In this document: positions 1 through 64,000 of the stretch, piece by piece
Numbering within the stretch: position 1 is the first letter of the stretch
Layout of the letters: every line of letters starts with the position of its first letter
Source of the DNA: Rikenellaceae bacterium
GTDB lineage: Bacteria; Bacteroidota; Bacteroidia; Bacteroidales; Rikenellaceae
NCBI GenBank assembly: GCA_015059715.1
Contig: SUZV01000003.1
Span: 33,544 to 97,543, forward strand
Direction of reading: 5' to 3'
DNA: 64,000 nucleotides
Program-made: the position numbers and the translations under genes
The notes under the pieces: generated by a model
Seen by the model: only the letters and a program-made list of their open reading frames with translations
Databases searched by the model: none
Told to the model about the DNA's origin: nothing

Positions 1-1
1 G

Positions 2-1264
2 GAGTGGTACTTTGAGCATACTGGTCGTCAGGTAGAGGTTGTCTACCAGACCTTCGACATCAACGAGGTTATGTTGGCCAAGATAGAGAATGGCCACGCC
101 GACTTCGACGTTGTGTGCCCCTCGGAGTATATAATAGAGCGTATGCTGCGCAAGGAGATGCTTCTGCCCATCCTCACCGAGGAGTTTAAGGCCGAGATTG
201 AGGCTAAGAATATCGACTACTTCGATGCCGTATCGCCATATATTAAGGAGCAGTTCTCGCTGCTCACAGCCCCCGAGGGTATCGACCCGAATGACTACTC
301 GGTAGGTTATATGTGGGGCACTACGGGAATACTATACAACAAGCGATATGTCACCTCGGAGGAGGCCTCTTCATGGGCCCTGATGTTCGACCAGAGGCTT
401 GACGATAAGATTTTTGTCAAGGACGCTTTCCGCGATGTCTACTCCCCGATTCTCATCTATGCCAAGACGTTAGAGCAGCGCGAGGCTGGCATCTTAGGGC
501 CAGATGAGACGCTTCAGCTAAATACTATCCGCGAGCTGATGTACGACTCGTCGGATGAGTCTATTGCCCTTGTTGAGAGCTATTTAAAGCGCATGAAGGA
601 GCTTGTAGCAGGATGGGAGGCCGACTTCGGCAAGGAGATGATGACACAGGAGAAGGCCTGGATAAACCTTATGTGGAGTGGTGATGCTGTATGGGCCATT
701 GATGAGGCTCAGTCGGTAGATGTAGAGCTTGGCTATGCAGTACCCGTAGAGGGTAGCGTAGTGTGGTTCGACGGCTGGGTGATACCCAAGTATGCTCGCA
801 ACACCCACGCAGCGCGCTACTTTATCGACTTTATGTGCAAGCCCGAGAATGCCATCCGCAATATGGATGCTACGGGATATGTGAGCGTTGTAGCCACAGA
901 TGAGGTCTTCGAGTCGCTTGAGGAGCTCGCGACTGGCGAGCTTGAGGTGTGCGACCTGAGCTACCTCTTTATCGACTCCAAGGGTGAGCCATTGGAGGGC
1001 TCTGACAGCGTTATGGCAGATGCTACGCTCTACCCCGATCGCAGTGTTATAGAGCGTTGTGGCGTTATGCACGACTCGGGCGAGCGCACAGATAAGATGC
1101 TTGAGATGTGGTCGAGAGTCAAGGGCGACAACCTCTCTACGGGGATGCTCGTAGGCATCATAATCTTCTTCTCACTACTCCTAATCTGGGGTATCTGGCG
1201 CAAAGTAGAGAAGTATCTTGCTGCTCAGCGTCGCGCCAAGCGTCGTAAGCACCACAAGAGATAG
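2..1264 (+). CDS. ABC-transporter extracellular solute-binding protein, spermidine/putrescine (PotD/PotF) type; 5' end cut by the window edge; C-terminal TM helix plus polybasic tail
   Basis: The frame of the 71..1264 ORF stays open back to nt 2 (EWYFEHTGRQVEVVYQTFDINEV). PotD-like body (DVVCPSEY, GYMWGTTGILYN, WSGDAVWA). The C-terminus LVGIIIFFSLLLIWGIW is followed by RKVEKYLAAQRRAKRRKHHKR. Confidence 0.7.
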   Translation, partial: EWYFEHTGRQVEVVYQTFDINEVMLAKIENGHADFDVVCPSEYIIERMLRKEMLLPILTEEFKAEIEAKNIDYFDAVSPYIKEQFSLLTAPEGIDPNDYSVGYMWGTTGILYNKRYVTSEEASSWALMFDQRLDDKIFVKDAFRDVYSPILIYAKTLEQREAGILGPDETLQLNTIRELMYDSSDESIALVESYLKRMKELVAGWEADFGKEMMTQEKAWINLMWSGDAVWAIDEAQSVDVELGYAVPVEGSVVWFDGWVIPKYARNTHAARYFIDFMCKPENAIRNMDATGYVSVVATDEVFESLEELATGELEVCDLSYLFIDSKGEPLEGSDSVMADATLYPDRSVIERCGVMHDSGERTDKMLEMWSRVKGDNLSTGMLVGIIIFFSLLLIWGIWRKVEKYLAAQRRAKRRKHHKR

Positions 1265-1314
1265 CGAGATAGCGAGGCAGCAACGTGCTACGTGTGCCCG
1301 GGCAAAGTATAGTT

Positions 1315-1322
1315 TTTTTTTG
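1315..1322. repeat. Left copy of the 8-bp target-site duplication TTTTTTTG
   Basis: Identical 8-mer directly abuts both IS ends (1315-1322 and 2495-2502). Confidence 0.8.
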
Positions 1323-1394
1323 GGTAATGATGCAAAAAGCGGCGCTTGGGTTAATAAATAAGTAGCTGAATATTTGCAAATTACAGCGATATTT

Positions 1395-1430
1395 TAGAGA
1401 TTAGTAGAAAACGTTTTCTACTAATCTCTA
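1395..1430 (+). promoter_or_regulatory. Perfect 36-nt palindrome ending 5 nt upstream of the transposase ATG
   Basis: TAGAGATTAGTAGAAAACGTTTTCTACTAATCTCTA is its own reverse complement. Its position suggests it blocks read-through transcription or translation from outside the IS, or acts as an operator. Confidence 0.5.
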
Positions 1431-1435
1431 TTTTT

Positions 1436-2443
1436 ATGTCAAAATCTCGCAAAATGCGTTGCCCTCATTGTGGCTTTTTAGATACTATTAAAAAGGGTAA
1501 ACGGGCTGGCTATTCGCGCTATTATTGTAAAAATTGTAATAGTTATTTTACGGATCGCCGCCCTTATATTAGTGATAGAAATATGTTTATTTGGTTTGTC
1601 CGTTGGGTGCGCGATAAACAGAGCATTTCACAAATATCTCAAGCGAGTGGATATAGCGAGAGAACACTTAAAAACTACTTCTATAAGATACTCCCCACTT
1701 GCCCCGTATGGCAGATACAGCGTAGAGAAAAAGTCAATCTTCTAATAGATGGCACATACTTTACCAACAAAGTATGCTTAATACTATACCGTGATAGTAA
1801 TATTAAGATGACCATACTATATCGACTTTCCAAACGCGAGGCTCTACGCGATCTTAAAGAAGACCTCCGTGCCATAAGAGATGTTGGTATCGAGATAGAG
1901 AGCATCACCTGTGATGGTGCTACGAATATAATAAAAGCGGTGCAGGAGGTGTGTCCTGAGGCTATTATTCAAAGATGCACATTTCATATTGCAAATGAAA
2001 TATGCACTTGGCTAACCAAGAAACCAAAGAGCGATGCTGCCAGAGAACTAAGACAGCTTGCATGCTTGCTTAGTAAAGTAGATAATCACAAACAAGCACA
2101 GCTATGGATGCGTGATTTTGTCGATTGGCATACAAAATATGAGGAGTATATAAATGAGAAAAGTGTAGATGAGATAACTGGTAGATGGTGGTATACACAT
2201 AGAATGTTACATCGCAGTAGCACACACATCAAACGAGCATTACCCAATATGTTTAATTATACCAGATACCCAAATATACCTAAAACCTCAAACTCGATAG
2301 AATCATTTTTTGGTCATTTGAAGGATCACTTGCGACTACACCGAGGGCTCTCGGACGACCATTTTAGAGATTTTATTAAATGGTATTTGTATTTGCAAAG
2401 TAATCAGGGAAAAGTCGCCAAAATGAGAGAGCGAGAAGAATAA
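1436..2443 (+). CDS. IS transposase with an N-terminal InsA-like zinc ribbon and a DDE-type catalytic region
   Basis: CPHCG...YYCKNCNSYF zinc ribbon. Candidate acidic residues in LLIDGTYF and ITCDGATN. Lies inside the IR-bounded element. Confidence 0.8.
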   Translation: MSKSRKMRCPHCGFLDTIKKGKRAGYSRYYCKNCNSYFTDRRPYISDRNMFIWFVRWVRDKQSISQISQASGYSERTLKNYFYKILPTCPVWQIQRREKVNLLIDGTYFTNKVCLILYRDSNIKMTILYRLSKREALRDLKEDLRAIRDVGIEIESITCDGATNIIKAVQEVCPEAIIQRCTFHIANEICTWLTKKPKSDAARELRQLACLLSKVDNHKQAQLWMRDFVDWHTKYEEYINEKSVDEITGRWWYTHRMLHRSSTHIKRALPNMFNYTRYPNIPKTSNSIESFFGHLKDHLRLHRGLSDDHFRDFIKWYLYLQSNQGKVAKMREREE

Positions 2444-2494
2444 TCTTCTCGCCCAATCTTAGCGCCGAAAAGCGCCACTTTTTGCATCATTACC

Positions 2495-2502
2495 TTTTTT
2501 TG
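2495..2502. repeat. Right copy of the 8-bp target-site duplication TTTTTTTG
   Basis: Identical to 1315-1322. Followed by a G9 homopolymer (2502-2510). Confidence 0.8.
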
Positions 2503-2640
2503 GGGGGGGGTAAATAGAGTGGATACCGCGCGAAACAGTATATACCAAAGCTGGTATCGAGAGTGCTCCCTAATGCATTGTTTGGCTACGATAGTTAACA
2601 GAGCGGCTAATTGGAAGCTGGGGGAGCTACCGAAAGCATA

Positions 2641-3108
2641 CTACAGATGACGTATAGATGGGAAGAGCGAGTATAGTTGCTCCATAAGTGACTCTACTTC
2701 AAATCCTTCGCGAAGAATTAGAAGTATTACATTATCGCCAGCAATAGTACCCAATACCTCGGGAATGGCTCTATTGTCGATAGGCACGGTAATAGCACTT
2801 GCATATCCAGGCTTCGTGGTTATAACACACATATTACCCGAGAAGGCGATATCGGTGATGTTATCTGTAATATTTTGCGACACAACAATCTCGGATGCGT
2901 GGGTAGCGTTAGGCAACATATAGACGTAGCCCTTCTCCTTATGAGGCACCTTGGCAACATGCATAAACTTAAGGTCGCGCGACAAGGTCGACTGCGTAAC
3001 CTTAAGTCCGCACTCCTCAAGACGTGCGATAAGCTCCTCCTGTGAGGAGATATACTCTGAACGTATTATCTTGCGGATAATAGACAAACGATGAGTCTTT
3101 GAATTCAT
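2641..3108 (-). CDS. argR: Arginine repressor ArgR
   Basis: MNSKTHRLSIIRKIIRSEYISSQEELIARLEECGLKVTQSTLSRDLKFMHVAKV is a winged-helix ArgR N-domain, followed by a C-terminal oligomerisation domain. Start moved to ATG 3108; the longer ORF adds non-homologous residues. Confidence 0.85.
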   Translation of the reverse strand: MNSKTHRLSIIRKIIRSEYISSQEELIARLEECGLKVTQSTLSRDLKFMHVAKVPHKEKGYVYMLPNATHASEIVVSQNITDNITDIAFSGNMCVITTKPGYASAITVPIDNRAIPEVLGTIAGDNVILLILREGFEVESLMEQLYSLFPSIRHL

Positions 3109-3180
3109 ATTTATTTCTTTATTCTTAGTAGTTTTCACCTTAACGCAAAAAGTATCTCGATTATTGTTCAAATGGACATA

Positions 3181-3188
3181 CAAATATA
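3181..3188 (-). promoter_or_regulatory. Putative Bacteroidetes -7 promoter box for argR
   Basis: Minus-strand TATATTTG fits TAnnTTTG, about 70 nt upstream of ATG 3108. Confidence 0.35.
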
Positions 3189-3292
3189 GCATAAGTAGCG
3201 CATATAAGCAAATAAATAGGCAAAAATTATTTTACATTTATTTTTTTTTGTTAATAATTTTGCCAACTTCGCTATCTCTACGTTTTTTTTTG

Positions 3293-3300
3293 TATATTTG
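3293..3300 (+). promoter_or_regulatory. Putative -7 promoter box for the surface-lipoprotein island
   Basis: TATATTTG preceded by a T-rich tract, about 68 nt upstream of ATG 3369. Confidence 0.4.
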
Positions 3301-3368
3301 CCGCGTAACGATATATTTATGGCGTTGAGAACAAATTAGAATATTAACAATTTATTTATTTTTTGTCT

Positions 3369-4910
3369 ATGAGAAAACTACTTTCAATTCTGAGCATTGC
3401 CTTGGTAACACTGATGGCTATCGGTTGTGAGAAGGCTGGCAATGAGAACACCCCCGGTGTAACATTCCAGTTCCAAAACGCTAAGACCACCACAACTACC
3501 GCCGAGGTGCAGATTATCCCATCGGATATCGAGGTAAACTACTTTGCACACATTGTCGAGAGTGCTGAAATTGCAGATATGAGTGATAAAGAGATTATCG
3601 ATATGTCACTCACATTAGAGGGCATCAAGGCCTACAAGGGCCCTCAGTACATCACTCGCACCTCGCTTAAGGCAGGCACCGAGTACACAGCCATCGCCTT
3701 CGCGGTGACCGAGACTGAGAGCGTAGCTCGCTATACCCTCACCACCGAGGCTGCATCTGAGCCAATTCCTGCCGATGAGTTTGAGATTGAGATAGAGGTT
3801 AAGGATATCAAAGCTACCTCGGCTGTAGCAATAGCTAAGCCTAATAGCTCGGCTAACCGCTACTACTTCCGTGTTATTACCAAGATGGAGCTCGATGCTT
3901 TTGGTATCTACAATGATGACTACCAGATTTTCGAGTACATCCTCGAGAACCCCAACTCTGGCGACTGGATTACTCAGGGCGAGACAACGCTTAACTGCCG
4001 TCTTGCTGCCGAGACCGACTACTTAGCCGTAGCATTTAACTATGAGAACTGGGAGGATATGCACAACCAGGATGCCGAGATGAAGCTCTTCCGCAAGGCA
4101 TTTACCACACCTGAGGGCGAGCCTGTTGACCCTAACTCGTTGTTCATTACCGATAACCTTGCAACCACACATACCAACTTCTCGTTGGACGTAACTCCTT
4201 CACTTGGCGAGGATGCTCACTGGACATACTACGTCTGGACAAAGAGTTCATACGAGCAGACATTGGCTACCGAGGCTAAGGCAAACATCGTGATGCGTAG
4301 TTACTTCGGCCTTAACAACATCGCTGTAGAGCAGGGCTATAGCTTCGGCGATATCATCCAGACAGATAAGCTCGGTAAGAAGGGCTCGAACACAATTACA
4401 GCCTATGAGCCACTCCACAACAATACCGAGTATGTAGTGGTACTATTCTACGTAGACCCCACAGTCACCGACCCTACAGAGGTCTACGACTACAACTACG
4501 TAGCTGTAGAGTTTAAGACCAACGCTCCATCGGCCGACAGTGTCGCAACCCTTGAGGTATCGGAGCCTATCATCGTTGGGGGAGGCTTTAGCTACAACAT
4601 AAACTTCGTTGTCAAGACCAACGACTACGCTGTAGACCTACTCGCTGGTGCACAGCTCTGGAACAACTACGAGTTCGAGAAGTATTGGGACCCCAACGAC
4701 TGGTCACAGATTCAGGCATTCTTTATGTTCCGCAAGCCTGTAGGTGAGGAGACTTTGGCAGCGGCAAAGAGTGCAGAGGGCGCGACTATTTCGTTCACAG
4801 GCTTCGACAAGGAGGACTATGTATTCTTCTTCGAGGTACTCAACGAAGAGAACACCGCGACACAGTTTGCTGTTCGCGTAAAGCCAGAAATGTTCGATAA
4901 CGCACAGTAA
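3369..4910 (+). CDS. Hypothetical lipoprotein (513 aa), multiple FN3-like beta-sandwich modules
   Basis: Signal peptide plus lipobox (LMAIGC). Recurrent module-end motifs (GTEYTAIAFAV, ETDYLAVAFNY, NTEYVVVLFYV, EDYVFFFEV). ATG 3369 is preferred over the TTG at 3363. Confidence 0.65.
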   Translation: MRKLLSILSIALVTLMAIGCEKAGNENTPGVTFQFQNAKTTTTTAEVQIIPSDIEVNYFAHIVESAEIADMSDKEIIDMSLTLEGIKAYKGPQYITRTSLKAGTEYTAIAFAVTETESVARYTLTTEAASEPIPADEFEIEIEVKDIKATSAVAIAKPNSSANRYYFRVITKMELDAFGIYNDDYQIFEYILENPNSGDWITQGETTLNCRLAAETDYLAVAFNYENWEDMHNQDAEMKLFRKAFTTPEGEPVDPNSLFITDNLATTHTNFSLDVTPSLGEDAHWTYYVWTKSSYEQTLATEAKANIVMRSYFGLNNIAVEQGYSFGDIIQTDKLGKKGSNTITAYEPLHNNTEYVVVLFYVDPTVTDPTEVYDYNYVAVEFKTNAPSADSVATLEVSEPIIVGGGFSYNINFVVKTNDYAVDLLAGAQLWNNYEFEKYWDPNDWSQIQAFFMFRKPVGEETLAAAKSAEGATISFTGFDKEDYVFFFEVLNEENTATQFAVRVKPEMFDNAQ

Positions 4911-4923
4911 TAATTGATTGACA

Positions 4924-6336
4924 ATGAAAAAACTATTTAATATATTCGCTCTACTCTCGCTCGCTGCAGGCTTTGTGGCGTGCGAGAACACAGAGCAGCA
5001 AATTCCAGACAACAAGGAGTATAGCGTTGAGCTTACGGCCGACAAGTCTGAGATTGCGGCTGATGGCTTGGATACGGCGACCTTCACCGTTAAGGTAGAT
5101 GGTAGTGTCACATCCGAAGAGGTGATGATTATCTGCCTTAATGACAACTCAGTACTTGAGAGCAACACCTTCACAACGACAACTGCGGGTGAGTACACCT
5201 TCAAGGCTACGTACAAGGGATTTACCTCGGATGCTGTTGCCATCACTGCTACGGCAACCGATAACCCACAACCTGGTCCAGAGCCCGAGCTCAACGTTGA
5301 GCTTACGGCAGACAAGACGGAGATTGTGGCAGACAACACCGACACTGTGACATTTACGGTTACGGTTAATGGCGAGGATAAGACCTCTACTGCCGAGATT
5401 ACGGTTATCAACTATAACGAGGTACTTAAAACCAATACGTTCACCGCTGACGTTGCTGGAGAGTTTGTCTTTGTAGCCAAATACGAGGGTGTGAAGTCTA
5501 ACGAGGTAACGGTTGTAGCTACTGCGGTAGAGACTCCTGTGCAGAAGAGCCTCAAGATTGAGTCTGACGTAAACCGCATCAAGGCAGATGGCACTGAGAA
5601 GGCTACATTTACGGTACTCTACGGTGAGGATGATGTTACGGCAGATGCCGAGATATACTGCACCAACCACGAGGGCGTAACCATCGAGGGCAATACATTC
5701 TCAAGTAGCACCGTTGGCTCGTACTCGTTCCGCGCACGCTACGCTGGTCAGACAACAGGCACAGCAGTAAACATCGATGTATATGACCCAGAGTTGGTTG
5801 GTAAATATGAGATTGGTGCTATCCACGAGGTAAATGGCGTTAAGGGTGTAATCTTCGCTATTAAGTCAGATAACCAGGGCGACACCTACTGCTATTTGTT
5901 CTCGATGGATGAGGAGGACTTGCAGTGGTCAACAAAATATGAGTGGTGTAATTGTACGTCGCAGCGTGGCGATTACAATACCAACGACCCATTCGACTAT
6001 TTCGGCATGAATATCGACGACTACCCAGCGTTTAAGTGGTGTAAGGAGCATGGCGAGGGCTGGTTCCTACCATCATCTACCGAGTTGCACTGGTTGTGGG
6101 AGATGCTCACCGAGGGCGAGCGTGATTTCAAGGCTCCAAGTGTTGCTAAGTACAACGCATTTATCGAGGAGAATGGTGGCGAGCCATTCTGCGAGACATA
6201 CTACTGGTCATCAAACGAGACATCGGAAGATTTGGTAGAGGTTGTTGCCTTTATGAACGATAGCGTCGTATGTCTTGATCCTAAGAAGGATAACATATAT
6301 ACAGCACGCGCCGCCTACCGCTTTAAGGTTGAGTAG
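4924..6336 (+). CDS. Lipoprotein with three bacterial Ig-like repeats and a C-terminal DUF1566 (Lcl C-terminal)-like domain
   Basis: Lipobox LAAGFVAC. Three ~80-aa repeats (ELTADKSEIAADGLDTATFTV..., ELTADKTEIVADNTDTVTFTV..., IESDVNRIKADGTEKATFTV...). C-terminal signature WFLPSSTELHWLW ... YWSSNE ... ARAAYRF. Confidence 0.7.
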   Translation: MKKLFNIFALLSLAAGFVACENTEQQIPDNKEYSVELTADKSEIAADGLDTATFTVKVDGSVTSEEVMIICLNDNSVLESNTFTTTTAGEYTFKATYKGFTSDAVAITATATDNPQPGPEPELNVELTADKTEIVADNTDTVTFTVTVNGEDKTSTAEITVINYNEVLKTNTFTADVAGEFVFVAKYEGVKSNEVTVVATAVETPVQKSLKIESDVNRIKADGTEKATFTVLYGEDDVTADAEIYCTNHEGVTIEGNTFSSSTVGSYSFRARYAGQTTGTAVNIDVYDPELVGKYEIGAIHEVNGVKGVIFAIKSDNQGDTYCYLFSMDEEDLQWSTKYEWCNCTSQRGDYNTNDPFDYFGMNIDDYPAFKWCKEHGEGWFLPSSTELHWLWEMLTEGERDFKAPSVAKYNAFIEENGGEPFCETYYWSSNETSEDLVEVVAFMNDSVVCLDPKKDNIYTARAAYRFKVE

Positions 6337-6358
6337 GTTATTAGCGATAATGCTATTA

Positions 6359-6392
6359 GGGAGGTTTTGGTGGTCCAGAACCTCCTTTTTTT
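6359..6392 (+). terminator. Rho-independent terminator after the Ig-like/DUF1566 gene
   Basis: GGAGGTT ... AACCTCC stem followed by T7. Confidence 0.75.
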
Positions 6393-6646
6393 GCCTGCGA
6401 GCGAGCGCACCTAACAGCTTGTAGCTAAGGCTATCGAAGGTGACCGCTACGCTCGCGCGACACTGGAAGGGGGTATAGGTAGACCCTTGCAGCAAAAGCA
6501 CTAAAACTTAAAGCTCCATACAACGTAGAATCTCCCGAAAAAAATGGTTCTCTTCAATACCCCTCCGCCCCCACATCTTTAGTGGCTATACTTTCACTCC
6601 TCCTTACACCCACACGATGACTATTGCGTAATTGGCAAATTATCAT

Positions 6647-6654
6647 TATCTTTG
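6647..6654 (+). promoter_or_regulatory. Putative -7 promoter box for the LRR protein gene
   Basis: TATCTTTG about 59 nt upstream of ATG 6714. Confidence 0.4.
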
Positions 6655-6713
6655 TAAAGTGGTGGTATGCACTAAGAACTGAAACGTATAAACTAATAAT
6701 AACAAAAGGTGTT

Positions 6714-9700
6714 ATGAAGAGGTTATTTTCATACTTGCTCCTTGCGACGATATGTTTTGTCGTAAGTTGCGATACAGCGTTTGACGATTCAAAGATTTGG
6801 GATAAGCTAAATGATCACGAGGCACGTATTAAACGTCTTGAGGAGCTCTGCAAGCAGATGAATACCAATATCGGGTCCTTGCAGGTGATAGTCGAGGCTT
6901 TGCAGTCAAATGACTACATCACCAACGTTGCCCCCATAATCAAGGATGGCGAGACTATTGGCTACACGATAACCTTTGCTAAGGCCGACCCGATAACCAT
7001 CTACAATGGCACGGATGGCGCAGATGGCACAGATGGTGGTGGCGCAACCCCTGTTATAGGTGTTCGTCAAGATGTCGATGGCATATACTACTGGACGCTC
7101 AACGGAGAGTGGCTCACCGACGAGCAAGGCAGCAAGGTCAAGGCGCAAGGCAGCGATGGCATGGATGGCGAGGATGGTGCTGATGGCGAGGATGGCAAGG
7201 ATGGTGTCGACGGCCAGAGTGGCATAACACCACGACTGAAGATTGTCGATGAGTACTGGTATGTGTCGTATGACGAGGGCCAGACATGGACGCAGCTCGA
7301 CAAGGCTACGGGAGATGATGGCGACACGCTATTTATCGAGGTACGTGAGGATGATGAGTGTGTATACTTTGTTTTGGCAGATGGTACGGAGCTTGTACTA
7401 CCTAAATATAATGGTGCTGAGATGCCCGAGTTGCAGAATAACAAGATATACTACACCACAACGAATGGTAAAAAGCTATTCCCTACGTATCAGGCAGGTA
7501 TCGATGCCATCATGCTCTCAAATAGCTACGAAGATGGTGTGGGCGTGATGACCTTTGATGATGATATCACCTTAATAGGCAACGCCTTCCATGACTGCAC
7601 CACGCTTGAGAGTGTGACCATCCCTGCGAGCGTTACGGAGATAGGCGTGCAGGCCTTCTACAACTGCACGTCGCTAAGCAGCGTATACTGCAAGGCCACA
7701 ACACCTCCAGCGGCCGTATATGTCGAGAACTCCATTTGGAAGCCCTTCGATGGCAATGCTCTCTATCGCAGCATCTACGTTGCTAAGGAGTCGGTCGAGA
7801 GCTACCGCGAGGATAGCTATTGGTCGAGGTACGCCTCGTCAATCAAAGCCGAGGGCGACACCACAGAGAGCACAGTGACACAGATATACTATACCACGAC
7901 GAATAACAAGCCATTGGATCTTACATATACCTTGTTCGATGCGGTATTTGCAGGCAATGTATACGATGCAGACCTGGATATGTGCGTACTCTCCTTCGAG
8001 GGCGAGCTGACCGACTTCCCACAAGCATTTAATTATGAGGATACGCTTGAATCTATAATCATCCCCGAGGGAGTTACAACGATAGCTCCATTGGCATTTG
8101 GTGGATGCTCTTCACTGTGGCGTGTAGAGCTTCCTCAGACCATCGAGAGCATAGGTTCGGATGCTTTCTTCTCGTGTAATGCGCTTTCCGAGGTACACAT
8201 CCCCGATTTGGTAACATGGTGTAATATCGATTTTAAGTCATCTATTTTTAAACCTTTGAACGAAACACAAACTCTCTATTTCGATGGCGTAGAGCTTACC
8301 GAGGTTGTAATTCCTTCGGAGGTGACCACAATTAGACCATATGCGTTCTATGGTGTTGCACAACTTACCGATGTCACCATCCACGATAGTGTTACATCTA
8401 TCGGAGATAAAGCCTTTATGTATTGTAGTAATATATCAAATATTACAATCGGAAGCGGCGTAGAGTCTATCGGCACATCGGCCTTTGCCTACTGCTCATC
8501 GCTGACGGAGGTCACGCTGCCCGAGAAGTTACAACATATCAATAGCAATCTCTTCGAGAGATGCGATATGTTGTCGAGCGTCACCCTGGGTGGTAATACA
8601 GTATCTATAGGCGATAAGGCTCTCTATAACTGCGCCTCACTTACCGAGATTACCATTCCTGCCAGTGTTACGACAATAGGCAACAGTGCCTTTAGCGGCA
8701 CATCATTAAAGGGCGTGTATATCTCGGACTTAGCGGCATGGTGCCAAATCGACTTCGTGGCGGATAGCAACCCTCTCAGTATATCTAAACTCCTATACCT
8801 CGATGGCGAATTATTGATTGATGCCAAGATACCCGATGGTGTAACAGAGATTAAGGCTTCTGCACTGCGTGATTGCGCATCACTTACCAGTGTTACACTC
8901 CCCGATAGTGTTACAGCTATTGGAGAGGATGCCTTTATGAGTTGTGGCGAGTTGACCACCTTAGACCTTGGTAACGGCGTGGTGTCGATAGGTGCTTCTG
9001 CCTTTTCTTACTGCGATTCGCTTACCGAGATTACAATTCCTGCCAGCGTAAACTCGATAGGAGATAGTGCCTTTGGATATACAAACTATACGTTGGAGCG
9101 TGTTAATATCGTAGATTTGGCCGCTTGGTGCAGTATCGACTTTGCATATAGCACATCCAACCCTGTAAAGTTTACCAACACTCTATATCTAAATGGCAGT
9201 GAGGTTACCGAGGTGACAATACCTTCAAATGTTACGGAGATTAAGCCGTACGTATTCTACAACATGTACTCGCTTACAAAGGTAGATATGCACGAGGGTG
9301 TAACCTCTATTGGTGCGTCAGCATTTGCACAGTGTCTCAATATCACAGAGATAACCATCCCTGCAAGCATCAGAGCTATTGGCAACTCAGCATTCTCGGG
9401 CTGTAGCTCGCTGTCGCGTGTCAACATCTCCGACTTGTCGGCATGGTGTAGGATAGACTTAGACGGTGCCGCAACCCCAACACAGCATACAGGGGGCCTC
9501 TATCTCAATGGTGTCGAGATTACCGAACTTACCATCCCCGAGGATATTACCGAGATTAAGCCTTACTCCTTCTATTGTTGCACATCGTTAACGAGTGTTA
9601 AGCTCCACGAAGGTATCACCAGAGTGGGTGCTAGTGCCTTCGATGGGTGCGATGGCCTAACCGAGATTACAGTGCCTGCCTCGGTAACCTTCCTCGACTA

Positions 9701-9920
9701 CTATGCATTTAATAGCAAAAACTTAGCTACGGCAACTATACTCTCGACTACGCCTTGCGAGTTGGGATATAAGAGTGTCGGTGGAGGTATCTACGAGGAG
9801 AGAACATACTATGGACAGTTTGGCAACGCTATGATATACGTCCCCTCGGAGTCGCTCTACGACTACAAGAGTGCCAGTGGATGGTATACTATGGCCGATA
9901 GCATCTACCCAATAGAGTAG
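6714..9920 (+). CDS. Large surface lipoprotein (1068 aa): coiled coil, two collagen-like G-X-Y segments, and a BspA-type leucine-rich-repeat array
   Basis: Lipobox FVVSC at ATG 6714. Heptad segment ARIKRLEELCKQMNTNIGSLQVIVEAL. GTDGADGTDGGG (7008-7043) and GSDGMDGEDGADGEDGKDGVDGQSG (7149-7223). More than 25 copies of the ~23-aa unit IPxSVTxIGxxAFxxCxxLxxV. Confidence 0.8.
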   Translation: MKRLFSYLLLATICFVVSCDTAFDDSKIWDKLNDHEARIKRLEELCKQMNTNIGSLQVIVEALQSNDYITNVAPIIKDGETIGYTITFAKADPITIYNGTDGADGTDGGGATPVIGVRQDVDGIYYWTLNGEWLTDEQGSKVKAQGSDGMDGEDGADGEDGKDGVDGQSGITPRLKIVDEYWYVSYDEGQTWTQLDKATGDDGDTLFIEVREDDECVYFVLADGTELVLPKYNGAEMPELQNNKIYYTTTNGKKLFPTYQAGIDAIMLSNSYEDGVGVMTFDDDITLIGNAFHDCTTLESVTIPASVTEIGVQAFYNCTSLSSVYCKATTPPAAVYVENSIWKPFDGNALYRSIYVAKESVESYREDSYWSRYASSIKAEGDTTESTVTQIYYTTTNNKPLDLTYTLFDAVFAGNVYDADLDMCVLSFEGELTDFPQAFNYEDTLESIIIPEGVTTIAPLAFGGCSSLWRVELPQTIESIGSDAFFSCNALSEVHIPDLVTWCNIDFKSSIFKPLNETQTLYFDGVELTEVVIPSEVTTIRPYAFYGVAQLTDVTIHDSVTSIGDKAFMYCSNISNITIGSGVESIGTSAFAYCSSLTEVTLPEKLQHINSNLFERCDMLSSVTLGGNTVSIGDKALYNCASLTEITIPASVTTIGNSAFSGTSLKGVYISDLAAWCQIDFVADSNPLSISKLLYLDGELLIDAKIPDGVTEIKASALRDCASLTSVTLPDSVTAIGEDAFMSCGELTTLDLGNGVVSIGASAFSYCDSLTEITIPASVNSIGDSAFGYTNYTLERVNIVDLAAWCSIDFAYSTSNPVKFTNTLYLNGSEVTEVTIPSNVTEIKPYVFYNMYSLTKVDMHEGVTSIGASAFAQCLNITEITIPASIRAIGNSAFSGCSSLSRVNISDLSAWCRIDLDGAATPTQHTGGLYLNGVEITELTIPEDITEIKPYSFYCCTSLTSVKLHEGITRVGASAFDGCDGLTEITVPASVTFLDYYAFNSKNLATATILSTTPCELGYKSVGGGIYEERTYYGQFGNAMIYVPSESLYDYKSASGWYTMADSIYPIE

Positions 9921-10098
9921 CTATCGCCCCGACCATCTTCGTAAAACCAGCGCGCAAGCTCTACCCTGACCCTCTCGTAGGTCATATCGGGGTTAAGCTT
10001 GCGCGTTGGTTTCTTGAGTGTATCGCCACGCATAAGACAATTGCGCTCTCTTTCGGAGTAATTACCTCTCGGGGATTTCAAAAAATCGAAGAAATAGA

Positions 10099-10106
10099 GT
10101 ATCTTT
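10099..10106 (+). promoter_or_regulatory. Putative -7 box only 5 nt before the thiL ATG (possible leaderless mRNA)
   Basis: TATCTTTG at 10099-10106; ATG at 10112. Confidence 0.3.
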
Positions 10107-10111
10107 GTAGT

Positions 10112-11047
10112 ATGAAAAAATCAGAATTTACGTTTATCGGCGATATAGCAACAATGTTTGCCACGCTACCCCATCACGGCTTTGAGCCTATTGGCGACGA
10201 CTGCACCGTACTCGATATGGGCTCCGAGTCGCTGGTTATCACTACCGATATGGTTGTCGAGGATATCCACTTTCTGCGCAACATATCCTCACCCGAGGAG
10301 GTGGCACACAAGAGCCTTATGGTTAACCTCTCGGATGTCGCAGCTATGGGAGCAAGACCCATAGCTACGCTGCTCAGCCTCTCGCTCCCCGAGTCGGCCC
10401 AGGGCGAGTGGTCCGAAGCCTTTATGCGCAGATATCACGCCGAGAGTCTTAAGGTGGGCGTAGCCCTTGTGGGTGGCGACACCACAGCATCACGCGACAG
10501 AATAACGATAAACGTCGTGGCTATAGGACGTGCGCCCAAGGAGTGTATCAAGCGACGCTCAGCAGCCAAGCCAGGAGATGTAGTATGCGTAACAGGCAAG
10601 CTTGGAGCATCATCCAAGGGTCTTGTGGATAATATGTTCGGCGACCTCGGCACCGAGGCTGCAAGGATACACCGTCTTGCTCAGGCGCGTATAGCCGAGG
10701 GCGTGTGGCTTGGCTCGCGCAGCGAGGTGCGCGCCATGATGGACGTTTCGGATGGCATAGCCTCGGACATAAGGCATATAATGGAGCAGTCGGGCGTGGG
10801 TGCCGAGATAGAGCTTAGCTCGATACCTACGGACTACGACATACGCTTTGCCACGACAGGTGGCGAGGACTATGAGCTACTGCTTAGTGTCGAGGCAACA
10901 AGCTTTGAGCAGCTTGCAAACGAGTTTGAGGAGGCAACAGGGACAACACTTACGGCCATAGGCAAGATTATAGAGGGCAGTGAGCTACGTTGGCTCGAAA
11001 ATGGACTACCCGCAACACTCGACCTAAAGGGATTTACTCACTTTTAG
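10112..11047 (+). CDS. thiL: Thiamine-monophosphate kinase
   Basis: AIR-synthase-related fold motifs (IGDDCTVL, ITTDMVVEDIHF, NLSDVAAMGA, GGDTT, DVSDGI). Confidence 0.85.
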   Translation: MKKSEFTFIGDIATMFATLPHHGFEPIGDDCTVLDMGSESLVITTDMVVEDIHFLRNISSPEEVAHKSLMVNLSDVAAMGARPIATLLSLSLPESAQGEWSEAFMRRYHAESLKVGVALVGGDTTASRDRITINVVAIGRAPKECIKRRSAAKPGDVVCVTGKLGASSKGLVDNMFGDLGTEAARIHRLAQARIAEGVWLGSRSEVRAMMDVSDGIASDIRHIMEQSGVGAEIELSSIPTDYDIRFATTGGEDYELLLSVEATSFEQLANEFEEATGTTLTAIGKIIEGSELRWLENGLPATLDLKGFTHF

Positions 11048-12497
11048 GCGACCGACATAGACCCTTGAGGATATCGACACCCTCGCGTAGGGCGCGAAGG
11101 CGAAAGAGGGCCGCAAGACCTATATATATTACTATAGCGACAACTATTGCGACTATAAGACGCAAGAGTAAGCCCATACCGACAAGATATGGACTAAGGA
11201 GATAGAGCGCACCAAACATCACAGCGGCCAACAGCAACGAGGGCAGCAACGCACCAGATATGCTACGCCATGTGATGCCCACATAGCGCATTGCCGTACC
11301 CGTATTTAGCAAAAACTCTACAGCAGCCATCGCCGTCATACCCCACGCTACGGACTCGACACCTCGCGGAATAGTGTATGCCAAGAGAGCTGTCATCACC
11401 ACGCGCTTAACAACCTCCAGCCATACAATAACACGTCCATCGCTCTTGGTCTTGAGGATGTTATACGACACCGCAGCGATAGGATAGATAAGGCCCGAGA
11501 GCGACAATATCTCAAAATAGGGGACCGTAGGCATCCACTTTGGACCAAGCAGAAGCATAAACATATCATCGGCTATAGCCACAAGGCCCAACATCGCAGG
11601 GAAGAGCACAAATGCCAACATACGCACTATGCGCAAATACCCCTCTCGAAGCTTAACCGAATCATCGGCCATGGCGGATAGTGCTGGATATGTAACACCC
11701 TGTATCGCCTGCACCGACGAGGTTACAGGCAGGTCCTTGAGCTTCTGTGCCTGAGAGAAGTAACCCAAGGCCGATGTTGAGTACATCTTACCGATGAAGA
11801 GCTGTGCTACGTTGTTATATATCGAGGCTATAAGGTCTGTGCATAGCAACCGCAGGCTAAAGGGTGCCATAGCACGTAGCGAGGCGAGCGTAGCGCGCTC
11901 TGAAGCTCGCCAACGACGCAGATACCAGAAGGCTACAGCCTTAAATCCCATAAGTAAGAGTCGCTGGGCAACAAGACTCCATATACCACACCCCATCAAC
12001 GCCATAACAACAGCTACAACGCCACTTAGGAGCGAGGCAAAGAATACAATCTTCGAGAGCAGCGCGAAGCGGAACTCGCGTGTATACATCACTGTCTGCA
12101 CCACACATAGCGAGTTGATGGGTAGCACCAAAAAGAGCACTGGAGCGACATCAGCTATCGCCTCAACGCCATAGAGCGAGGCTATAGGTCGCGCCAAAGC
12201 AGTAAGCAGAATATATAGTAGCAGAGAGGTGATGACATTAAAGCGCAGCACCGCGCTATACTCGCCATCCGTCACCTCGCGCTTACGTATCAGCGTCTGC
12301 GAGAAGCCGCTGTCTACGATGGTAAGGGCTACGGAGCTAAAGAACGTGAGTATAGCCATAACGCCGAAGTCGGCAGGCATAAGGGCACGGGCAACAATGA
12401 TGCTGACGGCCATCTGTATGACCATCGACAGAAGCTTCTCGGTAAAGCTCCAAGCTACTCCCGTAGCCACCTTTTGTTCCAACTTTTGCTCCGACAT
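11034..12497 (-). CDS. Oligosaccharide/polysaccharide flippase, MOP superfamily (Wzx-like)
   Basis: 487 aa and polytopic (about 12-14 TM). The N-terminus GVAWSFTEKLLSMVIQMAVSIIVARALMPADFGVMAI is typical of Wzx/RfbX. 14-bp tail overlap with thiL. Confidence 0.7.
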   Translation of the reverse strand: MSEQKLEQKVATGVAWSFTEKLLSMVIQMAVSIIVARALMPADFGVMAILTFFSSVALTIVDSGFSQTLIRKREVTDGEYSAVLRFNVITSLLLYILLTALARPIASLYGVEAIADVAPVLFLVLPINSLCVVQTVMYTREFRFALLSKIVFFASLLSGVVAVVMALMGCGIWSLVAQRLLLMGFKAVAFWYLRRWRASERATLASLRAMAPFSLRLLCTDLIASIYNNVAQLFIGKMYSTSALGYFSQAQKLKDLPVTSSVQAIQGVTYPALSAMADDSVKLREGYLRIVRMLAFVLFPAMLGLVAIADDMFMLLLGPKWMPTVPYFEILSLSGLIYPIAAVSYNILKTKSDGRVIVWLEVVKRVVMTALLAYTIPRGVESVAWGMTAMAAVEFLLNTGTAMRYVGITWRSISGALLPSLLLAAVMFGALYLLSPYLVGMGLLLRLIVAIVVAIVIYIGLAALFRLRALREGVDILKGLCRSPKSE

Positions 12498-12551
12498 ATA
12501 GGCCAGTTGTCGCCTGCACCGAAAGGCTTAACGCAGCGAAACGATTGTTAA

Positions 12552-12971
12552 TTACTGATTAGTAAAGTACTCAACCGCTAAGCGGTATGACTCTAAGCCG
12601 AAACCCATAATGGTACCTCGCGCCACCGGGGCAATCATCGAGGTATGACGAAACTCCTCACGCGAGAGTATCGACGAGATATGCACCTCAACAACAGGCA
12701 CAGATACGGCCGCTATGGCATCGCGCAACACCACAGATGTGTGGGTATAGCCACCAGCGTTTAGCACAACACCATCGTAGTGACCCTCGGCACGTTGCAC
12801 AGCATCGACAAGCTCGCCCTCGATATTGGAGTGGTAGAAATCTATTATATGGTCCGAATAACGTGCGCGAAGAGCCCCGAGGTAATCCTCGAAGCTCTCA
12901 CGTCCGTATATCTCGGGTTGGCGATGCCCCAAAAGGTTGAGGTTCGCCCCGTTGATTATCAAAATTTTCAT
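12552..12971 (-). CDS. aroQ: Type II 3-dehydroquinate dehydratase
   Basis: MKILIINGANLNLLGHRQPEIYG ... HSNIEGELVD ... NAGGYTHTSV ... VEVHISS. Confidence 0.9.
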   Translation of the reverse strand: MKILIINGANLNLLGHRQPEIYGRESFEDYLGALRARYSDHIIDFYHSNIEGELVDAVQRAEGHYDGVVLNAGGYTHTSVVLRDAIAAVSVPVVEVHISSILSREEFRHTSMIAPVARGTIMGFGLESYRLAVEYFTNQ

Positions 12972-13014
12972 TGCATAAAAGCAGATGCCACAGATGATGC
13001 TTTATCACAATAAA

Positions 13015-14082
13015 TTAATACTCCTTGGCTACCGTCTCGCCCTTCAACACACGCAAAGCGTTCTCGGCCAATGACTCGAGCTCGTTCTCGCCAGGGTATA
13101 TCTTGATAGGAGCCAAGAACTTACAGTAGTCAACGATAACATCGTTAACACAGTCGTTCCAAGCAATACCACCAGTGAGAAGGATAGCATCTACCTTACC
13201 CTTGAGAACTACAGCCATCTCGCCAATCCACTTAGCTACAGAGTAGGCCATAGTATCGAGCATAAAGCGTGCCTCCTGGTCGCCCGAAGCAGCACGTACC
13301 TCGTTGAGCTCCTGCACATTGTTGCAGTTAACGTGGTCTACAAGACCACCCTTACCAGCCAAAAGCTTCTTAATCTCGGCCTTGTCATACTTGCCCGAGA
13401 AGCAGAGGTCTACAAGATCACCTGCAGGTAGTGTACCTGCGCGCTCTGGAGCTATAGGACCATCACCATCGAGGGCATTGTTGGTATCTACAACGCGACC
13501 CTGCAAGTGTGCCGATACTGAGATACCACCACCCATATGTACTACAACAAGGTTTAGCTCCTCGTATGGACGGCCCACCTCCTTAGCATAGCGACGTGCT
13601 ATGGCCTTCTGGTTTAGTGCGTGGAAGATAGAGCGACGTGGGAGCTCCTTAAGGCCACTCACACGAGCCATATCCTGAAGCTCGTCAACAACTACGGGGT
13701 CTGCGATATATGCCTCAACACCTGCCTCGTCAGCGATACGACGTGCGATGAGCGCACCGAGGTTGCTGGCGTGCTGACGCTTAGGAGCCTTAAGGTCGGC
13801 AATCATAGCCTCGCCTACGCGGTATACACCACCCTCGATAGGGCGCATAAGACCACCACGACCAATCACCGCATCCAACGACTTAAGCTCTACGCCATCG
13901 GCCTTGAGTGCATCGAGGATAATCTCCAAACGCCAGTCGAGCTGATCAGCTACCGATGCAAAGCGAGCAATCTCCTCTGCCGAGTGGCTGAGCTTAAGGG
14001 TCTTGACCTGCTCCATATCCTGGAAGAGGGCAACCTTCGTGCTGGTAGAGCCTGGGTTAATAGTAAGAATATTATATGCCAT
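13015..14082 (-). CDS. buk: Butyrate kinase
   Basis: ILTINPGSTSTKVALF N-terminus; ASKHA-fold kinase of 355 aa; HASNLGA and HMGGGISV motifs. Confidence 0.9.
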   Translation of the reverse strand: MAYNILTINPGSTSTKVALFQDMEQVKTLKLSHSAEEIARFASVADQLDWRLEIILDALKADGVELKSLDAVIGRGGLMRPIEGGVYRVGEAMIADLKAPKRQHASNLGALIARRIADEAGVEAYIADPVVVDELQDMARVSGLKELPRRSIFHALNQKAIARRYAKEVGRPYEELNLVVVHMGGGISVSAHLQGRVVDTNNALDGDGPIAPERAGTLPAGDLVDLCFSGKYDKAEIKKLLAGKGGLVDHVNCNNVQELNEVRAASGDQEARFMLDTMAYSVAKWIGEMAVVLKGKVDAILLTGGIAWNDCVNDVIVDYCKFLAPIKIYPGENELESLAENALRVLKGETVAKEY

Positions 14083-14108
14083 TGTCGGTTATTCTAATAG
14101 GTTAATAA

Positions 14109-15011
14109 CTATTTAGCTGCCAAGCAAGCCAATGCTATAGAGTAGAGCTTAGTCTTCGTAGTATCGCCACGTGAGGTCAATACACAAGGAGCTGTAGGAC
14201 CAGCAACCATAGCTGCAAGCTCAGCACCACCGAACTTAGAGCAAGCCTTGAAGAATACATTACCCGACTCAAGGTTAGGGAACAACAAGCAGTCTGCATC
14301 GCCAGCTACAGGACCTGTAAGCTTCTTAATCTTTACAGACTCCTCGTCGATAGCTACATCCAATGCCAAAGGACCCTGGAATAGTGCATTGCCAAGCTCG
14401 CCTGCCTGACCGAGGTCCGAGAGCTCCTTAGCCTCTACCGAGCTAACCACCTTAGGTAGAAGCTGCTCACTTGGTGCCAAGAGGGCAATCTTTGGCTGCT
14501 CGATACCGAGGTTATTAGCTGTCTGGATGAGATACTTAGCAATCTGCTTCTTCTGCTCAAGGCTTGGGCATGGAAGAACAGCTACATCGCTGACTACCAA
14601 TAGCTTGTGGTAAGCAGGAACCTCCAATACAGTAACGTGGCTAAGAGTAGTACCTGCGGGCAACAAACCCCACTCCTTGTTTAGGATACCGCGCATATAC
14701 TTATCTGTAGGCACTACACCCTTCATCAATACATCATACTCGCCATTGTGAACAGCCTTAACAGCTATCTCTACAGCCTTAACATCCTCCGACTCGGGGA
14801 TGATAGTGTACTGGCTCATATCAACGCCCTCAGCCTCGCACGACTTCTTAATCTCCTCAGGGTCACCAACCAAAGTAACCTCAGCAAGACCTGCTTTGAT
14901 AGCCATATCGGTTGCGCCGATAGAGTGTGTATCCTGACCATAAGCCACAATCATCTTCTTCTTGCCACGAGCAACAGCTGCCGTAACAATCTCTTCCAAA
15001 TGCTTAATCAT
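14109..15011 (-). CDS. ptb: Phosphate butyryltransferase (phosphate acyltransferase family)
   Basis: 300-aa PTA_PTB-type protein directly upstream of buk. Confidence 0.8.
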   Translation of the reverse strand: MIKHLEEIVTAAVARGKKKMIVAYGQDTHSIGATDMAIKAGLAEVTLVGDPEEIKKSCEAEGVDMSQYTIIPESEDVKAVEIAVKAVHNGEYDVLMKGVVPTDKYMRGILNKEWGLLPAGTTLSHVTVLEVPAYHKLLVVSDVAVLPCPSLEQKKQIAKYLIQTANNLGIEQPKIALLAPSEQLLPKVVSSVEAKELSDLGQAGELGNALFQGPLALDVAIDEESVKIKKLTGPVAGDADCLLFPNLESGNVFFKACSKFGGAELAAMVAGPTAPCVLTSRGDTTKTKLYSIALACLAAK

Positions 15012-15048
15012 AATAGTTTTAGGTTTTATATTATTAGTTTAAGATTCA

Positions 15049-16251
15049 TTACTTCGTAAGTCTATATGTATCCTTGGCGATTACAAGCTCCTCGTCGGTG
15101 CAGATAACGGCAGCCTTGACACGCGAGCCCTCCTTGGTAATCTCGTAGTCCGTACCGCGCTTGCCACGATTGCGCTCTGCGTCAAACTCGATGCCCATAA
15201 ACTCCATATTGCTGAGGACATACTCTCGAAGCTCTGGAGAGTTCTCGCCCACACCGCCAGTGAATACTACGATGTCGACACCACCCATCTCGGCAGCATA
15301 CTCGCCCACGAACTTCTTCACGCGGTTAAAGTACATATCACGAGCTACGATAGCACGCTCGTTACCCTCATCGTAGGCTGCGTCGATATCGCGCATATCG
15401 CTTGAGATGCCTGTAAGACCCAGAACACCAGACTTCTTGTTAAGCATAGAATCAAGCTCCTTGTACGACATACCCTCCTTCTCGGCGATGTAGGTAGCTG
15501 CGCTAACATCCATAGAGCCTGCGCGAGTACCCATCACAAGACCATCGAGTGGAGTAAAGCCCATAGAGGTATCGAAAGACTTACCACCCTTTACGGCAGT
15601 CACCGATGCACCATTACCGATATGGCACGTTACGATATTTGCCTTCTCGAAGTCAAGACCAAACATCTCGGCCGCTACGCGAGCAACAAACTTATGACTT
15701 GTGCCGTGGAAACCATACTTTCTTACGCGATACTTGTCGTAGTACTCGTAAGGGATAGCATACATGTAGTTGATAGCTGGGATGGTGTGGTGGAACGAGG
15801 TATCGAATACGGCCACCTGCTTGATACCTGGCAACACCTTCTCCATAGAGAGTATACCCTCGAGGTTTGCAGGGTTGTGCAGAGGTGCGATAGAGTATAG
15901 CGACTCAATCTTAGCCTTCACCTCATCGTCTACAAGGCAGCTATCGTGGAAGAACTCACCACCATGAGCCACACGATGACCAGCAGCCTTAAGCTCGTCG
16001 AGTGACGAGATAACGCCGTGCTCGGGGTGTGTAAGAGCATCAAGAACAAGGCGGATACCTGTTGTATGGTCTGGAATTGGGCACTGAAGCTCAAACTTAT
16101 CCTTACCCTGAGGCTTATGAATCAAATCACCCTCAGCAAGACCGATACGCTCTACAAGACCCTTGGCCAGGAGCGTGTGCGATGACTCCATAACATCAAG
16201 TACCTGATACTTGATAGACGAGCTACCGCAGTTAAGAACTAAAATTACCAT
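15049..16251 (-). CDS. ackA: Acetate kinase
   Basis: VLVLNCGSSSIKYQV, AGHRVAHGG, FDTSFHHT, GFHGTSH, CHIGNGASV. Confidence 0.95.
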   Translation of the reverse strand: MVILVLNCGSSSIKYQVLDVMESSHTLLAKGLVERIGLAEGDLIHKPQGKDKFELQCPIPDHTTGIRLVLDALTHPEHGVISSLDELKAAGHRVAHGGEFFHDSCLVDDEVKAKIESLYSIAPLHNPANLEGILSMEKVLPGIKQVAVFDTSFHHTIPAINYMYAIPYEYYDKYRVRKYGFHGTSHKFVARVAAEMFGLDFEKANIVTCHIGNGASVTAVKGGKSFDTSMGFTPLDGLVMGTRAGSMDVSAATYIAEKEGMSYKELDSMLNKKSGVLGLTGISSDMRDIDAAYDEGNERAIVARDMYFNRVKKFVGEYAAEMGGVDIVVFTGGVGENSPELREYVLSNMEFMGIEFDAERNRGKRGTDYEITKEGSRVKAAVICTDEELVIAKDTYRLTK

Positions 16252-16307
16252 TGAGAATATTATTAAGTTAATGTTACGTCAAAGTTAAGACCAACGCAAA
16301 CGCACAA

Positions 16308-16315
16308 CAAAGATA
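16308..16315 (-). promoter_or_regulatory. Putative -7 promoter box for ackA-ptb-buk
   Basis: Minus-strand TATCTTTG about 56 nt upstream of ATG 16251. The 17-mer AAAAATTACTATCTTTG recurs upstream of glyQS (46894 region). Confidence 0.4.
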
Positions 16316-16542
16316 GTAATTTTTAGGTGACTTTCCAACCAAAACCCCACTTTTTTTTACAAACTACTCGAAAGGCGTAAAAATAGCGACATTTTTATCT
16401 TCACACCCCACCCTTTATTATTCTTATCGACATTAGCCTTTTTATCCAAAAATAGACTATATTGCCACAATATGTTTACACTTCGCGCTGCACATATATG
16501 ACGAAAGCGGAGGGAAGGCTTGCTTTTTAGTAAAAAAAATTG

Positions 16543-16550
16543 TATATTTG
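16543..16550 (+). promoter_or_regulatory. Putative -7 promoter box for the DUF349 gene
   Basis: TATATTTG about 72 nt upstream of ATG 16623. Confidence 0.35.
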
Positions 16551-16622
16551 CGCGAATAATGGCGAAACCCATACTTTGTATGGCCTGTTTCACATTCGAT
16601 AATACTCTAAAACTATTTAACG

Positions 16623-18497
16623 ATGGCTACTGAAAAGATTAATCTTACGGCTCCCGAAGAGCCTGTCGGCATCAATACCGCTGCCGAAGATACCGAGACG
16701 ACTACCCAGGAGATACTCTCTGTGACAGACAACACCGAGGTCGATGCCGACCTTGAGGAGAATGCCGAAGACCAGATTGAGTCTATAAGCGACAATATCG
16801 CCACACTTGGCCAGGAGGAGCTTATAGCACTCTTTGCAGAGGAGCTGGCGACAAAACCAATACAGAGATTACGTCCCGTAGTCGAGGCCATCAAGATAGC
16901 CTTCTACAAACGTCACCGCGCAACCATCGAGGCCGAGCGCAAGGCCTTCGTCGAGGCAGGTGGCCAGGAGAGCGAGTTTACACCCTCGGAGAACGACTAC
17001 GAAGAGCGTTTCAAGCAGCTACTGAGCGACTACCGCACAGCACGCGACAAGTATATCGCCGAGCAGGAGGCCAACAAGGAGGCCAACCTTCGCACCAAGC
17101 TACAGATTATCGAGGAGCTTAAGGAGCTTATCGGCTCGGACGAAACCCTCAACACCACATTCCAGCGTTTCCGCGAGCTACAGCAGCGTTGGAAGGATAC
17201 AGGCCTTGTACCTCAGCAGAATGTCAAGGACCTCTGGGAGACATACAACCTCTATGTCGAGAATTTCTACAACTTTATCAAGATAAACAAAGAGCTTCGT
17301 GACCTCGACCTTAAGAAGAACTACGAGGCCAAACTCAGCCTCTGCGAGCAGGCCGAAGAGCTCACCCTCGACAGCCAGATTGTCGAGACCTTCCGCAAGC
17401 TACAGAAACTCCACGACGAGTGGCGCGAGATAGGCCCCGTAGCTACGGAGTATAAGGAGAGCCTGTGGGAGCGTTTCAAGGAGGCTTCGAGCCGCATCAA
17501 CAAACGCCATCAGGAGCACTTCGAGAACCTTAAGGCCGAGCAGATGAAGAACTTGGCCCTCAAGGAGGAGCTATGCCAGAAGGCCGAAGCCCTCGCAACA
17601 CGCCCTATGGTAGCTCGCAAGGAGTGGGATAGCGCAAGCGAAGAGCTCCTTGAGATACAGAAGGTATGGAAGACGATAGGCTTTGCACCTAAGCGCGACA
17701 ACAACCGCATATATGAGCGTTTCCGCGCCGCCTGCGATAAGTTCTTCGAGCTTAAGCGCGAGTTCTACGCTGGCCAGAAGAGCGAGATGGAGCATAACCT
17801 TGCCGTCAAGCAGGAGCTATGTGCTGCTGCCGAGGCGTTATCGCTCTCGGAGGAGTGGAAGGAGGCCACAGACGAGCTTATAGCCCTCCAAGCGCGATGG
17901 AAGCAGGCAGGTCCTGTAGCACGTCGCCACTCGGATGCTATATGGAAGCGTTTCCGCGCCGCCTGCGACAAGTTCTTCGAGCGCAAGGCCGCACACTTCG
18001 CATCGCAGGATAGCCAGCACGAGGATAACCTCAAACTTAAGCAGGCACTGCTTGCCGAGATGAAGGAGGCGGATATCAAGGCTGGAGGCTTCGAGGCTAT
18101 CAAGGAGTTCCAGCGTCGTTGGAGCCAGATTGGTTTCGTGCCTATCAAGCATAAGGATGCATTGCAGAAGGAGTATAAGAGCATCGTCGATGCTATGTTT
18201 GCCACGCTACGCTCATCGGAGCGCGACCGCTCGATGAGCCGCTTCCGCGAGCGCGTGTCGAGCATGAAGGGCGGTGCGCAGCTACGCTCCGAGCGCGAGC
18301 GTCTATTCAACAAGGTGCGTCAGCTTGAGCAGGATATAGCACTTCTTGAGAACAACATTGGATTCTTCTCTAAGTCGAAGAATGCCGAGGTCCTAATCGC
18401 AGATGTACGCGAGAAGATTGAGCGCACGAAGCGCGATATGGCCGAGCTTATCGAGAAGATTAACCTCATTGATGAGGAGGAGGCTCGCAACAACTAA
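16623..18497 (+). CDS. DUF349 repeat protein
   Basis: Five or more copies of the helical repeat carrying W+xxG (LQQRWKDTGLVP, LHDEWREIGPVA, IQKVWKTIGFAP, LQARWKQAGPVA, FQRRWSQIGFVP), each followed by RF+xACDKFF. Confidence 0.8.
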   Translation: MATEKINLTAPEEPVGINTAAEDTETTTQEILSVTDNTEVDADLEENAEDQIESISDNIATLGQEELIALFAEELATKPIQRLRPVVEAIKIAFYKRHRATIEAERKAFVEAGGQESEFTPSENDYEERFKQLLSDYRTARDKYIAEQEANKEANLRTKLQIIEELKELIGSDETLNTTFQRFRELQQRWKDTGLVPQQNVKDLWETYNLYVENFYNFIKINKELRDLDLKKNYEAKLSLCEQAEELTLDSQIVETFRKLQKLHDEWREIGPVATEYKESLWERFKEASSRINKRHQEHFENLKAEQMKNLALKEELCQKAEALATRPMVARKEWDSASEELLEIQKVWKTIGFAPKRDNNRIYERFRAACDKFFELKREFYAGQKSEMEHNLAVKQELCAAAEALSLSEEWKEATDELIALQARWKQAGPVARRHSDAIWKRFRAACDKFFERKAAHFASQDSQHEDNLKLKQALLAEMKEADIKAGGFEAIKEFQRRWSQIGFVPIKHKDALQKEYKSIVDAMFATLRSSERDRSMSRFRERVSSMKGGAQLRSERERLFNKVRQLEQDIALLENNIGFFSKSKNAEVLIADVREKIERTKRDMAELIEKINLIDEEEARNN

Positions 18498-18506
18498 CAC
18501 CCACTA

Positions 18507-18551
18507 CCTCAGCCTGTGGCTACGTATAAATCTACGAGCTACAGGCTGAGG
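18507..18551 (+). terminator. Hairpin terminator after the DUF349 gene
   Basis: CCTCAGCCTGT (18507-18517) pairs perfectly with ACAGGCTGAGG (18541-18551). There is no strong T-tract. Confidence 0.5.
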
Positions 18552-18591
18552 TCAGAACATAAAAAACTAAGGAACAAATCAATATATTGCT

Positions 18592-20220
18592 ATGAAACTC
18601 TCTAAACCAAAGTACATATTTGTCACTGGCGGTGTAGCCTCATCGCTTGGCAAGGGCATCATCTCGGCATCTATAGCGCGTCTACTTCAGGCACGTGGCT
18701 ACTCGGTGACTATACAGAAGCTCGACCCATACATCAACGTAGACCCAGGTACGCTCAACCCCTACGAGCACGGCGAATGTTATGTCACAGAGGATGGCAC
18801 CGAGACAGACCTCGACTTGGGCCACTACGAGCGTTTTACATCGATACAGACAACGCGCAACAACAACGTAACGACAGGTAAGATATATCAATGCGTCATA
18901 GAGAAGGAGCGCAGCGGCGAGTTCTTGGGCAAGACCGTGCAGGTTATCCCCCATATCACCGACGAGATTAAGCGTCGTGTGCAGCTGCTGGGTGCTACAA
19001 AGAAGTATGATGTCATCATCACCGAGATTGGTGGTACGGTGGGCGACATCGAGTCACTTCCGTTTATCGAGTCTGTACGTCAGCTACGCTACGAGCTCGG
19101 CTATCAGAATACCGTACTTGTACACCTTACGCTTATACCATATATGGCGGCCTCGGGCGAGCTTAAGACCAAGCCTACGCAGCACTCAGTCAAGGAGTTG
19201 CTCTCTTACGGTTTGCAGCCCGACATCCTCGTACTTCGCTCCGAGCACGACCTAAGTCAGGAGATTCGTCGCAAGGTGGCCCTCTTCTGCAACGTGACCC
19301 CCGAGGCAGTTGTTCAATCTATCGACGTGCCTACGATATATGAGGTGCCTCTGCGTATGCATGCACAGAACCTCGATGGTGTACTCCTTGAGAAGCTTGG
19401 TCTGGAGTCTAACCAGGAGCCTAATATGGCCGAGTGGGAGGCCTTTGTTGAGCGTATCAAGAACCCAAAGAGCACCGTAGATATCGCCTTGGTGGGTAAG
19501 TATACCGAGCTGCCCGATGCATACAAGTCTATCAGCGAGTCGTTCATCCACGCTGGCACAGTAAACGAGGTCAAGGTAAAGCTCCACTACGTCAACTCGG
19601 AGCGTCTGACCATCGATAATGTCAGCGACTACCTCGGCTCGATGTCGGCAATCATGGTAGCCCCAGGCTTTGGTAATCGCGGTATTGAGGGTAAGCTTAC
19701 GGCTGTACGCTATGCACGCGAGAATAATGTGCCATTCTTTGGTATCTGCCTCGGTATGCAGTGTGCTGTCATAGAGTTTGCACGCAACGTCATCGGCTGG
19801 CACGATGCCAACTCAAGCGAGATGGCACAGACGAAGCATGCCGTTATCGACCTTATGGAGGAGCAGAAGAAGATTACTGCAAAGGGCGGCACTATGCGTC
19901 TTGGCGGCTACCCCTGCCACCTCAATGCCGACTCACGCACAGCAGAGGCCTATGGCAAGGAGGATGTCGTGGAGCGTCACCGCCACCGCTACGAGTTTAA
20001 CAACGCCTTTATCGCTGACTTCGAGGCTGCGGGCATGAAGGCCGTAGGCCATAACCCCGACACTGGCCTTGTTGAGGTTGTCGAGATACCATCGCACCGC
20101 TGGTTCGTAGGTACGCAGTACCACCCCGAGTACCACTCAACAGCAGCAAATCCTCATCCATTGTTCGTGCGTTTTGTTCAAGAGGCACTCAAATACCGCG
20201 ATGAGAGAGCTGCGAAGTAG
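18592..20220 (+). CDS. pyrG: CTP synthase
   Basis: KYIFVTGGVASSLGKGI, DPYINVDPGT, and glutamine amidotransferase GICLGMQ. Confidence 0.95.
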   Translation: MKLSKPKYIFVTGGVASSLGKGIISASIARLLQARGYSVTIQKLDPYINVDPGTLNPYEHGECYVTEDGTETDLDLGHYERFTSIQTTRNNNVTTGKIYQCVIEKERSGEFLGKTVQVIPHITDEIKRRVQLLGATKKYDVIITEIGGTVGDIESLPFIESVRQLRYELGYQNTVLVHLTLIPYMAASGELKTKPTQHSVKELLSYGLQPDILVLRSEHDLSQEIRRKVALFCNVTPEAVVQSIDVPTIYEVPLRMHAQNLDGVLLEKLGLESNQEPNMAEWEAFVERIKNPKSTVDIALVGKYTELPDAYKSISESFIHAGTVNEVKVKLHYVNSERLTIDNVSDYLGSMSAIMVAPGFGNRGIEGKLTAVRYARENNVPFFGICLGMQCAVIEFARNVIGWHDANSSEMAQTKHAVIDLMEEQKKITAKGGTMRLGGYPCHLNADSRTAEAYGKEDVVERHRHRYEFNNAFIADFEAAGMKAVGHNPDTGLVEVVEIPSHRWFVGTQYHPEYHSTAANPHPLFVRFVQEALKYRDERAAK

Positions 20221-20228
20221 TTTTTGAC

Positions 20229-20236
20229 TATCTTTG
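20229..20236 (+). promoter_or_regulatory. Putative -7 promoter box for yidC
   Basis: TATCTTTG about 51 nt upstream of ATG 20288. It is also the left arm of a short hairpin, TATCTTT/AAAGATA. Confidence 0.35.
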
Positions 20237-20287
20237 CAGCGCGAAAGATATTTTTACAACCTAAATAGTTTATAGTAACGACACAGA

Positions 20288-22219
20288 ATGGATAAAAAGA
20301 CGATTATTGGTATCGTGCTGATGATTGCCGTCTTCATAGGCTTCTCGTTCTACCAGAGCTACGAGATGGAGCAGCAGCAGGAGATACTCAAGGAGAGGGC
20401 TAAGAGAGAGCAGACGGAGAGGGCTCAGCGCATTGCCGAGGCCGAGGCTCAGCGTATGCTTGAGGAGAATATGACCGCCGAGGAGCGCGCTGTGCGCGAC
20501 TCTATCGAGCTTGCAGAGAGAGAGAATGCCGAGATTTACCATCACGGAGCGGCTCTCTACGCAGCACGTAGTGGCATTGTGCGTCTTGACACGCTACGTA
20601 ACGATGTTATGAGCGTGGTGTTTGACAATCGCGGAGGTAAGATTGTAGATGTGACGCTTAACGACTATACGCGCTACGACGATGGCGAGCGCAGCGAGCT
20701 TGTTAAGCTAATAGCCCCTGGCTCGGCCAATATGGGCGTTTCGCTATTCCGTAACAACGCCAAGGAGCCACTCAACACCAACAACTACTTCTTTGTGCCT
20801 AAGGTCGAGAAGTTTGAGGACCGCGCAGTGATGACTATGACGCTAAGGGTAGATACCGACGCTGCCATAGAGTATATCTACACCATCTACAACACGGGTA
20901 ACCCCAGCCGCGACTACCTCATCGACTTTACCATCAACGAGGTTGGCATAGACCACCTGCTTAATGGTTCGGATAAGTTAGTACTTAGCTGGACGAGCCG
21001 CTCTTTACAGAACGAGCGTAGCTTCCAGAACGAGTCAATGGCCTCGAACATCCTCTACATGAGCGATGGCGACAGCGACGAGCTGGACGCATCGGGCGAG
21101 GAGGAGGAGCTTAGCGAGCTTAGTTGGTTGGCCTTCAAGCAGCAGTACTTCACCTCGGCACTCCTTGCCGAGGGTAACTTCGCCGCCACAACATCGTTCA
21201 AGACTGCAAAGGATGATACCGTAGGCTTTGTTAAGGAGTACACTGCCGAGATAGAGATTCCACACAGCGCGACAGACACGCAGCACAATCTGGCCCTATA
21301 CTACGGACCTAACGACTTCAAAATAATGAAGGGTGTGGAGTTCAAGGGTCAGGACTCGAACCTTGAGGATATTATCCCTATGGGAGGTCTTTTGATTGGC
21401 TGGTGGAATAAGATTGTCACTATACCTATCTTCCACTGGCTCAGCGACCATGGTCTTAGCTTCGGACTTATCATCCTGATACTTACGCTCTTGGTTAAGT
21501 TGATTATTTTACCGCTTACCTACAAGAGCTATATGTCTACGGCTAAGATGCGCGCCATACGTCCCGAGTTGGAGGCTATAAATACCAAGTATCCCAATCC
21601 AGATGATGCTATGAAGAAGCAGCAGGCGACAATGGAGCTATATCAGAAGGTTGGCATCAGCCCTATGGGTGGCTGTCTACCCCTGCTTATCCAGATGCCG
21701 ATACTCTGGGCTATGTTCCGCTTCTTCCCTGCAAGTATCGAGCTTCGTGGCGAGGGCTTCCTCTGGGCCGACGACCTATCGACATACGATAGTGTCCTTG
21801 AGCTACCATTTAACATACCTTTCTATGGCAACCACATCAGCCTCTTCGCGCTGCTTATGGCCCTGGCACTCTTTGGCTACTCGTTCCTGACATACAAGCA
21901 GCAGGCAGCCACCACCGCTGGTCAGCCAGGCGCAGGTATGATGAAGTTTATGATGGTATACTTTATGCCAGTTATGATGCTCTTCTTCTTCAACAACTAC
22001 TCGTCGGGATTGTGCTACTACTACTTCCTCTCGCAGATATTTACTATGATTATTATGTTTGCGATACGCCATAGTGTAGACGATGAGAAGGTACGCGCCA
22101 AGCTCCTCTCGCACAAGCCACGCAAGAAGACTCGCTTCCAGGAGCGATACGAGGAGGCACTGCGTCAGCAGCAGGAGCAGATGACTATAAATCGTGAGCA
22201 GCGTCGCCAGCGTAGATAA
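20288..22219 (+). CDS. yidC: Membrane protein insertase YidC (long Bacteroidetes form)
   Basis: N-terminal TM, large periplasmic domain, and a C-terminal 60-kDa IMP core (LTYKSYMSTAKMRAIRPE, MGGCLPLLIQMPI). Confidence 0.9.
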   Translation: MDKKTIIGIVLMIAVFIGFSFYQSYEMEQQQEILKERAKREQTERAQRIAEAEAQRMLEENMTAEERAVRDSIELAERENAEIYHHGAALYAARSGIVRLDTLRNDVMSVVFDNRGGKIVDVTLNDYTRYDDGERSELVKLIAPGSANMGVSLFRNNAKEPLNTNNYFFVPKVEKFEDRAVMTMTLRVDTDAAIEYIYTIYNTGNPSRDYLIDFTINEVGIDHLLNGSDKLVLSWTSRSLQNERSFQNESMASNILYMSDGDSDELDASGEEEELSELSWLAFKQQYFTSALLAEGNFAATTSFKTAKDDTVGFVKEYTAEIEIPHSATDTQHNLALYYGPNDFKIMKGVEFKGQDSNLEDIIPMGGLLIGWWNKIVTIPIFHWLSDHGLSFGLIILILTLLVKLIILPLTYKSYMSTAKMRAIRPELEAINTKYPNPDDAMKKQQATMELYQKVGISPMGGCLPLLIQMPILWAMFRFFPASIELRGEGFLWADDLSTYDSVLELPFNIPFYGNHISLFALLMALALFGYSFLTYKQQAATTAGQPGAGMMKFMMVYFMPVMMLFFFNNYSSGLCYYYFLSQIFTMIIMFAIRHSVDDEKVRAKLLSHKPRKKTRFQERYEEALRQQQEQMTINREQRRQRR

Positions 22220-22247
22220 CGCGCGCATATATACGCACGACAAGTAT

Positions 22248-22283
22248 AAGGTGGAGCTCGTCAATGATGGCGAGCTCCACCTT
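22248..22283 (+). terminator. Hairpin terminator after yidC
   Basis: Perfect 13-bp stem AAGGTGGAGCTCG / CGAGCTCCACCTT. Confidence 0.6.
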
Positions 22284-22407
22284 TGCTATACCCTCTGTCT
22301 AGACCAAAAGACCATATTACGATAATGCAAATGAATATATAGTAGGTAAAAGTGTGAATGATGGATAAAAAAGTGCAATAAATTTGTATGTTTGACGTAA
22401 AATTTAT

Positions 22408-22415
22408 TACCTTTG
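22408..22415 (+). promoter_or_regulatory. Putative -7 promoter box for the hyd operon
   Basis: TACCTTTG about 27 nt upstream of ATG 22443, with TTTG motifs 14-22 nt further upstream. Confidence 0.35.
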
Positions 22416-22442
22416 TTACATTGAAAACCCAACTTTTATTGT

Positions 22443-23891
22443 ATGGCTATTAAGAATAACGTTATGATTGTGCGCCAGAGACTTCTTACGAAACTCGTAA
22501 GCCTCTGGAATGAGGGACACCTTGTCGAGCAGATTGACCGTGTGCCCATCGAATTTAGCCCTCGCAACTCTCAGGTTCGTGGACGTTGCTGCATCCATAA
22601 GGAGCGTGCAGTATGGAAGTATAAGTCACTGCCACTCTTGGGCTATGACATGACCGATGAGAGGGATGAGTTGATGCCCCTCTCGGAGTATGCACAGATG
22701 GCCCTTAATCGCGATAAGATTAAGGATAACATTATGTGTGTTATCGACGAGGCTTGTTCGTCTTGCGTGCGCACAAACTACGATATCACCAACCTCTGTC
22801 GCGGTTGTGTGGCACGTGCTTGCGAGCATGCCTGCCCTAAGGGAGCTATAGAGTTCGACCCCGAGACCTCGCAGGGTAAGATTAACCACAAGATATGTAT
22901 CAGCTGTGGTAAGTGTTTCGCTGCCTGCCCATATCACGCCATTGTATACATCCCCGTACCATGTGAGGAGGCCTGCCCTGTAGGTGCTATCTCAAAAGAT
23001 GAGTATGGCGTTGAGCATATCGACGAGTCGAAGTGTATCTACTGCGGTAAGTGTATGAACGCCTGCCCATTCGGTGCTATCTTCGAGATATCACAGGTAT
23101 TCGATATCCTCCAGGCTATACGTCGTGGCGAGGAGGTTGTAGCTATGGTCGCTCCATCAATCCTCTCGCAGTACAACGTACCTATCGAGCAGGTATATGG
23201 CGCGATTAAGGCTATAGGCTTTAAGGATGTCATCGAGGTAGCTCGCGGTGCCGAGATTACCACCGAGCGCGAGACACACGAGTTTGCAGAGAAGATGGAG
23301 GAGGGTCAGCCATTTATGACCACCTCGTGCTGCCCATCCTATATGGAGATGGCCCGTAAGCATGCCCCCGAGCTTAAGAAGTATATCTCAACGACATACT
23401 CACCAATGATTTACACTGCCGAGATAGCTCGCCAGAAGCATCCAAATGCTAAGCTTGTCTTTGTAGGCCCATGTATCGCAAAGCGTAAGGAGGTACGTCG
23501 CGAGGATGTTGCAGGCAAGGTAGACTTCGTGCTTACATACGAGGAGATTCACGCCATCCTTGGCGGTATGAATATCGAGCTTGGCGAGGCTCACGTTCAC
23601 CCTGTAGATTGCTCATCACGTCGCTCGGCACACGGCTTTGCCGAGAATGGTGGTGTAACAGCTGCGGTTAAGGAGCTTGTAGATGGCAAGATTGACTTTA
23701 CAACGTTGCAGATTGCAGGTCTTAATAAGAAGAATGTCGGTCTGTTGAAGGCTTACGGTAAGACGGGCAAGGCACCAGCACAGTTTATCGAGGTTATGGT
23801 CTGCGATGGCGGATGTATCTCGGGTCCAAGTGTTCACACTGCCTATGGCGACGGTAAGAAGACCTTCGATGCCGAGCTTAAGAAGCGATAA
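22443..23891 (+). CDS. hydA: [FeFe]-hydrogenase catalytic subunit with ferredoxin-like 4Fe-4S domains
   Basis: Several CxxCxxCxxxCP clusters (CISCGKCFAACP, CIYCGKCMNACP). H-cluster motifs TTSCCPSY, GPCIAKRKE and VMVCDGGCISGP. Confidence 0.85.
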   Translation: MAIKNNVMIVRQRLLTKLVSLWNEGHLVEQIDRVPIEFSPRNSQVRGRCCIHKERAVWKYKSLPLLGYDMTDERDELMPLSEYAQMALNRDKIKDNIMCVIDEACSSCVRTNYDITNLCRGCVARACEHACPKGAIEFDPETSQGKINHKICISCGKCFAACPYHAIVYIPVPCEEACPVGAISKDEYGVEHIDESKCIYCGKCMNACPFGAIFEISQVFDILQAIRRGEEVVAMVAPSILSQYNVPIEQVYGAIKAIGFKDVIEVARGAEITTERETHEFAEKMEEGQPFMTTSCCPSYMEMARKHAPELKKYISTTYSPMIYTAEIARQKHPNAKLVFVGPCIAKRKEVRREDVAGKVDFVLTYEEIHAILGGMNIELGEAHVHPVDCSSRRSAHGFAENGGVTAAVKELVDGKIDFTTLQIAGLNKKNVGLLKAYGKTGKAPAQFIEVMVCDGGCISGPSVHTAYGDGKKTFDAELKKR

Positions 23892-23893
23892 TA

Positions 23894-24946
23894 ATGAGAG
23901 AGTTAGTTGAGCAGCTGGCGTCAAGTCACAGTCTCGACGCAACGAGTTTGGGCACACTCATTGATGCGTGTGCCACAGACCCGAGCGTGCTACAACATCT
24001 CCGCGATAATGCCGTCCGAACTGCACGCCAGCAGTTCGGACTTGGCATCTATATACGCGGTCTAATCGAGCTATCGAGCTACTGTCGTGCCGACTGTCTA
24101 TACTGCGGACTTAGGCGTAGCAACCGCACCGCAGAGCGTTATCGCCTAACAAAGGAGGAGGTCATGGAGTGCTGCAAGGAGGGATATGCATTGGGTTTTC
24201 GCACCTTCGTACTCCAGGGTGGCGAGGATGGTACACACTCGGATGAGTGGCTTACGGAGCTACTCTCACATATCCGCAGCCTATACCCCGATGTAGCCAT
24301 CACACTCTCGCTCGGCGAGCGCAGCGAGGAGTCCTACATACGCCTTCGTAGGGCAGGTGCTAACCGCTACCTTCTACGCCACGAGGCGGCCAACGAGGCT
24401 CTCTACGACTCGCTCCACCCCTCGGGCCGAGGCATTAAGCACCGCTTAGCCTGCGTTGAGGCGTTGCAACGTGCCGACTATCAGGTGGGCATGGGAATGA
24501 TGATAGGCGTTAAGGGACAGACGACACAACACCTTGTCGAGGATCTAAAGCTCATCGAGCGATATCGACCACAGATGGTAGGCATAGGTCCATTTCTCCC
24601 CCACCACGCCACGCCACTTGGCAACGAGCCTAAGGGTGATTTGGCCCTCACGCTCGCAGCAGTGGCCATAACACGACTTATGCTGCCGAAGGCACTTATA
24701 CCCTCGACGACAGCCTTAGCTACGCTATCGCCCACGGGACGACTTGAGGGCATACTCTCGGGAGCCAATGTAGTGATGCCCAACCTATCCCCCTCGGATG
24801 TTAGGGCGAAATATGCGATATATGAGAATAAAGCCTCGTGGGGACGTGAGGCAGCCGAAGGTCTTAACGCATTGGAGAGCGAGCTAAGCACCATAGGCTA
24901 CCACATAGACTACTCGCGAGGAGATTACAACAACCAAAACGACTAA
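23894..24946 (+). CDS. hydE: [FeFe]-hydrogenase maturase HydE (radical SAM)
   Basis: CRADCLYCGLRR radical-SAM cluster; BioB-like body; sits between hydA and hydG. Confidence 0.85.
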   Translation: MRELVEQLASSHSLDATSLGTLIDACATDPSVLQHLRDNAVRTARQQFGLGIYIRGLIELSSYCRADCLYCGLRRSNRTAERYRLTKEEVMECCKEGYALGFRTFVLQGGEDGTHSDEWLTELLSHIRSLYPDVAITLSLGERSEESYIRLRRAGANRYLLRHEAANEALYDSLHPSGRGIKHRLACVEALQRADYQVGMGMMIGVKGQTTQHLVEDLKLIERYRPQMVGIGPFLPHHATPLGNEPKGDLALTLAAVAITRLMLPKALIPSTTALATLSPTGRLEGILSGANVVMPNLSPSDVRAKYAIYENKASWGREAAEGLNALESELSTIGYHIDYSRGDYNNQND

Positions 24947-24948
24947 TT

Positions 24949-26379
24949 ATGAGTGAAATAAAATACAACGTAAACTCGGAGCGTGCCGAGGAGTTTATCA
25001 ACGATGGCGAGATACGCGCCACGTTGGAGTATGCACAAAAACATAAGGCAGACCGCGCCCTTATCGATGAGATACTTCGTAAGGCCGAGGAGGGCAATGG
25101 CATCACTCACCGCGAGGCTGCTGTGCTCATCGAGGTAGAGGACAAGGAGGTTGAGGAGCGTCTATACACTATCGCACGCCGCCTTAAGGAGCGTATATAT
25201 GGCAACCGTATCGTCATGTTTGCACCGCTATACCTCTCGAACCACTGCGTAAATGGCTGCGTCTACTGCCCCTACCACGCTAAGAATAGGAGCATACCAC
25301 GCCGCAAGCTCACACAGGAGGAGATACGTCGCGAGGTTATCGCTCTACAGGATATGGGACACAAGCGTCTGGCCCTGGAGACAGGCGAGCACCCCAAGCT
25401 CAGCCCTATAGAGTATGTTTTGGAGTCTATCGACACTATCTACTCAATCCATCATAAGAATGGTGCCATACGCCGCGTGAATGTGAACATTGCTGCTACC
25501 ACCGTCGAGAACTACACTCGCCTTAAGGATGCAGGCATCGGCACATACATTCTCTTCGAGGAGACATACGACAAGGCCGCCTACGAGCGTCTCCACCCTA
25601 CAGGTCCTAAGAGCGACTGGGCATACCACACCGAGGCTATGGACCGCGCAATGATGGGTGGCATAGATGATGTTGGCGTGGGAGCACTCTTTGGATTGTC
25701 GAACTATCGCTACGATGTTGTAGGTATCCTTATGCACGCCGAGCACCTTGAGGCACGCTTTGGCGTAGGCCCACACACTATCAGTGTGCCACGTATCCGT
25801 CCTGCGGACGATATCGACCCTAAGGATTTCCCCGATGCCGTTACCGACGATGTCTTTCGTCGCATAGTGGCAGTGCTTCGCGTGGCAGTGCCATATACAG
25901 GTATGATTGTCTCGACACGCGAGTCGAAGCGTTCTCGCGAGCTGGTGCTTGATGTCGGCGTATCGCAGCTTAGTGGCGGCTCGAAGACCAGCGTGGGAGG
26001 CTATGCCGAAGGTGTTGTAGATGCCGAGGAGTCGGCACAGTTCGACATCTCGGACAACAGAACGCTCGACGAGATTGTAGGTTGGCTCTTAGAGCTTGGC
26101 TACATTCCAAGCTTCTGCACCGCCTGCTATCGTGAGGGTCGCACAGGAGATAGGTTTATGTCGCTGGCTAAGCGAGGACTTATCGGCAACTGCTGCGCTC
26201 CGAATGCCCTTATGACCCTTGCAGAGTACTTAGAGGACTATGCCTCGCCTGCCGTAAAGGTCGAGGGCGCGAAGATGATACACCGCCTAACACAGATTAT
26301 CCCCTCGGATAAGGTGCGTCGCATCACCGAGGAGAATCTCAAGGCTATAGTTGAGGGTAAGCGCGACTTTAGATTCTAA
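24949..26379 (+). CDS. hydG: [FeFe]-hydrogenase maturase HydG (radical SAM tyrosine lyase)
   Basis: SNHCVNGCVYCPY radical-SAM motif and a C-terminal auxiliary-cluster cysteine region (FCTACYREGRTG). Confidence 0.9.
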   Translation: MSEIKYNVNSERAEEFINDGEIRATLEYAQKHKADRALIDEILRKAEEGNGITHREAAVLIEVEDKEVEERLYTIARRLKERIYGNRIVMFAPLYLSNHCVNGCVYCPYHAKNRSIPRRKLTQEEIRREVIALQDMGHKRLALETGEHPKLSPIEYVLESIDTIYSIHHKNGAIRRVNVNIAATTVENYTRLKDAGIGTYILFEETYDKAAYERLHPTGPKSDWAYHTEAMDRAMMGGIDDVGVGALFGLSNYRYDVVGILMHAEHLEARFGVGPHTISVPRIRPADDIDPKDFPDAVTDDVFRRIVAVLRVAVPYTGMIVSTRESKRSRELVLDVGVSQLSGGSKTSVGGYAEGVVDAEESAQFDISDNRTLDEIVGWLLELGYIPSFCTACYREGRTGDRFMSLAKRGLIGNCCAPNALMTLAEYLEDYASPAVKVEGAKMIHRLTQIIPSDKVRRITEENLKAIVEGKRDFRF

Positions 26380-26401
26380 TAGTAACAGATATACCGAACT
26401 A

Positions 26402-27586
26402 ATGATGCAGAGCAGAGCAAATGCCGAGCGCGTACATATAGCCATCTTTGGACGCTGCAATGCTGGAAAGTCGACACTCGTAAACCGTCTTACGGGACAG
26501 GATGTGTCGATAGTATCGGCCATTGCTGGTACGACAACAGACCCAGTGCAGAAGGCTATCGAGATAACTGGGTTGGGAGCAGTGCTGATTATCGACACCC
26601 CGGGTCTGGACGACAGCACACAGCTCGGCAGCGAGCGTGTAGCACGCACAGCAAGGGTGCTCGATAGAACAGATGTAGCTATAGTCCTTTTGCAAGGTGC
26701 CATCGAGCCGAGTGAGTTGGCAATTATTGAGGAGTGTCGCACGCGCGAGATTCCTGTTATCGTCGCCATAAGCCACTCCGACGCTATAGCCGACAGTGAA
26801 TCACTGTGTCGCGATATTGAGCAGCAAACATCACACAAGCCACTACTTATCAGTCCGCTGCGTGGTGATGGCATAGATAAGCTTATAGAGAGCATTGTGG
26901 CACTTGGGCAGAGCGAGGAGCGACTTATCACCGAGGGTTTTTGCAAGGCAGGTGACCGCGTATTGTTGGTTATGCCACAGGATAAGTCTGCCCCTAAGGG
27001 ACGACTCATACAGCCACAGGTACAGACCCTCCGCGAGCTATTGGATAGAGGGTGCATACCGATTTGCTGCACCCCTGAGCGTATGGCCGCGACGATAGCC
27101 TCGCTGGTGACACCTCCAGAGTTGATAATCACCGACTCGCAAGCCTTCAACGAGGTATACAAGCTCAAGCCCGAGGCCTCGACACTCACCTCGTTCTCTA
27201 TACTCTTTGCTCGCTACAAGGGCGATATCAAGCTCTTTGTCGAGGGTGTAAAGGCGTTAGAGAGGATAACACCTCAGTCGCGCATACTTATCGCCGAGGC
27301 ATGCACACACACGCCACAGAATGAGGATATTGGACGTGTAAAGCTACCACGCCTGCTACGTAAGAGGTTTGGCGAGGAGCTAAGCATCGACATCGTGGGA
27401 GGTGCAGACTACCCCGAGGACCTTGGTGTCTATGACCTTGTGATACACTGCGGAGCCTGCATGTTTAACCGCAAACATGTGCTCAGCCGCATTGAGAGGG
27501 CCCGTAAACAGGGTGTGGCGATAACCAACTATGGCGTAATTCTCGCAGCCCTGACAGGCATACTCGACAAGGTGCGTACCGCGTAG
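26402..27586 (+). CDS. hydF: [FeFe]-hydrogenase maturation GTPase HydF
   Basis: P-loop GRCNAGKSTLVNRL, DTPG, and C-terminal CxHx...HCGAC cluster ligands (EACTHTP, IHCGACM). ATG 26402 chosen over the alternative start at 26351, which overlaps hydG. Confidence 0.85.
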   Translation: MMQSRANAERVHIAIFGRCNAGKSTLVNRLTGQDVSIVSAIAGTTTDPVQKAIEITGLGAVLIIDTPGLDDSTQLGSERVARTARVLDRTDVAIVLLQGAIEPSELAIIEECRTREIPVIVAISHSDAIADSESLCRDIEQQTSHKPLLISPLRGDGIDKLIESIVALGQSEERLITEGFCKAGDRVLLVMPQDKSAPKGRLIQPQVQTLRELLDRGCIPICCTPERMAATIASLVTPPELIITDSQAFNEVYKLKPEASTLTSFSILFARYKGDIKLFVEGVKALERITPQSRILIAEACTHTPQNEDIGRVKLPRLLRKRFGEELSIDIVGGADYPEDLGVYDLVIHCGACMFNRKHVLSRIERARKQGVAITNYGVILAALTGILDKVRTA

Positions 27587-27616
27587 TCGCCATTTGGTAG
27601 TTGAAGGAAAAATTCG

Positions 27617-27624
27617 TAACTTTG
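27617..27624 (+). promoter_or_regulatory. Putative -7 promoter box for hpt-queE
   Basis: TAACTTTG about 40 nt upstream of ATG 27665. Confidence 0.3.
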
Positions 27625-27664
27625 GGCAATTATTGACTAACACTCTTTAGAAACTTATCAAGAT

Positions 27665-28216
27665 ATGGCAGAGAATATCGAGAGAATAAAGCTGTTGGAT
27701 AGAAGGTTTAAGACCATGATTCCTGCAGAGGAGATTGATAAGGCTGTGCAGCGCGTTGCTGACCAGCTCAACGTGCGCTACGCAGGCAAGACCCCTATCT
27801 TCCTCGGAGTGCTCAGCGGAGCCTTCCTCTTCCTGAGCGACCTTGTACGCAAGACAACGTTTGATTGTCGTCTGGCCTTTGTGAAGATATCTTCATACGA
27901 AGGTACTCAGTCTACGGGAAACGTCAAACAGCACCTCGGCATCGACTTCGATATCGAGGGTAAGGATATCATCATCGTTGAAGATATCGTCGAGACGGGA
28001 CATAGCATGAACTACCTAATCGACTACCTCAAGGAGCGTAATCCGGCAAGCATATCGATATGTACGCTCTTTTTCAAGCCCGATAAGTTCCTCTACGAGT
28101 ATAAGATAGACTACGTAGCTATGCCTATCGGCAATGAGTTTATAGTTGGTTATGGTCTCGACTACAACCAGATTGGTCGTAACCTCAAGGATATATACGT
28201 TTTAGATGAAGATTAA
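27665..28216 (+). CDS. hpt: Hypoxanthine phosphoribosyltransferase
   Basis: PRPP-binding motif IIIVEDIVETGHS; 183 aa. Confidence 0.9.
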   Translation: MAENIERIKLLDRRFKTMIPAEEIDKAVQRVADQLNVRYAGKTPIFLGVLSGAFLFLSDLVRKTTFDCRLAFVKISSYEGTQSTGNVKQHLGIDFDIEGKDIIIVEDIVETGHSMNYLIDYLKERNPASISICTLFFKPDKFLYEYKIDYVAMPIGNEFIVGYGLDYNQIGRNLKDIYVLDED

Positions 28217-28841
28217 TCCAGACTTAGAGCTTCTCGATGGGGGTCACAAACTACCGTTAGTCGAGGACTTCTACACGATACAGGGCGAGGGCTTCCATAC
28301 GGGTAAGCCCGCCTACTTTATACGCCTCGGAGGGTGTGATGTGGGGTGTCGTTGGTGCGATGCTAAGTATACGTGGAACCCTAAGCTCTTTCCTCCCACG
28401 CCCATCGAGACCATCGTTGAGCGTGCGTCAAGCTGCTCGGCCCAGGCCATCGTCATAACTGGTGGCGAGCCGCTACTATACCCCTTGGAGCCCCTCACAC
28501 GCGAGCTTCACGCACGTGGACTTGAGATTTTTATTGAGACCTCGGGCACAAACCCCATAAGTGGCGAGTTCGACTGGATATGCCTATCGCCCAAACGCCA
28601 GATGCCACCCTTGGAGGAGGCTCTGCGTCGTGCCGATGAGCTAAAGGTGATAATCCAGAGCATCGATGACTTAGAGTGGGCCGTAGAGTGTAGCCACAAG
28701 GTTCGGAAGCGTTGCCTACTATATGTACAACCCGAGTGGAGCGTATACGAGAGCATCATAGGCGATATTGTCGAGTGGGTTAAGGAGCACCCAGCATGGA
28801 ACATATCGATACAGACACACAAGTTTATGCATATACCCTAA
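28206..28841 (+). CDS. queE: 7-carboxy-7-deazaguanine synthase (radical SAM)
   Basis: FYTIQGEGFHTGKPAYFIRLGGCDVGCRWCD. 11-bp overlap with hpt. Confidence 0.85.
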   Translation: MKINPDLELLDGGHKLPLVEDFYTIQGEGFHTGKPAYFIRLGGCDVGCRWCDAKYTWNPKLFPPTPIETIVERASSCSAQAIVITGGEPLLYPLEPLTRELHARGLEIFIETSGTNPISGEFDWICLSPKRQMPPLEEALRRADELKVIIQSIDDLEWAVECSHKVRKRCLLYVQPEWSVYESIIGDIVEWVKEHPAWNISIQTHKFMHIP

Positions 28842-28847
28842 CCTTCT

Positions 28848-29150
28848 ATGGCAAAGAGTAGCGATAAGCGACAGCAGCATATATATATCAACCTTTTCTG
28901 GGTGGTGTTGACCGTAGTCATCGCCATCTGTACCATCGTTGTCTCTATAAGTACCATAGGTGATATGCTACGCACACGCTCCGAAAGGCGTATTGTAGAG
29001 CGCAAAATATCTATTCTCGAAAAGAAGATTCAGGAGGATAGCACCTTTATAGAGATGATTACCACGTCGCCCGAGTTTATGGAGCGTTTCGCTCGCGAGA
29101 ACTACAATATGCAGCGTCCTGGCGAGACGGTCTACATCCTTGAGGAGTGA
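28848..29150 (+). CDS. Septum formation initiator family protein (FtsB/DivIC-like)
   Basis: 100 aa with a single N-terminal TM followed by a coiled-coil segment and a PGE motif (MQRPGETVYI). Confidence 0.55.
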   Translation: MAKSSDKRQQHIYINLFWVVLTVVIAICTIVVSISTIGDMLRTRSERRIVERKISILEKKIQEDSTFIEMITTSPEFMERFARENYNMQRPGETVYILEE

Positions 29151-29185
29151 CCACTTGCCTAAAAATTCTTTGTTTGCCACACAAT

Positions 29186-29215
29186 ATAACGCTCTTCGGG
29201 GCGTTATTCTTTTGC
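29186..29215 (+). terminator. Rho-independent terminator
   Basis: ATAACGC ... GCGTTAT stem followed by TCTTTTG. Confidence 0.6.
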
Positions 29216-29306
29216 TAATGCTTAAAGTATAACTATTAATAAAAACCGTTGTTGCCTATAGATAGAACGTCGCCTCTAATACTAATTAATTAAAAATATT
29301 ATTGTT

Positions 29307-30782
29307 ATGAAGAGAGACATCATCATCTTTGCTGGCGTTGCCCTACTTTCGGCAATGACCACCGTGGCAACTACACGCCTACTCGATAAAAGCGATACAC
29401 TTGTTAGTCACGACGTTGAAGTTACCGAGAGTGACACACCATTTCGCACCAATCACACCATAGATTCGCGCTTTGCAAGCTCGGTAGTCAGCACCGACTA
29501 CCCCGACCTTACATACGCAGCCGAGAATGCCGTTAAGGCTGTAGTAAACATCGAGGCCAAGGTAGTGGTAGGCTCACAAGCGCAGCACGACCCCTTCTTT
29601 GAGTTCTTCGGCATACCTCAGGGATATGGTCGTCGTGAGGCTAAGGCAGGAGGCTCGGGAGTCATTATCTCGGAAGATGGATATATCGTTACGAACAACC
29701 ACGTCATCGACAACGCCACATCGCTGCGCGTAAAGCTCTACGACGGACGTGTCTTCGATGCTCAGATTATAGGCTCGGACCCTGCAACAGACGTAGCCCT
29801 TATTAAGATTGAGGCTACGGCACTCCCTACGCTACCCTTCGGTTCGTCTGACGAGCTGCGCTTAGGCGAGTGGGTGCTTGCCATTGGCTACCCTATGAAC
29901 CTACAGTCGACAATCACCGCAGGCATAGTCTCAGCTAAAGCTCGCAGCCTCGGGGCTATAGATAGTCGCACGGGCATAGAGTCATTCATCCAGACCGATG
30001 CGGCGGTAAATCCTGGTAACTCGGGAGGTGCTTTGGTCAACACCCGAGGCGAGCTTGTAGGCATAAATACCATCATCAAGACCTCGACAGGTAGCTACGT
30101 GGGCTACTCGTTTGCCGTACCCGAGAGCATCGTGCGCAAGGTTGTTGTCGACCTTAAGGAGTCGGGCGTGGTGCAACGCGCAGTGCTTGGCATCTCGTTC
30201 CGCGCCATCGACCAGCATTTTATCGACGAGGCTGGTGAACTTACGGGTATCAACACCATAGGGGGCATCTACGTTGCCTCGGTAAGCGACGGAGGTGCAG
30301 CCTCGGAGGCTGGCATACGCAAGGGTGATGTCATCCTTCGCTTGGACGGTATCGAGCTTAGCGACAGTGCTGTATTCCTTGAGCAGATAGGCAAGCGTCG
30401 CCCAGGTGATAAGATAAAGCTCGACATTAGGCGTGGCGAGCGCGAGCTTAGCGTAGAGGCTACGCTACAGAATAAGGCGGGCCAGACCTCGCTACTTTCG
30501 AAGGATAGTGTCGATGTCGTAGAGCTTCTCGGTGCTAAGCTGCGTAACGCTCCGAGCGATGTGTGCAGCGAGCTTGACATCAAGGGAGGTGTTCAGGTTA
30601 CAGCCATCGAGGGTGGCGGCCTTTTGGAGCGTTGCCGCGTGCGCAAGGGCTATATCATCACCCATATCAATGACCGTCCAGTATTAAGCATCGACGATAT
30701 TGAGCGCATGACCGACAACGTTAGGTCGATAGATGGCATCTACCCCGATGGTCGCGCTTCGAGCTATACGATAATGCAGTAA
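29307..30782 (+). CDS. htrA: Periplasmic serine endoprotease, HtrA/DegP/DegQ family, two PDZ domains
   Basis: Catalytic motifs TNNHVI, DVALIKI and GNSGGALVN. Two PDZ-like segments follow. Confidence 0.9.
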   Translation: MKRDIIIFAGVALLSAMTTVATTRLLDKSDTLVSHDVEVTESDTPFRTNHTIDSRFASSVVSTDYPDLTYAAENAVKAVVNIEAKVVVGSQAQHDPFFEFFGIPQGYGRREAKAGGSGVIISEDGYIVTNNHVIDNATSLRVKLYDGRVFDAQIIGSDPATDVALIKIEATALPTLPFGSSDELRLGEWVLAIGYPMNLQSTITAGIVSAKARSLGAIDSRTGIESFIQTDAAVNPGNSGGALVNTRGELVGINTIIKTSTGSYVGYSFAVPESIVRKVVVDLKESGVVQRAVLGISFRAIDQHFIDEAGELTGINTIGGIYVASVSDGGAASEAGIRKGDVILRLDGIELSDSAVFLEQIGKRRPGDKIKLDIRRGERELSVEATLQNKAGQTSLLSKDSVDVVELLGAKLRNAPSDVCSELDIKGGVQVTAIEGGGLLERCRVRKGYIITHINDRPVLSIDDIERMTDNVRSIDGIYPDGRASSYTIMQ

Positions 30783-30799
30783 TCTAACGCGAAACGGTA

Positions 30800-30839
30800 G
30801 TGGCGTATGTGGAGAGTCTAAAAGCTCCATATACGCCAC
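30800..30839 (+). terminator. Hairpin terminator after htrA
   Basis: GTGGCGTATGTGGAG / CTCCATATACGCCAC form a 15-bp stem with one G-T wobble position. Confidence 0.55.
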
Positions 30840-31004
30840 TGCTCTGTTTCTATATAACCGCAAAAGAGTAACAGATGCTTGCAGCAGCGGAGAGGGCAGC
30901 CGAGCGTAGCGAGCTATGGACAAACTTCGCTGCCCTCGGCATCTTCGCCACCATATTCAACACCTTGGCCGCACTGACCTACAAAAAGCAGGCGTAGAGA
31001 TTAT

Positions 31005-31634
31005 CTATAGGCTATGAACGTAGAATATCGCCTCGTCAAAGGCCCTACGACTAAGGGCATCGGGCAAGATGAGGAAGTTGGCCATACCCATATCGAAGAA
31101 GCGCAGACCCCACTCCTCACTCTCGTCTAACTGCAACAGCGAGATATGATGTTCATACTCCTCATATTCGTTGTAGAAGGGACGACCGAGTAGTCTATGG
31201 CCGCTATCGCCATCGTCACACGCCTCGAAAATAATAGCCTCGGCAGGTCTGGCTATATCGTTGCCACACTCGTCGACAACGCGGTGCGTGACAAGGTTGT
31301 CACACTCGGGCGCGTACAGCACCCTAAAGCACTCCTTAGGCCACTGGCCCAACCCCTCGCACTCGGCATCGTCGTCGCCTAAGAAGTAATCTATATCGGC
31401 AAAGAAGTAGAGCATGCCGCAATGAGGCAGGCGACACTCGGTGTCATACTTGGCGATATCCTCAAGGCGTATCTGTCCAAGAAACAGAAGCGTAGCCTCT
31501 GCGCCCTGTTCATCCAGGCCCAAATCATCCGAGCAGGGGAAGTCTACACCCTCGGGGAGGTCTGGAGAGCCCCACCAATGGCTCTGAGCATAGAGATTAT
31601 CGTTACTGGGGCGTGTGGTAATGCGTATTGCCAT
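31005..31634 (-). CDS. DUF1963 (YwqG-family) protein
   Basis: SHWWGSPDLPEGVDFP near the N-terminus and LLQLDESEEWGLRFFDMGMANFLI near the C-terminus. Start set at ATG 31634. Confidence 0.7.
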   Translation of the reverse strand: MAIRITTRPSNDNLYAQSHWWGSPDLPEGVDFPCSDDLGLDEQGAEATLLFLGQIRLEDIAKYDTECRLPHCGMLYFFADIDYFLGDDDAECEGLGQWPKECFRVLYAPECDNLVTHRVVDECGNDIARPAEAIIFEACDDGDSGHRLLGRPFYNEYEEYEHHISLLQLDESEEWGLRFFDMGMANFLILPDALSRRAFDEAIFYVHSL

Positions 31635-31659
31635 AATATGCCTAAGGTTTATATAGATA

Positions 31660-32313
31660 TTAGTCAAACATAACACAAGGGTTCATCTGCTGTGGTGTGC
31701 GCCACCTGACACCGCGTCGTTGTAGAGCACTGCGCAGCGCGGACCAATAGCTGAAGCAGAAACCCATACCACGAGGCTCGTCGGCAAGTCTCTCATCGAC
31801 TTCGCGCTGCGCCTCGTCGATGACCTCCTCCCAACGCGCACTCCACTCTACGGGGTCGTGCTGTAGGAAGCCCGACTGCTTGATGCTGCCATAATCGCCA
31901 CGCTCGGCAGCCTCGATATTGCCTCGTAGACGCGACAACTCCTCACCGACATCCTGTAGTACCTCGCCATACTGCTCGCCGCCAAGCTTGTTGAGCACCT
32001 CGATAAGCACCTCGCAAAGCGTAGACTTAAGGCGTGGGCGATAGTCTGTTACAAGGTCGAGCATGCGCTCAATCACCTCGCCCACAACATCAAGGCTACA
32101 ATCTGCATCGACCAACTTGCGGCCATAGGCTATGCATTTACGCGCATATGCTGCAACGCGCCACTCACATGTTTGATTCTCCTTGGCTATCTCGACATAG
32201 CACCTTATAATCTCGGCATAGAGCGCGTAGGCCTCTGCCGATGCAGCATCGCCGAGCTCGGCAATGCGCACCTCAAGTTGAGCAATGGTATTGATATAGT
32301 TAATCTCTGCCAC
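31660..32313 (-). CDS. Hypothetical helical protein (217 aa) with a conserved-looking C-terminal block
   Basis: Strong coding character. C-terminal GMGFCFSYWSALRSALQRRGVRWRTPQQMNPCVMFD. Lies 25 nt upstream of the DUF1963 gene. Confidence 0.55.
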   Translation of the reverse strand: MAEINYINTIAQLEVRIAELGDAASAEAYALYAEIIRCYVEIAKENQTCEWRVAAYARKCIAYGRKLVDADCSLDVVGEVIERMLDLVTDYRPRLKSTLCEVLIEVLNKLGGEQYGEVLQDVGEELSRLRGNIEAAERGDYGSIKQSGFLQHDPVEWSARWEEVIDEAQREVDERLADEPRGMGFCFSYWSALRSALQRRGVRWRTPQQMNPCVMFD

Positions 32314-32390
32314 GATATATGCTTTTTATTTGTTATCTATGATATCTAATTTAGAGTGCCACACACCTATCGTATGTTGTCCCCGACTGC

Positions 32391-32675
32391 CTACTTCTTG
32401 GCTCCTGCAACTACGCCGTAGATAAGGCCGCCGAGGGCAAAGAGGATAGTTAGTATAACGCCATTGCCATAACCAGTAAGCGACCACAGGAAGCCTATCA
32501 TAGCTCCTAATAGTGTCATAACAACCATTCCAAGGACTCCATATACGAAGCAGCGACCAACGGTAGCATTCAACCAATAGAGCAGCGCAGCGACAATGGC
32601 AACACCAAATATAGCACCCACTGCCGCAAGCACCGTAGTAACCGACAACAACGAACCTATCAACAAAATATTCAT
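32391..32675 (-). CDS. Small hydrophobic membrane protein (94 aa, ~3 TM, Gly-rich)
   Basis: MNILLIGSLLSVTTVLAAVGAIFGVAIVAALLYW... Preferred over the overlapping Cys/Trp-rich 140-aa frame. Confidence 0.45.
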   Translation of the reverse strand: MNILLIGSLLSVTTVLAAVGAIFGVAIVAALLYWLNATVGRCFVYGVLGMVVMTLLGAMIGFLWSLTGYGNGVILTILFALGGLIYGVVAGAKK

Positions 32676-33108
32676 ACTCTTTAGATGTGTTAAAGTGGCA
32701 ATATGCCATAACCCTAACAAAGGTAGCAATTAGTTTGCACATATCCAACTATTTATCACACATTCTCACCTCAATCGACTTTTCTGTTTTGGTCGCTTTG
32801 AATCTACTTTGGCATATTTCCCATCCTTGCTCAGTTATAATGCTCGCCTTACACCTATGCAAGAGCCTACAAATCAACTCAATATCAAAATCACCTCCAC
32901 CTAATTTATGGCACCTCACCTCAATCATTTAGCAATAACACTTATCCCAATAGCCTCACCAAACATCACACAACGTTGTTGACTTATAGTCCAAAAACGG
33001 ACAAAATCGCCCCTCTGCAATATCTTGATAATAAAAGTTTTACCCACGACTTCTCAGATTTTATATTAAATTTGGTCCAAATTTATTCGTATTTTAGAAT
33101 AAAATTTA

Positions 33109-33116
33109 TATCTTTG
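33109..33116 (+). promoter_or_regulatory. Putative -7 promoter box for the acyltransferase gene
   Basis: TATCTTTG about 72 nt upstream of ATG 33189. Followed by a CTACTT/AAGTAG leader hairpin. Confidence 0.35.
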
Positions 33117-33188
33117 TGTTTATAACTACAAAACTACTACTTTCGAAGTAGTGCAAAGTGTACTACCCACAAACGAAAAGACAAGCTT

Positions 33189-34559
33189 ATGCAGAAGAAA
33201 CGAACACCCAGAGATCACTCGCTCTTTCTTAAGGCGTTTAGAACATATTTGCAGTATGTCAACTCGGGCCTCTATTTCCGTAAGGAGCACATCATAGGCC
33301 TTGAGAACGTGCCCGTTGATGGCACTCCCGTAGTAGTGGTATCCAACCACCAGAACTGCCTCAACGACCCACTATGCGTATGTCTTAAGCTTACGGATAG
33401 ACGTATGAACTTCTTGGCAAGAGCCAATGTATTCAAGAACCCTATATTCAACAAAGCTCTGCGCGCTATGGGCCTTTTGCCAGCATACCGCATGAGCCAT
33501 GAGGGATTCGGAGCTATAAACAACAACCAAGCAACGCTCGACGCAGCAGGCCAGGCACTTACCGATGGAGAAACGGTGATGCTATACCCCGAGGCGGACC
33601 ACCAGGATAAACGTTGGCTCGGAAACTTCAAGATTGGATACTTGCGCATAGCCTTCGATGCCGCCGAGAAGATGGGATTCGAGACAGATGTGATGATTCT
33701 GCCCTCGTGCAACCACTACTCCAACTACTTCCACGCTCGCACCGATATGCTTATCAAGTTTGGCCAGCCAATATCGCTCAAGCCATACTATGAGCGTTAT
33801 AAGGAGTCGCCACGCGAGGTGATGGTAGAGATTAACCAGATTGTACGTAGCAAGATTCAGGAGATGATGCTCCACGTCGACGACCTTGAGCACTACGACC
33901 AGATAGACTTCCTGCGCGAGACTGGCTACGGACGTAAGTATGCCCAGCAGAATGGCTTCAAGTATAACTACCTTCCATCGCGCCTACTCTCGGACCAGCG
34001 TCTTGTCAACGACCTGCAACGCGCCTACCAGGCCGAGCCCGAGGCTATGGAGGAGGTATACAAGGATGTTAAGTACTTCTCGGAGCAGATACAACGTCTA
34101 AACATCCGCGACTGGCTCTTTATCCACAACCCAGGTATCGAGGCCCTCATCCTACGTGGCTTGGGACTGCTGTTGCTGCTACCTCTATTCCTTATCTCGA
34201 TAATACCTACGGGACTACTCTTCCTCATACCAAAGATATTCCTCAAGGCTCTTATCAAGGACCAGATGTTCGTCAGCTCGTTTAATATCGGCGTGAGCGT
34301 CTTTGTTTCGGTCCCTCTATGCCTTATAATCCCTACCATCCTGTTGTGGATATTTGCAGGCTTCTATTGGGCATTGGGATACTTTGTGGCCTTCCCACTG
34401 ATGTTTATCCTTGCATGGAACTATATGCGTATGTGGCAGAAGTTCAAGGGTTCGTGCAACTACGTTAAGCGAAGTAACCGACAGATTATTAATGAGCTAA
34501 AGTCGCTCCGAAAGAGCATATACGAGAGGCTCGATGCCATAATCTCGAAGCTCTCATAG
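33189..34559 (+). CDS. Lysophospholipid (1-acyl-sn-glycerol-3-phosphate) acyltransferase family protein with a C-terminal membrane domain
   Basis: HX4D motif VVSNHQNCLNDP and a second block LYPEADH. Three to four C-terminal TM helices. Confidence 0.75.
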   Translation: MQKKRTPRDHSLFLKAFRTYLQYVNSGLYFRKEHIIGLENVPVDGTPVVVVSNHQNCLNDPLCVCLKLTDRRMNFLARANVFKNPIFNKALRAMGLLPAYRMSHEGFGAINNNQATLDAAGQALTDGETVMLYPEADHQDKRWLGNFKIGYLRIAFDAAEKMGFETDVMILPSCNHYSNYFHARTDMLIKFGQPISLKPYYERYKESPREVMVEINQIVRSKIQEMMLHVDDLEHYDQIDFLRETGYGRKYAQQNGFKYNYLPSRLLSDQRLVNDLQRAYQAEPEAMEEVYKDVKYFSEQIQRLNIRDWLFIHNPGIEALILRGLGLLLLLPLFLISIIPTGLLFLIPKIFLKALIKDQMFVSSFNIGVSVFVSVPLCLIIPTILLWIFAGFYWALGYFVAFPLMFILAWNYMRMWQKFKGSCNYVKRSNRQIINELKSLRKSIYERLDAIISKLS

Positions 34560-34742
34560 GCACTGCGTAGCGCGATATCCTCCAGCAGAGGGTATTGCCA
34601 GCGCATATAATAGCTTAAAAAAATCGAGGGAGTTTAGAGCATTTAGTGAGAATGGAGATAAACAAGGGAGCTTTTAAACTCCTTAAACTCCATAAGCTCA
34701 TTAAATTCTTTAAACTCCCTCTTTTAACTAATCCCTCACTCT

Positions 34743-35225
34743 CTACGCCCTCTCGTAGATAAGGAAGCTAAATGGCCACTCATACTCCTCGCCACGCTCG
34801 TAACGCTGCTCGGAGATAAGTCTCCACTGCGTGTAGTCTATCTCGGGAAAGAGCGTATCGCCCTCATAGTCACGCTCTACACGTGTTATATACATCCTAT
34901 CGGCAACGCTCAACGCCTCGCGATATATCTGCGCACCACCGATGATAAATATCTCCTCATCGCCCTCGGCCATGGCTATAGCCTCCTCAAGCGAGTGGGC
35001 AGCATAAGCACCCTCAAACTCGCGCTCGGAGCGTGTGATAACTATATTCTTACGCTTGGGCAGTGGCTTAGAGCCTAACGACTCGAAGGTCTTGCGACCC
35101 ATAATCACCGCGTGACCCGATGTAGTGGTGCGGAAGAGACGCATATCCTCCTTAATATGCCATAGCAGGCTATTCTTATCTCCGATAGTGCCATTCTGGG
35201 CTATCGCAACAATTATACTTATCAT
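34743..35225 (-). CDS. folA: Dihydrofolate reductase
   Basis: ISIIVAIAQNGTIGDKNSLLWHI, VIMGRKTFESLG, IFIIGGAQIY. Confidence 0.9.
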   Translation of the reverse strand: MISIIVAIAQNGTIGDKNSLLWHIKEDMRLFRTTTSGHAVIMGRKTFESLGSKPLPKRKNIVITRSEREFEGAYAAHSLEEAIAMAEGDEEIFIIGGAQIYREALSVADRMYITRVERDYEGDTLFPEIDYTQWRLISEQRYERGEEYEWPFSFLIYERA

Positions 35226-35245
35226 ATCCTTATATACTTTTCAAC

Positions 35246-36139
35246 TTAAAACGACAACGGAGCCTTAATGGCTGGATGGGGGTCGTAACCCTCCAACGTA
35301 AAGTCCTCGTAACGATAGTCGAATATCGACCCTACCTCGGGATTAAGGTGCATCGTTGGCAACTTGCGAGGCTCGCGACTGAGCTGCTCACGCGCCTGCT
35401 CCATGTGGTTAAGATAGAGATGAGCATCGCCCAACGTATGGACAAACTCTCCAGGCTCAAGACCACACTCCTTGGCTATCATCATCGTAAGCAGAGCATA
35501 CGAGGCGATATTGAACGGCACACCGAGGAATGTATCGCCACTACGCTGATAGAGCATACACGAGAGCCTACCCTCGGCGACATAGAACTGAAACATCGTA
35601 TGACAGGGTGGAAGGGCCATACTATCTATATCGGCGACATTCCATGCCGAGACTATCATACGGCGCGAGTTAGGATTACTCTTTATCGTATCTATAACCT
35701 GCGAAATCTGGTCTATGCTCTCGCCATTAGGTCGTGGCCAGCTGCGCCACTGGTAGCCATATACATTATTAAGGTCACCAAAGCGATAACCCTCAATAGG
35801 CGACTCGACACCTGCCGCCCCAAGGAAGGTATCTCTATCGACTGGGAGCACACCATTGCGCACACACAACTCGTTGTAGTACCTATAGGCATCGCTATCC
35901 CAGATATGTACACCATTATCGACTAAGTACTTGATGTTGGTATCGCCACGCAAGAACCATAGTAGCTCATATATCACACCTTTGAGGAATAGACGCTTCG
36001 TTGTCAGCAGCGGAAATCCCTCGCTAAGGTCGAAACGCATCTGGTAACCGAAGATGCCTCGTGTGCCTGTGCCCGTTCTATCGCCACGCACAACGCCCTC
36101 ACGGCATATCTTATCGAGTAGGTCAAGATATTGTCTCAT
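35246..36139 (-). CDS. thyA: Thymidylate synthase (ThyA type)
   Basis: [15 protein letters not shown], and the catalytic PPCH in [13 protein letters not shown]. Confidence 0.95.
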
Positions 36140-36884
36140 CTATATCGAAAGTTTTAAGCGTTAGCACATTATCATCGCCCAAAGCTGCATATGTAGCCTT
36201 ATCTTGCGACCAGTCGCTAAGAAATAGCACATCCAAACCTGTGGCATCGGCATAGCGATACGGAAGGTGCATGTGTCCAAAGATGTAGGCCACAACATCC
36301 CCATTATCGTTACGGTGCTTACGCGCATAGTCGACCAGGTAGTCGAGCCTATCGGCCGTAATCTGCTCTGCACCGTGCGACTTACGCGACTTACCACTCC
36401 ACCAACGTCCGAACTTCAGTGCCAAGTCAGGGTGTACAAGCCAGCTAAAGAGCCATCGCGCCACACGCGAGCGAAACGTAGTATTCATAAGCTTAAGCAG
36501 CCAGTTACCCTTGATATTCATATTATCGCCATGCGCAAGGTGAAGCTTTAGGCCACCGACACTCTCTATGCGGGGGCTCTTAACTATCTCGATACGACAC
36601 TCGCGCTCGAAGTAGTCGTAGCACCACATATCATGATTTCCCGTATAGAACGTTATGCGCACGCCTCTGTCCGAGAGCTCTGCGAGACGGCCTAAGCTTC
36701 GGACGAAACCCTGTGGCACTACCCTATGGTACTCAAACCAGAAGTCGAAGATGTCGCCCAAGAGATATATGTGCGTAGCATCCTTACCGACAGTGTCGAG
36801 CCAGCGACAGAAAGCCTGCTCGGTGCGCTGCGCCTGAGTGCTATCTCCTGCACCGAGGTGTATGTCCGATACGAAATATATCAT
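36123..36884 (-). CDS. lpxH: UDP-2,3-diacylglucosamine diphosphatase (calcineurin-like metallophosphoesterase)
   Basis: [33 protein letters not shown] 36884 preferred over the TTG at 36890. Confidence 0.75.
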
Positions 36885-36904
36885 CTGCAAGAGCTATAAG
36901 GGTA

Positions 36905-38044
36905 CTACAAGCGACGCTTTATCTCACGCTCCAACTCCGACATTGAGAGGGATGTGTGGTTAATATTACCCTCTCTATCGATGATATAGGCCATAGGCAG
37001 CTGCTGAACATTGAAGAGCGTAAAGACATCAGGATTAGCACCTCCGAATACCGATATCCAGGGGTGACCCTGCTGGCGCACAGCCTCAATCCACTGTGCA
37101 ATATCGCCATCGGCCGAGACGTGGTAGACCTCGAAACCCTTATCGTTATACCTCTCGTAGAGGGCCTTGAGCTCGGCGTTGATATTGTTACATAGTGCGC
37201 TCTCCGAGAGCCAGAAGTAGAGCAGCACCACCTTACCATCCAACTCCGAGAGCTTATGGCTCTTCTTATATATATCCTCAAGCTCTATCTCGGGATGCGA
37301 GGCCAGCTCGACACGATTTGCCAAATCGCTTATCGCCTCGGCATCGGCAATCTCACGCTCCAAGATGGCGATGTATGGCGAGTCGGGATAACGCTCCATA
37401 AGTCCCTCAAGCACTGTGCGATAGTGTACTATGTTGATACCATATCCATCGAGTTGGGGGATAAACTGCTCGGCAATGCTATGACGCAGGGCATAGAAGG
37501 CGGCTAAGCGGTCGCGATTGGCTGCCACGAAGCGCACCTGAGACTTCATAGCCTCCTGAGCTGCGTGGTAGGCATCGGCCTTGGTATAGTTACGCTGCGT
37601 AGAGAGGTTCTCGGCTATGAGAGCAAGGCGGTCACACACAGCAAAATAGTCGTGATTAAACTCACATATCAGGGCCGACTCCTCCGAGCCCTCAACCTCG
37701 TAGTTAAGGAATACATCGCCAGCCGATTCGAGGCGTATATTGTCACCTGGGGCGACAACCAACGTCACAGGGCGACGATTATTCGGGAACGTCAGCTTGT
37801 AGAAGCGTGGCGAGGCACTCTCGTCGATAGCCAAGGCGAAGCTAAAGCTACCATTATCAGATAGCGCGACAGAGGCCACCCTCTCGGGCTTAGCGAAGTT
37901 ATCCGATACACGTTCAAGATATACCGAGTCGATATTTGCACCGACGAAACGTCCCGATATGGTTGTATTCTCACTAATTGTCTTCTCGCCACACGATATA
38001 GCAAGTGTTGCGATGGCTACGAGTGCGAAAAATAATCTCTTCAT
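36905..38044 (-). CDS. TlpA/AhpC-like thioredoxin-fold lipoprotein with an N-terminal DUF4369-like domain; active site is SxxC rather than CxxC
   Basis: Lipobox LAISC. Thioredoxin-fold block GKVVLLYFWLSESALCNNINAEL, where the canonical form is W-C-x-x-C. Confidence 0.7.
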   Translation of the reverse strand: MKRLFFALVAIATLAISCGEKTISENTTISGRFVGANIDSVYLERVSDNFAKPERVASVALSDNGSFSFALAIDESASPRFYKLTFPNNRRPVTLVVAPGDNIRLESAGDVFLNYEVEGSEESALICEFNHDYFAVCDRLALIAENLSTQRNYTKADAYHAAQEAMKSQVRFVAANRDRLAAFYALRHSIAEQFIPQLDGYGINIVHYRTVLEGLMERYPDSPYIAILEREIADAEAISDLANRVELASHPEIELEDIYKKSHKLSELDGKVVLLYFWLSESALCNNINAELKALYERYNDKGFEVYHVSADGDIAQWIEAVRQQGHPWISVFGGANPDVFTLFNVQQLPMAYIIDREGNINHTSLSMSELEREIKRRL

Positions 38045-38107
38045 TATCTATGGTTATATCAATGTCAAAACTATCAATAAAACTCTTGGCGGGCGACACA
38101 TCTGTAA

Positions 38108-38770
38108 CTAACGATGTGGCTGGTGACGTTGCTGTCCCTTCTGCATCTTCTGCATCTTACGGCCATTGCTGCGCTGCATCTTACCACGTTTCTGCATACG
38201 TTGCTGCACACCTGGGCGATACTCGCTACGCATATAGCTTACCGCCGAGAGGTCTATATCGGCCTGGCCACCTGCCATAATACGTATATCGCGTATAATA
38301 GAGTCGTTGTTGGGGTGCTCGCAATTAAACTCATAGCTCTTCGAGCGCATATATCGTGCGATGTTTATCACCTCGTCGGTGACGCGCTCGGGGTTATGCT
38401 CCGAGGCTACGGCACGAATAAAACGCTGCGCATACTTACCATAGTGCTTAAATGTTATCCTTGTCTGTGGATATGGCATCTTTTGTGGTACTATGGTTAA
38501 ATCTTGGCGCGAAGGTTGCGAGTATGGAGAATCGACATCCAACTGAAAATCGGACATTATAAAGAGGTGGTCCCAAAGTTTATGTTTAAAGTCCTCGGTA
38601 TCGCGCAGCGTAGGGTTGAGGTTACCCATAACGGCTATCACTGCCTTAGCCTGACGTGTGCGCTCTGCTCTATCCTCGATTTGAAGGAGCGAATCAACCA
38701 TCTCGTGTATGTGACGACCATACTCTGGCAGAAAGAGTTTGCGTCGCGTATAGTTGTAATTTTTTCTCAT
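38108..38770 (-). CDS. DUF4290 domain protein
   Basis: KLFLPEYGRHIHEMVDSLLQIEDRAERTRQAKAVIAVMGNLNPTLRDTEDFKHKLWDHLFIMSDF. Lys/Gln/Arg-rich tail. Confidence 0.75.
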   Translation of the reverse strand: MRKNYNYTRRKLFLPEYGRHIHEMVDSLLQIEDRAERTRQAKAVIAVMGNLNPTLRDTEDFKHKLWDHLFIMSDFQLDVDSPYSQPSRQDLTIVPQKMPYPQTRITFKHYGKYAQRFIRAVASEHNPERVTDEVINIARYMRSKSYEFNCEHPNNDSIIRDIRIMAGGQADIDLSAVSYMRSEYRPGVQQRMQKRGKMQRSNGRKMQKMQKGQQRHQPHR

Positions 38771-38933
38771 TGCTATGGTTTTAATTCACAAAAAGGTCAT
38801 TTGTATATTGGAGATAAGTCACACCTCTCTCTTCTCTTGCCACTCTCGTTTAAAGATGTAATCTTTAACACTGCAAAAGTATGTGTCGACTTCAACCCAC
38901 AAAGTAACTAAAAAATATTAACATAAACAAACT

Positions 38934-40088
38934 ATGACAAAAATTTTACTCCTTTCGCAGTCAAAAAGTATGCTCAACGCACTTAGCGAGCGTCTCCACG
39001 AGGAGAACTTCGCAACCATCGAAACAGATACCGCTCAGTCGGCCATGGAGATATGCCGCACCGAAGAGCCCGATGCCGTCATCGTTGATGACCCCACAGA
39101 GCTTGCCGACACAGGGGTACCGACTATCGTCATAGTGCGTAAGGCCGAGGTCGACACCGCCATCGAGGCACTGCGGCGCGGTGCTATAGACTACCTCTCT
39201 ACACCCATCGACATGAACCGACTACTCGGCACACTCCGCACCCTGCGCAGCGACTCTCAGAGCGACACCCTTAGCGACATCCTGCCTCGCCAACGCGCGA
39301 CACGCAACCTCTCAAAACGCACGAACTGTGCCACACAACCCATCATAGGGCACTCTTCAGCAATTGAGCACGTGCGCGAGATGATACGTCGCGTAGCACC
39401 CTCCGATGCTCGCGTCCTGGTGCTTGGCGAGAATGGCACGGGCAAGGAGCTCGTGGCCCGATGGCTACACCTGAAGAGCTGCCGATGCCAAGCCCCCTTT
39501 GTCGAGGTAAACTGCGCCGCTATACCTGCCGAACTTATCGAGAGCGAGCTCTTTGGCCACGAAAAGGGGTCGTTCACCTCGGCAGTAAGGCAGCGTAAGG
39601 GCAAGTTCGAGTTGGCCGATGGCGGCACACTATTTATGGATGAGGTGGGCGACATGTCGCTCTCGGCACAGGCCAAGGTACTCCGCGCCCTACAGGAGAA
39701 TAAGATTACGCGCGTGGGTGGAGATAGGGATATCTCGGTAGATGTGCGCGTTGTGGCGGCGACAAATAAGAATATACGCAACGAGATTGAGCGAGGCAAC
39801 TTTCGCGAGGACCTCTACCACCGCCTTAGCGTCATCGAGATAGATGTTCCCCCACTGCGCGATAGGCGCGACGACATAGGCCTACTCGTAGAGCACTTTA
39901 TCGAGGAGATATGCTCGCGCCAAAACATCACCACGAAGCATATCGACACCGAGGCCATCGAGATTCTTCGCTCGAGACAGTGGTCGGGCAATATCCGCGA
40001 GCTACACAACGTCATCGAGCGACTCATCATCCTTAGCGACGAGAACATCACTGCCGAGTGCGTGAGGCTATACTGCCACGTGCGATAA
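38934..40088 (+). CDS. Sigma-54-dependent AAA+ transcriptional activator with a degenerate receiver domain and no recognisable C-terminal HTH
   Basis: Walker A GENGTGKE, Walker B LFMDEV, GAFTGA-equivalent GSFTSA, and R-finger region FREDLYHRL. The protein ends about 15 aa after the AAA+ lid. Confidence 0.85.
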   Translation: MTKILLLSQSKSMLNALSERLHEENFATIETDTAQSAMEICRTEEPDAVIVDDPTELADTGVPTIVIVRKAEVDTAIEALRRGAIDYLSTPIDMNRLLGTLRTLRSDSQSDTLSDILPRQRATRNLSKRTNCATQPIIGHSSAIEHVREMIRRVAPSDARVLVLGENGTGKELVARWLHLKSCRCQAPFVEVNCAAIPAELIESELFGHEKGSFTSAVRQRKGKFELADGGTLFMDEVGDMSLSAQAKVLRALQENKITRVGGDRDISVDVRVVAATNKNIRNEIERGNFREDLYHRLSVIEIDVPPLRDRRDDIGLLVEHFIEEICSRQNITTKHIDTEAIEILRSRQWSGNIRELHNVIERLIILSDENITAECVRLYCHVR

Positions 40089-40126
40089 TGGTGGTGTTTC
40101 TACAAGGTTGATTTAAGTAATTTTGG

Positions 40127-40786
40127 TTATTTTAACAATATATCCCTAAGCTCTCCTACATTCGTAACGACACATTTAGCTCCAGCATCGTATAGCTCGT
40201 CAGCAAAGCGGAAACCCCACGCTACGCCCACCGAAGCTATATCCGCCGCTGCCGCAGTGCGTATATCTATACCCGAATCACCAACCATAATGGCACGTGA
40301 TTTTTCGACATTAGCAATACCCAGTATATTGGTTATTATCATTGGGTCTGGCTTAAGCGGTGCGCCCTCGCGATTTCCCTCGATAGCGACAAAGTCGATA
40401 TCCGAGAAGAACTTCTCGACAAGGCGGTCTGTGCCGTGCTGAAACTTATTAGATGCTACGGCCACCATTACACCCTTGCTACGAAGCTCGCCTAACAGCT
40501 CACACATACCCTCGTAAGGCAGAGTGTGGCAATCTATGTTATCGACATAGTAGCGTCGAAACTGCGCCACACACTCCTCGACATAGGCTTCGTCACAGGC
40601 TAAATGTGGTGGCAGGGCGCGCTCCACTAAGCGTTTTATGCCTCCGCCCACCATCTGGCGATATTCGGCATCGGTATGCTCGGGCAGGTTACGGCTACGC
40701 ATAACATAGTCTACCGAGGCGGCTAAGTCGCCTATGGTATTGAGCAGCGTGCCATCCAAATCGAAAATAACTAAGTCGTATCTCAT
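40127..40786 (-). CDS. HAD-superfamily hydrolase, phosphoglycolate-phosphatase-like
   Basis: DLVIFDLDGTLLNT (motif I), VASNK (motif II), and MVGDSGIDIRTA (motifs III/IV). Confidence 0.8.
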   Translation of the reverse strand: MRYDLVIFDLDGTLLNTIGDLAASVDYVMRSRNLPEHTDAEYRQMVGGGIKRLVERALPPHLACDEAYVEECVAQFRRYYVDNIDCHTLPYEGMCELLGELRSKGVMVAVASNKFQHGTDRLVEKFFSDIDFVAIEGNREGAPLKPDPMIITNILGIANVEKSRAIMVGDSGIDIRTAAAADIASVGVAWGFRFADELYDAGAKCVVTNVGELRDILLK

Positions 40787-40871
40787 ATCAAAGCTATATA
40801 TATCGACACAAAGATAAGAAAAGATGAGATATTTTCATCACTTGACACACCACATCAAGCAAAAAGTCTGC

Positions 40872-40974
40872 TGTTGTAGAGGTCTTGATAAAGATATTGC
40901 CCCGAATGTGGCATACATCGACGTATCCCATTCGGGGCAATAATTTAGAGGTCGCAGATGACCCCTCTACAACA
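40872..40974. repeat. REP-like compound palindromic element, copy A
   Basis: Inner stem ATTGCCCCGAATG / CATTCGGGGCAAT. Outer 11-bp stem TGTTGTAGAGG / CCTCTACAACA. Core GATAAAGA-ATTGCC...GGCAAT-ATT-AGAGGTCGCAGATG is shared with 58184-58269. Ends 3 nt from the stop codon of the OMP gene. Confidence 0.75.
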
Positions 40975-40976
40975 AA

Positions 40977-41579
40977 TTAAAAGTTGTAGGTACAGGTAAC
41001 GGCCAAATTAGCCAATCCGAGAGTGTTGTAAGAGGCCTCACGCCAACCCTTGCCATAAACAAAATTAGGACCTACAACAGGTGTCCAATCGGCTGAAAGT
41101 GTGATAGGTACATCGGGGAAGTTAAAGCCAAGACGCGCCATACCTGCAAGACCAACATAGGCGAAGTGCTCTTTACCACCGACATTAACACCTACACCTG
41201 CATCAAAGAACCAATCACCATAAGAGGGTGTCCAGTCCATTGTGAATACTCTCCAGTTGTGCAGCACAGTAAAATCTGCCGTAACAAAGGCATCGTAGTG
41301 AGTACGAACAGATGCCGCACGTGTAGTCATATCCATAAAGTCGAAGCCCTCAGTGCCATTGTAGCCGATGCTATCTCCGCCATAATCAATACCGTAAGAG
41401 CTGACATAACGATTGAGCCACGAAGCACCAAAGCGAGCCTCGATGTAGCATTTATCGTTATACTTATACTGACCTACAGCCTGAACACCTGAACCTAAGC
41501 GTAGACCAACAGAGAACTCCTGTGCAAATGCAGAGGTAGCAAATACCACCGCCAATAGAAGTAGTGTTAACTTTTTCAT
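40977..41579 (-). CDS. Small outer-membrane beta-barrel protein (porin/opacity-like)
   Basis: Signal peptide ...ATSAFAQEF, alternating amphipathic strands, and the terminal beta-signal TCTYNF. Paralogue of 41674..42123. Confidence 0.7.
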   Translation of the reverse strand: MKKLTLLLLAVVFATSAFAQEFSVGLRLGSGVQAVGQYKYNDKCYIEARFGASWLNRYVSSYGIDYGGDSIGYNGTEGFDFMDMTTRAASVRTHYDAFVTADFTVLHNWRVFTMDWTPSYGDWFFDAGVGVNVGGKEHFAYVGLAGMARLGFNFPDVPITLSADWTPVVGPNFVYGKGWREASYNTLGLANLAVTCTYNF

Positions 41580-41618
41580 AGCTAATATATTAAGATATAT
41601 CAAGTTTATCCAATGATT

Positions 41619-41652
41619 AGGGACTGCCTAACAACAGTTGTTGACAGTCCCT
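41619..41652 (-). terminator. Hairpin between the two OMP paralogues
   Basis: AGGGACTG / CAGTCCCT with an internal CAACA/TGTTG extension. No T-tract. Confidence 0.4.
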
Positions 41653-41673
41653 TAAGCGATTTATACTCCTCGA

Positions 41674-42123
41674 TTAGAAGTTGTAAGTACAAGTTAGAGC
41701 AAAGCCATAGAAGCCGCTACCCCAAGCGTTGTGCAAGAAGAAGATGGTAGGACGGTAGTCCAACGAGAGAGTAACAGGCTTGTTGAAACGAATACCGAAG
41801 GCCACATCACCTGCCACACCTACATTGAAATATTTGCGAGCCATAACAGCCGAAGCACCAACACCTGCTGAGAGGAACCACTTACCAGCTCTTGGAGTCC
41901 AGTTCCACTCGAAGCAATTCCAGTTGTATGTAGCATTAACATCGAATGTATCGAAGCCGTAAAGACCAAGGTTTGCCTCAAGATAGTTCTTAGCTGAGAA
42001 GTGACGCTCGTACTGAAGTTCAGCACCGTAACCGAGACGAAGACCGATAGAGTTCTTATAGTCCTGAGCAAAAGCAGATGTAGCAAACAAGGCTACTGCA
42101 ACAACAAGTAAAAACTTTTTCAT
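41674..42123 (-). CDS. Small outer-membrane beta-barrel protein, paralogue
   Basis: Signal peptide ...ATSAFAQDY and the same C-terminal TCTYNF. Confidence 0.7.
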   Translation of the reverse strand: MKKFLLVVAVALFATSAFAQDYKNSIGLRLGYGAELQYERHFSAKNYLEANLGLYGFDTFDVNATYNWNCFEWNWTPRAGKWFLSAGVGASAVMARKYFNVGVAGDVAFGIRFNKPVTLSLDYRPTIFFLHNAWGSGFYGFALTCTYNF

Positions 42124-42162
42124 AACTTATAGATTTAAATTAAAAAATGTCGAACGATAGGA

Positions 42163-42170
42163 CAAATATA
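42163..42170 (-). promoter_or_regulatory. Putative -7 promoter box for the OMP gene pair
   Basis: Minus-strand TATATTTG about 39 nt upstream of ATG 42123. Confidence 0.35.
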
Positions 42171-42221
42171 ATACAAAATTTACAAATCACAAACAATGGC
42201 TCAATAAAAAATATCCCTGCA

Positions 42222-42262
42222 CAAAAATAAAACGCCGTGAATAGATATTCATCACGGCGTTT
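42222..42262 (-). terminator. Rho-independent terminator after the (GGDN)n lipoprotein gene
   Basis: 11-bp stem AAACGCCGTGA / TCACGGCGTTT followed on the minus strand by TTATTTTTGT. Confidence 0.75.
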
Positions 42263-42285
42263 GTATATTGTATCAGCACTCTATA

Positions 42286-43890
42286 TTAACGAAGCGTAGT
42301 GAAGGGCTCTAACTCTATAAACGAGGCTCCGTTATTCATATCGACAACCTTTATGCAGATAGTATATGAGGTGCCATACTTCAAGTAGTCCCACTTGTAG
42401 TCTACCTGCGATTCGAGGAACTGTCGCATAGAGTCGTAGCTAAGGGCTGGGATTAGCGACAACATACACTCCTCATAAGACTCGTAGCCAGCCATAGCGT
42501 ACTTACCATCCTTTATCTCCTGAAGGTTTGCCGTCTCCATCATCGCCATGTAACAGCACCATACGTTATCGCCCAACGTGCAGTCAAAAACGATATCGTT
42601 AGCATGTATCTCCTTAATATTGACATCTACAGTACCAGTACCTGCACTCTCGGCCTCGGTGCGTATCTGCACTATCTCAACACCACCCAAGAGGTTGTTC
42701 TCCTGACCCTCGCTATAATCCATTAGTGCCGCAAGGATAAGGTAGTCCGTAGAGGAACTTACGTTCATTATATAACCTGGCACATGCTCACACATCTCGC
42801 CATTGCGCCAGTCGAAGGTGCGCTCACCATCGAGCATAAAGCCGTAGGTAACGACCCAAGCACCAGGATTTGAGGCCGTCTGGTCGTAGACACGCTTGTC
42901 GACTACCGAGCAACGCCAATACTGACCCTCATCGGCATTTATCTTAAACTTAAAGTGTGTAGCACCCACCTCTAACACCTCGATAAGTTTATCCGAGCCT
43001 GCATTATCGCCCTCGGGGACAGCTGCTCCCGACAACAGACCGTTGTAGAGACCCTGAATACTCTTCGACGTACCATTCTCGTCGTAGGTGAGCATAAAAT
43101 AGACAGCGTAGTAACCATCAACCACATTTACAGAGGCATAGCCAGCGGTAAAGAGGTAGCCCTCGCTGTCGGCCGCTCCCATAGGGATATAACCCGACGA
43201 CTCACTGTTGATGGTAAATGGGTTACCAGTGTTATCAAGTTTATACTGACCATAGGGCAGGTAGCTCGACATCGTCTCATCAATGGTGTAGAAGTCTAAA
43301 ATAATACGGTCGCCATTGTCACGCACCAACGTCACATAGTAGTTATAAACCTCATACCAGCGACCATCCTGCGTCTTAACAATTTCTACAGTCTCAACAC
43401 CATCGATATCTGGAAGCTCCGTATTACCGCCATTATCGCCGCCATTATCACCGCCGTTATCGCCACCGTTGTCGCCGCCATTGTCGCCACCGTTATCGCC
43501 ACCACTATCGCCGCCATTTCCGTCACCCTTCATAGTGGTAAACTTCACATTCTCGGATAACGTAGCCCCCACGCTATTGCGTGCCGCAGCAATGACATAG
43601 TATGTACTCTCGGATTTAAGGCCCTCGACCTTAATCGTAGAGCCATCGCCCTCGACCTTAACACCATCGGTTAACACCCTCTCGGTAGATATTACATCAC
43701 CATCATAGATGATGTAGGCGCACTCGTCGGCATTGCGCGTCTTGATAGAGATTGACGCAGAGTTGCTATCGACCTCAATAAGCGTAATGCTCACCGTTGG
43801 AGCGACATTGTCCGTGTTCTTCTGACAGCCATAGAGTGCTGTAACGACACATAGGACTACAAAAAATAGTCTAAAAAATCGATTCATCAT
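42286..43890 (-). CDS. Hypothetical lipoprotein (534 aa): N-terminal FN3-like domain, (GGDN)n linker, and further beta-sandwich modules
   Basis: Signal peptide plus lipobox (VVTALYGC) at ATG 43890; the 78 codons upstream have no homology-like character. Contains GDGNGGDSGGDNGGDNGGDNGGDNGGDNGGDNGGN. Confidence 0.7.
   Translation of the reverse strand: MMNRFFRLFFVVLCVVTALYGCQKNTDNVAPTVSITLIEVDSNSASISIKTRNADECAYIIYDGDVISTERVLTDGVKVEGDGSTIKVEGLKSESTYYVIAAARNSVGATLSENVKFTTMKGDGNGGDSGGDNGGDNGGDNGGDNGGDNGGDNGGNTELPDIDGVETVEIVKTQDGRWYEVYNYYVTLVRDNGDRIILDFYTIDETMSSYLPYGQYKLDNTGNPFTINSESSGYIPMGAADSEGYLFTAGYASVNVVDGYYAVYFMLTYDENGTSKSIQGLYNGLLSGAAVPEGDNAGSDKLIEVLEVGATHFKFKINADEGQYWRCSVVDKRVYDQTASNPGAWVVTYGFMLDGERTFDWRNGEMCEHVPGYIMNVSSSTDYLILAALMDYSEGQENNLLGGVEIVQIRTEAESAGTGTVDVNIKEIHANDIVFDCTLGDNVWCCYMAMMETANLQEIKDGKYAMAGYESYEECMLSLIPALSYDSMRQFLESQVDYKWDYLKYGTSYTICIKVVDMNNGASFIELEPFTTLR
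43426..43521 (-). repeat. In-frame 12-bp tandem repeat (8 units) encoding (GGDN)n
   Basis: The plus strand reads as 12-nt units of the form RCCRCCRTTRTC. Variation between units is largely at third codon positions. Confidence 0.85.
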
Positions 43891-44130
43891 GTTATAAAGT
43901 TTTGATTGGACACAAATAGTAACACAAAGGTAGTAAAAAATTGTGATTATGCAAATAAAAGAGATAGAAAGGGATAGAGCTGTGGGTAGTGAATATTTAT
44001 GGTGGTGTTTTCTGGGGACTCTGAGGGTTACCACGCTCGGCAAAAATGCCGTCGATGGCCAGTACATTCGGGTACGTCCATTGACGGCACTTTTTATTAG
44101 CGGCAGCAGATGCGGCCCCTTCACTACAAA

Positions 44131-44679
44131 CTACCTTTTGGTTTTATACGCAGCGCGATACGACCCTCTGGCCATCTTCTGCAACTTATTCTTTATAAGG
44201 TTTCTACGCAGTGGAGCAAGATGGTCGGTAAAGACCATACCCTCGATATGGTCATACTCATGCTGGATAACTCTCGCAGGCTTGCCCGTAAACTCCTCGT
44301 CGTGCTCAACGAAGTTCTCATCGAGGTAGCGCATACGTATAGCGACAGGGCGACGCACATTCTCATGTAGGCCAGGGAGCGACAGACACCCCTCCTCAAA
44401 GAGTGATGTCTCCTCCGACTCTTCGTATATCTCGGGGTTGATAAACACCTTACGATAGTCAGCCAACGTAGGGTCATCCTCGCCCCAAGGGGTACAGTCG
44501 ACAATAAACAGGCGGATATTCTTGCCTATCTGTGGCGCAGCAAGGCCTACACCCTCGGCCTCAGCAAGCGTAGTCCACATATCCTCGATAAGCTTCTTAA
44601 GCTCGGGATAATCTGGAGTGATATCTACCGACTCATTACGCAGAATCTGCGATCCGTATATAACGATTGGATATATCAT
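44131..44679 (-). CDS. def: Peptide deformylase
   Basis: GVGLAAPQIG, EGCLSLPG, QHEYDHIEG. Confidence 0.95.
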   Translation of the reverse strand: MIYPIVIYGSQILRNESVDITPDYPELKKLIEDMWTTLAEAEGVGLAAPQIGKNIRLFIVDCTPWGEDDPTLADYRKVFINPEIYEESEETSLFEEGCLSLPGLHENVRRPVAIRMRYLDENFVEHDEEFTGKPARVIQHEYDHIEGMVFTDHLAPLRRNLIKNKLQKMARGSYRAAYKTKR

Positions 44680-44723
44680 GATTCAATTAGCAATTGCAAT
44701 TTGTGATTATATATAATTTCGAA

Positions 44724-45146
44724 CTACCTAAATTTGTCTGTCGAAGCCATATAGTCTTGCAGTATTATCGCCGCCGAGACCTTATCGACCAGCGACTTAT
44801 CACGACGCGCCATCTTACCTATGCCGCTCTCGAGTATCGTGCGCTGAGCAAGTACCGAGGTGAAACGCTCGTCGTAGGCCACAACTCTCTTATCGGGGTA
44901 GGCATGACGCAGACGACCTATGAGCGGCTCGACAAAGCGCATAGTATCCGAAGGCGAACCATCCAGGCGGCGAGGATAGCCTACAACGATAGTCGAGACC
45001 TCCTCGCGACTAAAATAGTCGGCAAGATAACGCTCCAAAACCTTTGTATCGACCGTCTCCAAGGGCTGGGCAATGATGCCCAGAGTGTCGGTAACAGCAA
45101 GGCCTGTGCGCTTGGTGCCGTAGTCGATAGCGATAAGTCGTGGCAT
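44724..45146 (-). CDS. ruvX: Holliday-junction resolvase-like nuclease RuvX (YqgF)
   Basis: MPRLIAIDYGTKRTGLAVTD. Start set at ATG 45146. Confidence 0.9.
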   Translation of the reverse strand: MPRLIAIDYGTKRTGLAVTDTLGIIAQPLETVDTKVLERYLADYFSREEVSTIVVGYPRRLDGSPSDTMRFVEPLIGRLRHAYPDKRVVAYDERFTSVLAQRTILESGIGKMARRDKSLVDKVSAAIILQDYMASTDKFR

Positions 45147-45147
45147 A

Positions 45148-45258
45148 CTACAACAGCTTACCAACGAGATAACCTATACCATAGCCAACAGCAAAGCATA
45201 CAGCCACGATGGCGAGTATCGTCATCCACTTACGTGTTGTTTTAGGTTGCTCTGCCAT
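45148..45258 (-). CDS. Possible 36-aa single-TM micro-protein between glyQS and ruvX
   Basis: ATG...TAG frame encoding MAEQPKTTRKWMTILAIVAVCFAVGYGIGYLVGKLL. It fills the gap almost exactly (6 nt after the glyQS stop, 1 nt before the ruvX start). Below the ORF-track length cut-off. Confidence 0.3.
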   Translation of the reverse strand: MAEQPKTTRKWMTILAIVAVCFAVGYGIGYLVGKLL

Positions 45259-45264
45259 AGCCCA

Positions 45265-46809
45265 CTATGCCTTAATCTTCTTGAAGAGCTCTCTAAACGA
45301 CACCTCATTATCGACCATAGCACGCAGAGCCTCAATCTTGATACGCTCCTGAAGCATAGTGTCGCGGTGACGTACCGTTACGGTGCCATCCTCCAAGGTC
45401 TGGTGGTCTACAGTAACACAGAATGGTGTACCGATAGCATCCTGACGACGGTAACGCTTGCCGATAGAGTCCTTCTCGTCATAGGCGATATTGTAGTCAT
45501 ACTTAAGCTCGTCGATAATCTGACGCGCCACCTCTGGAAGGCCATCCTTCTTAACCAATGGCATAACGGCAACCTTCGTAGGAGCAAGGGCCGCAGGGAT
45601 GCGCAACACTACGCGCTCCTCGCCATTATCGAGCTTCTCCTCGGTGTAGGCAGCCGACATAATCTGTAGGAACATACGGTCAACACCGATAGAGGTCTCA
45701 ACAACGTATGGCACATAGCTCTCGCCACGCTCAGGGTCGAAGTACTGAATCTTCTTGCCCGAGTACTCCTGGTGACGACCAAGGTCAAAGTCTGTACGCG
45801 AGTGGATACCCTCAACCTCCTTAAAGCCGAAGGGGAAGTTAAACTCCACGTCGGTAGCTGCATTGGCATAGTGCGCCAACTTATCATGGTCGTGGAAGCG
45901 GTAGTTCTCGTCGCCAAAGCCCAAAGCACGGTGCCAAGCCATACGTGTATCCTTCCACTTCGACCACCACTCCATCTCGGTACCTGGCTGCACGAAGAAC
46001 TGCATCTCCATCTGCTCGAACTCGCGCATACGGAAGATAAACTGACGAGCAACAATCTCGTTACGGAAGGCCTTACCAATCTGAGCAATACCGAAAGGTA
46101 GCTTCATACGGCCCGTCTTCTGCACATTGAGGTAGTTAACAAAGATACCCTGCGCAGTCTCGGGACGTAGATATACAGTGTTAGCACCATCTGCCGTAGA
46201 GCCCATCTGCGTAGAGAACATAAGGTTGAACTGGCGCACATCGGTCCAGTTGCGTGTGCCCGAGATTGGACACACTATCTCGCAGTCGAGGATTATCTGA
46301 CGAAGTTCGGCAAGGTCGTTACTATTCAATGCCTCTGTAAAGCGCGTGTGGATAGCATCCATCTTAGACTTAATCTCCAATACGCGAGGCGATGTGGCAA
46401 GGTACTGCTCCTCGTTGAAATTCTCCTTGAAACGCTTGCGCGCCTTCTCTACCTCCTTAGCAATCTTCTCCTCCTGCTTAGCCATCCAATCCTCAACAAG
46501 CACATCGGCACGGTAACGCTTCTTCGAGTCCTTGTTATCGATAAGCGGATCGTTGAAAGCTCCCACGTGGCCCGAAGCCTCCCAAGTCTTTGGATGCATA
46601 AATATCGCCGCGTCGATACCTACGATGTTGTCGTTGAGCTTAACCATCGAGTCCCACCAGTAACGCTTAATGTTATTCTTAAGCTCCACGCCATTCTGGC
46701 CATAGTCGTATACAGCACCAAGGCCATCGTAAATCTCGCTCGATGGGAATATAAAGCCATACTCCTTGCAGTGAGCGATAAGTTTCTTAAACAACTCTTC
46801 CTGTGTCAT
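45265..46809 (-). CDS. glyQS: Glycine--tRNA ligase (dimeric class II type)
   Basis: GFIFPSSEIYDGLGAVYDYGQNGVELKNNI, FRNEI, and a C-terminal anticodon-binding domain. Confidence 0.95.
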   Translation of the reverse strand: MTQEELFKKLIAHCKEYGFIFPSSEIYDGLGAVYDYGQNGVELKNNIKRYWWDSMVKLNDNIVGIDAAIFMHPKTWEASGHVGAFNDPLIDNKDSKKRYRADVLVEDWMAKQEEKIAKEVEKARKRFKENFNEEQYLATSPRVLEIKSKMDAIHTRFTEALNSNDLAELRQIILDCEIVCPISGTRNWTDVRQFNLMFSTQMGSTADGANTVYLRPETAQGIFVNYLNVQKTGRMKLPFGIAQIGKAFRNEIVARQFIFRMREFEQMEMQFFVQPGTEMEWWSKWKDTRMAWHRALGFGDENYRFHDHDKLAHYANAATDVEFNFPFGFKEVEGIHSRTDFDLGRHQEYSGKKIQYFDPERGESYVPYVVETSIGVDRMFLQIMSAAYTEEKLDNGEERVVLRIPAALAPTKVAVMPLVKKDGLPEVARQIIDELKYDYNIAYDEKDSIGKRYRRQDAIGTPFCVTVDHQTLEDGTVTVRHRDTMLQERIKIEALRAMVDNEVSFRELFKKIKA

Positions 46810-46893
46810 AAAAATATATCGTTTTTGTTACTATTATCTACTCTCAATTTTCGATTTGAGGTCGCCTACGGCCCGAGGCCGAATATCAACCTG

Positions 46894-46901
46894 CAAAGAT
46901 A
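46894..46901 (-). promoter_or_regulatory. Putative -7 promoter box for glyQS
   Basis: Minus-strand TATCTTTG about 84 nt upstream of ATG 46809. Confidence 0.35.
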
Positions 46902-46925
46902 GTAATTTTTCGCTTAATAGCCTAC

Positions 46926-47582
46926 CTATTTCACAAGATTATGTCCTCGGAACGAGTAATGGCTGCCACGCGCTATTATCACGTGGTCCAAAAGACGTAT
47001 CTCGAAGAGGGCCGCAGCCTCCGCCACACGCTCCGTAAGCGTTATATCCTGCGAGCTCGGCTCGGTACTACCCGATGGATGGTTATGCACAATAACAATC
47101 TGTACGGCAAGCAGCTCCAACGCCCTCTTAATTATCAGTCGACAATCTACTACCGTCGACTGCACACCTCCCTGGCTTATGCGCATACGCTCCAACACAC
47201 GCCCCGAGGATGCAAGGTATAGCACCCAACACTCCTCGTGCTGAAGCGACCCTATAACTGGCTCCATAAGGCGCACAACATCTCTGTCCGAGGCCACGAC
47301 ATCGTGCATCGAGGCACTTGCCACTACAACCCTACTACCCAACTCTACCGCAGCCTTAATCCTCAACGCCTTAGCCTTACCTATGCCACCAATCATACGC
47401 AATCGCGCAAGGTCACACCCTGCAACACCAACGAGCTTACCTCCGCACTCTGCCATAAGGCCTTGGGCCGCAGCCACAGCAGCATCGTCGCTCGGCGACT
47501 CTGAAATGATTGTTGCGATAAGCTCCTCGTCGGTGAGGGCCGCAGCTCCACGTGAGCTAAGTTTATCTACGATACTTCTCAT
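46926..47582 (-). CDS. radC: RadC-family JAB/MPN domain protein
   Basis: HhH-like N-terminus and the JAMM motif IVHNHPSGSTEPSSQD. Confidence 0.85.
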   Translation of the reverse strand: MRSIVDKLSSRGAAALTDEELIATIISESPSDDAAVAAAQGLMAECGGKLVGVAGCDLARLRMIGGIGKAKALRIKAAVELGSRVVVASASMHDVVASDRDVVRLMEPVIGSLQHEECWVLYLASSGRVLERMRISQGGVQSTVVDCRLIIKRALELLAVQIVIVHNHPSGSTEPSSQDITLTERVAEAAALFEIRLLDHVIIARGSHYSFRGHNLVK

Positions 47583-47616
47583 AATAGACTATTTAGAGGT
47601 GTACAGACAAACAAAA

Positions 47617-47653
47617 GTAGCAAATATTTTATCAAACGACAAATATTTGCTAC
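47617..47653 (-). terminator. Rho-independent terminator after rnc
   Basis: Perfect 13-bp stem GTAGCAAATATTT / AAATATTTGCTAC followed on the minus strand by TTTTGTTTG. Confidence 0.75.
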
Positions 47654-47681
47654 TCAATTATTAGGCGACTATGCTACCACG

Positions 47682-48467
47682 TCAATTGACGATGCTGTCA
47701 TACTTATCCAAGATACGCGCACTGCTCTCATCCGAGATAGCAGCCGTAGAGTCCTGAGAGACAGAGTAGGCAGCTCGCTGCTCGGCCTGTTTCTTTGAGT
47801 CGCCCGTGCCGTAACCTGCCGCGATACCATCAATATAGACCGTAGACTGGAACGTAGGGTGCGAACTATGACCACACCCCTCGTGCGACGTGCGGAACTC
47901 GATAGTATAGTGGTTCTTCTGACACCACTCTATAAGACGGCTCTTAAAGTCGGTCTCGGACTGAAGCATCTCGTCAAGAGAGATGTATCGCGCATATATA
48001 TTATTGATGAGCAGACGATTTACAAAGTCGTAACCCTGATCGAGGTATATAGCACCCATCATCGCCTCGAAGGCATCGCCATAGATATGTTTCTGCGTAG
48101 CATTACCTGCCGCATGCGAGATAACGTGCTTATCGAGGCCTATCGCCGAGGCTATGCGGTTGAGTGACTGGCGCGATACCATCTTCGAGCGTAGCTGTGT
48201 CATAAAGCCCTCGTCGCTATCTGGGAACTCGATGAAGAGGTAGTCCGACGTAACACTCTCGATGACAGCATCGCCCAAGAACTCAAGACGCTCATTATTG
48301 ATATGACTACCATCTTCGAGCTCTACCGAGGCCGACTTGTGTATCAGGGCGAGCTTATATAGCTCAATGTTATGGGGTATAAAGCCAAACATATCGTCAA
48401 TAGCGGCATAGAAGTGCTTGTCGCTACCAAAATGACGACGAAATGGGCGTAGTATAAAATCGAACAT
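47682..48467 (-). CDS. rnc: Ribonuclease III
   Basis: NERLEFLGDAV signature and a C-terminal dsRBD. Confidence 0.9.
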   Translation of the reverse strand: MFDFILRPFRRHFGSDKHFYAAIDDMFGFIPHNIELYKLALIHKSASVELEDGSHINNERLEFLGDAVIESVTSDYLFIEFPDSDEGFMTQLRSKMVSRQSLNRIASAIGLDKHVISHAAGNATQKHIYGDAFEAMMGAIYLDQGYDFVNRLLINNIYARYISLDEMLQSETDFKSRLIEWCQKNHYTIEFRTSHEGCGHSSHPTFQSTVYIDGIAAGYGTGDSKKQAEQRAAYSVSQDSTAAISDESSARILDKYDSIVN

Positions 48468-48485
48468 AGCTATCTATTACTCCAT

Positions 48486-49736
48486 TTACTCGGCAAGACG
48501 GCGGAAGATAACCGTCGAGTTGTGACCACCGAAACCAAAGGTGTTGCTCAGTGCTACATTCACTTCACGCTTGCGCGCTACGCCAAGCGTCAAATCAAGG
48601 TCCGCACCGACCTCTGGGTCGAGATTCTCGACATTTATTGTTGGAGGTATGATGCCCCGAGTTAGGGCCATTATGCAGGCCAAAGCCTCTATTGCGGCAG
48701 CAGCACCCAAAAGGTGTCCTGTCATAGACTTTGTTGACGATATGCTCACCTGACTAAGACGCGAGCCAAAGACCGAGCGTAGTGCCTTAATCTCGGCAAC
48801 ATCGCCCAACGGCGTTGAGGTGCCGTGAACATTGATATAGTCGACAGCCGAGGCCTCGATGCCTGCATCTCTAAGAGCCTCCTCCATCGACAATATAGCA
48901 CCCTCACCCTCGGGATGAGGAGCTGTGATATGGTAGGCATCGGCAGACATACCGCCACCTGCCACCTCACAATATATCTTTGCACCACGCCTAACAGCAT
49001 GCTCATACTCCTCAAGGACCAAAGCACCGGCCCCTTCGCCGATAACAAAACCATCACGCTCCTTGTCGAAGGGACGTGAGGCATGCTCGGGGTCGTCGTT
49101 GCGAGTAGAGAGTGCCTGCATAGAGCTAAAGCCTCCGACACCCGCCTGGATGATGGGGGCCTCGGCACCTCCCGTAACGATGACTTCGGCCTTACCCAAA
49201 CGGATAAGGTTTACAGCATCTATAATAGCGTGGTTCGACGAGGCACAAGCAGAGGTGACACTATAGTTTGGACCCATAAATCCATACTTCATAGCTATAT
49301 GTCCTGCGGCCAGGTCGGCAATCATACGAGGCACAAAGAATGGACTAAACCGAGGGAGTTCGCCCCCCTTGGCATAGTCCATACACTCCTGAAAATAGGT
49401 CTCAATACCGCCCACTCCCGAGCTCCACACAACACCACAGCGACGACGATTAACATCGTCACCAAATGCGGCATCCTCAACGGCCTCGCGAGCTGCAATG
49501 AGTGCAAACTGCGCAAAACGATCGTACTTGCGGACCTCCTTACGGTCGAAATATTGCGACCAATCGTAATTTTTAACCTCACACGCAAAGCGTACTTTGA
49601 AGTTCGAAGCATCGAAGTTTGTAATGGGAGCAGCACCTGTTGTGCCCAACTCCAAATTGCGGAAATACTCCTCAATATTATTACCTATAGGATTAATCGT
49701 TCCTATACCAGTAACCACTACACGCCTCAACTCCAT
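48486..49736 (-). CDS. fabF: Beta-ketoacyl-ACP synthase II
   Basis: RVVVTGIG, active-site SACASS, HGTSTPLGD, and GFGGHN. Start set at ATG 49736. Confidence 0.95.
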   Translation of the reverse strand: MELRRVVVTGIGTINPIGNNIEEYFRNLELGTTGAAPITNFDASNFKVRFACEVKNYDWSQYFDRKEVRKYDRFAQFALIAAREAVEDAAFGDDVNRRRCGVVWSSGVGGIETYFQECMDYAKGGELPRFSPFFVPRMIADLAAGHIAMKYGFMGPNYSVTSACASSNHAIIDAVNLIRLGKAEVIVTGGAEAPIIQAGVGGFSSMQALSTRNDDPEHASRPFDKERDGFVIGEGAGALVLEEYEHAVRRGAKIYCEVAGGGMSADAYHITAPHPEGEGAILSMEEALRDAGIEASAVDYINVHGTSTPLGDVAEIKALRSVFGSRLSQVSISSTKSMTGHLLGAAAAIEALACIMALTRGIIPPTINVENLDPEVGADLDLTLGVARKREVNVALSNTFGFGGHNSTVIFRRLAE

Positions 49737-49782
49737 GACCCTCAAAAAAAACTCTTATACGTATAGGTTGGTAATATCTCTA

Positions 49783-50016
49783 TTACTTGTGTGCCTCGAT
49801 GTAGTTGATAGCATCGCCAACAGTCTGAATCTTCTCAGCGTCGCCATCAGGAATCTGAAGATCGAAAGCCTTCTCGAACTCCATGATAAGCTCTACCTGA
49901 TCCAATGAATCAGCACCAAGGTGAGCTGTGAAGCTTGCTTCAGGCACTACCTCTGACTCCTTAACACCCAACTTGTCAACGATAATCTCGACAACTTTTG
50001 ACTGAATTTCTGACAT
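49783..50016 (-). CDS. acpP: Acyl carrier protein
   Basis: 77 aa with LGADSLD, the phosphopantetheine attachment site. Confidence 0.95.
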
Positions 50017-50125
50017 AATAAATAAGTTTTAGTTAAACATTATAGTAGTAATAATTTATCTACTGTAATTAAGCCTTCCAAAATATTTTTTTGGTCAGAC
50101 GATGCAAAAGTAACACTTTTTTTAT

Positions 50126-50133
50126 TATCTTTG
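50126..50133 (+). promoter_or_regulatory. Putative -7 promoter box for pepE
   Basis: TATCTTTG about 71 nt upstream of ATG 50205. Confidence 0.35.
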
Positions 50134-50204
50134 ACATTATGACGTAAAAAAATTATCAACGTTTTTATAATAACATATATTAACACACTAATATTCAATA
50201 TTTT

Positions 50205-50915
50205 ATGAATTTATTACTTATTTCCAATTCCACCAATGCTGGTGAGCCTTATTTGAAATATCCCATCGAGGAGATAGCAAAAACGCTTAAGGGCGTAACC
50301 GAAGTTGTATTTATCCCCTATGCTGCGGTTACCTTCTCTTACGACGAGTATGAGGCCAAGGTGCAGCAGCGTTTCAACGAAATAGGCATCAAGGTTAGCT
50401 CGGTTCACCGCGCGCTCAACAAGCGCAACTTCGTGCGACACGCCCAGGCTATCGTCATCGGCGGAGGTAACACCTTTGCACTCCTTAAAAAGATGCAGGA
50501 GGAGGACCTCTTGGATATGATTCACCGCCGCGTCAAGGCTGGTGTGCCATACGTTGGCTGGTCTGCTGGTAGCAACGTAACATGCCCCACGATATGCACC
50601 ACAAACGATATGCCTATCGTACAACCCGAGTCATTCCGCGCTATAGGCCTCGTATCGTTCCAGATTAACCCCCACTACTTAGATGCTAACCCCGAGGGTC
50701 ACGCTGGCGAGACTCGCGAGCAGCGCATACTCGAATACCTCGAAGCCAACCGCAGCCGCTATGTCGTAGGTCTGCGTGAGGGTTGTATGCTCCGCATCGA
50801 CGACAACGGCATCGAGCTTATCGGCTCGCGACCAATGCGCATATTCCGCAAGGGTATCGAGACATACGAGGTAAATCCTGGCGACAACATCGACTTCCTA
50901 CTACGCAACAGATAA
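50205..50915 (+). CDS. pepE: Dipeptidase E (peptidase S51)
   Basis: LLLISNS, IGGGNTF, GWSAGSNV (nucleophile Ser). Confidence 0.85.
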   Translation: MNLLLISNSTNAGEPYLKYPIEEIAKTLKGVTEVVFIPYAAVTFSYDEYEAKVQQRFNEIGIKVSSVHRALNKRNFVRHAQAIVIGGGNTFALLKKMQEEDLLDMIHRRVKAGVPYVGWSAGSNVTCPTICTTNDMPIVQPESFRAIGLVSFQINPHYLDANPEGHAGETREQRILEYLEANRSRYVVGLREGCMLRIDDNGIELIGSRPMRIFRKGIETYEVNPGDNIDFLLRNR

Positions 50916-50933
50916 TAGAATACAAAATTCAGG

Positions 50934-51290
50934 ATGGACATCACCACTATAGATATTGGTCAAAGGGGTGAAACGTTAGCCGTAGAGTGGCTCCGCGAGA
51001 GGGGATACTATATCGTCGAGCGCAACTGGCGCATAGGACACTACGAGATAGACATTATCGCCGAGCACTACGACACGCTCCACTTTATCGAGGTTAAGAC
51101 TCGAAAGCCTGGGGCGTGGCAGTCGGCCTACGACAGCATAAACGAGCAGAAGCGTCGCTCGTTGCGGCGTGGTGCGATGGCCTATCGTGCCATATACCGC
51201 TCGCCGCTGCTGCTACAGTTCGACCTTATGGCCGTAACGTTAGACACCTTTGGTGGCTACTCCGTAGAGTACACCGAGAATATACTATAG
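50934..51290 (+). CDS. yraN: YraN-family (UPF0102) endonuclease-fold protein
   Basis: GETLAVEWLRERGYYIVERNWRIGHYEIDIIAE...FIEVKTR. Confidence 0.8.
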   Translation: MDITTIDIGQRGETLAVEWLRERGYYIVERNWRIGHYEIDIIAEHYDTLHFIEVKTRKPGAWQSAYDSINEQKRRSLRRGAMAYRAIYRSPLLLQFDLMAVTLDTFGGYSVEYTENIL

Positions 51291-51382
51291 CACGACATCG
51301 TCACATCTAAAAAAAACGGCACAAGACAAGGCTGTCCAGAGATAACCTTTGGGCACTCTTGTTTTGTGCATAACAAAAGATA

Positions 51383-52624
51383 ATGGGCATACTATACAAC
51401 ATAGGTATCGGTTGCTACACAGCGGCCATCTCGGTGGCCTCGGTAGCCAACGCCAAGGCGCGACTATGGCTCAAGGGGCGCAAAGCACTCATAGAGCGCG
51501 TAGAGAGTGACATGGCTCAAGACAGAAGGCCTAAGATATGGATTCACTCAGCCTCATTGGGTGAGTTCGAGCAGGCACGACCCATAATCGAGCGCATACG
51601 CACCGAGCACCCCGAATACTCAATTGTAGTCACCTTCTTCTCGCCCTCGGGATACGAGATACGCAAGAACTACAGCGAGGCCGACCACATATACTATCTT
51701 CCGTCCGACACACAGCGCAACGCTAAGCGTTTTGTCGAGGCGGTAGCTCCCCGTGCTGCCATATTTATAAAATATGAGTTCTGGCTAAACTACTTATCCG
51801 AACTTCGTCGTCGCAGCACACCCACATACCTTGTCTCGGCGATATTTCGGCGTAACTCGATATTCTTTCAACCTTGGGGGTGGGCGTGGCGCAGAGCACT
51901 CGCCACCTTCGACACGCTATTTGTGCAGAACGACATATCGAAGCAACTACTTGGCAGTATCGGCTACGACAATGTTGTTGTCGCAGGCGACACACGCTTT
52001 GACCGCGTAGCCGCAATAGCCAAGCATCGCCATCCTATACCCATCATCGAGCGATTTAGTGAAGATAGTCGCCTCTTTATAGCTGGCTCGACGTGGGGTC
52101 CTGACGAGCAGATACTTATCGAGCTGATAAACGAAAACCGAGATATACGCTTTGTCATCGCCCCACACGAGATGGACGAGGCGCGTATAGGCCATATCAT
52201 TGCATCGGTAAAGGGTGGTGCTGTACGATATACCGAGTCAACCGACCAGAGCGATTTCGGTAGTGCGCAGGTGCTCATCCTCGACACCATAGGAGTGCTA
52301 TCGAGTGCCTATAGCTATGCTACGTGGGCATATATCGGCGGAGGCTTTGGCGTGGGCATACACAATACGTTGGAGGCAGCCACCTTTGGTCTACCCATAG
52401 CCTTTGGGCCGAAATATAGTAAGTTCCAGGAGGCATGCGACATGATAGAGCTTCGCGCGGCGCAGAGCGTGCGTAGTGCCGAGGAGCTGAAGAGTTGGTT
52501 TAAGCCTCTGCGCGACGATGAGCATCACCTCGAAAGAGCAAGCCTTGCAGCCAAGGGTTATGCCGAGAAGAACTGCGGAGCTACATCGCTAATAACCGAG
52601 GCGATATTCGCGAGCATAAAATAG
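51383..52624 (+). CDS. waaA: 3-deoxy-D-manno-octulosonic acid (Kdo) transferase
   Basis: N-terminal anchor, IWIHSASLGEFEQARPII, and a C-terminal GT-B domain. Confidence 0.85.
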   Translation: MGILYNIGIGCYTAAISVASVANAKARLWLKGRKALIERVESDMAQDRRPKIWIHSASLGEFEQARPIIERIRTEHPEYSIVVTFFSPSGYEIRKNYSEADHIYYLPSDTQRNAKRFVEAVAPRAAIFIKYEFWLNYLSELRRRSTPTYLVSAIFRRNSIFFQPWGWAWRRALATFDTLFVQNDISKQLLGSIGYDNVVVAGDTRFDRVAAIAKHRHPIPIIERFSEDSRLFIAGSTWGPDEQILIELINENRDIRFVIAPHEMDEARIGHIIASVKGGAVRYTESTDQSDFGSAQVLILDTIGVLSSAYSYATWAYIGGGFGVGIHNTLEAATFGLPIAFGPKYSKFQEACDMIELRAAQSVRSAEELKSWFKPLRDDEHHLERASLAAKGYAEKNCGATSLITEAIFASIK

Positions 52625-52655
52625 AGCCTCTGCCTGGTCGAAACATAGACAGACG

Positions 52656-52684
52656 AGGGTGACTATTCCGCCTTTAGTCACCCT
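52656..52684. terminator. Bidirectional hairpin between convergent waaA and the protease locus
   Basis: Perfect 10-bp stem AGGGTGACTA / TAGTCACCCT with a 9-nt loop. Confidence 0.6.
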
Positions 52685-52691
52685 TGCCTGC

Positions 52692-53057
52692 CTAAAATCT
52701 TATCTCAAGGTGTTCAATCTCGCCAAGCTGCTCTATCGTAAAGCTATCGGCATCGGCCATCTGAAACACCGCATCGAAGCTACTTACAGCACTATAGTCG
52801 TGGCTAAGGCCCTCGACGTAGGGCTCAACACAACCATCGCCCCAATCGACAGAGCCCTGAACACCCTCACCACCCCACGTCGGGGAGTTAAGGTGAGCCA
52901 TACTATGCCTAATGGTTAGATTTAGCATCTCTACCTCCGGTTGCTCATCGGGCGTAACTCCTGGGTCTGGCTCGGGAGTAGGCTCAACGACTCGATCAGC
53001 ACGCTTACATCCTGCCAGGACAAGCAGCACAGCTGCCATATATAAAAATCTCTTCAT
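52692..53057 (-). CDS. Small lipoprotein (121 aa) with a Pro/Glu-rich linker and a PKD-like DWGDG...HDY motif
   Basis: Lipobox LVLAGC. Starts 3 nt after the C10 peptidase stop. Contains VDWGDGCVEPYVEGLSHDY. Confidence 0.6.
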   Translation of the reverse strand: MKRFLYMAAVLLVLAGCKRADRVVEPTPEPDPGVTPDEQPEVEMLNLTIRHSMAHLNSPTWGGEGVQGSVDWGDGCVEPYVEGLSHDYSAVSSFDAVFQMADADSFTIEQLGEIEHLEIRF

Positions 53058-53060
53058 AGC

Positions 53061-54800
53061 TTACAAATCTTTAATCTTAAACGTATAGCTCCTACTCTCC
53101 GAGCCATCCTCTCGCTCAAGATATATCGTATAGATATCACCGCGACTGAGGAGGCTCGTATCGATAGTCATATAACGAGGCATCGAGATAACACCACCCT
53201 CCACCTTACTACCAAGTATATAGAGCTCAACACGCACATCCCTATCGTGCGAAATGGTTATCACCCCAGTGCTCTTATCGAACCTCAGCGACGTAGTATC
53301 GCCAATCGTAGGCTGCTTCAAAAGTATCTCCCACTGAGCTTTGTCGGCATAGGGCAGCATCGCAAACCACCTATCGCTCTCACTGCTACGATAGTATACC
53401 CTGAGCCTATCACCAGCAACAATCTCATCCTCAACCGTAGCCACGACACTCGCCACCGAGGTTGCGTAGCCAGCGTCGATAGAGAAGCCGACAGCCTCCG
53501 AGGCCCACGACTTAAACTCACCCCTAATATCACACACGCCCACGCGCACATCACCATCGAAGCTAACAACGGCGGCGTTGACCACAGAGATGGCATCAAT
53601 CGTAAATGGTTCGCGCTCGTTAAACTCTCTTGCCGACGTTGCCATGCCTGGAGCATTCACATAGAGCCAATTATCAACCTCGCCATCACGCATAGGGTGC
53701 ATGCCTAAAAACGCCCAGTGCTCAGTGTCGAAGAGGTATGCATCGAGGATAAGACCATCGATTCTAAAGAAGCCGTTGCTCACACCTCCCCAGCCCCAGT
53801 TGACGTGGAAGTAGTCGTTATCATCGACACCATCGATGACAAAGGCGTGACCCTCCTGATCAGCCGTATAGCCACTATATAGTATAGGCCTATTGGCCTC
53901 TATCTCGCTACGCAGCAGCTCATGCCAGCTCTCTGTCGAATAGTAGTTGCGTATAACATAGTGACACGAGGGGCTGTAGCCATAGTTACTGTACATCGCC
54001 ACGCCATCGGGCAGCGCAGCAGTAGACTCAGCAGCATAGTCCGCCTTAAAGGAGTGGCCAAGGTCAGCCATAAGCATCGCGACAGCCTCGCCCTCGGCCT
54101 GGCTATACTCACCCTCGACATACTCATAGAGCATATTATCCCAGTCGTAGCTATGGTTTAAATCGCGCGCAGGGACCTCAATACCCTTAGTATAGGTGGT
54201 AAAGGGTTCAGCTACACCCTGCGCCCTTACGGGCCAACGATTATAGTGCATAATGATAGCCATGGCTGTCTGCGTACACCCTGTGAGCGACTGCGCATCG
54301 CCATCCATGGGGCAATAGATGTTGTATGGCGCAAACTGACTCCAGCGAGCCGTATTTAGCAATGTAGCATTGACAGGCTGATACGCCTCACTCCACAGCT
54401 CTACAGTAGCCTTGTCGGCCGCGATATCATTATCTCGCACATAGCCTACAACACTATCAACATAGCGTAGCCACGCTGCAAAGTTCTCGGGTAACATATC
54501 GCAGGATGCAACCTTGTCGCTTGTCGAGTATGCCAAGATGGGTGCTACCCTATCGTCGCCAGCAACAATGACAAAGCCGCGACCCGACTCTGGCGTGATA
54601 ACGTAGAACGTGGGCTCTACGCCGTGGCGCGTAGCTATCAACGCGCTACTATCCCATGCCACAACAACATCCTCACCTCGCGTAGCCTGGCCCAACACAC
54701 CGCGTGCAATATCTATAGCGACACACGACGGCACCTCCTTAGCTACCACACCCCCTATCGACAAGATAGCGGCAACAATTATTAGATATAGTCTCCTCAT
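53061..54800 (-). CDS. C10-family (streptopain/PrtT/interpain-like) cysteine peptidase with an N-terminal Spi-type propeptide and a T9SS C-terminal sorting domain
   Basis: Propeptide PTFYVITPESGRGFVIVAGDDRVAPILAYS. Catalytic Cys in LTGCTQTAMAIIMHYNRWP and His in GHAFVIDG...HVNWGWGG. The last ~75 aa (VRVELYILGSKVEGGV...DTSLLSRGDIYTIYLE...YTFKIKDL) fit the Por secretion tail pattern. Confidence 0.85.
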   Translation of the reverse strand: MRRLYLIIVAAILSIGGVVAKEVPSCVAIDIARGVLGQATRGEDVVVAWDSSALIATRHGVEPTFYVITPESGRGFVIVAGDDRVAPILAYSTSDKVASCDMLPENFAAWLRYVDSVVGYVRDNDIAADKATVELWSEAYQPVNATLLNTARWSQFAPYNIYCPMDGDAQSLTGCTQTAMAIIMHYNRWPVRAQGVAEPFTTYTKGIEVPARDLNHSYDWDNMLYEYVEGEYSQAEGEAVAMLMADLGHSFKADYAAESTAALPDGVAMYSNYGYSPSCHYVIRNYYSTESWHELLRSEIEANRPILYSGYTADQEGHAFVIDGVDDNDYFHVNWGWGGVSNGFFRIDGLILDAYLFDTEHWAFLGMHPMRDGEVDNWLYVNAPGMATSAREFNEREPFTIDAISVVNAAVVSFDGDVRVGVCDIRGEFKSWASEAVGFSIDAGYATSVASVVATVEDEIVAGDRLRVYYRSSESDRWFAMLPYADKAQWEILLKQPTIGDTTSLRFDKSTGVITISHDRDVRVELYILGSKVEGGVISMPRYMTIDTSLLSRGDIYTIYLEREDGSESRSYTFKIKDL

Positions 54801-55094
54801 AACTTAAGAAATCCTCTACGGATAAGTAATAGGTTATAGATTGTCGAGGTGCTCTGCGCAGGTTGCTCGACCAACTTATGGCACCCTCTTAAAAAAGGGG
54901 TAACTCCACTAAGGAATTACCCCATAATAGGTCTACTTAAGAGGCTAAAGAAATTCTACTTACAGAGTCGTTATAAGGATTTTGAACCATCTGTGTTAAC
55001 CCTAAAAGGGAGCAGAGCCGCAACTACGCAACCAATAAGACACAGAGGATGGCAAAATATCCCTTAGCGACTTATTAAAGAGCCTCTTAACCCT

Positions 55095-55556
55095 CTACAA
55101 GAGGGGCACAACCTCCAACGAGCGAGTAGTGGTAGCCTCAGCCTTCACCTCCTCTGGAATCTCGCACTTGGTATATACGCTTGCGACGCTTGTATCCTCC
55201 TGGCTATACATCGTGAGAGTATCGCCCTCGACAGCGAACTTATAACCCGATGCCCATATCGAGCCATCGCTATAAAGACCTGTAACAATGCTGCCACTTA
55301 CGTTATAGCTACCCTCGAAGAGCTCGTAAAAGAGTGTCCACGTCTGCTGGTATATCTGGAAAGTAGCGTCATCGTTAAAGGCTACATATACACTGAACTC
55401 TGGAGTCTCCTCATTCCACGATGTAAGTACCCACTCACCTACCAATTCTGAACTTGAAACACCGCCACCAGGCTTGTTCTGGTTGTTCTCCTTGTCGCAA
55501 CCTACGAGCATTGCTGCAAGCAATAACATCATAGATAGTATCTTGAAACTTTTCAT
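55095..55556 (-). CDS. Lipocalin-like small lipoprotein (153 aa), partner A
   Basis: Lipobox MLVGC followed by acidic/polar DKENN. Beta-rich body GEWVLTSWN...YQQTWTLFYELFEGSYNV. Paralogue of 58288..58767. Confidence 0.6.
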   Translation of the reverse strand: MKSFKILSMMLLLAAMLVGCDKENNQNKPGGGVSSSELVGEWVLTSWNEETPEFSVYVAFNDDATFQIYQQTWTLFYELFEGSYNVSGSIVTGLYSDGSIWASGYKFAVEGDTLTMYSQEDTSVASVYTKCEIPEEVKAEATTTRSLEVVPLL

Positions 55557-55589
55557 ATCGTTACTCAATTTTTGCGTTATCAAATTATA

Positions 55590-57587
55590 TTACAACCAGC
55601 CACCAGGAGTTATAGGAGCACCTGTGCCATCGTCGACCTTAACACCTGGACGTACCACCAAGGCGAACTCCTGCTCGGCCTCCATACCGCCAGTAATCTG
55701 TCCGCCACCTACCGTATTGCCGCCAGCGACATATTTTAGCTTGACGAGTGCCGAGCCAGGCTTTGTACACGTAAGAAGGAGCTTGCTACCCATAAAGCGG
55801 CAGTCTGTGATGCCGAGCTTCTCCTTCACCTCCTCTGATATTTCAGACTCAAGCATCTTAACCTGAACATTACCATCGCCAATGTAGTTGCTGATGTCGA
55901 GGATAACCTGCTCGCCGAGAGGCACTGGAATACATGTAGTACCACGCACGGCCATAAGCACACGATAAGCATCGATAAGACCAGTACCCATCTTATTTTT
56001 GTATGAGGTAAGGTTCATAGTACCACCCGTTTCGAAGTGTGCCTTTGAACCATCGAACTCAAGAGCCGATACCGAAGATACGATGATATCCTTAAGCTCG
56101 GGGAGTGTAAGCACGATGCCATTGTCCGCAGCATAAGAGATAGCCAAGGCTGCGATGCCCGACACATGTGGGCAAGCCATAGATGTACCCTGCATAAAGG
56201 CATACTTATCGCCAGGCATTGTAGATGCCACACAACCACTCTCTACTGACGAACCACTACGACGGAAGTACTCACCACCAGGAGCCGAGACGTTACAGCC
56301 ACGGTCGTAGCAAGTATAGTATGTAGGACATCCATCAGGACCTATAGACGATACAGCGATAAGCTTGTTATAGGCTGCTGGATAACCCGCTACAGCCTTA
56401 CCATCGTTACCCGCAGCGAAGATGATGATACCACCCTCGAGATTTGGATGGTTCTTAGTGGTCATAAAGTACTGGAATGCCGTCCACTCTACGCCTGTTG
56501 AGCCACTCTCGAACATATTGTCGTTCGAGATAGCACCTGCCTCGAAACCCCAAGAGTTCTGCAATACGCAAGCACCACGATCTGCGGCATACTCTACCGC
56601 TGCTGCTGTAGCATTTACACCTGCTGCGTTACCGCCCGAGATAATCTGGCATGAGAAGATACGCACACCATCGCCATTGCCCGAACCACCTGCTACGCCA
56701 GCAACACCGAAACCATTATTTGTAACAGCGGCTACAGTACCTGCCACGTGAGTACCGTGACCCTGGTCGCCATTGCGTGTCCACGTTACGCGGCCACTAT
56801 CTACGAAGTTGTAGCCATATACATCATCTGTATAGCCGTTACCATCATCATCAACACCCTCGGTACCATTCTTCTCGGCCTCGTTGACGTGCATATTAGG
56901 CTGCAAATCCTTGTGTGTGTAGCACACACCCTCGTCAACTATCGCTACTACAACATCGGGGCGACCTGTCGTAAGTTCCCACGCTGCAAAGAGGTTGATA
57001 TCGGCACCAGCCTTAGCATTTGGGAAGTCTACAGTGCCATCGTTGTTGTAGTGCCACTGTCGGGGCAGCAGCGTATCATCGAAAGGCACGCCCTCGGCAC
57101 GTGTTGTAGCTATGGTGCTCATATCTATCTCTACGCTCTCTACCTTAGGTTTATCAATCATTGTAGAGAACTGCACACGCTCTACGTCTGCAATCTTTGC
57201 AAGGCTACGAGCGGCAGCGTCGAGGTCTGCATCCTTCGAGAAGGATACTGTATACCAACGGTGCATGTTAAGCTCGCGCTTACGCTCGGCGTTAACCTTG
57301 AGGTTAAATACGGGCTTAAGCTCGTTTGCTCCGATAGATGCCACAGCCTCGTCAAGGGCTATAATGCCCGAGCGAGTAGAGACCTGAGCACTCTCAAGGT
57401 TAGAAGCAGCCTCCTCGCTGACATAGATTATAAGCTCACCCCCGATGGCATTTGCCGAGGTGTTGACGAGCTTTGCGGCTGTAGCCACCTCCTCTGCCTG
57501 ACCATTAGGCTGATCTACAGGGTCTGTGACACACGCTGCGGCCACCATACCCACCAATGCAAGAAGTAAAATTTTGGTTCTATTCAT
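55590..57587 (-). CDS. S8-family subtilisin-like serine peptidase lipoprotein (665 aa), copy A
   Basis: Lipobox VAAAC. Catalytic motifs VAIVDEGV (Asp), HGTHVAGTVAA (His) and GTSMACPHVSG (Ser). Confidence 0.9.
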   Translation of the reverse strand: MNRTKILLLALVGMVAAACVTDPVDQPNGQAEEVATAAKLVNTSANAIGGELIIYVSEEAASNLESAQVSTRSGIIALDEAVASIGANELKPVFNLKVNAERKRELNMHRWYTVSFSKDADLDAAARSLAKIADVERVQFSTMIDKPKVESVEIDMSTIATTRAEGVPFDDTLLPRQWHYNNDGTVDFPNAKAGADINLFAAWELTTGRPDVVVAIVDEGVCYTHKDLQPNMHVNEAEKNGTEGVDDDGNGYTDDVYGYNFVDSGRVTWTRNGDQGHGTHVAGTVAAVTNNGFGVAGVAGGSGNGDGVRIFSCQIISGGNAAGVNATAAAVEYAADRGACVLQNSWGFEAGAISNDNMFESGSTGVEWTAFQYFMTTKNHPNLEGGIIIFAAGNDGKAVAGYPAAYNKLIAVSSIGPDGCPTYYTCYDRGCNVSAPGGEYFRRSGSSVESGCVASTMPGDKYAFMQGTSMACPHVSGIAALAISYAADNGIVLTLPELKDIIVSSVSALEFDGSKAHFETGGTMNLTSYKNKMGTGLIDAYRVLMAVRGTTCIPVPLGEQVILDISNYIGDGNVQVKMLESEISEEVKEKLGITDCRFMGSKLLLTCTKPGSALVKLKYVAGGNTVGGGQITGGMEAEQEFALVVRPGVKVDDGTGAPITPGGWL

Positions 57588-57649
57588 AGTTGTTTTAAGT
57601 TAAATGTTTCAGTTCTGGAGGCATAGCCTAATTACACTCTCTCAAGATG

Positions 57650-57657
57650 CAAAGATA
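57650..57657 (-). promoter_or_regulatory. Putative -7 promoter box for S8 copy A
   Basis: Minus-strand TATCTTTGCATCTTGA. The same TTTGCATCTTGA extension is found upstream of S8 copy B. Confidence 0.5.
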
Positions 57658-57889
57658 TAAAAAAATCGTTAATTGAAAGCATTTGGGGAATAATTTGCTG
57701 TGTAATTAGCAATTGTATTACTCTGTCATGTAATTTTCTAAACGCGAGTAAGTGATGACAGGTAGCGAGATTGAAAAATTTAGGGAGATTAGAGACTTGG
57801 GAAGGGGGAAGGAGAAATGCTCCCCTTAAAAGCTGCTTATTGAATAACCAACACGACCAAATTTTTGATTAGAAGGCTGTAGATGCGGC

Positions 57890-57985
57890 CTTATCGTCCT
57901 ATTGTCTTATCGTCCTATCGTCCTATTGTCCTATTGTCTTATCGTCCTATTGTCTTATTGTCCTATTGTCTTATTGTCCTATTGT
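57890..57985. repeat. Tandem array of 12 octamers CYTATYGT
   Basis: Units read in order: CTTATCGT CCTATTGT CTTATCGT CCTATCGT CCTATTGT CCTATTGT CTTATCGT CCTATTGT CTTATTGT CCTATTGT CTTATTGT CCTATTGT. A T-tract follows, then a degenerate inverted copy (57997-58033). Confidence 0.9.
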
Positions 57986-58050
57986 CTTTATTTTTTAGGA
58001 CATTATGACGTTAAGACCATAAGACATTAAGAGGTCGAGTATCATAACAA

Positions 58051-58157
58051 CGAATACCCTTAAACTACCCCTTAGCTCGCTACAAGCGAGCGAACTACCC
58101 TTTAGCAAGCTCTGCTTGCGCACTACCCTTTCCGCTTTAGCGGTGACCGCAAGGTCA
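58051..58157. repeat. Periodic (28-30 bp) ACTACCCYTT motif, each copy followed by a different short GC hairpin
   Basis: ACTACCCCTTAG at 58064, ACTACCCTTTAG at 58094, ACTACCCTTTCC at 58122, plus ATACCCTTAA at 58054. Hairpins are GCTCGC/GCGAGC, GCAAGC/GCTTGC, CCGC/GCGG and TGACC/GGTCA. Confidence 0.8.
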
Positions 58158-58183
58158 TCCACATTTGTTGTCAAAAGGGGTTA

Positions 58184-58269
58184 GATGTGACCTCGATAAA
58201 GAGATTGCCTCGAATGGGACATACTCGGTGTATTTCCCATTCGAGGCAATGATTGAGAGGTCGCAGATG
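58184..58269. repeat. REP-like compound palindromic element, copy B
   Basis: Inner 16-bp stem ATTGCCTCGAATGGGA / TCCCATTCGAGGCAAT. Shares the flanks GATAAAGA and AGAGGTCGCAGATG with copy A at 40872-40974. Lies 19 nt past the stop of the lipocalin-like gene. Confidence 0.75.
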
Positions 58270-58287
58270 CTGCCTTATAATCGAAAA

Positions 58288-58767
58288 TTATAGGTAGGGG
58301 GTAACATCTACAACTCCACGTGTCGCCGTAGCCTCCTCCTTAACATCCTCGGGAATGGTACATGCCTCATATACCGAGGTGATAGGATTAGCATCCTTGC
58401 TTACAAGAGTCAGCGTGTTGCCATCTGCTGAGACACCTCCTGTATACTCGCACTTCCACGCGCCAGCATCGAAGTAGCTACCCGACAAGGTGCCACCATC
58501 AACGTTATACTCGCCCTCGTAGAACTGATAATCGAGGGTATACATCTGCTGATAGAGGGCAAACAAACCTGTGCTGAAGCTGATGTATACGTTAAACTCG
58601 GCAGGCGCATCATTTACCGACACGAGCTTCCACTCCTTCTCTATATTCTCGAATGAGCCCGACTGGTCCACAGGCTTCTTATCGTTGTTATCATCACCCC
58701 CTTTATCGCAAGCTACAGCTGCCAATAGTACAACGAAAGCCAATGATAATGTCTTAAAGATCTTCAT
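58288..58767 (-). CDS. Lipocalin-like small lipoprotein (159 aa), partner B
   Basis: Lipobox AAVAC followed by DKGGDDNND. Contains YQQMYTLDYQFYEGEYNV and CTIPEDVKEEATATR. Confidence 0.6.
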   Translation of the reverse strand: MKIFKTLSLAFVVLLAAVACDKGGDDNNDKKPVDQSGSFENIEKEWKLVSVNDAPAEFNVYISFSTGLFALYQQMYTLDYQFYEGEYNVDGGTLSGSYFDAGAWKCEYTGGVSADGNTLTLVSKDANPITSVYEACTIPEDVKEEATATRGVVDVTPYL

Positions 58768-58798
58768 ATTTATATACTTTTTATCGTTCTACAACTTA

Positions 58799-60865
58799 TT
58801 ACAACCACGCTCCATTGTCGTTATTATCACGAGCCACGATGACAACATCCTTCTCCATAACCTTACCGCCTGGAGTGCCAACCTCGCCCTTCACGCCAGC
58901 AACATACTTAACGGTGATTGTACCTACACCAGCATTCTTGCACGTTAGATATATCTTATTGCTAAAGTAGTCAACCTTATCGATGCCCAAGCGGTCCTTG
59001 GTCTCGTCAGAGATTGAGTACTCAGCGTAGCTTGTCACCTTGATATTACCATCACCGATGAGTGAGCTAACGTTAATCTCGAGCTCCTGACCCACGATAG
59101 CAGGCACACAGATAGCACCACGCACGCTCTGGATGGCCATCAAGGCATCAATCTTACCTGTACCCATATTGCCCTTATAAGGGTCAAGCGACATGGTACC
59201 GCTCATATCTGCCCTATAGTAATCGTAGATATACTTGATACCTGTAAGCTTATCGTCGATATTACGTACCGATGATGTGATGATATCGTAGAGCTGGGTA
59301 TTAGTAAGCGTAATGCCATTCTCTACGGCATACGAGAGCACAAGAGCCGCAATACCCGACACATGAGGACATGCCATTGACGTACCCTGCATATAACCAT
59401 AGTCCGAACCATAAGGCTCATTGGTTATGGTATTTATAGTCTCCGAAGGCACTGTCGAGAGCACACAGCCATCATACTTATATTGACGGTTCTCAATTGC
59501 AAGGTCACCACCTGGGGCAGCAACATTACAGCCAAACTTATAGTTTGTATAAGTTGTTGGCAGACCATCGGGAGCATAGGCAGTAACGGCGATAAACTCA
59601 TTGTAGGCACCAGGGTAGTCAGCCGCTGCCTTAGCATCGTTACCTGCAGCGAAGATAGCCACGTTGCCATGCATTGCCGAGCAACCACTCTTGCTCACAA
59701 AGTAACGCAAACCAGCAAGCTCAACACCATAGTAAGACTGGTACTCGCCGTCCGACATTGTCTGACCCTCGCGGAGTGGATAGCCCCACGAGTTCTGTAT
59801 GATAGATGCACCCATATCTGCGGCATACTCAAAGCCCTTAGCATTTTGCGCCATAGAGCTATTGTTCTGACCGTCAAATATCTGAATAGACATAATACGC
59901 ACACCATCATTATTACCCGAGCCACCTGCTACACCTGCTACACCTACGCCATTGTTATTTACAGCAGCTACAGTACCTGCAACGTGTGTACCATGACCTG
60001 TATCACCATCCCAGAACGTACCATCATCGGTTTCAATAAACTTACCCTTGTCCCAAGAGATGTTACCATTTTCGGCAACACAGTTATAGCCGTGGATGTC
60101 ATCAACAATGCCATTGCCATCGTCGTCGACACCCTCAGCACCGCCCATCTCGGCTTCGTTTACCCACATATTGGCCGCAAGGTCAGGGTGGTTATACTTA
60201 ACACCCTCGTCCATAACAGCAACGACTACCTGACGACTACCTGTGGTATGTTTCCAGGCTGCATAGGCGTTGATATCCTCACCCTTAACCGAGTACTGGT
60301 AGATAGACTTCAAGCCAGGGTTGTCGTAGTGCCACTGCAACTCAAGCATAGGGTCATTAAAGGGGAGCTCCTCCGAGTTACGTGTTGTAAATTTCTCTGC
60401 TACAGGGTGTGCAGCCGAAACCTGTGGTCGCTGTACGAGAGTAGAGTACTGTACGCGCTTAACCTCGCTCAGTTCGGCAAACTTCTCGGCTACGGCTTCG
60501 AGCTTAGCCTCCTCGTCGAACTTAACGACATACCAGCGGTGAAGGCCCTTAGCACGCTTCTCGTCACCATTGATATTAAGGTTGAAGACTGGAGCGATAG
60601 AGGTTGCATCATACTCTACAGCTACAGCATCGAGAGCATCGTTACCCGAGCGTGTTGCGGTCTCTGCCGTAGCCCACAAATCTGCGGTCTGCTCATCAAC
60701 ATAGAGGATAAGCTCACCTGCTACAGCATTCTCAGAGGTGTTGATAATCTTCTTAGCCACACCACCCTGCTGCGATACAACGCCCTCATCCATTACTGGA
60801 TCGGCAACACAAGCTGCCGCGAGAAGTGCCACTAAGGCAAACAATAAAATTCTACCCTTGTTCAT
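58799..60865 (-). CDS. S8-family subtilisin-like serine peptidase lipoprotein (688 aa), copy B
   Basis: Lipobox LAAAC at ATG 60865. Catalytic motifs VAVMDEGV, HGTHVAGTVAA and GTSMACPHVSG. Confidence 0.9.
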   Translation of the reverse strand: MNKGRILLFALVALLAAACVADPVMDEGVVSQQGGVAKKIINTSENAVAGELILYVDEQTADLWATAETATRSGNDALDAVAVEYDATSIAPVFNLNINGDEKRAKGLHRWYVVKFDEEAKLEAVAEKFAELSEVKRVQYSTLVQRPQVSAAHPVAEKFTTRNSEELPFNDPMLELQWHYDNPGLKSIYQYSVKGEDINAYAAWKHTTGSRQVVVAVMDEGVKYNHPDLAANMWVNEAEMGGAEGVDDDGNGIVDDIHGYNCVAENGNISWDKGKFIETDDGTFWDGDTGHGTHVAGTVAAVNNNGVGVAGVAGGSGNNDGVRIMSIQIFDGQNNSSMAQNAKGFEYAADMGASIIQNSWGYPLREGQTMSDGEYQSYYGVELAGLRYFVSKSGCSAMHGNVAIFAAGNDAKAAADYPGAYNEFIAVTAYAPDGLPTTYTNYKFGCNVAAPGGDLAIENRQYKYDGCVLSTVPSETINTITNEPYGSDYGYMQGTSMACPHVSGIAALVLSYAVENGITLTNTQLYDIITSSVRNIDDKLTGIKYIYDYYRADMSGTMSLDPYKGNMGTGKIDALMAIQSVRGAICVPAIVGQELEINVSSLIGDGNIKVTSYAEYSISDETKDRLGIDKVDYFSNKIYLTCKNAGVGTITVKYVAGVKGEVGTPGGKVMEKDVVIVARDNNDNGAWL

Positions 60866-60906
60866 AGTTATTAAAAAATTAAAAATAATCATACCACTTC
60901 AAGATG

Positions 60907-60914
60907 CAAATATA
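60907..60914 (-). promoter_or_regulatory. Putative -7 promoter box for S8 copy B
   Basis: Minus-strand TATATTTGCATCTTGA about 41 nt upstream of ATG 60865. Confidence 0.5.
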
Positions 60915-61023
60915 AATAAAATTTTCGGTTATCGAAATATTTTAGCCTTTTCTCGAAAAAAAGTTGCATATATGCAAGGATGTTGGTTAGGCCAGTGTGG
61001 GTGGTGGTGCGAACACAAAACAA

Positions 61024-61048
61024 GCGGCCCACCCCAAGGGCAGGCCGC
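61024..61048 (-). terminator. Terminator after the 758-aa lipoprotein gene
   Basis: GCGGCC / GGCCGC stem followed on the minus strand by TTGTTTTGTG. Confidence 0.55.
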
Positions 61049-61073
61049 AAATAGTATTAAGGTTCTCTATTGA

Positions 61074-63350
61074 TTAGAAACCGAAAGTTGCGTTATTAAC
61101 GAGCACACGGTTAACTGGACCATTGTAAAGCTCAACGCGAACTGAAGCTACTGGAGCATCGTACTCAGCACCAAACTGAAGCTCTGCGCCAAGGCTCTTT
61201 GCAGATGCCCTGAATGCTGATGTTGTAGGCTCCTCTGTAGGCTCCTCTGTAGGCTCCTCAGCTGGCTCCTCAGTATACTCCAAAGTAGCATCTGGAGAGA
61301 AGTAGAAGTCATAACATACAAATGATTCATCCTCGAGCTTGAAGACACAGCTTGCGAAGTATGTCTCAAGACCAGTGAACTTATCATCAGTGTAAGAGAA
61401 TGTAAGGTCTGCTGGAGTCTCCAACTTAGCATCCGATGCAGCGAAGTAACCAAATGCCATGGTCTTAGCCTGGTCGTAGTAGAATGCATAGCTATTGAAG
61501 ATATAGTCCTCACGATCATTAACCTCCAAGCCATCGAATACAACGGTGTTAGTCTCAGCGTCAATTAAACCAAGGAACTGGAAGCCGTCAATCTCAACGA
61601 TAAGCTGACCTGCAGCAAGACCACCCATTAGGTTGAAGTCCAAGTCATACTCCTCGCTATCAACAGTCTCAGAGAGGTTGTATGAACCGAGTGCAAAGCC
61701 AGTTACATTAGGCAACTCCTTCTCTACGTATAATACCTGTGTATCACCATAGAGTGTCTGAACAGCTACGATAGCGCAAGATGTAGAACCTGAAGGCATG
61801 TTATATGGGCCCATAACTACTGAACCGTAGCCCTTCTCAGGATCATAACTCTTACGAATATTATCAAGAGCGCTCTTGAAGTCTTCGCCATAGCCAGCAA
61901 CAATCTGTGCATGAGTCATACCACTATTAGCAGCTACGTTAGCATCACCAATCCAAGCCTTGATAGATATAATCTCATGAGGATTACCAACGATACCAAG
62001 AGCTACAAAGTAAGCCTCTGGGAACTGCTCCTCATACTTATCATCACCAGTAACGTTAACTACTGAATCGTAGAACACCTTGATATCAGCCTTTGGAAGC
62101 TCACCGCCATCCTTGTGGAAGTAGAATGGATAAGTCAAAGCATCCTCAACCTTAGGCTCATCAGCATAAGGAACAGCTACGATAGTGTAGATACCTGAAG
62201 CGCCAAGGTCAAGCTTCCATGTAAGCTCGTCAGCAGAAGCCTCGAAGATAGTGATATCCTCGCTGCCAGCAACGATAGCCTCAATAGTATCAGCTGTATC
62301 TACAATATTACCCTCAAGAACAGTGAACTTGTATGACTCAACATCAGCACCTACTGCGAACTCGATAACAGCAGTAGTTGTGGTGTTGTCAGCCTCAGTA
62401 ACCATACCTGCATAAGCAGCAGAGATAGCGTAGTCCTTGATGTCGTAGCCAGGGAGTGCAAGAGCGAACAAACCTACCGTGTTAGCGTAGTTACCACGAC
62501 CATCTGGGATATGCCACATGATAGAGTTAGGTGTATTGAACCAGAATACGCCATTCTCGAACTTACCGTACATTGGTGTGTTCTCGTCAGCATATACCGT
62601 AGCAAGGAAGAAATCCTGTGGAGTACCACCCTGCTCAACAACGAGCTGGAAGCCAAGTGGACTTGAAGGAATCTCTACATTACCATTCTCGTCAACAACG
62701 AACTCAACGTAACCTGGGCCAGTGTAGGTCATATCTGAAGGTACACCACCGATGATGTAAGGACACATAGCCTGGCCATATGGATCAACCATACGATAAC
62801 GGTGTGGCTCAAGCTCGTGCTGAACAACCTCAACCTCGACCATTACGCCAGAAGGACCACCATACATTGGAGCGAGGAAGTCGTCACGATAGATACCCTT
62901 ACCCAAGCTAACCCAAGGCTCGGCTATACCTACTTTGAAGATGAACTGCGATGCACCATACTGTGAAGCCTGTGCCTGATCGAGCTGGATGTTCAAAGGA
63001 TACTTAACACCAGGAGCAAGATCCGAACCATTGAAAGTGATTACAAGCTCAGTCTCGGCCTGGCCTGCAGCAAACTTTACGCTGTTAGGTACTGTGAAGA
63101 AACCACATGACTCAACATCCTCAGAACGAAGGCTTATAGTAGCCTCTGCATCAACATTAAGACGTGCAACAGGAATAGCTACTGAGCTATCCTCGGCAGT
63201 AACTACAAGATCTGCAGTACTGGGGAAGTATACACCCTGGTTTGCATCCTTAGCTCCAGGTGTATAATCTGCATGCTCGTGTGTACACGATGCCAACGTG
63301 AAGACACCTACGACAGCAAGAAGCAGATATATAAAATTATACTTTTTCAT
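61074..63350 (-). CDS. Large surface lipoprotein (758 aa) downstream of SusD, in the position of SusE/F-like or surface-binding proteins; C-terminal (EEPT)n tract
   Basis: Lipobox TLASC at ATG 63350 (the TTG at 63359 is rejected). Multiple beta-sandwich-like modules. EEPAEEPTEEPTEEPT near the C-terminus. Confidence 0.65.
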   Translation of the reverse strand: MKKYNFIYLLLAVVGVFTLASCTHEHADYTPGAKDANQGVYFPSTADLVVTAEDSSVAIPVARLNVDAEATISLRSEDVESCGFFTVPNSVKFAAGQAETELVITFNGSDLAPGVKYPLNIQLDQAQASQYGASQFIFKVGIAEPWVSLGKGIYRDDFLAPMYGGPSGVMVEVEVVQHELEPHRYRMVDPYGQAMCPYIIGGVPSDMTYTGPGYVEFVVDENGNVEIPSSPLGFQLVVEQGGTPQDFFLATVYADENTPMYGKFENGVFWFNTPNSIMWHIPDGRGNYANTVGLFALALPGYDIKDYAISAAYAGMVTEADNTTTTAVIEFAVGADVESYKFTVLEGNIVDTADTIEAIVAGSEDITIFEASADELTWKLDLGASGIYTIVAVPYADEPKVEDALTYPFYFHKDGGELPKADIKVFYDSVVNVTGDDKYEEQFPEAYFVALGIVGNPHEIISIKAWIGDANVAANSGMTHAQIVAGYGEDFKSALDNIRKSYDPEKGYGSVVMGPYNMPSGSTSCAIVAVQTLYGDTQVLYVEKELPNVTGFALGSYNLSETVDSEEYDLDFNLMGGLAAGQLIVEIDGFQFLGLIDAETNTVVFDGLEVNDREDYIFNSYAFYYDQAKTMAFGYFAASDAKLETPADLTFSYTDDKFTGLETYFASCVFKLEDESFVCYDFYFSPDATLEYTEEPAEEPTEEPTEEPTTSAFRASAKSLGAELQFGAEYDAPVASVRVELYNGPVNRVLVNNATFGF
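61224..61271 (-). repeat. In-frame 12-bp tandem repeat (4 units) encoding EEP(A/T)
   Basis: TGTAGGCTCCTC x3 followed by AGCTGGCTCCTC on the plus strand. Confidence 0.8.
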
Positions 63351-63387
63351 ACTTTTCAATTTTTTCGTGTTTTGTTCCGACTAATTA

Positions 63388-64000
63388 CTACATATCCTGA
63401 ATAGCCATATAGATATCAGTTGGGTCAGGATTGTTCTTGTCAGCAGGAATACCCTGGTTTACCTGAGTCTCCGACTGAGGAACTGCTGGTGACCACCATG
63501 GCAAACGACCTGTAGACTTGAAACGTGCCTGAGGATCGTAGTTTACACTCTTAGTGCAGTCTACACCCATGTTAAGACGCTTCATATCGAACATAACGAG
63601 GCCCTCACCCCAGAACTCAATACCCTTCTGGAAGATAATCTCGTTGAGAACACCTGCCTCATCAGCAAATGGGCATACGTAGTTAGAGTCACGGTTAGCC
63701 ATGAACGCTACGAGCTTCTGCCATGCTGCATCAACACCCTGAGTGTGCAAGATTGCCTCCATCTCGATGAAGTACATCTCCTCGCAACGCATAACTGGGA
63801 TTGCAATAGCCGCAGCTGTCATAGCATCGTTACGGATACCCTGTGCAGGACGGAATTTGAAGAATGTATAAGGAGCAAACATATTGAAACCATCCTCATC
63901 ATAAGAGGTGTAAGGCATAAACTCAGCGTAAGTAGTCTCTGGACCGATAATAAGCTTCTTACGGAAGTCAGCATTACCAAGACGCTCGAAAGACTCTGAG
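63388..64000 (-). CDS. RagB/SusD-family outer-membrane nutrient-binding lipoprotein, C-terminal part (runs off the window)
   Basis: The frame is open to the window edge (SESFERLGNADFRKKLIIGPE...). SusD-type C-terminus with RCEEMYFIEMEA, FQKGIEFWGEGLVMFDMKRL and RLPWW. Confidence 0.85.
   Translation of the reverse strand, partial: SESFERLGNADFRKKLIIGPETTYAEFMPYTSYDEDGFNMFAPYTFFKFRPAQGIRNDAMTAAAIAIPVMRCEEMYFIEMEAILHTQGVDAAWQKLVAFMANRDSNYVCPFADEAGVLNEIIFQKGIEFWGEGLVMFDMKRLNMGVDCTKSVNYDPQARFKSTGRLPWWSPAVPQSETQVNQGIPADKNNPDPTDIYMAIQDM

Follow-up and report, generated by a model that had tools for sequence, protein, structure and literature searches.

The region from position 52692 to 64000 of the window, i.e. 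the whole stretch of 64,000 nucleotides of Rikenellaceae DNA analysed here, carries minus-strand open reading frames only, in the order given by a first-pass annotation of the same DNA: a partial SusD-like lipoprotein, the 758-residue lipoprotein L758, the subtilase S8a, the lipocalin-like lipoprotein Lcn159, a second subtilase (S8b) with the lipocalin-like Lcn153, a C10 cysteine peptidase and the small lipoprotein L121. A lipobox cysteine is found in SusD, L758, both subtilases, both Lcn proteins and L121 as well as in their orthologues, and the acidic residues downstream of it are conserved. Since acidic residues directly follow the lipidated cysteine in L758, S8a and S8b, as they do in SusD, these three proteins are predicted to be surface-exposed. 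Only the C-terminal 203 aa of SusD are encoded in the window (63388-64000, minus strand; Pfam SusD_RagB, E = 8e-5). The remainder is provided by the identical 145-kb contig L001, giving a complete protein of 561 aa with a SusD-like_3 match at 3e-10 (Pfam). The same contig also supplies the SusC-like gene that had been expected upstream. Located directly ahead of susD and beyond the window edge, it encodes a TonB-dependent transporter of the SusC/RagA family (1096 aa) with CarboxypepD_reg and Plug domains; susC and susD are adjacent, with a median gap of 20 nt. In the PDB, RagA ranks with the best matches of this transporter (3e-96), dextran and levan SusC homologues being equal or better. SusD matches 'carbohydrate-binding' SusD-like structures. 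RagB is not among its hits at E ≤ 1e-3, and no specific similarity to RagB is seen. An adjacent regulator, in contrast to SusC, did not turn up: no HTCS, SusR-type or ECF sigma/anti-sigma gene is present in the approximately 5 kb read upstream of susC, and SusC lacks an STN domain. The upstream neighbours are a divergent TonB-dependent receptor and a BACON/LRR protein, the downstream neighbour is kdtA.

In L758 (61074-63350, minus strand), the lipobox is followed by acidic residues and then by about five beta-sandwich or Ig-like domains, an (EEPT)n linker and a short tail. The protein belongs to no Pfam or NCBIfam family; a weak PT-repeat match (Pfam) covers the linker, whose repeat (61224-61275, minus strand) was delimited by Tandem Repeats Finder with a period of 12 and 4.3 copies. 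The AF2 model of L758 is all-beta (pLDDT 78), and its Foldseek matches comprise Ig/FN3 arrays, the DUF1735 multidomain proteins 3nqk and 3sot and BT3507, an 'auxiliary nutrient binding protein' (4qni); none of these matches is a catalytic fold. L758 occupies the place of a surface substrate-binding protein (SGBP) and, judged by its modelled fold, would be SGBP-like.

The two subtilase lipoproteins, S8a (58799-60865, minus strand; 688 aa; lipobox; Peptidase_S8 at 3e-46) and S8b (55590-57587, minus strand; 665 aa; Peptidase_S8 at 2e-41), both carry an additional Peptidase_S8_N domain. In S8a, this N-terminal and probably prodomain-like part is followed by the catalytic domain and a C-terminal beta domain ending in AWL. 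S8b ends in GWL, and throughout the family the subtilase C-terminus is always [G/A]-W-[L/M/F]. The Asp/His/Ser motifs are intact in both enzymes, starting in S8b at residues 216 (IVDEGV), 277 (HGTHVAG), 391 (AAGND) and 467 (GTSMACPHVSG), and the motifs DEGV, HGTHVAG, AAGND and GTSMACPHVSG recur in 21-25 of 25 orthologues per paralogue. An alignment with deseasin covers the S8b catalytic domain from residue 176.

The third peptidase (53061-54800, minus strand) is a SpeB-type C10 enzyme (Peptidase_C10 at 1e-57 and Inhibitor_I69 at 3e-15, Pfam) composed of a type I signal peptide without lipobox, an I69 prodomain, the peptidase domain and two C-terminal beta domains. All 19 orthologues retain Cys175 and His318. 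The earlier count of three peptidases from two catalytic classes was borne out, with Pfam assigning two S8 enzymes and one C10 enzyme and all catalytic residues intact. The T9SS sorting domain ascribed to C10 could not be recovered, however, as neither the window protein nor 18 orthologues match Por_Secre_tail (PF18962) or TIGR04183 at E ≤ 5. A profile built from the C-terminal 100 residues retrieved no CTD structure from the PDB, and a very divergent CTD is still conceivable. Because neither a T9SS domain nor a lipid anchor is detectable, secretion of C10 is putative; the enzyme may act in the periplasm, or it may be tethered or controlled by L121 (52692-53057, minus strand). The latter is a small lipoprotein, as indicated by its lipobox, with a C-terminal domain that is PKD-like by alignment, and Pfam shows an additional BACON domain in 15/19 and PKD_4 in 6/19 of its orthologues. 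C10 is followed by L121 in all 28 cases, at a median gap of 3 nt. L121 was also considered as a C10 inhibitor of the staphostatin/Bfi type and rejected as such, its conserved domain being PKD_4/PKD, with no lipocalin or I69 signal.

Each subtilase gene is followed by a gene for a lipocalin-like lipoprotein, S8a by Lcn159 (58288-58767, minus strand; Pfam Lipocalin_4 at 0.0035; tail EATATRGVVDVTPYL) and S8b by Lcn153 (55095-55556, minus strand; Lipocalin_4 at 8.6e-5; tail EATTTRSLEVVPLL). The AF2 model of Lcn159 (pLDDT 80.7) shows an eight-stranded barrel, a helix and a tail. Its best Foldseek matches are the Bacteroides lipocalin-like proteins 4qrl and 5byp, besides classical lipocalins. Across loci, Lcn follows S8 for 92 of 93 Lcn genes and S8 precedes Lcn for 84 of 85 S8 genes (median gap 32 nt), which suggests that each Lcn protein is the cognate partner of its subtilase. 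Distance-matrix co-variation fails to pick the cognate pairs, with r = 0.40 for S8b-Lcn153 versus 0.57 for S8b-Lcn159. The accessory lipoproteins, which the first-pass annotation had left without any role, can hence be described in structural terms: L758 as SGBP-like, Lcn159 and Lcn153 as lipocalin-like partners coupled to S8, and L121 as a PKD-like protein coupled to C10. Their functions stay putative.

The spacers of the locus are not uniformly short, as had been stated, but measure 700 bp between Lcn159 and S8b, about 294 bp between Lcn153 and C10 and about 181-208 bp between L758 and S8a. Gaps are tight within modules and wide between them, and the long spacers carry strong hairpins and promoter motifs. 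Directly past the L758 stop codon, a terminator-like GC-rich hairpin with T-run (61024-61048, minus strand) is present in 40 of 40 loci with a median dG of -24 kcal/mol, compared to -13 kcal/mol in background windows. Upstream of S8a lies the Bacteroidota -7 promoter motif TATATTTG (60907-60914, minus strand). In 90% of loci, the pattern TAnnTTTG, set in the shared context TAtaTTTGCATCTTGAGAGAGT, is found no more than 120 nt ahead of the first S8 gene, as opposed to 5.6% in the background. A strong hairpin whose stem measures about 16 bp, read from the sequence directly past the Lcn159 stop (58206-58249, minus strand; dG -29.4 kcal/mol), has an equivalent in 95% of loci. The 700-bp spacer further contains a 16-bp tandem repeat of 6.2 copies (57890-57988, no strand assigned; Tandem Repeats Finder score 163) as well as the -7 motif TATCTTTG (57650-57657, minus strand), 63 nt upstream of S8b; a promoter motif of this kind is kept near -70 in 86% of loci. 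Between Lcn153 and C10, a terminator-like hairpin formed by GGGGTAATTCC...GGAGTTACCCC with T-run (54897-54923, minus strand) is found, and most loci have the same hairpin about 10 nt ahead of the C10 start codon. No promoter motif is located between this hairpin and the C10 start, and C10 is probably expressed by read-through. Overall, the locus is built from hairpin-bounded modules, namely [SusC-SusD-L758], one to three copies of [S8-Lcn] and zero or one copy of [C10-L121], the latter being optional and last; the S8 modules each have their own, mutually similar promoter motifs. The conserved hairpins and promoter motifs predict several transcription units rather than a single tight operon. 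Such separate promoters and hairpins would allow the modules to be expressed independently.

As for conservation, the same order was retrieved from about 65 Alistipes/Rikenellaceae loci. It is kept in 30 loci from genomes and 37 from metagenomes, with L758 identity down to about 30%. As the order persists across dozens of species at protein identities that low, the clustering is far beyond chance. Since the majority of the loci share a single orthologous position in the chromosome, their synteny is in large part inherited. The core SusC-SusD-L758-like (818-877 aa)-S8-Lcn is, however, also encountered beside unrelated neighbours (folB/tyrS, MFS/ROK, sufBD) and recurs as one unit in no fewer than four chromosomal settings, with gaps of only 16-78 nt between the L758-like and S8 genes in these recurring cassettes. 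This recurrence bears on the alternative that the protease modules are non-nutritional —directed against IgA, complement, mucus proteins or the surface proteins of competitors— and are merely parked next to an unrelated SusCD-L758 operon. C10 enzymes of the SpeB/interpain type are classic virulence and immune-evasion factors (PMC2873492), the protease modules have promoters and terminators of their own, S8-Lcn pairs also stand alone without SusCD, between metK and ksgA, and SusC/D distances show little correlation with S8 and Lcn distances (r ~0.1-0.3), all of which would agree with such a role. Nevertheless, joint recurrence in several contexts and the narrow L758-like/S8 gaps argue against mere parking, which makes this alternative quite improbable.

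The enzyme content of the locus is equally relevant. Pfam and NCBIfam scans gave no CAZyme family (GH, PL, CE) in any cluster protein, L758 included, as had been concluded before, and none is encoded in the about 65 loci or the paralogous cassettes, save for a GH2 gene in locus L079, which lies 7 kb off and is unrelated. With SusC upstream, no CAZyme and a conserved gene order, three of the four possible objections named in the first-pass annotation fall away, and the architecture fits the earlier idea that surface proteases feed a SusCD importer, while protein or peptide as the substrate is deduced from enzyme content alone. Hence, the locus is best described as a SusCD locus that is modular, specific to the Alistipes/Rikenellaceae lineage and equipped with peptidases as its enzymes, for which protein or peptide foraging is the most likely function (at a probability of roughly 0.55). 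In the corresponding mechanism, L758 would bind substrate protein in the manner of an SGBP, the subtilases would cut the bound protein at the cell surface, and the resulting oligopeptides would be captured by SusD and imported by SusC at the expense of TonB energy, similar to RagAB. Bacteria of the Alistipes type are often associated with protein fermentation.

A competing view is that of a polysaccharide utilization locus (PUL) for glycoproteins or glycans, with CAZymes encoded elsewhere or belonging to unknown families. Here, SusCD would import glycans or glycopeptides and the peptidases would merely strip the protein backbone, e.g. of mucins or of plant and microbial glycoproteins. Exactly this was proposed for peptidase-bearing susC/D loci lacking CAZymes (Lapebie 2019, PMC6499787). 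It would also be consistent with the resemblance of L758 to DUF1735/BT3507-type SGBP-like proteins of glycan PULs, the BACON domains in L121 orthologues and the 'carbohydrate-binding' structures matched by SusD. Glycan binding is unproven for BACON and DUF1735-like folds, however, and the only enzymes encoded across these loci are peptidases, in one to three or four copies. With CAZymes missing to the extent described, the glycan alternative is regarded as unlikely.

Compared to Sus-like PULs and SusCD 'utilisomes', the locus shares the adjacent SusC and SusD genes, a large surface lipoprotein of several domains encoded right behind susD and surface-lipoprotein hydrolases encoded within the locus. 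In contrast, its hydrolases are S8 and C10 peptidases instead of CAZymes, an adjacent HTCS, ECF or SusR regulator is missing, the small partner lipoproteins Lcn and L121 have no PUL counterpart, and the locus is divided into several promoter- and terminator-bounded modules. RagAB of Porphyromonas gingivalis is the precedent for peptide import via a SusCD-type pair. Both systems combine a barrel of the SusC/RagA family with a SusD/RagB-type lid, presumably for the uptake of peptides made by proteases. The rag locus, however, consists of ragA and ragB only, with gingipains, exported by the T9SS, encoded at other sites, whereas the peptidases of the present locus are encoded in cis and the S8 enzymes are lipoproteins. 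Outer-membrane acquisition of proteins and peptides by gut Bacteroidota lags far behind glycan foraging in how well it is understood; to our knowledge, the sole worked-out example of peptide acquisition is RagAB, which comes from an oral pathogen. In the cassette, an importer, a putative binder, surface proteases and protease partners come together in one compact, recurrent unit, which offers a concrete, testable model for a protein utilization locus. Of practical interest are protein fermentation in the gut of livestock and humans as well as specific subtilase inhibitors. In general terms, such a layout has been seen before, although the first-pass annotation was not aware of a description. 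In a survey of 28,250 susC/D loci, 52% were without CAZymes, 11% of which contained sulfatases or peptidases (Lapebie et al. 2019, PMC6499787). The present locus is a variant of these known CAZyme-free, peptidase-bearing loci, although the survey category is purely compositional. For the specific cassette (the L758 family, S8 with Peptidase_S8_N and tailed Lcn) and its modular anatomy, no description was found in the literature searched.

Regarding the Lcn proteins, peptidase-inhibitor pairs of other bacteria offer the closest parallels. In the KLIKK-peptidase/potempin system of Tannerella forsythia, each peptidase gene lies beside the gene of a small (~100-160 aa) beta-barrel outer-membrane lipoprotein, several catalytic classes being represented within one region, and PotE, PotB1 and PotB2 are eight-stranded up-and-down barrels (PMC9890683). 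Lcn proteins likewise are small lipobox lipoproteins encoded next to, and probably co-transcribed with, a peptidase gene; their AF2 model is an eight-stranded barrel, for which a fold in common with potempins is possible. However, potempin genes are located upstream of the peptidase gene and Lcn genes downstream, KLIKK peptidases, unlike the S8 lipoproteins, carry a KLIKK CTD and are exported by the T9SS, and the Tannerella system has no link to SusCD. Homology to PotE is marginal: potempin E (8ehd) is the best PDB sequence match of the Lcn profile, although at a weak E = 0.011 that is partly driven by the signal peptide, and the top 50 Foldseek matches of the Lcn model contain neither potempins nor staphostatins. 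Furthermore, PotE inhibits a metallopeptidase, and PotC, the subtilase-specific potempin, adopts an OB fold and acts by a loop, not a C-terminal tail (PMC9890683). In staphopain/staphostatin and the Bfp/Bfi pair of B. fragilis, a lipocalin-like eight-stranded barrel encoded beside the protease gene and co-transcribed with it serves as self-protecting inhibitor (PMC2873492). While Bfp is of the same family as C10, staphostatin and Bfi target cysteine peptidases; in the present locus, the lipocalin-like proteins go with serine subtilases, and the C10 partner L121 is PKD-like, with BACON in most orthologues.

In the Lcn family alignment, conservation is highest in the C-terminal tail (...TR[S/A]xxVVPFL-COOH) rather than in the barrel. 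Among 109 full-length representatives, 78% end in [R/K/P]-x-[L/F/M/I] and 80% have Leu as last residue. Scanning 5437 windows of all locus proteins with a tail profile gave the top score at the S8a pro/mature junction (z ~4.9), a short resemblance that was spotted post hoc; a window in TBDT2 scores almost equally, and an HMM of the tail gave E ≥ 0.13 on individual sequences. The mature S8 N-terminus is placed near this junction by the deseasin alignment. The preferred, if tentative, assignment of the Lcn proteins is that of membrane-anchored inhibitors or 'safety catches' comparable to potempins or staphostatins, which would dock on the subtilase through the junction-like tail.

Alternatively, with the rest of the locus acting as proposed above, Lcn might be an auxiliary subunit or chaperone needed by the subtilase, or a carrier of peptides or hydrophobic ligands handing products to SusD. 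PrcB, an auxiliary subunit in the dentilisin PrtP complex of Treponema, is the model for such a subunit, and S8a and S8b both score on the dentilisin PrtP model (E ~1e-22 to 1e-24), under its curated cut-off. The strict S8-Lcn pairing, stand-alone pairs included, would be explained as well. Moreover, the lipocalin fold is a classical ligand binder, aromatic and Gln residues of the Lcn barrel are invariant, and the [G/A]-W-[L/M/F] end of the subtilases could be a ligand of the Lcn calyx. Homology to any known auxiliary subunit is not detectable, though, and conservation peaks in the tail rather than the barrel, rendering this option doubtful. Returning to inhibition, the most far-reaching version takes Lcn as a new lipocalin-fold family of outer-membrane-anchored subtilase regulators within a self-protected SusCD-L758 'proteolytic utilisome' for protein foraging, where the free tail ([R/P]-aromatic-Leu-COOH) would plug or dock onto the cognate S8 by mimicking its pro/mature junction. 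Taken as a whole, this version is speculative and on balance unlikely to hold in full; it would add a family of protease regulators whose hallmark is the conserved C-terminal tail. The Lcn family comprises about 530 clusters at 50% identity, so far from Rikenellaceae only.

The minus-strand locus at 52692-64000 of the window is a modular, Rikenellaceae-specific and peptidase-only SusCD locus. In the ORF listing, minus-strand genes run uninterrupted from the window edge down to 52692, as described in the first-pass annotation, whose observation was largely right in gene content and order, but not regarding a T9SS domain and uniformly short spacers. From the edge inwards, the run comprises the 3' part of susD (63388-64000; SusD_RagB, 8e-5), the gene of a 758-aa lipoprotein without any Pfam or NCBIfam family (L758, 61074-63350), subtilase lipoprotein S8a (58799-60865; Peptidase_S8, 3e-46; Peptidase_S8_N, 6e-27) with lipocalin-like lipoprotein Lcn159 (58288-58767; Lipocalin_4, 0.0035, under the curated cut-off), a second subtilase lipoprotein, S8b (55590-57587; Peptidase_S8, 2e-41; Peptidase_S8_N, 8e-27), with Lcn153 (55095-55556; Lipocalin_4, 8.6e-5), cysteine peptidase C10 (53061-54800; Inhibitor_I69, 3e-15; Peptidase_C10, 1e-57) and a 121-aa lipoprotein (L121, 52692-53057). 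A lipobox cysteine is present in SusD, L758, S8a, S8b, Lcn159, Lcn153 and L121 as well as in their orthologues. In SusD, L758, S8a and S8b, it is always followed by acidic residues within at most six positions, which presumably match the surface-export signal of Bacteroidota lipoproteins; judged from these residues, the four proteins may be surface-exposed. No Rfam family reached its gathering score anywhere in the 64-kb window.

A JGI metagenome contig of 145 kb (L001) encodes the exact L758 protein as well and matches the window without differences over 12.9 kb. Here, a 1096-aa SusC/RagA-family transporter (CarboxypepD_reg; Plug, 7e-19) directly precedes a 561-aa SusD, and the SusC-like transporter sought past the window edge is thereby found. 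The linked regulator that was also sought did not appear, as no HTCS, SusR or ECF sigma/anti-sigma gene lies adjacent to the locus on L001, and SusC carries no STN domain. Upstream of SusC, a second, divergent TonB-dependent receptor of 1032 aa (OMP_b-brl_4; L001 1229-4327) lacks a SusD partner and is followed by a BACON/LRR protein (L001 1-1014). This receptor is kept beside the locus in about 20 species with 68-88% identity, but its absence from the locus of a mouse genome (L029) makes it a probable syntenic neighbour, not a component of the locus. Downstream, a convergent kdtA-like gene (Glycos_transf_N) closes the locus on L001.

L758 was modelled with AlphaFold2 from a 26-sequence alignment (pLDDT 78), giving about five beta-sandwich domains, behind which come the EEPT linker, predicted as disordered, and a short tail. 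In Foldseek searches against the PDB, the model matched Ig/FN3 arrays and, more specifically, Bacteroides DUF1735 multidomain proteins (3nqk, 3sot, 3p02) as well as 4qni (BT3507), annotated as 'auxiliary nutrient binding protein'. No enzyme fold was among these matches, and the reading as a hidden CAZyme or peptidase was rejected on a model made purely of beta-sandwich arrays; together with the lack of a Pfam or NCBIfam family, this is in line with the claim that the locus encodes no CAZyme-like protein. By position and predicted architecture, L758 is an SGBP analogue. Its last approximately 45 residues (714-758; window 61074-61220), located after the EEPT linker, are weakly conserved with pLDDT below 50, and some orthologues terminate in FGF.

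Measured against PUL criteria, susC and susD are present in this locus, whereas a CAZyme and a regulator are lacking. By analogy, the locus would work most like RagAB plus proteases. In contrast to RagAB, however, its SusD does not resemble RagB in sequence, and its SusC is equally close to dextran/levan SusCs and to RagA; comparison of both proteins with the PDB did not discriminate between peptide and glycan importers. Half of susC/D loci are devoid of CAZymes, and sulfatases or peptidases occur in 11% of those (PMC6499787). Hence, the broad category of CAZyme-free susC/D loci with peptidases is already documented (PMC6499787). Literature searches did not find this particular cassette, the L758 family or S8-lipocalin pairs described, an absence that is no proof of novelty, and PMC5306329 holds nothing on peptidase loci. 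The interpretation as a protein/peptide-foraging SusCD system, with substrate and transport both putative, is plausible and passes the tests proposed along with it.

A genome scan using the L758 sequence alone gave no match, and an alignment-based query was required. With the latter, 30 loci were obtained from one genome per GTDB species, nearly all of them in MAGs that carry the name Alistipes sp. or Rikenellaceae and come from the ruminant hindgut; human gut and mouse contributed two each. A metagenome scan with an alignment of the lipocalin-like (Lcn) family added 37 further loci. The order SusC-SusD-L758-S8-Lcn-S8-Lcn-C10-L121 is retained across genome and metagenome loci down to about 30% L758 identity, so that the gene order in question is indeed conserved in relatives. 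Composition varies by whole modules, i.e. [SusC-SusD-L758], [S8-Lcn] and [C10-L121]: C10-L121 is missing from four genome loci, a mouse genome is limited to one S8-Lcn pair, and two metagenome loci have three. Over all loci, an S8 gene directly precedes 92 of 93 Lcn genes, Lcn follows 84 of 85 S8 genes and L121 follows every C10 gene (28/28). Most loci occupy one orthologous chromosomal position with a TonB-dependent receptor on one side and kdtA on the other (kdtA and fabF likewise lie beside the locus in the mouse genome), and this part of the synteny is therefore due to vertical inheritance. When distant Lcn relatives were used as queries and their contigs read for gene context, cassettes of SusC, SusD, an L758 homologue (818-877 aa, 24-27% identity), S8 and Lcn were found beside unrelated neighbours, namely a second susCD pair, folB/tyrS, MFS/ROK and sufBD. 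Additionally, Rikenellaceae/Alistipes genomes contain lone S8-Lcn pairs between metK and ksgA (L071-L073, 6910-9465), without SusCD nearby and with S8 39% identical to S8b and Lcn 36-37% identical to Lcn153. Hence, the SusC-SusD-L758-S8-Lcn core is a recurrent unit, and S8-Lcn pairs form a module of their own. Distance matrices from 13 complete loci (L001, L004-L008, L011, L013, L016, L018, L021, L023 and L027) correlate poorly between SusC/SusD and L758, S8a, S8b or Lcn159 (r about 0.1-0.3), but at r = 0.83 between S8a and S8b, which suggests an exchange of modules between species and, thus, a mosaic history.

Median gaps across all loci are 20 nt from SusC to SusD, 27 nt from SusD to L758, 32 nt from S8 to Lcn and 3 nt from C10 to L121, compared with 267 nt from L758 to S8, 280 nt from Lcn to S8 and 66 nt from Lcn to C10. 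Spacers are therefore not uniformly short, contrary to the first-pass annotation, and those between modules hold hairpins, promoter motifs and a tandem repeat. In the window, L758 is followed by a GC-rich hairpin of 11 bp and a T-run (61024-61048), Lcn159 by a hairpin whose stem measures about 16 bp (58206-58249), and another hairpin with a T-run lies between Lcn153 and C10 (54897-54923). Strong hairpins after L758 and after each Lcn gene occur in 95-100% of loci, with a median dG of about -20 to -25 kcal/mol versus -13 in random windows. In 86-90% of loci, the motif TAnnTTTG is located no more than 120 nt ahead of the S8 genes (background, 5.6%); in the window it precedes S8a at 60907-60914 and S8b, as TATCTTTG, at 57650-57657, 63 nt before the gene, and the extended sequence TAtaTTTGCATCTTGAGAGAGT is common to both S8 promoters. 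Within the whole window, TAnnTTTG occurs 55 times (28 +/- 5.6 expected), an excess that fits a Bacteroidota genome in which this element serves as the -7 promoter motif. The Lcn159-S8b spacer is unusually long in the window (700 bp versus 32-590 bp in other loci) and contains 6.2 copies of a 16-bp unit, CTTATCGTCCTATTGT, with 91% matches (57890-57988), adjoined by a weaker 8-bp array (57995-58032).

C10 differs from the S8 genes in that TAnnTTTG precedes it in only 8% of loci. In most loci (L004-L032), a conserved hairpin, GGGGTAATTCC...GGAGTTACCCC with T-run, lies about 10 nt 5' of its ATG, at about 100 nt in the window, and no promoter motif was present between hairpin and C10 start in the loci compared. 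This hairpin looks like an attenuator, and expression of C10-L121 would then be set by read-through; as the conserved hairpin comes without a promoter motif, the transcript probably originates from the S8b unit. The C10 protein has a type I signal peptide without lipobox, and Cys175 and His318 are invariant in 19 orthologues. The T9SS sorting domain once ascribed to it is rejected: Pfam and NCBIfam models of T9SS C-terminal domains gave no match at E<=5 in C10 and 18 orthologues, and a profile of the last 100 residues retrieved no CTD structure from the PDB. The conserved domain of L121 is PKD-like, and a BACON domain of about 80 aa is added to it in 15 of 19 orthologues, in place of which the window protein (52692-53057, compared with 19814-20404 in L004 and others) has a Pro/Glu-rich linker; with these domains, membership of L121 in the staphostatin/Spi-type inhibitor families was rejected.

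The most original element of the locus is the obligate pair of subtilase and lipocalin-like lipoprotein with conserved C-terminal tails. Catalytic motifs of S8a and S8b are intact, and the 52 full-length S8 proteins share, without exception, the C-terminus [G/A]-W-[L/M/F]-COOH (window 55590-55598 and 58799-58807; L004-L079); S8 proteins of distant cassettes and lone pairs terminate in GWL, RWL or RWM. Unlike S8, the C-termini of L758, L121, C10 and SusD are variable, which suggests that the free S8 end serves for recognition, possibly by the Lcn barrel. The S8 N-terminal domain, whose profile found no homologue in the PDB, is a presumed prodomain. Immediately N-terminal to the catalytic domain, which starts at QWHY, every S8a and S8b protein contains A-x-TR[A/S]-x3-4-[V/L/M]PF-[D/N]D, and alignment with mature deseasin places the mature N-terminus at about this TR[A/S]...PF motif.

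The AlphaFold2 model of Lcn (pLDDT 80.7) has eight strands as well as a helix at 140-148 and ends in a C-terminal tail; its nearest structures are 4qrl and 5byp, both uncharacterised lipocalin-like proteins of Bacteroides, and classical lipocalins rank next. The tail, IPEE[V/I]KxEAxxTR[S/A]xEVVPFL-COOH, is the most conserved segment. In the wider family, for which an exhaustive profile search gave 830 clusters with E<=1e-3 and 533 with E<=1e-10 (50% identity clusters), the 15 residues ahead of the C-terminal tripeptide vary (P0241-P0388), while 80% of 109 full-length representatives end in Leu and 78% in [R/K/P]-x-[L/F/M/I] (window tails 55095-55160 and 58288-58353).

Gene context establishes Lcn as the cognate partner of the subtilase. 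The leading putative mechanism, to which we assign a probability of about 35-40%, is that of an inhibitor acting via its C-terminal tail. The best PDB sequence match of the Lcn profile is potempin E (8ehd, E = 0.011), a weak match due in part to the signal peptide. In Tannerella forsythia, every KLIKK peptidase gene has a neighbouring gene for a potempin, a small outer-membrane lipoprotein inhibitor; the fold is an eight-stranded barrel in PotE, PotB1 and PotB2 and an OB fold in PotC, the subtilase inhibitor (PMC9890683). Genes of the lipocalin-like staphostatins and of B. fragilis Bfi likewise adjoin proteases and are co-transcribed with them (PMC2873492). In a profile-profile scan of the Lcn tail against 5437 windows from eight protein families of the locus, the S8a pro/mature junction ranked first (score 13.4, z about 4.9), followed by a window of the divergent receptor (11.9). 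This rank, for a likeness that is short and was noticed post hoc, is suggestive of a possible mimicry of the junction by the tail; an HMM of the tail gave no individually significant match among all locus ORFs (E>=0.13), and no co-variation of junction and tail was obvious. As the main alternative, Lcn could be an auxiliary subunit, chaperone or ligand carrier, a role regarded as only slightly less likely than inhibition through the tail. Mirror-tree comparison of S8-Lcn co-evolution was mixed: relative to the SusC-SusD positive control (r = 0.84), S8a-Lcn159 reached r = 0.63, and S8b-Lcn153 gave r = 0.40 versus 0.57 for the non-cognate pair S8b-Lcn159.

Finally, short 'A-T-R-[S/G/A]' motifs recur in the tails of Lcn, at two places in the N-terminal domain of S8 (...ATRSG... 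and the pro/mature junction; S8b residues 57-73 and 160-169) and at two in the I69 prodomain of C10 (ATRGEDVVVAW and TTRSGxxAPTF; residues 36-65, window 54605-54695), which may reflect coincidence or a common site of processing after Arg.

Follow-up and report, generated by a model that had tools for sequence, protein, structure and literature searches.

Ancient tandem duplication of a subtilase–lipoprotein gene pair in Rikenellaceae and a candidate pseudo-substrate role for the lipocalin-like partner

Two bacterial systems offer precedents for the gene pair described here. The potempins of Tannerella forsythia are outer-membrane lipoprotein beta-barrel inhibitors that are co-transcribed with their peptidases (PMC9890683), and Aeromonas ORF2 is encoded just after a subtilase and has a C-terminal tail that enters the catalytic site (PMC5638518). 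Here we report on a 64,000-nucleotide stretch of DNA from a Rikenellaceae bacterium (the window), in which two minus-strand modules each pair a gene for an S8 subtilase lipoprotein with a downstream gene for a lipoprotein of about 155 amino acids (Table 1); the proteases are referred to as S8A and S8B and their partners as small A and small B. By comparison with the potempins and Aeromonas ORF2, the small protein may be a cognate lipid-anchored pseudo-substrate inhibitor or guard of its protease, a reading to which we give a little less than an even chance.

The duplication in the window is real. The open reading frames lie where the original prediction had placed them, S8A and S8B align over their full length with 46% identity (BLASTP, E 8e-175), small A and small B align with 42% identity (BLASTP, E 7e-38), and the sequence blocks that had been quoted as common to the proteases, including a terminal G-WL, are found in both. 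Purifying selection acts on each of the four genes (dN/dS 0.12–0.24). Synonymous sites are saturated between the two copies (pS 0.70–0.73), which renders dN/dS between them uninformative; because of this saturation, and because orthologues of each copy occur in dozens of species, the duplication is not recent but ancient. The domains of S8B follow each other in the order S8_N pro-like domain, catalytic domain, C-terminal beta domain and a tail with the end GAWL. Small A is in frame with S8A, with one TAA and 11 sense codons between them. In related loci the modules generally lie much closer together, with spacers from about 40 bp up to 1 kb.

Table 1 Features of the two-module locus in the window, listed in the direction of the minus strand
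Feature	Position (strand)	Description
Upstream context	61074..63999 (-)	3' part of a SusD-like gene; 761-aa lipoprotein without a Pfam family
Terminator-like hairpin	61024..61048 (-)	11 bp, 9 GC, T-run; between the 761-aa lipoprotein gene (upstream) and box B
Box B	60899..60914 (-)	TATATTTGCATCTTGA; promoter-like, Bacteroidota -7 type TAnnTTTG with conserved extension
S8B	58799..60865 (-)	Subtilase lipoprotein; lipobox LAAAC; ORF open to 60892, orthologues begin at MNK
S8B pro/mature junction (predicted)	60359..60388 (-)	TTRNSEELPF
Small B	58288..58767 (-)	159-aa lipoprotein; lipobox AVAC; 8-stranded lipocalin-like barrel, C-terminal helix and tail
Small B C-terminal tail	58291..58326 (-)	ATRGVVDVTPYL; junction-mimic
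Inter-module spacer	57588..58287 (-)	700 bp; hairpins/REP-like palindromes and 8/16-nt tandem array (57890-57988)
Box A	57642..57657 (-)	TATCTTTGCATCTTGA; promoter-like
S8A	55590..57587 (-)	Subtilase lipoprotein, 665 aa; lipobox AAAC; motifs D217/H277/N395/S469; tail end GGWL
S8A pro/mature junction (predicted)	57081..57107 (-)	TTRAEGVPF
Small A	55095..55556 (-)	153-aa lipocalin-like lipoprotein; lipobox LVGC; ORF open from TTG at 55583
Small A C-terminal tail	55098..55133 (-)	TTTRSLEVVPLL; junction-mimic
Terminator-like hairpin	54897..54923 (-)	After small A, ahead of the C10 peptidase gene
Downstream context	52692..54800 (-)	C10 cysteine peptidase (I69 + C10), then 121-aa lipoprotein

The pair is widespread and strictly maintained. 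The locus, with the order SusC-SusD-lipoprotein-[S8-small]x1-3-[C10-small], is present in 50+ species genomes of Alistipes/Rikenellaceae, and among 58 related loci the small gene directly follows the S8 gene in all of the 117 modules surveyed, with a median gap of 33 nt. The pairing also occurs in more distant single-module loci of other Alistipes, and two of three remote representatives of the small-protein family are paired with an S8 gene. The 51 B-type S8 proteins form a single clade (SH-aLRT 100), as do their 51 partners (97/86); the tree of the S8 proteins matches that of their partners, so the pair was copied as a unit, in one event. The earlier argument that strict pairing denotes a functional couple therefore extends to other genomes, and that the S8 protease and the small protein form such a couple is strongly supported. 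Natural fusions of the two were absent among the longer members of the small-protein family, whose additional parts are other or unknown domains. One remote family member has no S8 neighbour and adjoins a two-component system instead, and Lipocalin_4-type lipoproteins are common in Bacteroidota, as might be expected if the small gene were an operon passenger encoding an unrelated surface lipoprotein that does not interact with the protease. We consider this barely credible in view of the unbroken pairing and the congruent trees, to which the S8 junction motif in the partner's tail and the fusion model, both described below, can be added.

The copied unit extends upstream of the protease gene. 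The same box, TAnnTTTGCATCTTGA, stands ahead of both modules; within the 64 kb there are exactly two copies of the 12-mer TTTGCATCTTGA, one at 57642-57653 (-) and one at 60899-60910 (-), against 0.21 occurrences expected by chance, and both continue a TAnnTTTG box. A consensus of the box, TAtaTTTGCAtCTTGagAGa, is conserved upstream of the S8 genes in 86 of 110 modules of related loci. Together with the tree congruence this strongly supports the proposal that the duplicated unit comprises a promoter-like box, the protease and its small partner.

Both S8 proteins score far above the gathering threshold of Peptidase_S8 (PF00082; 142.5 and 158.5 bits, threshold 21.8) and carry an N-terminal Peptidase_S8_N domain (PF16361; 94.9 and 95.2 bits, cut-off 30.5) that is probably a cleaved prodomain. 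Subtilases in the PDB match at the sequence level with E 1e-31 and the fold matches deseasin with a TM-score of 0.86. The Asp-His-Ser triad and the oxyanion Asn reside in the motifs VDEGV/MDEGV, HGTHVAGT, AAGND and GTSMACPH, which are found in both window proteases and in all divergent module types. An apparent loss of the triad in 15 S8 proteins was traced to an over-strict motif and incomplete ORFs; D, H, N and S are kept in all. The predicted pro/mature junction aligns with the mature N-terminus of deseasin 3vv3 and resembles in its pattern the AQSVPYG of subtilisin BPN'. Lipidation is predicted for both partners from a lipobox-like motif, which was recognised in 110 of 117 S8 proteins and in every one of the 117 small proteins.

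The small protein is predicted to have a lipocalin-like fold, as originally proposed. The AF2 model comprises eight strands and a helix (residues 140-148) with a pLDDT of 82 overall and above 90 in the barrel, and its Foldseek matches are lipocalins and lipocalin-like proteins, with the lipocalin-like BACUNI_01346 (4qrl) as the best PDB match (E 7e-4, TM-score 0.68 on the target). Sequence similarity to Lipocalin_4 (PF13648) is weak: small A just exceeds the cut-off of 22.4 bits (23.8 bits) and small B falls under it (18.6 bits). A profile of the small proteins searched against the PDB returned nothing meaningful, and by sequence the family has no named or solved relative; NCBIfam holds no model for the small proteins or for the 761-aa and 121-aa lipoproteins, and our literature search returned nothing relevant on Alistipes subtilisin/lipocalin pairs or on PF13648. 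A further profile search gathered 772 clusters at 50% identity, and every member recovered in the first search is unnamed or labelled 'hypothetical'; the family is uncharacterised. The residues that follow the lipobox Cys in the window (CDKEN, CDKGGDD, CVTDPVD and CVADPVMDE) include acidic ones, which in these copies agrees with the proposed surface-export (LES) signal; for the family at large the argument is weak, because 23 of the 117 small proteins have no D/E at positions +2 to +7.

The surroundings of the modules suggest what they might be used for. The SusD fragment in the window scores 22.8 bits, just below the cut-off of 23.1, and homologous loci have a full SusC (Plug, CarboxypepD_reg), SusD and lipoprotein genes ahead of the modules. 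Most related loci retain the C10 peptidase and its small lipoprotein behind the S8 modules. The modules may provide the enzymes of a SusC/SusD-type uptake locus in which peptidases take the place of glycosidases, and the whole may be a protein- or peptide-foraging locus of gut Alistipes. Alistipes are abundant protein-fermenting gut bacteria, and to our knowledge protein foraging at the surface of Bacteroidota is far less understood than glycan foraging; the locus, which is conserved and compact, is a candidate equivalent of polysaccharide utilisation loci that works with peptidases. The public sequencing runs that contain the DNA of the window are faecal or goat-gut DNA metagenomes. In a locus of the SusC/SusD type the small protein could be a peptide carrier, whose barrel binds the products of proteolysis, such as peptides with a hydrophobic residue and then Leu/Phe at their end, and passes them to SusD/SusC much as surface glycan-binding proteins do in polysaccharide loci. 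The linkage to SusC/SusD, the lipocalin-like fold with ligand-binding lipocalins among its closest matches, and the circumstance that both partners themselves end in a hydrophobic residue followed by L/F, like possible products, are in keeping with this idea. However, a barrel of about 90 residues is small, most of the residues that never vary in it are aromatic and of core type, a generic carrier needs neither strict one-to-one co-duplication with each protease paralogue nor a confidently predicted direct complex with it, and the upstream lipoprotein of 600-830 aa is a more natural candidate for a binding protein; on balance we deem the carrier improbable.

The two members of the pair share a motif. 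The tail of the small protein, TR[AS]xEVVPFL, copies the predicted pro/mature junction of the protease, TR[AS]xEΦPF, a hint that the small proteins are an undescribed family of protease partners. The junction conforms to T-R-[AS]-[ED]-[ED]-[LMV]-P-F in 78 of 107 S8 proteins; the tail reads T-R-[AS]-x-E-V-V-P-F-L-COOH, and in 90 of 112 small proteins the distance from TR to the end is exactly eight residues. Across the 23,947 aa of ORFs in the window, matches to the regular expression TR[AS].{3,5}P[FL] are confined to the S8 junction and the small tail, and R-[AS] is retained in both proteins in the distant loci. Partner-specific covariation between junction and tail was not detected when own and shuffled pairs were compared (p about 0.5). 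Cleavage after Arg is a prediction, and the S1 pocket looks subtilisin-like, with Asp/Glu at the 156-equivalent and Gly at 166. These points weigh against a pseudo-substrate role of the tail. The shared site would also be accounted for if the small protein were a dedicated substrate, cut by S8 at TR|[AS] so as to free the C-terminal octapeptide [AS]xEVVPFL as a signal or to switch the function of the partner; the good conservation and fixed number of the residues after TR and the predicted flexibility of the tail fit such a scheme. We nevertheless judge it very unlikely, as the locus holds no evident receptor or regulator for an octapeptide and the conservation of the tail mirrors that of the mature S8 N-terminus, for which mimicry is the simpler account.

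A physical complex is suggested by an AF2 model of a natural read-through fusion in which S8A (residues 161-665) is joined through a linker to its cognate small A. This single model has a pTM of 0.87; by our own arithmetic an unplaced barrel of 111 residues would cap the value near 0.74, and the barrel is therefore placed confidently on the protease. Disorder in the model is limited to the linker/signal peptide and the last ten residues, TR included, and with a pLDDT of about 32 these leave the tail undocked in any site. S8 and barrel may meet at an exosite that is remote from the catalytic residues. The suggestion that the small protein is an inhibitor or chaperone thus gains indirect support from the implied complex and from the mimicry of the processing site, whereas insertion of the tail finds none in the model.

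Taken together, these observations lead us to favour the pseudo-substrate inhibitor or guard. Each module would encode a lipid-anchored pro-subtilase and, about 33 nt downstream and predicted to be co-transcribed with it, a cognate lipid-anchored partner. The lipocalin-like barrel would dock on the mature protease, and its flexible C-terminal tail, which reproduces the processing site x-T-R|[AS]-x-E-Φ-Φ-P-F, would be held out to the active-site cleft like a substrate. With this pseudo-substrate the small protein would serve as a second prodomain in trans; such a specific inhibitor or guard would hold the enzyme inactive, or shield the surface of the cell itself, for as long as the tail is neither cut nor displaced. 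A second inhibitor is not obviously needed, since the S8 proteases bring a pro-like domain of their own at the N-terminus.

The same complex suits a structural subunit equally well. A separately lipidated barrel might bind the mature protease without inhibiting it, perhaps via the invariant G-W-L tail, and so stabilise it and hold it to the outer membrane beside SusCD, a role that PrcB has for PrtP, the lipoprotein subtilase of the dentilisin complex in Treponema. A lipobox stands ahead of the S8_N domain in all S8 proteins; as the lipid anchor is thus N-terminal to the pro-like domain, maturation would free the active enzyme. The S8 C-terminus is G-W-[LMF] in 117 of 117 modules and has a pLDDT of about 90 in the fusion model, as opposed to the disordered tail of the small protein, and S8A shows a weak similarity to the NCBIfam model of dentilisin PrtP (78 bits, far under the cut-off of 300). 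Yet an anchor leaves the copy of the S8 processing site in the small tail unexplained and presupposes removal of the prodomain, a step that we infer; we rate it as rather unlikely.

A more far-reaching version of the favoured reading, which we put forward as doubtful, is that the small lipoproteins constitute a new family of lipid-anchored, trans-acting pseudo-prodomains, whose barrel docks on a surface subtilase and whose tail blocks the active site for as long as it stays uncut and in place. Each paralogue would have its private partner, serving as a safety catch that times proteolysis in a SusCD-coupled peptide utilisome. If true, the tail-mimic mechanism would provide a natural scaffold on which to build subtilase inhibitors of high specificity.

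How, then, does the pair compare with described systems? The potempins and the KLIKK peptidases that they accompany likewise belong to Bacteroidota: both sets are small outer-membrane lipoprotein beta-barrels (about 100-130 aa when mature, predicted for the proteins described here), each with its specific peptidase partner, a subtilase included (PotC-mirolase), and some potempins are eight-stranded up-and-down barrels. They differ in that the small proteins show no sequence similarity to them (PDB, E<=10) and no potempin is among the top 50 Foldseek matches; in that potempin genes lie upstream of T9SS-secreted peptidases, whereas the small gene lies downstream of a lipoprotein S8 gene in a SusCD locus; and in that potempins use an internal reactive-centre loop, whereas the element that would inhibit here is the C-terminal tail. 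The staphostatins and Bfi of Bacteroides fragilis, to which the original prediction pointed, are also small eight-stranded barrels encoded beside their target peptidase. Their targets are cysteine peptidases, and neither the PDB sequence search nor the top 50 Foldseek matches revealed similarity to the small proteins, so the analogy holds as a functional likeness and no further; the C10 peptidase of the present locus is itself accompanied by a small lipoprotein, which is a different one. The best structural matches, the JCSG 'lipocalin-like' Bacteroides structures 4qrl (BACUNI_01346) and 5byp (BACEGG_01585), have no known function; they are 12-14% identical to the small protein and, as far as the alignment length of about 110 aa shows, do not share its helix-plus-tail signature.

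In dentilisin (PrtP-PrcA-PrcB) of Treponema denticola, too, an outer-membrane lipoprotein subtilase needs a small lipoprotein from the same operon, albeit in another phylum, with partners unrelated in sequence and with a PrcB that is stabilising and not inhibitory. The gene order is also that of Aeromonas sobria ASP/ORF2 (PDB 3wqb), where the gene for a protein of about 150 aa lies immediately downstream of the subtilase gene. ORF2 binds ASP with its tail in the catalytic site as a temporary inhibitor, and the small tail mimics a processing site but is undocked in the AF2 model. In contrast to the present S8 proteases with their N-terminal pro-like domain, ASP has no propeptide, and ORF2 is periplasmic, not lipidated, without sequence relation to the small proteins and not among their top 50 Foldseek matches. 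The proposed logic, a folded unit that docks on the catalytic domain and presents a C-terminal segment with the processing site to the cleft, is that of the I9-type prodomains of subtilases, except that the small protein is a separate, lipidated protein of lipocalin fold that would act in trans on a protease retaining its own N-terminal domain. Should the tail-mimic mechanism prove true, it would represent a fourth architecture of genetically linked bacterial protease regulators, beside prodomains, potempins and ORF2.

The table lists the region's genes, all on the minus strand, in the order in which they are transcribed. Both S8 proteins carry a lipobox (…AAAC) and a catalytic domain resembling deseasin, SUB1 and mirolase, and their Asp/His/Asn/Ser motifs are retained in every divergent module type; as subtilases they are unremarkable, belonging to a large Bacteroidota family. 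The 12-nt repeat near the C-terminus of the 761-aa lipoprotein encodes a (T/A)EEP repeat (…TEEPAEEPTEEPTEEPT…). In the spacer between the modules an 8-nt unit is repeated ~12 times in tandem (16-nt super-period). Most related loci have a far shorter spacer, which suggests that the array was inserted or expanded locally. In most related loci, too, the C10 peptidase gene and the small lipoprotein gene lying 3 nt behind it come after the S8 modules; the locus therefore contains a further couple of peptidase and small lipoprotein.

Features of the two-module region, in order of transcription
Feature	Position	Strand	Family match or remark
SusD-like gene	63388-63999	-	PF07980, 22.8 bits; truncated by window end
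761-aa lipoprotein	61074-63359	-	no family
12-nt tandem repeat	61224-61275	-	within 761-aa lipoprotein gene
S8B	58799-60865	-	Peptidase_S8_N + Peptidase_S8
GWL end of S8B	58802-58813	-	
small B	58288-58767	-	Lipocalin_4, weak
Spacer	between small B and S8A		700 bp
8-nt tandem array	57890-57988		within spacer
S8A	55590-57587	-	Peptidase_S8_N + Peptidase_S8
GWL end of S8A	55593-55604	-	
TAA and few codons	55584-55592	-	between S8A and small A
small A	55095-55556	-	Lipocalin_4, weak
C10/121-aa pair	52692-54800	-	
C10 cysteine peptidase	53061-54800	-	I69 prodomain + C10
121-aa lipoprotein	52692-53057	-	no family

The original prediction described a tandem duplication of the two-gene module, promoter included, and this is confirmed by the alignments: S8A and S8B are 46% identical end to end (E 8e-175), small A and small B are 42% identical (E 7e-38), and there are exactly two copies of the 12-mer TTTGCATCTTGA in the 64 kb (0.21 expected by chance), each upstream of an S8 start. 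Between the two copies pS is saturated (0.70-0.73); measured against four orthologous loci, dN/dS is 0.12-0.24 for all four genes. In maximum-likelihood trees the B-type S8s (n=51) form a single clade (SH-aLRT 100), as do their partners (n=51; 97/86), and these matching clades indicate that an S8 + small unit was copied once, ahead of the clade's radiation; judged from the sequences, the duplication is old. Both copies of the 12-mer extend a Bacteroidota-type TAnnTTTG box located 30-50 nt upstream of the S8 start. Of 110 modules, 86 have such a box in the 120 nt preceding the S8 start (expected, 0.067 per 120 nt), and its extension, with the consensus TAtaTTTGCAtCTTGagAGa, is conserved across species and in both paralogues. 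One strong terminator-like hairpin separates the 761-aa lipoprotein gene from the box of S8B and a second lies downstream of small A. Conservation thus supports the inclusion of a putative promoter in the copied unit; a promoter-like box accompanies each module.

A search with small B returned ~170 relatives, unnamed or 'hypothetical', the named sources being Alistipes. From metagenome assemblies and one-genome-per-species contigs we gathered 58 loci, which represent Alistipes/Rikenellaceae MAGs mostly of ruminant hindgut origin. The small gene lies directly behind an S8 gene in all 117 of their modules, with a median gap of 33 nt between S8 stop and small start, and every one of the 117 S8s ends in G-W-[L/M/F]. 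GWL or GWF also ends 113 of 120 further homologues. The usual order is SusC-SusD-lipoprotein (560-830 aa, varying by species)-S8B-small B-S8A-small A, mostly followed by C10 and its small lipoprotein. Seven loci (L036, L039, L043, L048, L049, L053, L054) possess an extra, more divergent third module ahead of B and A, whose small proteins end in …YFL and have longer Pro/Glu-rich N-terminal linkers; four surveyed loci, and three further Alistipes loci found via a divergent S8, have a single module. L057 and L058 are labelled Butyricicoccaceae (Firmicutes) yet carry a Bacteroidota-type lipoprotein-S8-small locus, and are probably mis-binned contigs. Beside such strict pairing, mere co-location of the two genes is hardly credible.

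The small proteins share a lipocalin-like fold and belong to a family without a name. Small B is confidently modelled as eight strands and a C-terminal helix (barrel pLDDT >90), and its best PDB fold matches are 'lipocalin-like' Bacteroides proteins whose function is not known (4qrl, 5byp), followed by classical lipocalins. The lipocalin-like barrel that had been proposed is thus supported. Neither staphostatins nor potempins are among the best 50 matches, and the family profile found no solved relative by sequence. Among 1.84 billion representatives this profile identifies 772 clusters (E<=1e-3), mostly lipoproteins of 140-170 aa ending in a hydrophobic residue plus L/F. Two of three remote representatives looked up lie behind an S8 ending in …WL; the third (L064, 3618-4124; 168 aa, Lipocalin_4 22.2 bits) adjoins a HisKA_3/GerE two-component system and SodB without an adjacent S8, so that pairing is not universal in the wider family. 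Two or three tandem lipocalin-like domains occur in P0251, P0255, P0268, P0330 and P0384, and one such domain begins P0317 and P0388, proteins of 740-1050 aa otherwise without recognised domains. That the partner is a peptide carrier is unlikely.

In the S8s, S8_N is joined to the catalytic core by the segment x-T-R-[AS]-[ED]-[ED]-[LMV]-P-F-(D/N)-D (TR…PF in 78 of 107 S8s). In the alignment this segment falls on the start of mature deseasin, and its pattern matches AQSVPYG, with which mature subtilisin BPN' begins. The likely, predicted processing site of S8A is therefore TTR↓AEGVPF. The C-terminal tail of the small proteins resembles this junction (T-R-[AS]-x-E-V-V-P-F-L-COOH); in 90 of 112, exactly eight residues follow the TR. 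Across ~24,000 residues of long ORFs in the window, TR[AS].{3,5}P[FL] is confined to these two places, and distant single-module loci retain a basic-small dipeptide in both proteins. No partner-specific covariation links an S8 junction to its own partner's tail, which makes the resemblance a family-level feature. A dedicated substrate releasing the octapeptide is a highly improbable role for the partner.

S8A and small A share a reading frame interrupted by a single TAA, and the read-through product is thus a natural single-chain fusion for modelling. In related loci about one module in three is in frame, as chance predicts; no sign of programmed read-through was seen, and the shared frame serves solely as a modelling device. 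S8A residues 161-665, linker and small A were modelled with AF2 as one cognate pair. The alignment combined 39 read-through sequences of related loci, in which the two proteins are therefore paired, with 50 rows of S8 alone and 50 of the small protein alone. The model has a pTM of 0.87 and a mean pLDDT of 84.7; pLDDT drops below 50 only in residues 1-5, in the linker/signal peptide (42 residues) and in the final 10 residues. Arithmetic (d0 ~9 Å, 670 residues) sets a pTM ceiling of ~0.74 if the 111-residue barrel were unplaced; the score obtained requires the position of the barrel relative to the protease core to be predicted with an expected error of no more than ~4-5 Å. The model is evidence that S8A and small A may form a physical complex.

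Strict pairing, co-duplication, this confidently predicted complex and a tail copying the processing site make it very likely that the small protein is a direct, cognate partner of its S8. The most economical mechanism, which we put forward tentatively as slightly short of an even proposition, is that it would act in trans as a lipid-anchored pseudo-substrate inhibitor or guard, but its tail is undocked and disordered in the model (pLDDT ~32) and a pro-like domain is already part of the S8 itself. The main rival, a rather unlikely one, is that the partner serves as a non-inhibitory anchor or stabiliser. Since the lipid anchor of the S8 lies ahead of the pro-like domain, maturation would free the enzyme unless a second lipoprotein held it. 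The invariant GWL tail, ordered in the model (…PITPGGWL, pLDDT ~90), would suit such docking, and the dentilisin pair PrtP/PrcB is the analogue.

In the literature searched we found no description of the small family's obligate pairing with S8s inside SusCD loci or of its junction-mimicking tail. The proposed inhibitor or guard would functionally resemble the potempins, lipoprotein barrels of the outer membrane that inhibit the peptidases with which they are co-transcribed (PMC9890683), and Aeromonas ORF2, encoded downstream of a subtilase whose catalytic site its C-tail enters (PMC5638518). Genetically linked protease partners as such are a known kind.

Follow-up and report, generated by a model that had tools for sequence, protein, structure and literature searches.

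Tandem arrays of 7-nt units, known as STRR (short tandemly repeated repetitive) sequences, occur at many intergenic sites of one lineage, the heterocystous cyanobacteria; some form hairpins, and their function is unknown. The subunit of the pneumococcal BOX element is about 45 nt long. BOX itself, in Streptococcus pneumoniae, is organised as boxA-(boxB)n-boxC; new insertions are slow to arise, and unit number serves as a VNTR marker in pneumococcus (PMC3049150). REP sequences are recognised by a terminal GTAG (or CGTC) tag directly at the stem end, and the study that describes them reported no GTAG REPs from Bacteroidetes (PMC3733652).

The locus studied here lies in a window, by which we mean the whole 64,000-nt stretch of DNA that was analysed, corresponding to bases 33544-97543 of contig 3 of a Rikenellaceae genome (1.94 Mb, 20 contigs, 49% G+C). 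The window holds an array of 12 octamers between two modules, each consisting of an S8 peptidase gene and a small lipoprotein gene. We conclude, with a probability of roughly 0.8, that these octamers form the expanded arm of a single copy of an interspersed repeat that is non-coding, palindromic and modular and is confined to a small clade of uncultured ruminant-gut Alistipes (Rikenellaceae). The repeat family is undescribed, lineage-restricted and interspersed, with an internal VNTR, and is nearest in kind to BOX, BrickBuilt, REP/BIME and STRR. Our search of the literature found no description of it.

Like BOX, the family is modular, with fixed ends and variable internal tandem subunits; it is intergenic, structured, confined to one species group and without a transposase of its own (PMC3049150). 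Unlike BOX, whose subunit measures tens of bases, it uses 8-nt units, these form the arms of a hairpin, the element is nested inside a REP-like family, and no similarity in sequence is apparent. BrickBuilt, from Porphyromonas gingivalis (also Bacteroidales), is likewise species-restricted, intergenic and present in tens of copies, with a spacer-less tandem array between leader and tail modules and small inverted-repeat ends (PMC4596501). It differs from our family in its 23-nt unit and in its promoter elements, of which none was recognised here (PMC4596501), and the opposed inverted arm of the same unit and the sequence itself also set our family apart. The likeness to BOX and BrickBuilt is one of architecture only, and none in sequence would be expected.

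Like REP, BIME and REPIN sequences, the family consists of extragenic palindromes that reach high copy number, lie mainly behind genes and form clusters in which the orientation alternates (PMC3733652, PMC2817692). The boxes that surround our element also resemble REPs in carrying a GTAG-containing tag beside a short GC hairpin whose stem shows compensatory changes; they read as hairpin + TAAAGGGTAG, so that the GTAG is displaced, standing 6 nt from the stem rather than directly at its end. Unlike REP/RAYT systems, the five genomes that we searched had no Y1/RAYT gene, and the octamer hairpin is AT-rich, much longer and built from tandem units. With STRR the family shares short-unit tandem arrays dispersed between genes in one lineage, in another phylum and with another unit and other flanks. 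To our knowledge, STRR arrays have not been described as the arms of a capped palindrome nested in REP-like boxes.

The octamer array and its surroundings in the window

The octamer arm (57890..57985, plus strand) consists of 12 perfect head-to-tail CYTATYGT units in which C/T toggling is confined to positions 2 and 6; on the gene strand, the unit reads ACRATARG. The two-unit pattern CYTATYGTCYTATYGT gave 11 overlapping matches across 57890-57985, with 0 expected from 100 shuffles. At 57890-57988, TRF reported both a period of 8 (11.9 copies, 85% matches) and a period of 16 (6.2 copies, 91%), and it placed a second, weaker period-8 array at 57995-58032. The arm is the expanded and strain-variable side of the hairpin. 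It is followed on the plus strand by the T-rich loop CTTTATTTTTT (57986..57996), which is kept in most genomic copies and unpaired in the predicted folds, and then by the inverted arm (57997..58031), about four degenerate units ACNTTARG / ACCATAAG that are imperfect reverse complements of the octamer. The inverted-arm motif AAGACCATAAGAC has about 100 matches in the genome with at most one mismatch.

The inverted arm is closed by a cap motif, AGGTCGAGTATCA (58032..58044, plus strand), related to ATGGTTGCGGAC, the motif that closes the opposite arm in full copies; in relatives such as G154, the cap motif is the hairpin loop. A short conserved spacer with the sequence ..CAACAACGAAWACCC (58045..58059, plus strand) leads from the cap to the REP-like boxes (58060..58143, plus strand). 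There are three of these, ACTACCCYTT(AGC), and the short GC hairpin that comes after each one is different. The outermost module is the terminal hairpin TGACCGCAAGGTCA (58144..58157, plus strand), which has compensatory changes relative to the common TCACC..GGTGA form. The window copy, spanning about 57890-58157, is a half composite, made up of octamer arm, loop, inverted arm, cap, spacer, three boxes and terminal hairpin and lacking the left-hand cap and the left-hand boxes. Self-comparison depth agreed with these limits: the block 57880-58160 is repeated in about 26-76 copies, depth falls to 2-3 at about 58160, and the left side is unique.

The promoter consensus of Bacteroidetes has a -7 box of the form TAnnTTTG. 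Reading from the sequence, we placed such a box, TATCTTTG, at 57650..57657 (minus strand), ahead of the S8 peptidase gene that lies downstream (55590-57587, minus strand). Sister lineages have kept this box together with the sequence around it, and the -7 region of S8 copy B is near-identical in genome G111. The array lies 233 bp upstream of the box, its fixed end is at -302 from the S8 ATG, and it is in no reading frame; the ORFs that cross it are 41-42 codons long, with a text derived from the repeat.

Folding of 57880-58050 predicted an imperfect stem of about 35 bp for either strand, in which the inverted arm would pair with four to five octamer units and the units beyond about four have no pairing partner. 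The predicted minimum free energies were -38.3 kcal/mol for minus-strand RNA, -38.9 for plus-strand RNA and -14.8 for DNA, with z-scores of -4.5, -3.7 and -3.9, respectively, and none of the shuffled sequences folded equally well. Mismatches interrupt the AT-rich stem at intervals of about 8 nt. Sequence, TRF, shuffles and folds thus confirm what the original prediction had described: 12 octamers with two toggling positions, a T-tract, a degenerate inverted copy and an imperfect hairpin.

Some familiar classes of element could be set aside. An intrinsic terminator was rejected since the T-tract forms the loop that joins the two arms, the stem is rich in AT, and neither strand gives a hairpin followed by a U-tail. 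A CRISPR was rejected since the octamers run head to tail with no unique spacers between them. An Rfam scan of 57000-59000 at a permissive threshold returned only sub-threshold miRNA-hairpin look-alikes, of which the best, a model for a plant miRNA precursor, scored 26 bits where the gathering score is 84. The view that the array is non-coding and neither a CRISPR nor a standard terminator was borne out.

The repeat family in the genome and in related lineages

A three-unit octamer pattern matched 211 times in the genome, and a reversed control pattern did not match at all. The search of the rest of the genome for octamers that had been proposed for this locus yielded 48 arrays with three or more units each, which together hold 296 units. 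An array typically has 3-6 units; the maximum is 35, and the 12-unit array of the window is among the four longest. Because the genomes are MAGs, assembly may have influenced copy numbers and some of the joins. The four unit variants are nearly equally frequent (80/68/52/50) and their order is close to random. The 16-bp super-period noticed in the window array, although present there, was not found genome-wide. All changes at the toggling positions, and those giving the rarer variants (..CAT, ..ACC..), are transitions that would preserve G-U or A-U pairs on the strand reading ACRATARG.

Copies of the composite lie in about 45 gene spacers, most of the arrays are embedded in one, and the flanks of the arrays are conserved. 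We mapped seven short modules that recur in the order h-L-O-I-C-S-H: inverted REP-like boxes (h), the cap GTCCGCAACCAT (L), the octamer arm (O), a T-rich loop, the inverted arm of three or four units (I), the second cap AGGTCGRGTATCA (C), a spacer (S) and REP-like boxes (H). A terminal hairpin module, with 68 copies in the genome, often follows the outer boxes. The arm-closing motifs GTCCGCAACCAT and AGGTCGAGTATC agree as imperfect inverted partners at about 8 of 12 positions, and because of this the core is a capped palindrome with tandem-octamer arms. The composite as a whole is an imperfect palindrome on a larger scale, which leaves it without ends that can be assigned uniquely.

The REP-like boxes, ACTACYCTTTAGC, number about 130 in the genome at one mismatch or fewer, and clusters of them such as h4 H4 flank the octamer element. 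Comparison of copies reveals compensatory changes in the stems of the boxes (ACTACCCYTT plus a GC hairpin that varies) and of the terminal TGACC..GGTCA hairpin. Boxes and terminal modules also form a family of their own, with occasional 30-nt tandem runs such as that at 104250-104360 of contig 8.

On a crude ORF-based gene map (88% coding), 46 of the 48 arrays are intergenic, and the ORFs that contain the other two are taken to be spurious. Relative to the flanking genes, 14 arrays are ++, 11 are --, 10 lie between convergent and 7 between divergent genes, with no orientation bias. Dispersed repeats with at least three other copies make up 12.5% of intergenic DNA versus 0.2% of coding DNA. The neighbours of the arrays include genes for NAPRTase, ribosomal proteins L28 and L33, dihydroorotate dehydrogenase, a TonB-dependent receptor and a RecF-like ATPase; among these neighbours, we found no link between the repeat family and proteases or surface proteins.

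The same octamer arms also occur with a second loop type, GCTGCCGATTTT. In positions 38000-50000 of contig 16 (segment L120), four successive spacers behind co-directional genes each hold an octamer hairpin with this loop, with arrays at 2821-2995, 3700-4095, about 5800-5900 and about 8300-8450 of the segment. One of these arrays has 35 units that face a long inverted arm of many units, and the same four spacers carry a repeated intrinsic terminator (TCGGGGTCTTCGCAAGGAG.CTCCGA plus a T-run). The genes of this cluster, the densest of contig 16, encode a TPR protein, a 23S-IVS-type protein, three proteins without a Pfam match and a RecF-like ATPase, and we found nothing that ties them to the repeats. 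The three proteins without a match, of 388, 611 and 571 aa, are consecutive (4180-5346, 5963-7798 and 8515-10230 of the segment, minus strand) and adjoin the 23S-rRNA-IVS-type protein. Self-comparison of the genome also brought out long tandem arrays at 147-1561 of contig 16 and 100218-101370 of contig 15, with periods of about 66 and 69 nt.

Outside this genome, the octamer pattern gave no arrays in 40 relatives, and an exact 20-mer of the arm/cap junction gave no match in 185,579 species genomes. A degenerate arm-plus-cap pattern, run on the same 185,579 genomes (one per species), found 87 stretches, all in seven Rikenellaceae or 'Alistipes sp.' MAGs that came from the hindgut of goat, yak and water deer or from comparable sources. 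The congener G214 also has the arm-plus-cap motif. G154 and G149 arrange the parts differently: a hairpin is followed by a T-tract, the inverted arm, the cap (as loop), an octamer or nonamer arm, an A-tract and then heptamers of the CTAACAA type in a row. Units of 9 nt are found in G167. What G000 (the genome of the window), G154, G149 and G167 have in common is the hexamer TARGAC / GTCYTA and the cap GAGGTCGRGTATCA, whereas unit length (8 or 9), flanks and module order differ. REP-like boxes occur without the octamer element in G111, G114 and G080, and the closest species by S8 identity (G111 and G123 at 84%, G119 at 82%) do not have it. Because the boxes occur alone and the closest species are without the octamer element, the composite must be built from independent repeat families of patchy distribution.

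Our search for a mobiliser was negative. The Y1 transposase domain PF01797, which the same search detected in 6 of 14 control genomes, had no match in G000, G154, G149, G111 or G167 (MAGs 84-94% complete). Self-BLAST of this MAG, in which an IS may have escaped assembly, found no near-identical repeats above 700 bp and no IS-like multi-copy segment; its other hits were 75-85% paralogues and the two long tandem arrays. Atypical copies on contig 3 had no adjacent transposase. At the window locus, no clean target-site duplication was seen: strain type P0122 has ATAAGGYCACATCT..CC on both sides of the composite, both resemble two native motifs of the terminator cassette described below, and its array ends in ATAAGG. 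We infer the 'mobile' character of the family from its distribution only, because no transposase, parent IS or clean target-site duplication was found.

Spacer history and variation between strains

On metagenome contigs of sister lineages, in which S8 copy B is 85% identical, the genes follow one another in the same order: S8, lipoprotein, S8, lipoprotein, C10 peptidase. The inter-module spacer is 273-315 nt long in three of these lineages (L130, L133 and L136) versus 700 nt here, and the shorter spacer consists of a terminator cassette only, with no array. The cassette starts 1 nt past the stop codon and ends in CCTTCTAATCAAAAATT. In the window, it is split. Its 5' end, the first 26 bases, lies at 58262..58287 (minus strand), 1 nt past the stop codon that ends the gene of the small lipoprotein (58288-58767, minus strand), and its 3' end, the last 26 bases, lies at 57860..57885 (minus strand) and matches positions 103-128 of the intact sister-species cassette. 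Between the two are the composite and a different hairpin (58207..58247, minus strand), located 3' of the lipoprotein gene. This hairpin is likely the terminator of module A, because it occupies the place of the terminator hairpin in the sister-species cassette.

The site of the octamer composite is empty in L130, L133 and L136 and filled in all conspecific strains; the orthologous spacer of G111 has REP-like boxes and no octamers. Since sister lineages have the same gene order without the composite, comparison of the spacers shows it to be an insertion into an older terminator cassette, later than the duplication of the modules. The two-module arrangement of S8 and small lipoprotein genes (55095-60892 in the window), followed by the C10 peptidase gene, is also seen in L130, L133, L136 and L148, and its conservation in sister species means that the tandem duplication is old. 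Empty-site comparison at two further loci, using genomes of the nearest species, met with lost synteny and mainly with other repeat families.

The terminator cassette, or 'T-element', is found throughout the genus and is about 105-128 nt long, starts 1-2 nt past the stop of a co-directional gene, begins with TTTTCGATTATAAGGC and has a hairpin; instances are the two ends in the window, L130:3228-3355 and L146 (contig 3 of G111, 6950-7850). The cassette is itself dispersed. It has 19 BLAST matches in this genome, several of them full-length and 1-2 nt past a stop codon, and many matches in all five of the nearest species, at up to 98% identity and with several tandem copies in G111. Composites often adjoin it.

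Unit number at the window locus depended on how closely the strains were related. The array had 12 units in 10 of 10 assemblies from different samples that encode the identical lipoprotein and have at least 99.9% identity over 5.4 kb, and the 35-, 12- and 4-unit arrays of contig 16 were identical in 7 of 7 assemblies of strains at least 99.9% identical; assemblies display the majority form only. More distant conspecific strains (96.7-97.6% identity over 10-20 kb, those for the window locus taken from the 90% cluster of S8 copy B) had 8, 5 or 3 units, compared with 12 in the window type. The promoter-side end of the array was at the same base in all conspecific strains, 302 nt before the S8 start codon, and two strain types carried a second hairpin element in tandem at this locus. 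The comparison of unit number across strains that the original prediction had proposed thus showed length polymorphism between strains about 97% identical and none within a clonal type.

Adding one AGG/AAG unit pair to the 3-unit form gives the 5-unit form, and the window form starts with reiterated unit pairs. Because unit pairs are added or reiterated in this way, two-unit slippage would explain the 16-bp super-period, which had been proposed as a feature of the array and stands as a local one. The further suggestion that the 16-bp pairs are nearly in helical phase does not hold: 16 bp is about 1.5 turns, which puts consecutive pairs on opposite faces of the helix.

Other loci varied as well, with 5/5/7/7/8 units at one, 4 or 5 units at another, and at a third either none or 22 or 23. 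A fourth shows an inversion: conspecific strains with identical unique flanks carry the central octamer hairpin element in opposite orientations, 343 bp being reverse-aligned at 82%. This locus (L153 versus L151 and L152) is about 8.5-9 kb upstream of the NAPRTase gene, near 32139-32477 of contig 11, and the inversion is consistent with flipping between inverted REP-like boxes. Two contigs (L164:2807-3501 and L172:2717-3501) have the array and S8 gene preceded by other genes rather than by an S8/lipoprotein module, namely the gene of an Obg GTPase, beyond which lies that of an integrase, or frr; these joins are either recombination at the repeats or chimeric assembly.

Interpretations of the array

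We read the family as a selfish or neutral VNTR repeat because its copies are dispersed, excluded from genes, independent of orientation and of what the neighbouring genes do, restricted to a lineage, present in some species and absent from others, variable between strains in length and orientation, and stable within clones. Its basic unit is a hairpin element consisting of a cap, (CYTATYGT)n, a T-rich loop, about four inverted degenerate units and a cap, usually nested in this genome between inverted clusters of REP-like 'ACTACCCTTTAGC + hairpin' boxes. Slipped-strand mispairing would change unit number, often in two-unit (16-bp) steps, and recombination between inverted modules may rearrange copies by inversion and tandem duplication. 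The family would be a genomic passenger tolerated only between genes, and the window copy would do no more than lengthen and structure the spacer from the module-A terminator to the module-B promoter.

A counterpoint to the passenger interpretation is the conservation of TARGAC/GTCYTA between species despite differing spacing and flanks. Passenger drift does not obviously predict this, and the hexamer could be recognised by a protein. We would put forward, as a speculation that is rather doubtful, that the capped TARGAC-octamer hairpins are substrates of an unrecognised, RAYT-independent system in a few ruminant-gut Alistipes, based on a protein or on hairpin-templated copying. Such a system would recognise cap and hexamer, seed copies by terminator cassettes or REP-like boxes, and extend the arms unit by unit.

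The octamer arms might also be arrays of sites, with TARGAC / GTCYTA every 8-9 bp and closed by caps, for a lineage-specific DNA- or ssDNA-binding protein. The protein might spread the element, as a transposase or nuclease that has escaped recognition, or it might be a nucleoid or host factor recruited to spacers. The hexamer and the cap GAGGTCGRGTATCA are conserved in the four genomes while the rest differs, the second loop type GCTGCCGATTTT has the same arms, the two arm-closing motifs are related to each other, and the family is patchily distributed among close species, all of which would suit a binding protein. However, no candidate was found, PF01797 being absent from the five genomes and no IS-like multi-copy segment being present; common descent with homogenisation by slippage could also give the conservation, and the arrays are not associated with any gene function. 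We consider a binding protein unlikely. An array of regulator sites specific to this locus, which the original prediction had entertained, is unsupported, as octamers lie at about 45 unrelated spacers beside housekeeping genes.

A role in RNA, in which the hairpin in a 3'UTR or spacer transcript stabilises the upstream mRNA or stops read-through, as proposed for REP and BOX, strikes us as quite unlikely. The transition-only unit variants could hint at a constraint at the RNA level, being wobble-compatible on the ACRATARG strand, which is the gene strand in the window; both strands are predicted to fold well, many copies come directly after terminator cassettes, and the REP-like box hairpins have compensatory changes. 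Against this, the arrays have no orientation bias and some lie between divergent genes, the T-tract is in the loop and so makes no hairpin-plus-U-tail terminator on either strand, the units beyond about four are unpaired, and the best Rfam match stayed at 26 bits against 84.

It is highly improbable that the array is a phase-variation tract, in which octamers are frequently gained or lost and S8 peptidase expression is thereby switched or tuned. Short-unit repeat number differs between strains here, with 3, 5, 8 or 12 units at the exact site among conspecific strains, as it does at the contingency loci of phase-variable genes in Haemophilus and Neisseria, and the slippage-prone tract that had been suggested is real on an evolutionary scale. 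The suggestion fails as regards a switch. Unit number was 12 in all 10 clonal-type assemblies, with the 35-unit array identical in seven, and since the array is 233 bp from the -7 box and in no ORF, unit number cannot alter promoter spacing or frame. Unlike contingency loci, the family lies outside ORFs and the promoter spacer, is clone-stable, occurs in about 45 unrelated spacers, with like arrays flanking housekeeping genes, and has mixed unit variants rather than a homogeneous tract. There was no sign that the array controls the neighbouring protease gene. The idea that the array is the scar of the tandem duplication that created the two S8/lipoprotein modules, prompted by its position between them, has next to no probability and is refuted by the sister lineages (S8 84-85% identical), which have both modules and, in three cases, only the array-free 273-315 nt cassette, by G111, with boxes and no octamers, and by the presence of the array sequence at about 45 other loci.

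The interspersed-repeat interpretation comes essentially to the outcome that the original prediction had set against its own proposals, namely a widespread mobile or REP family with no local function. It removes the tempting reading of the array as a regulatory or phase-variable tract for a surface protease, and it documents undescribed, fast-evolving, nested intergenic repeats in small-genome, uncultured gut Bacteroidales. Such modules account for about one-eighth of the intergenic DNA of this genome, and they vary in unit number, orientation and tandem copy number between strains about 97% identical. Owing to this variation, they are useful as strain markers for ruminant metagenomes, and they are likely to be behind breaks in contigs and chimeric joins in MAGs. 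How repeats spread without a recognisable transposase is a problem common to BOX and the CGTC-type REPs, and the present family offers unusually clear material for it, with one site empty, filled and inverted among public assemblies.
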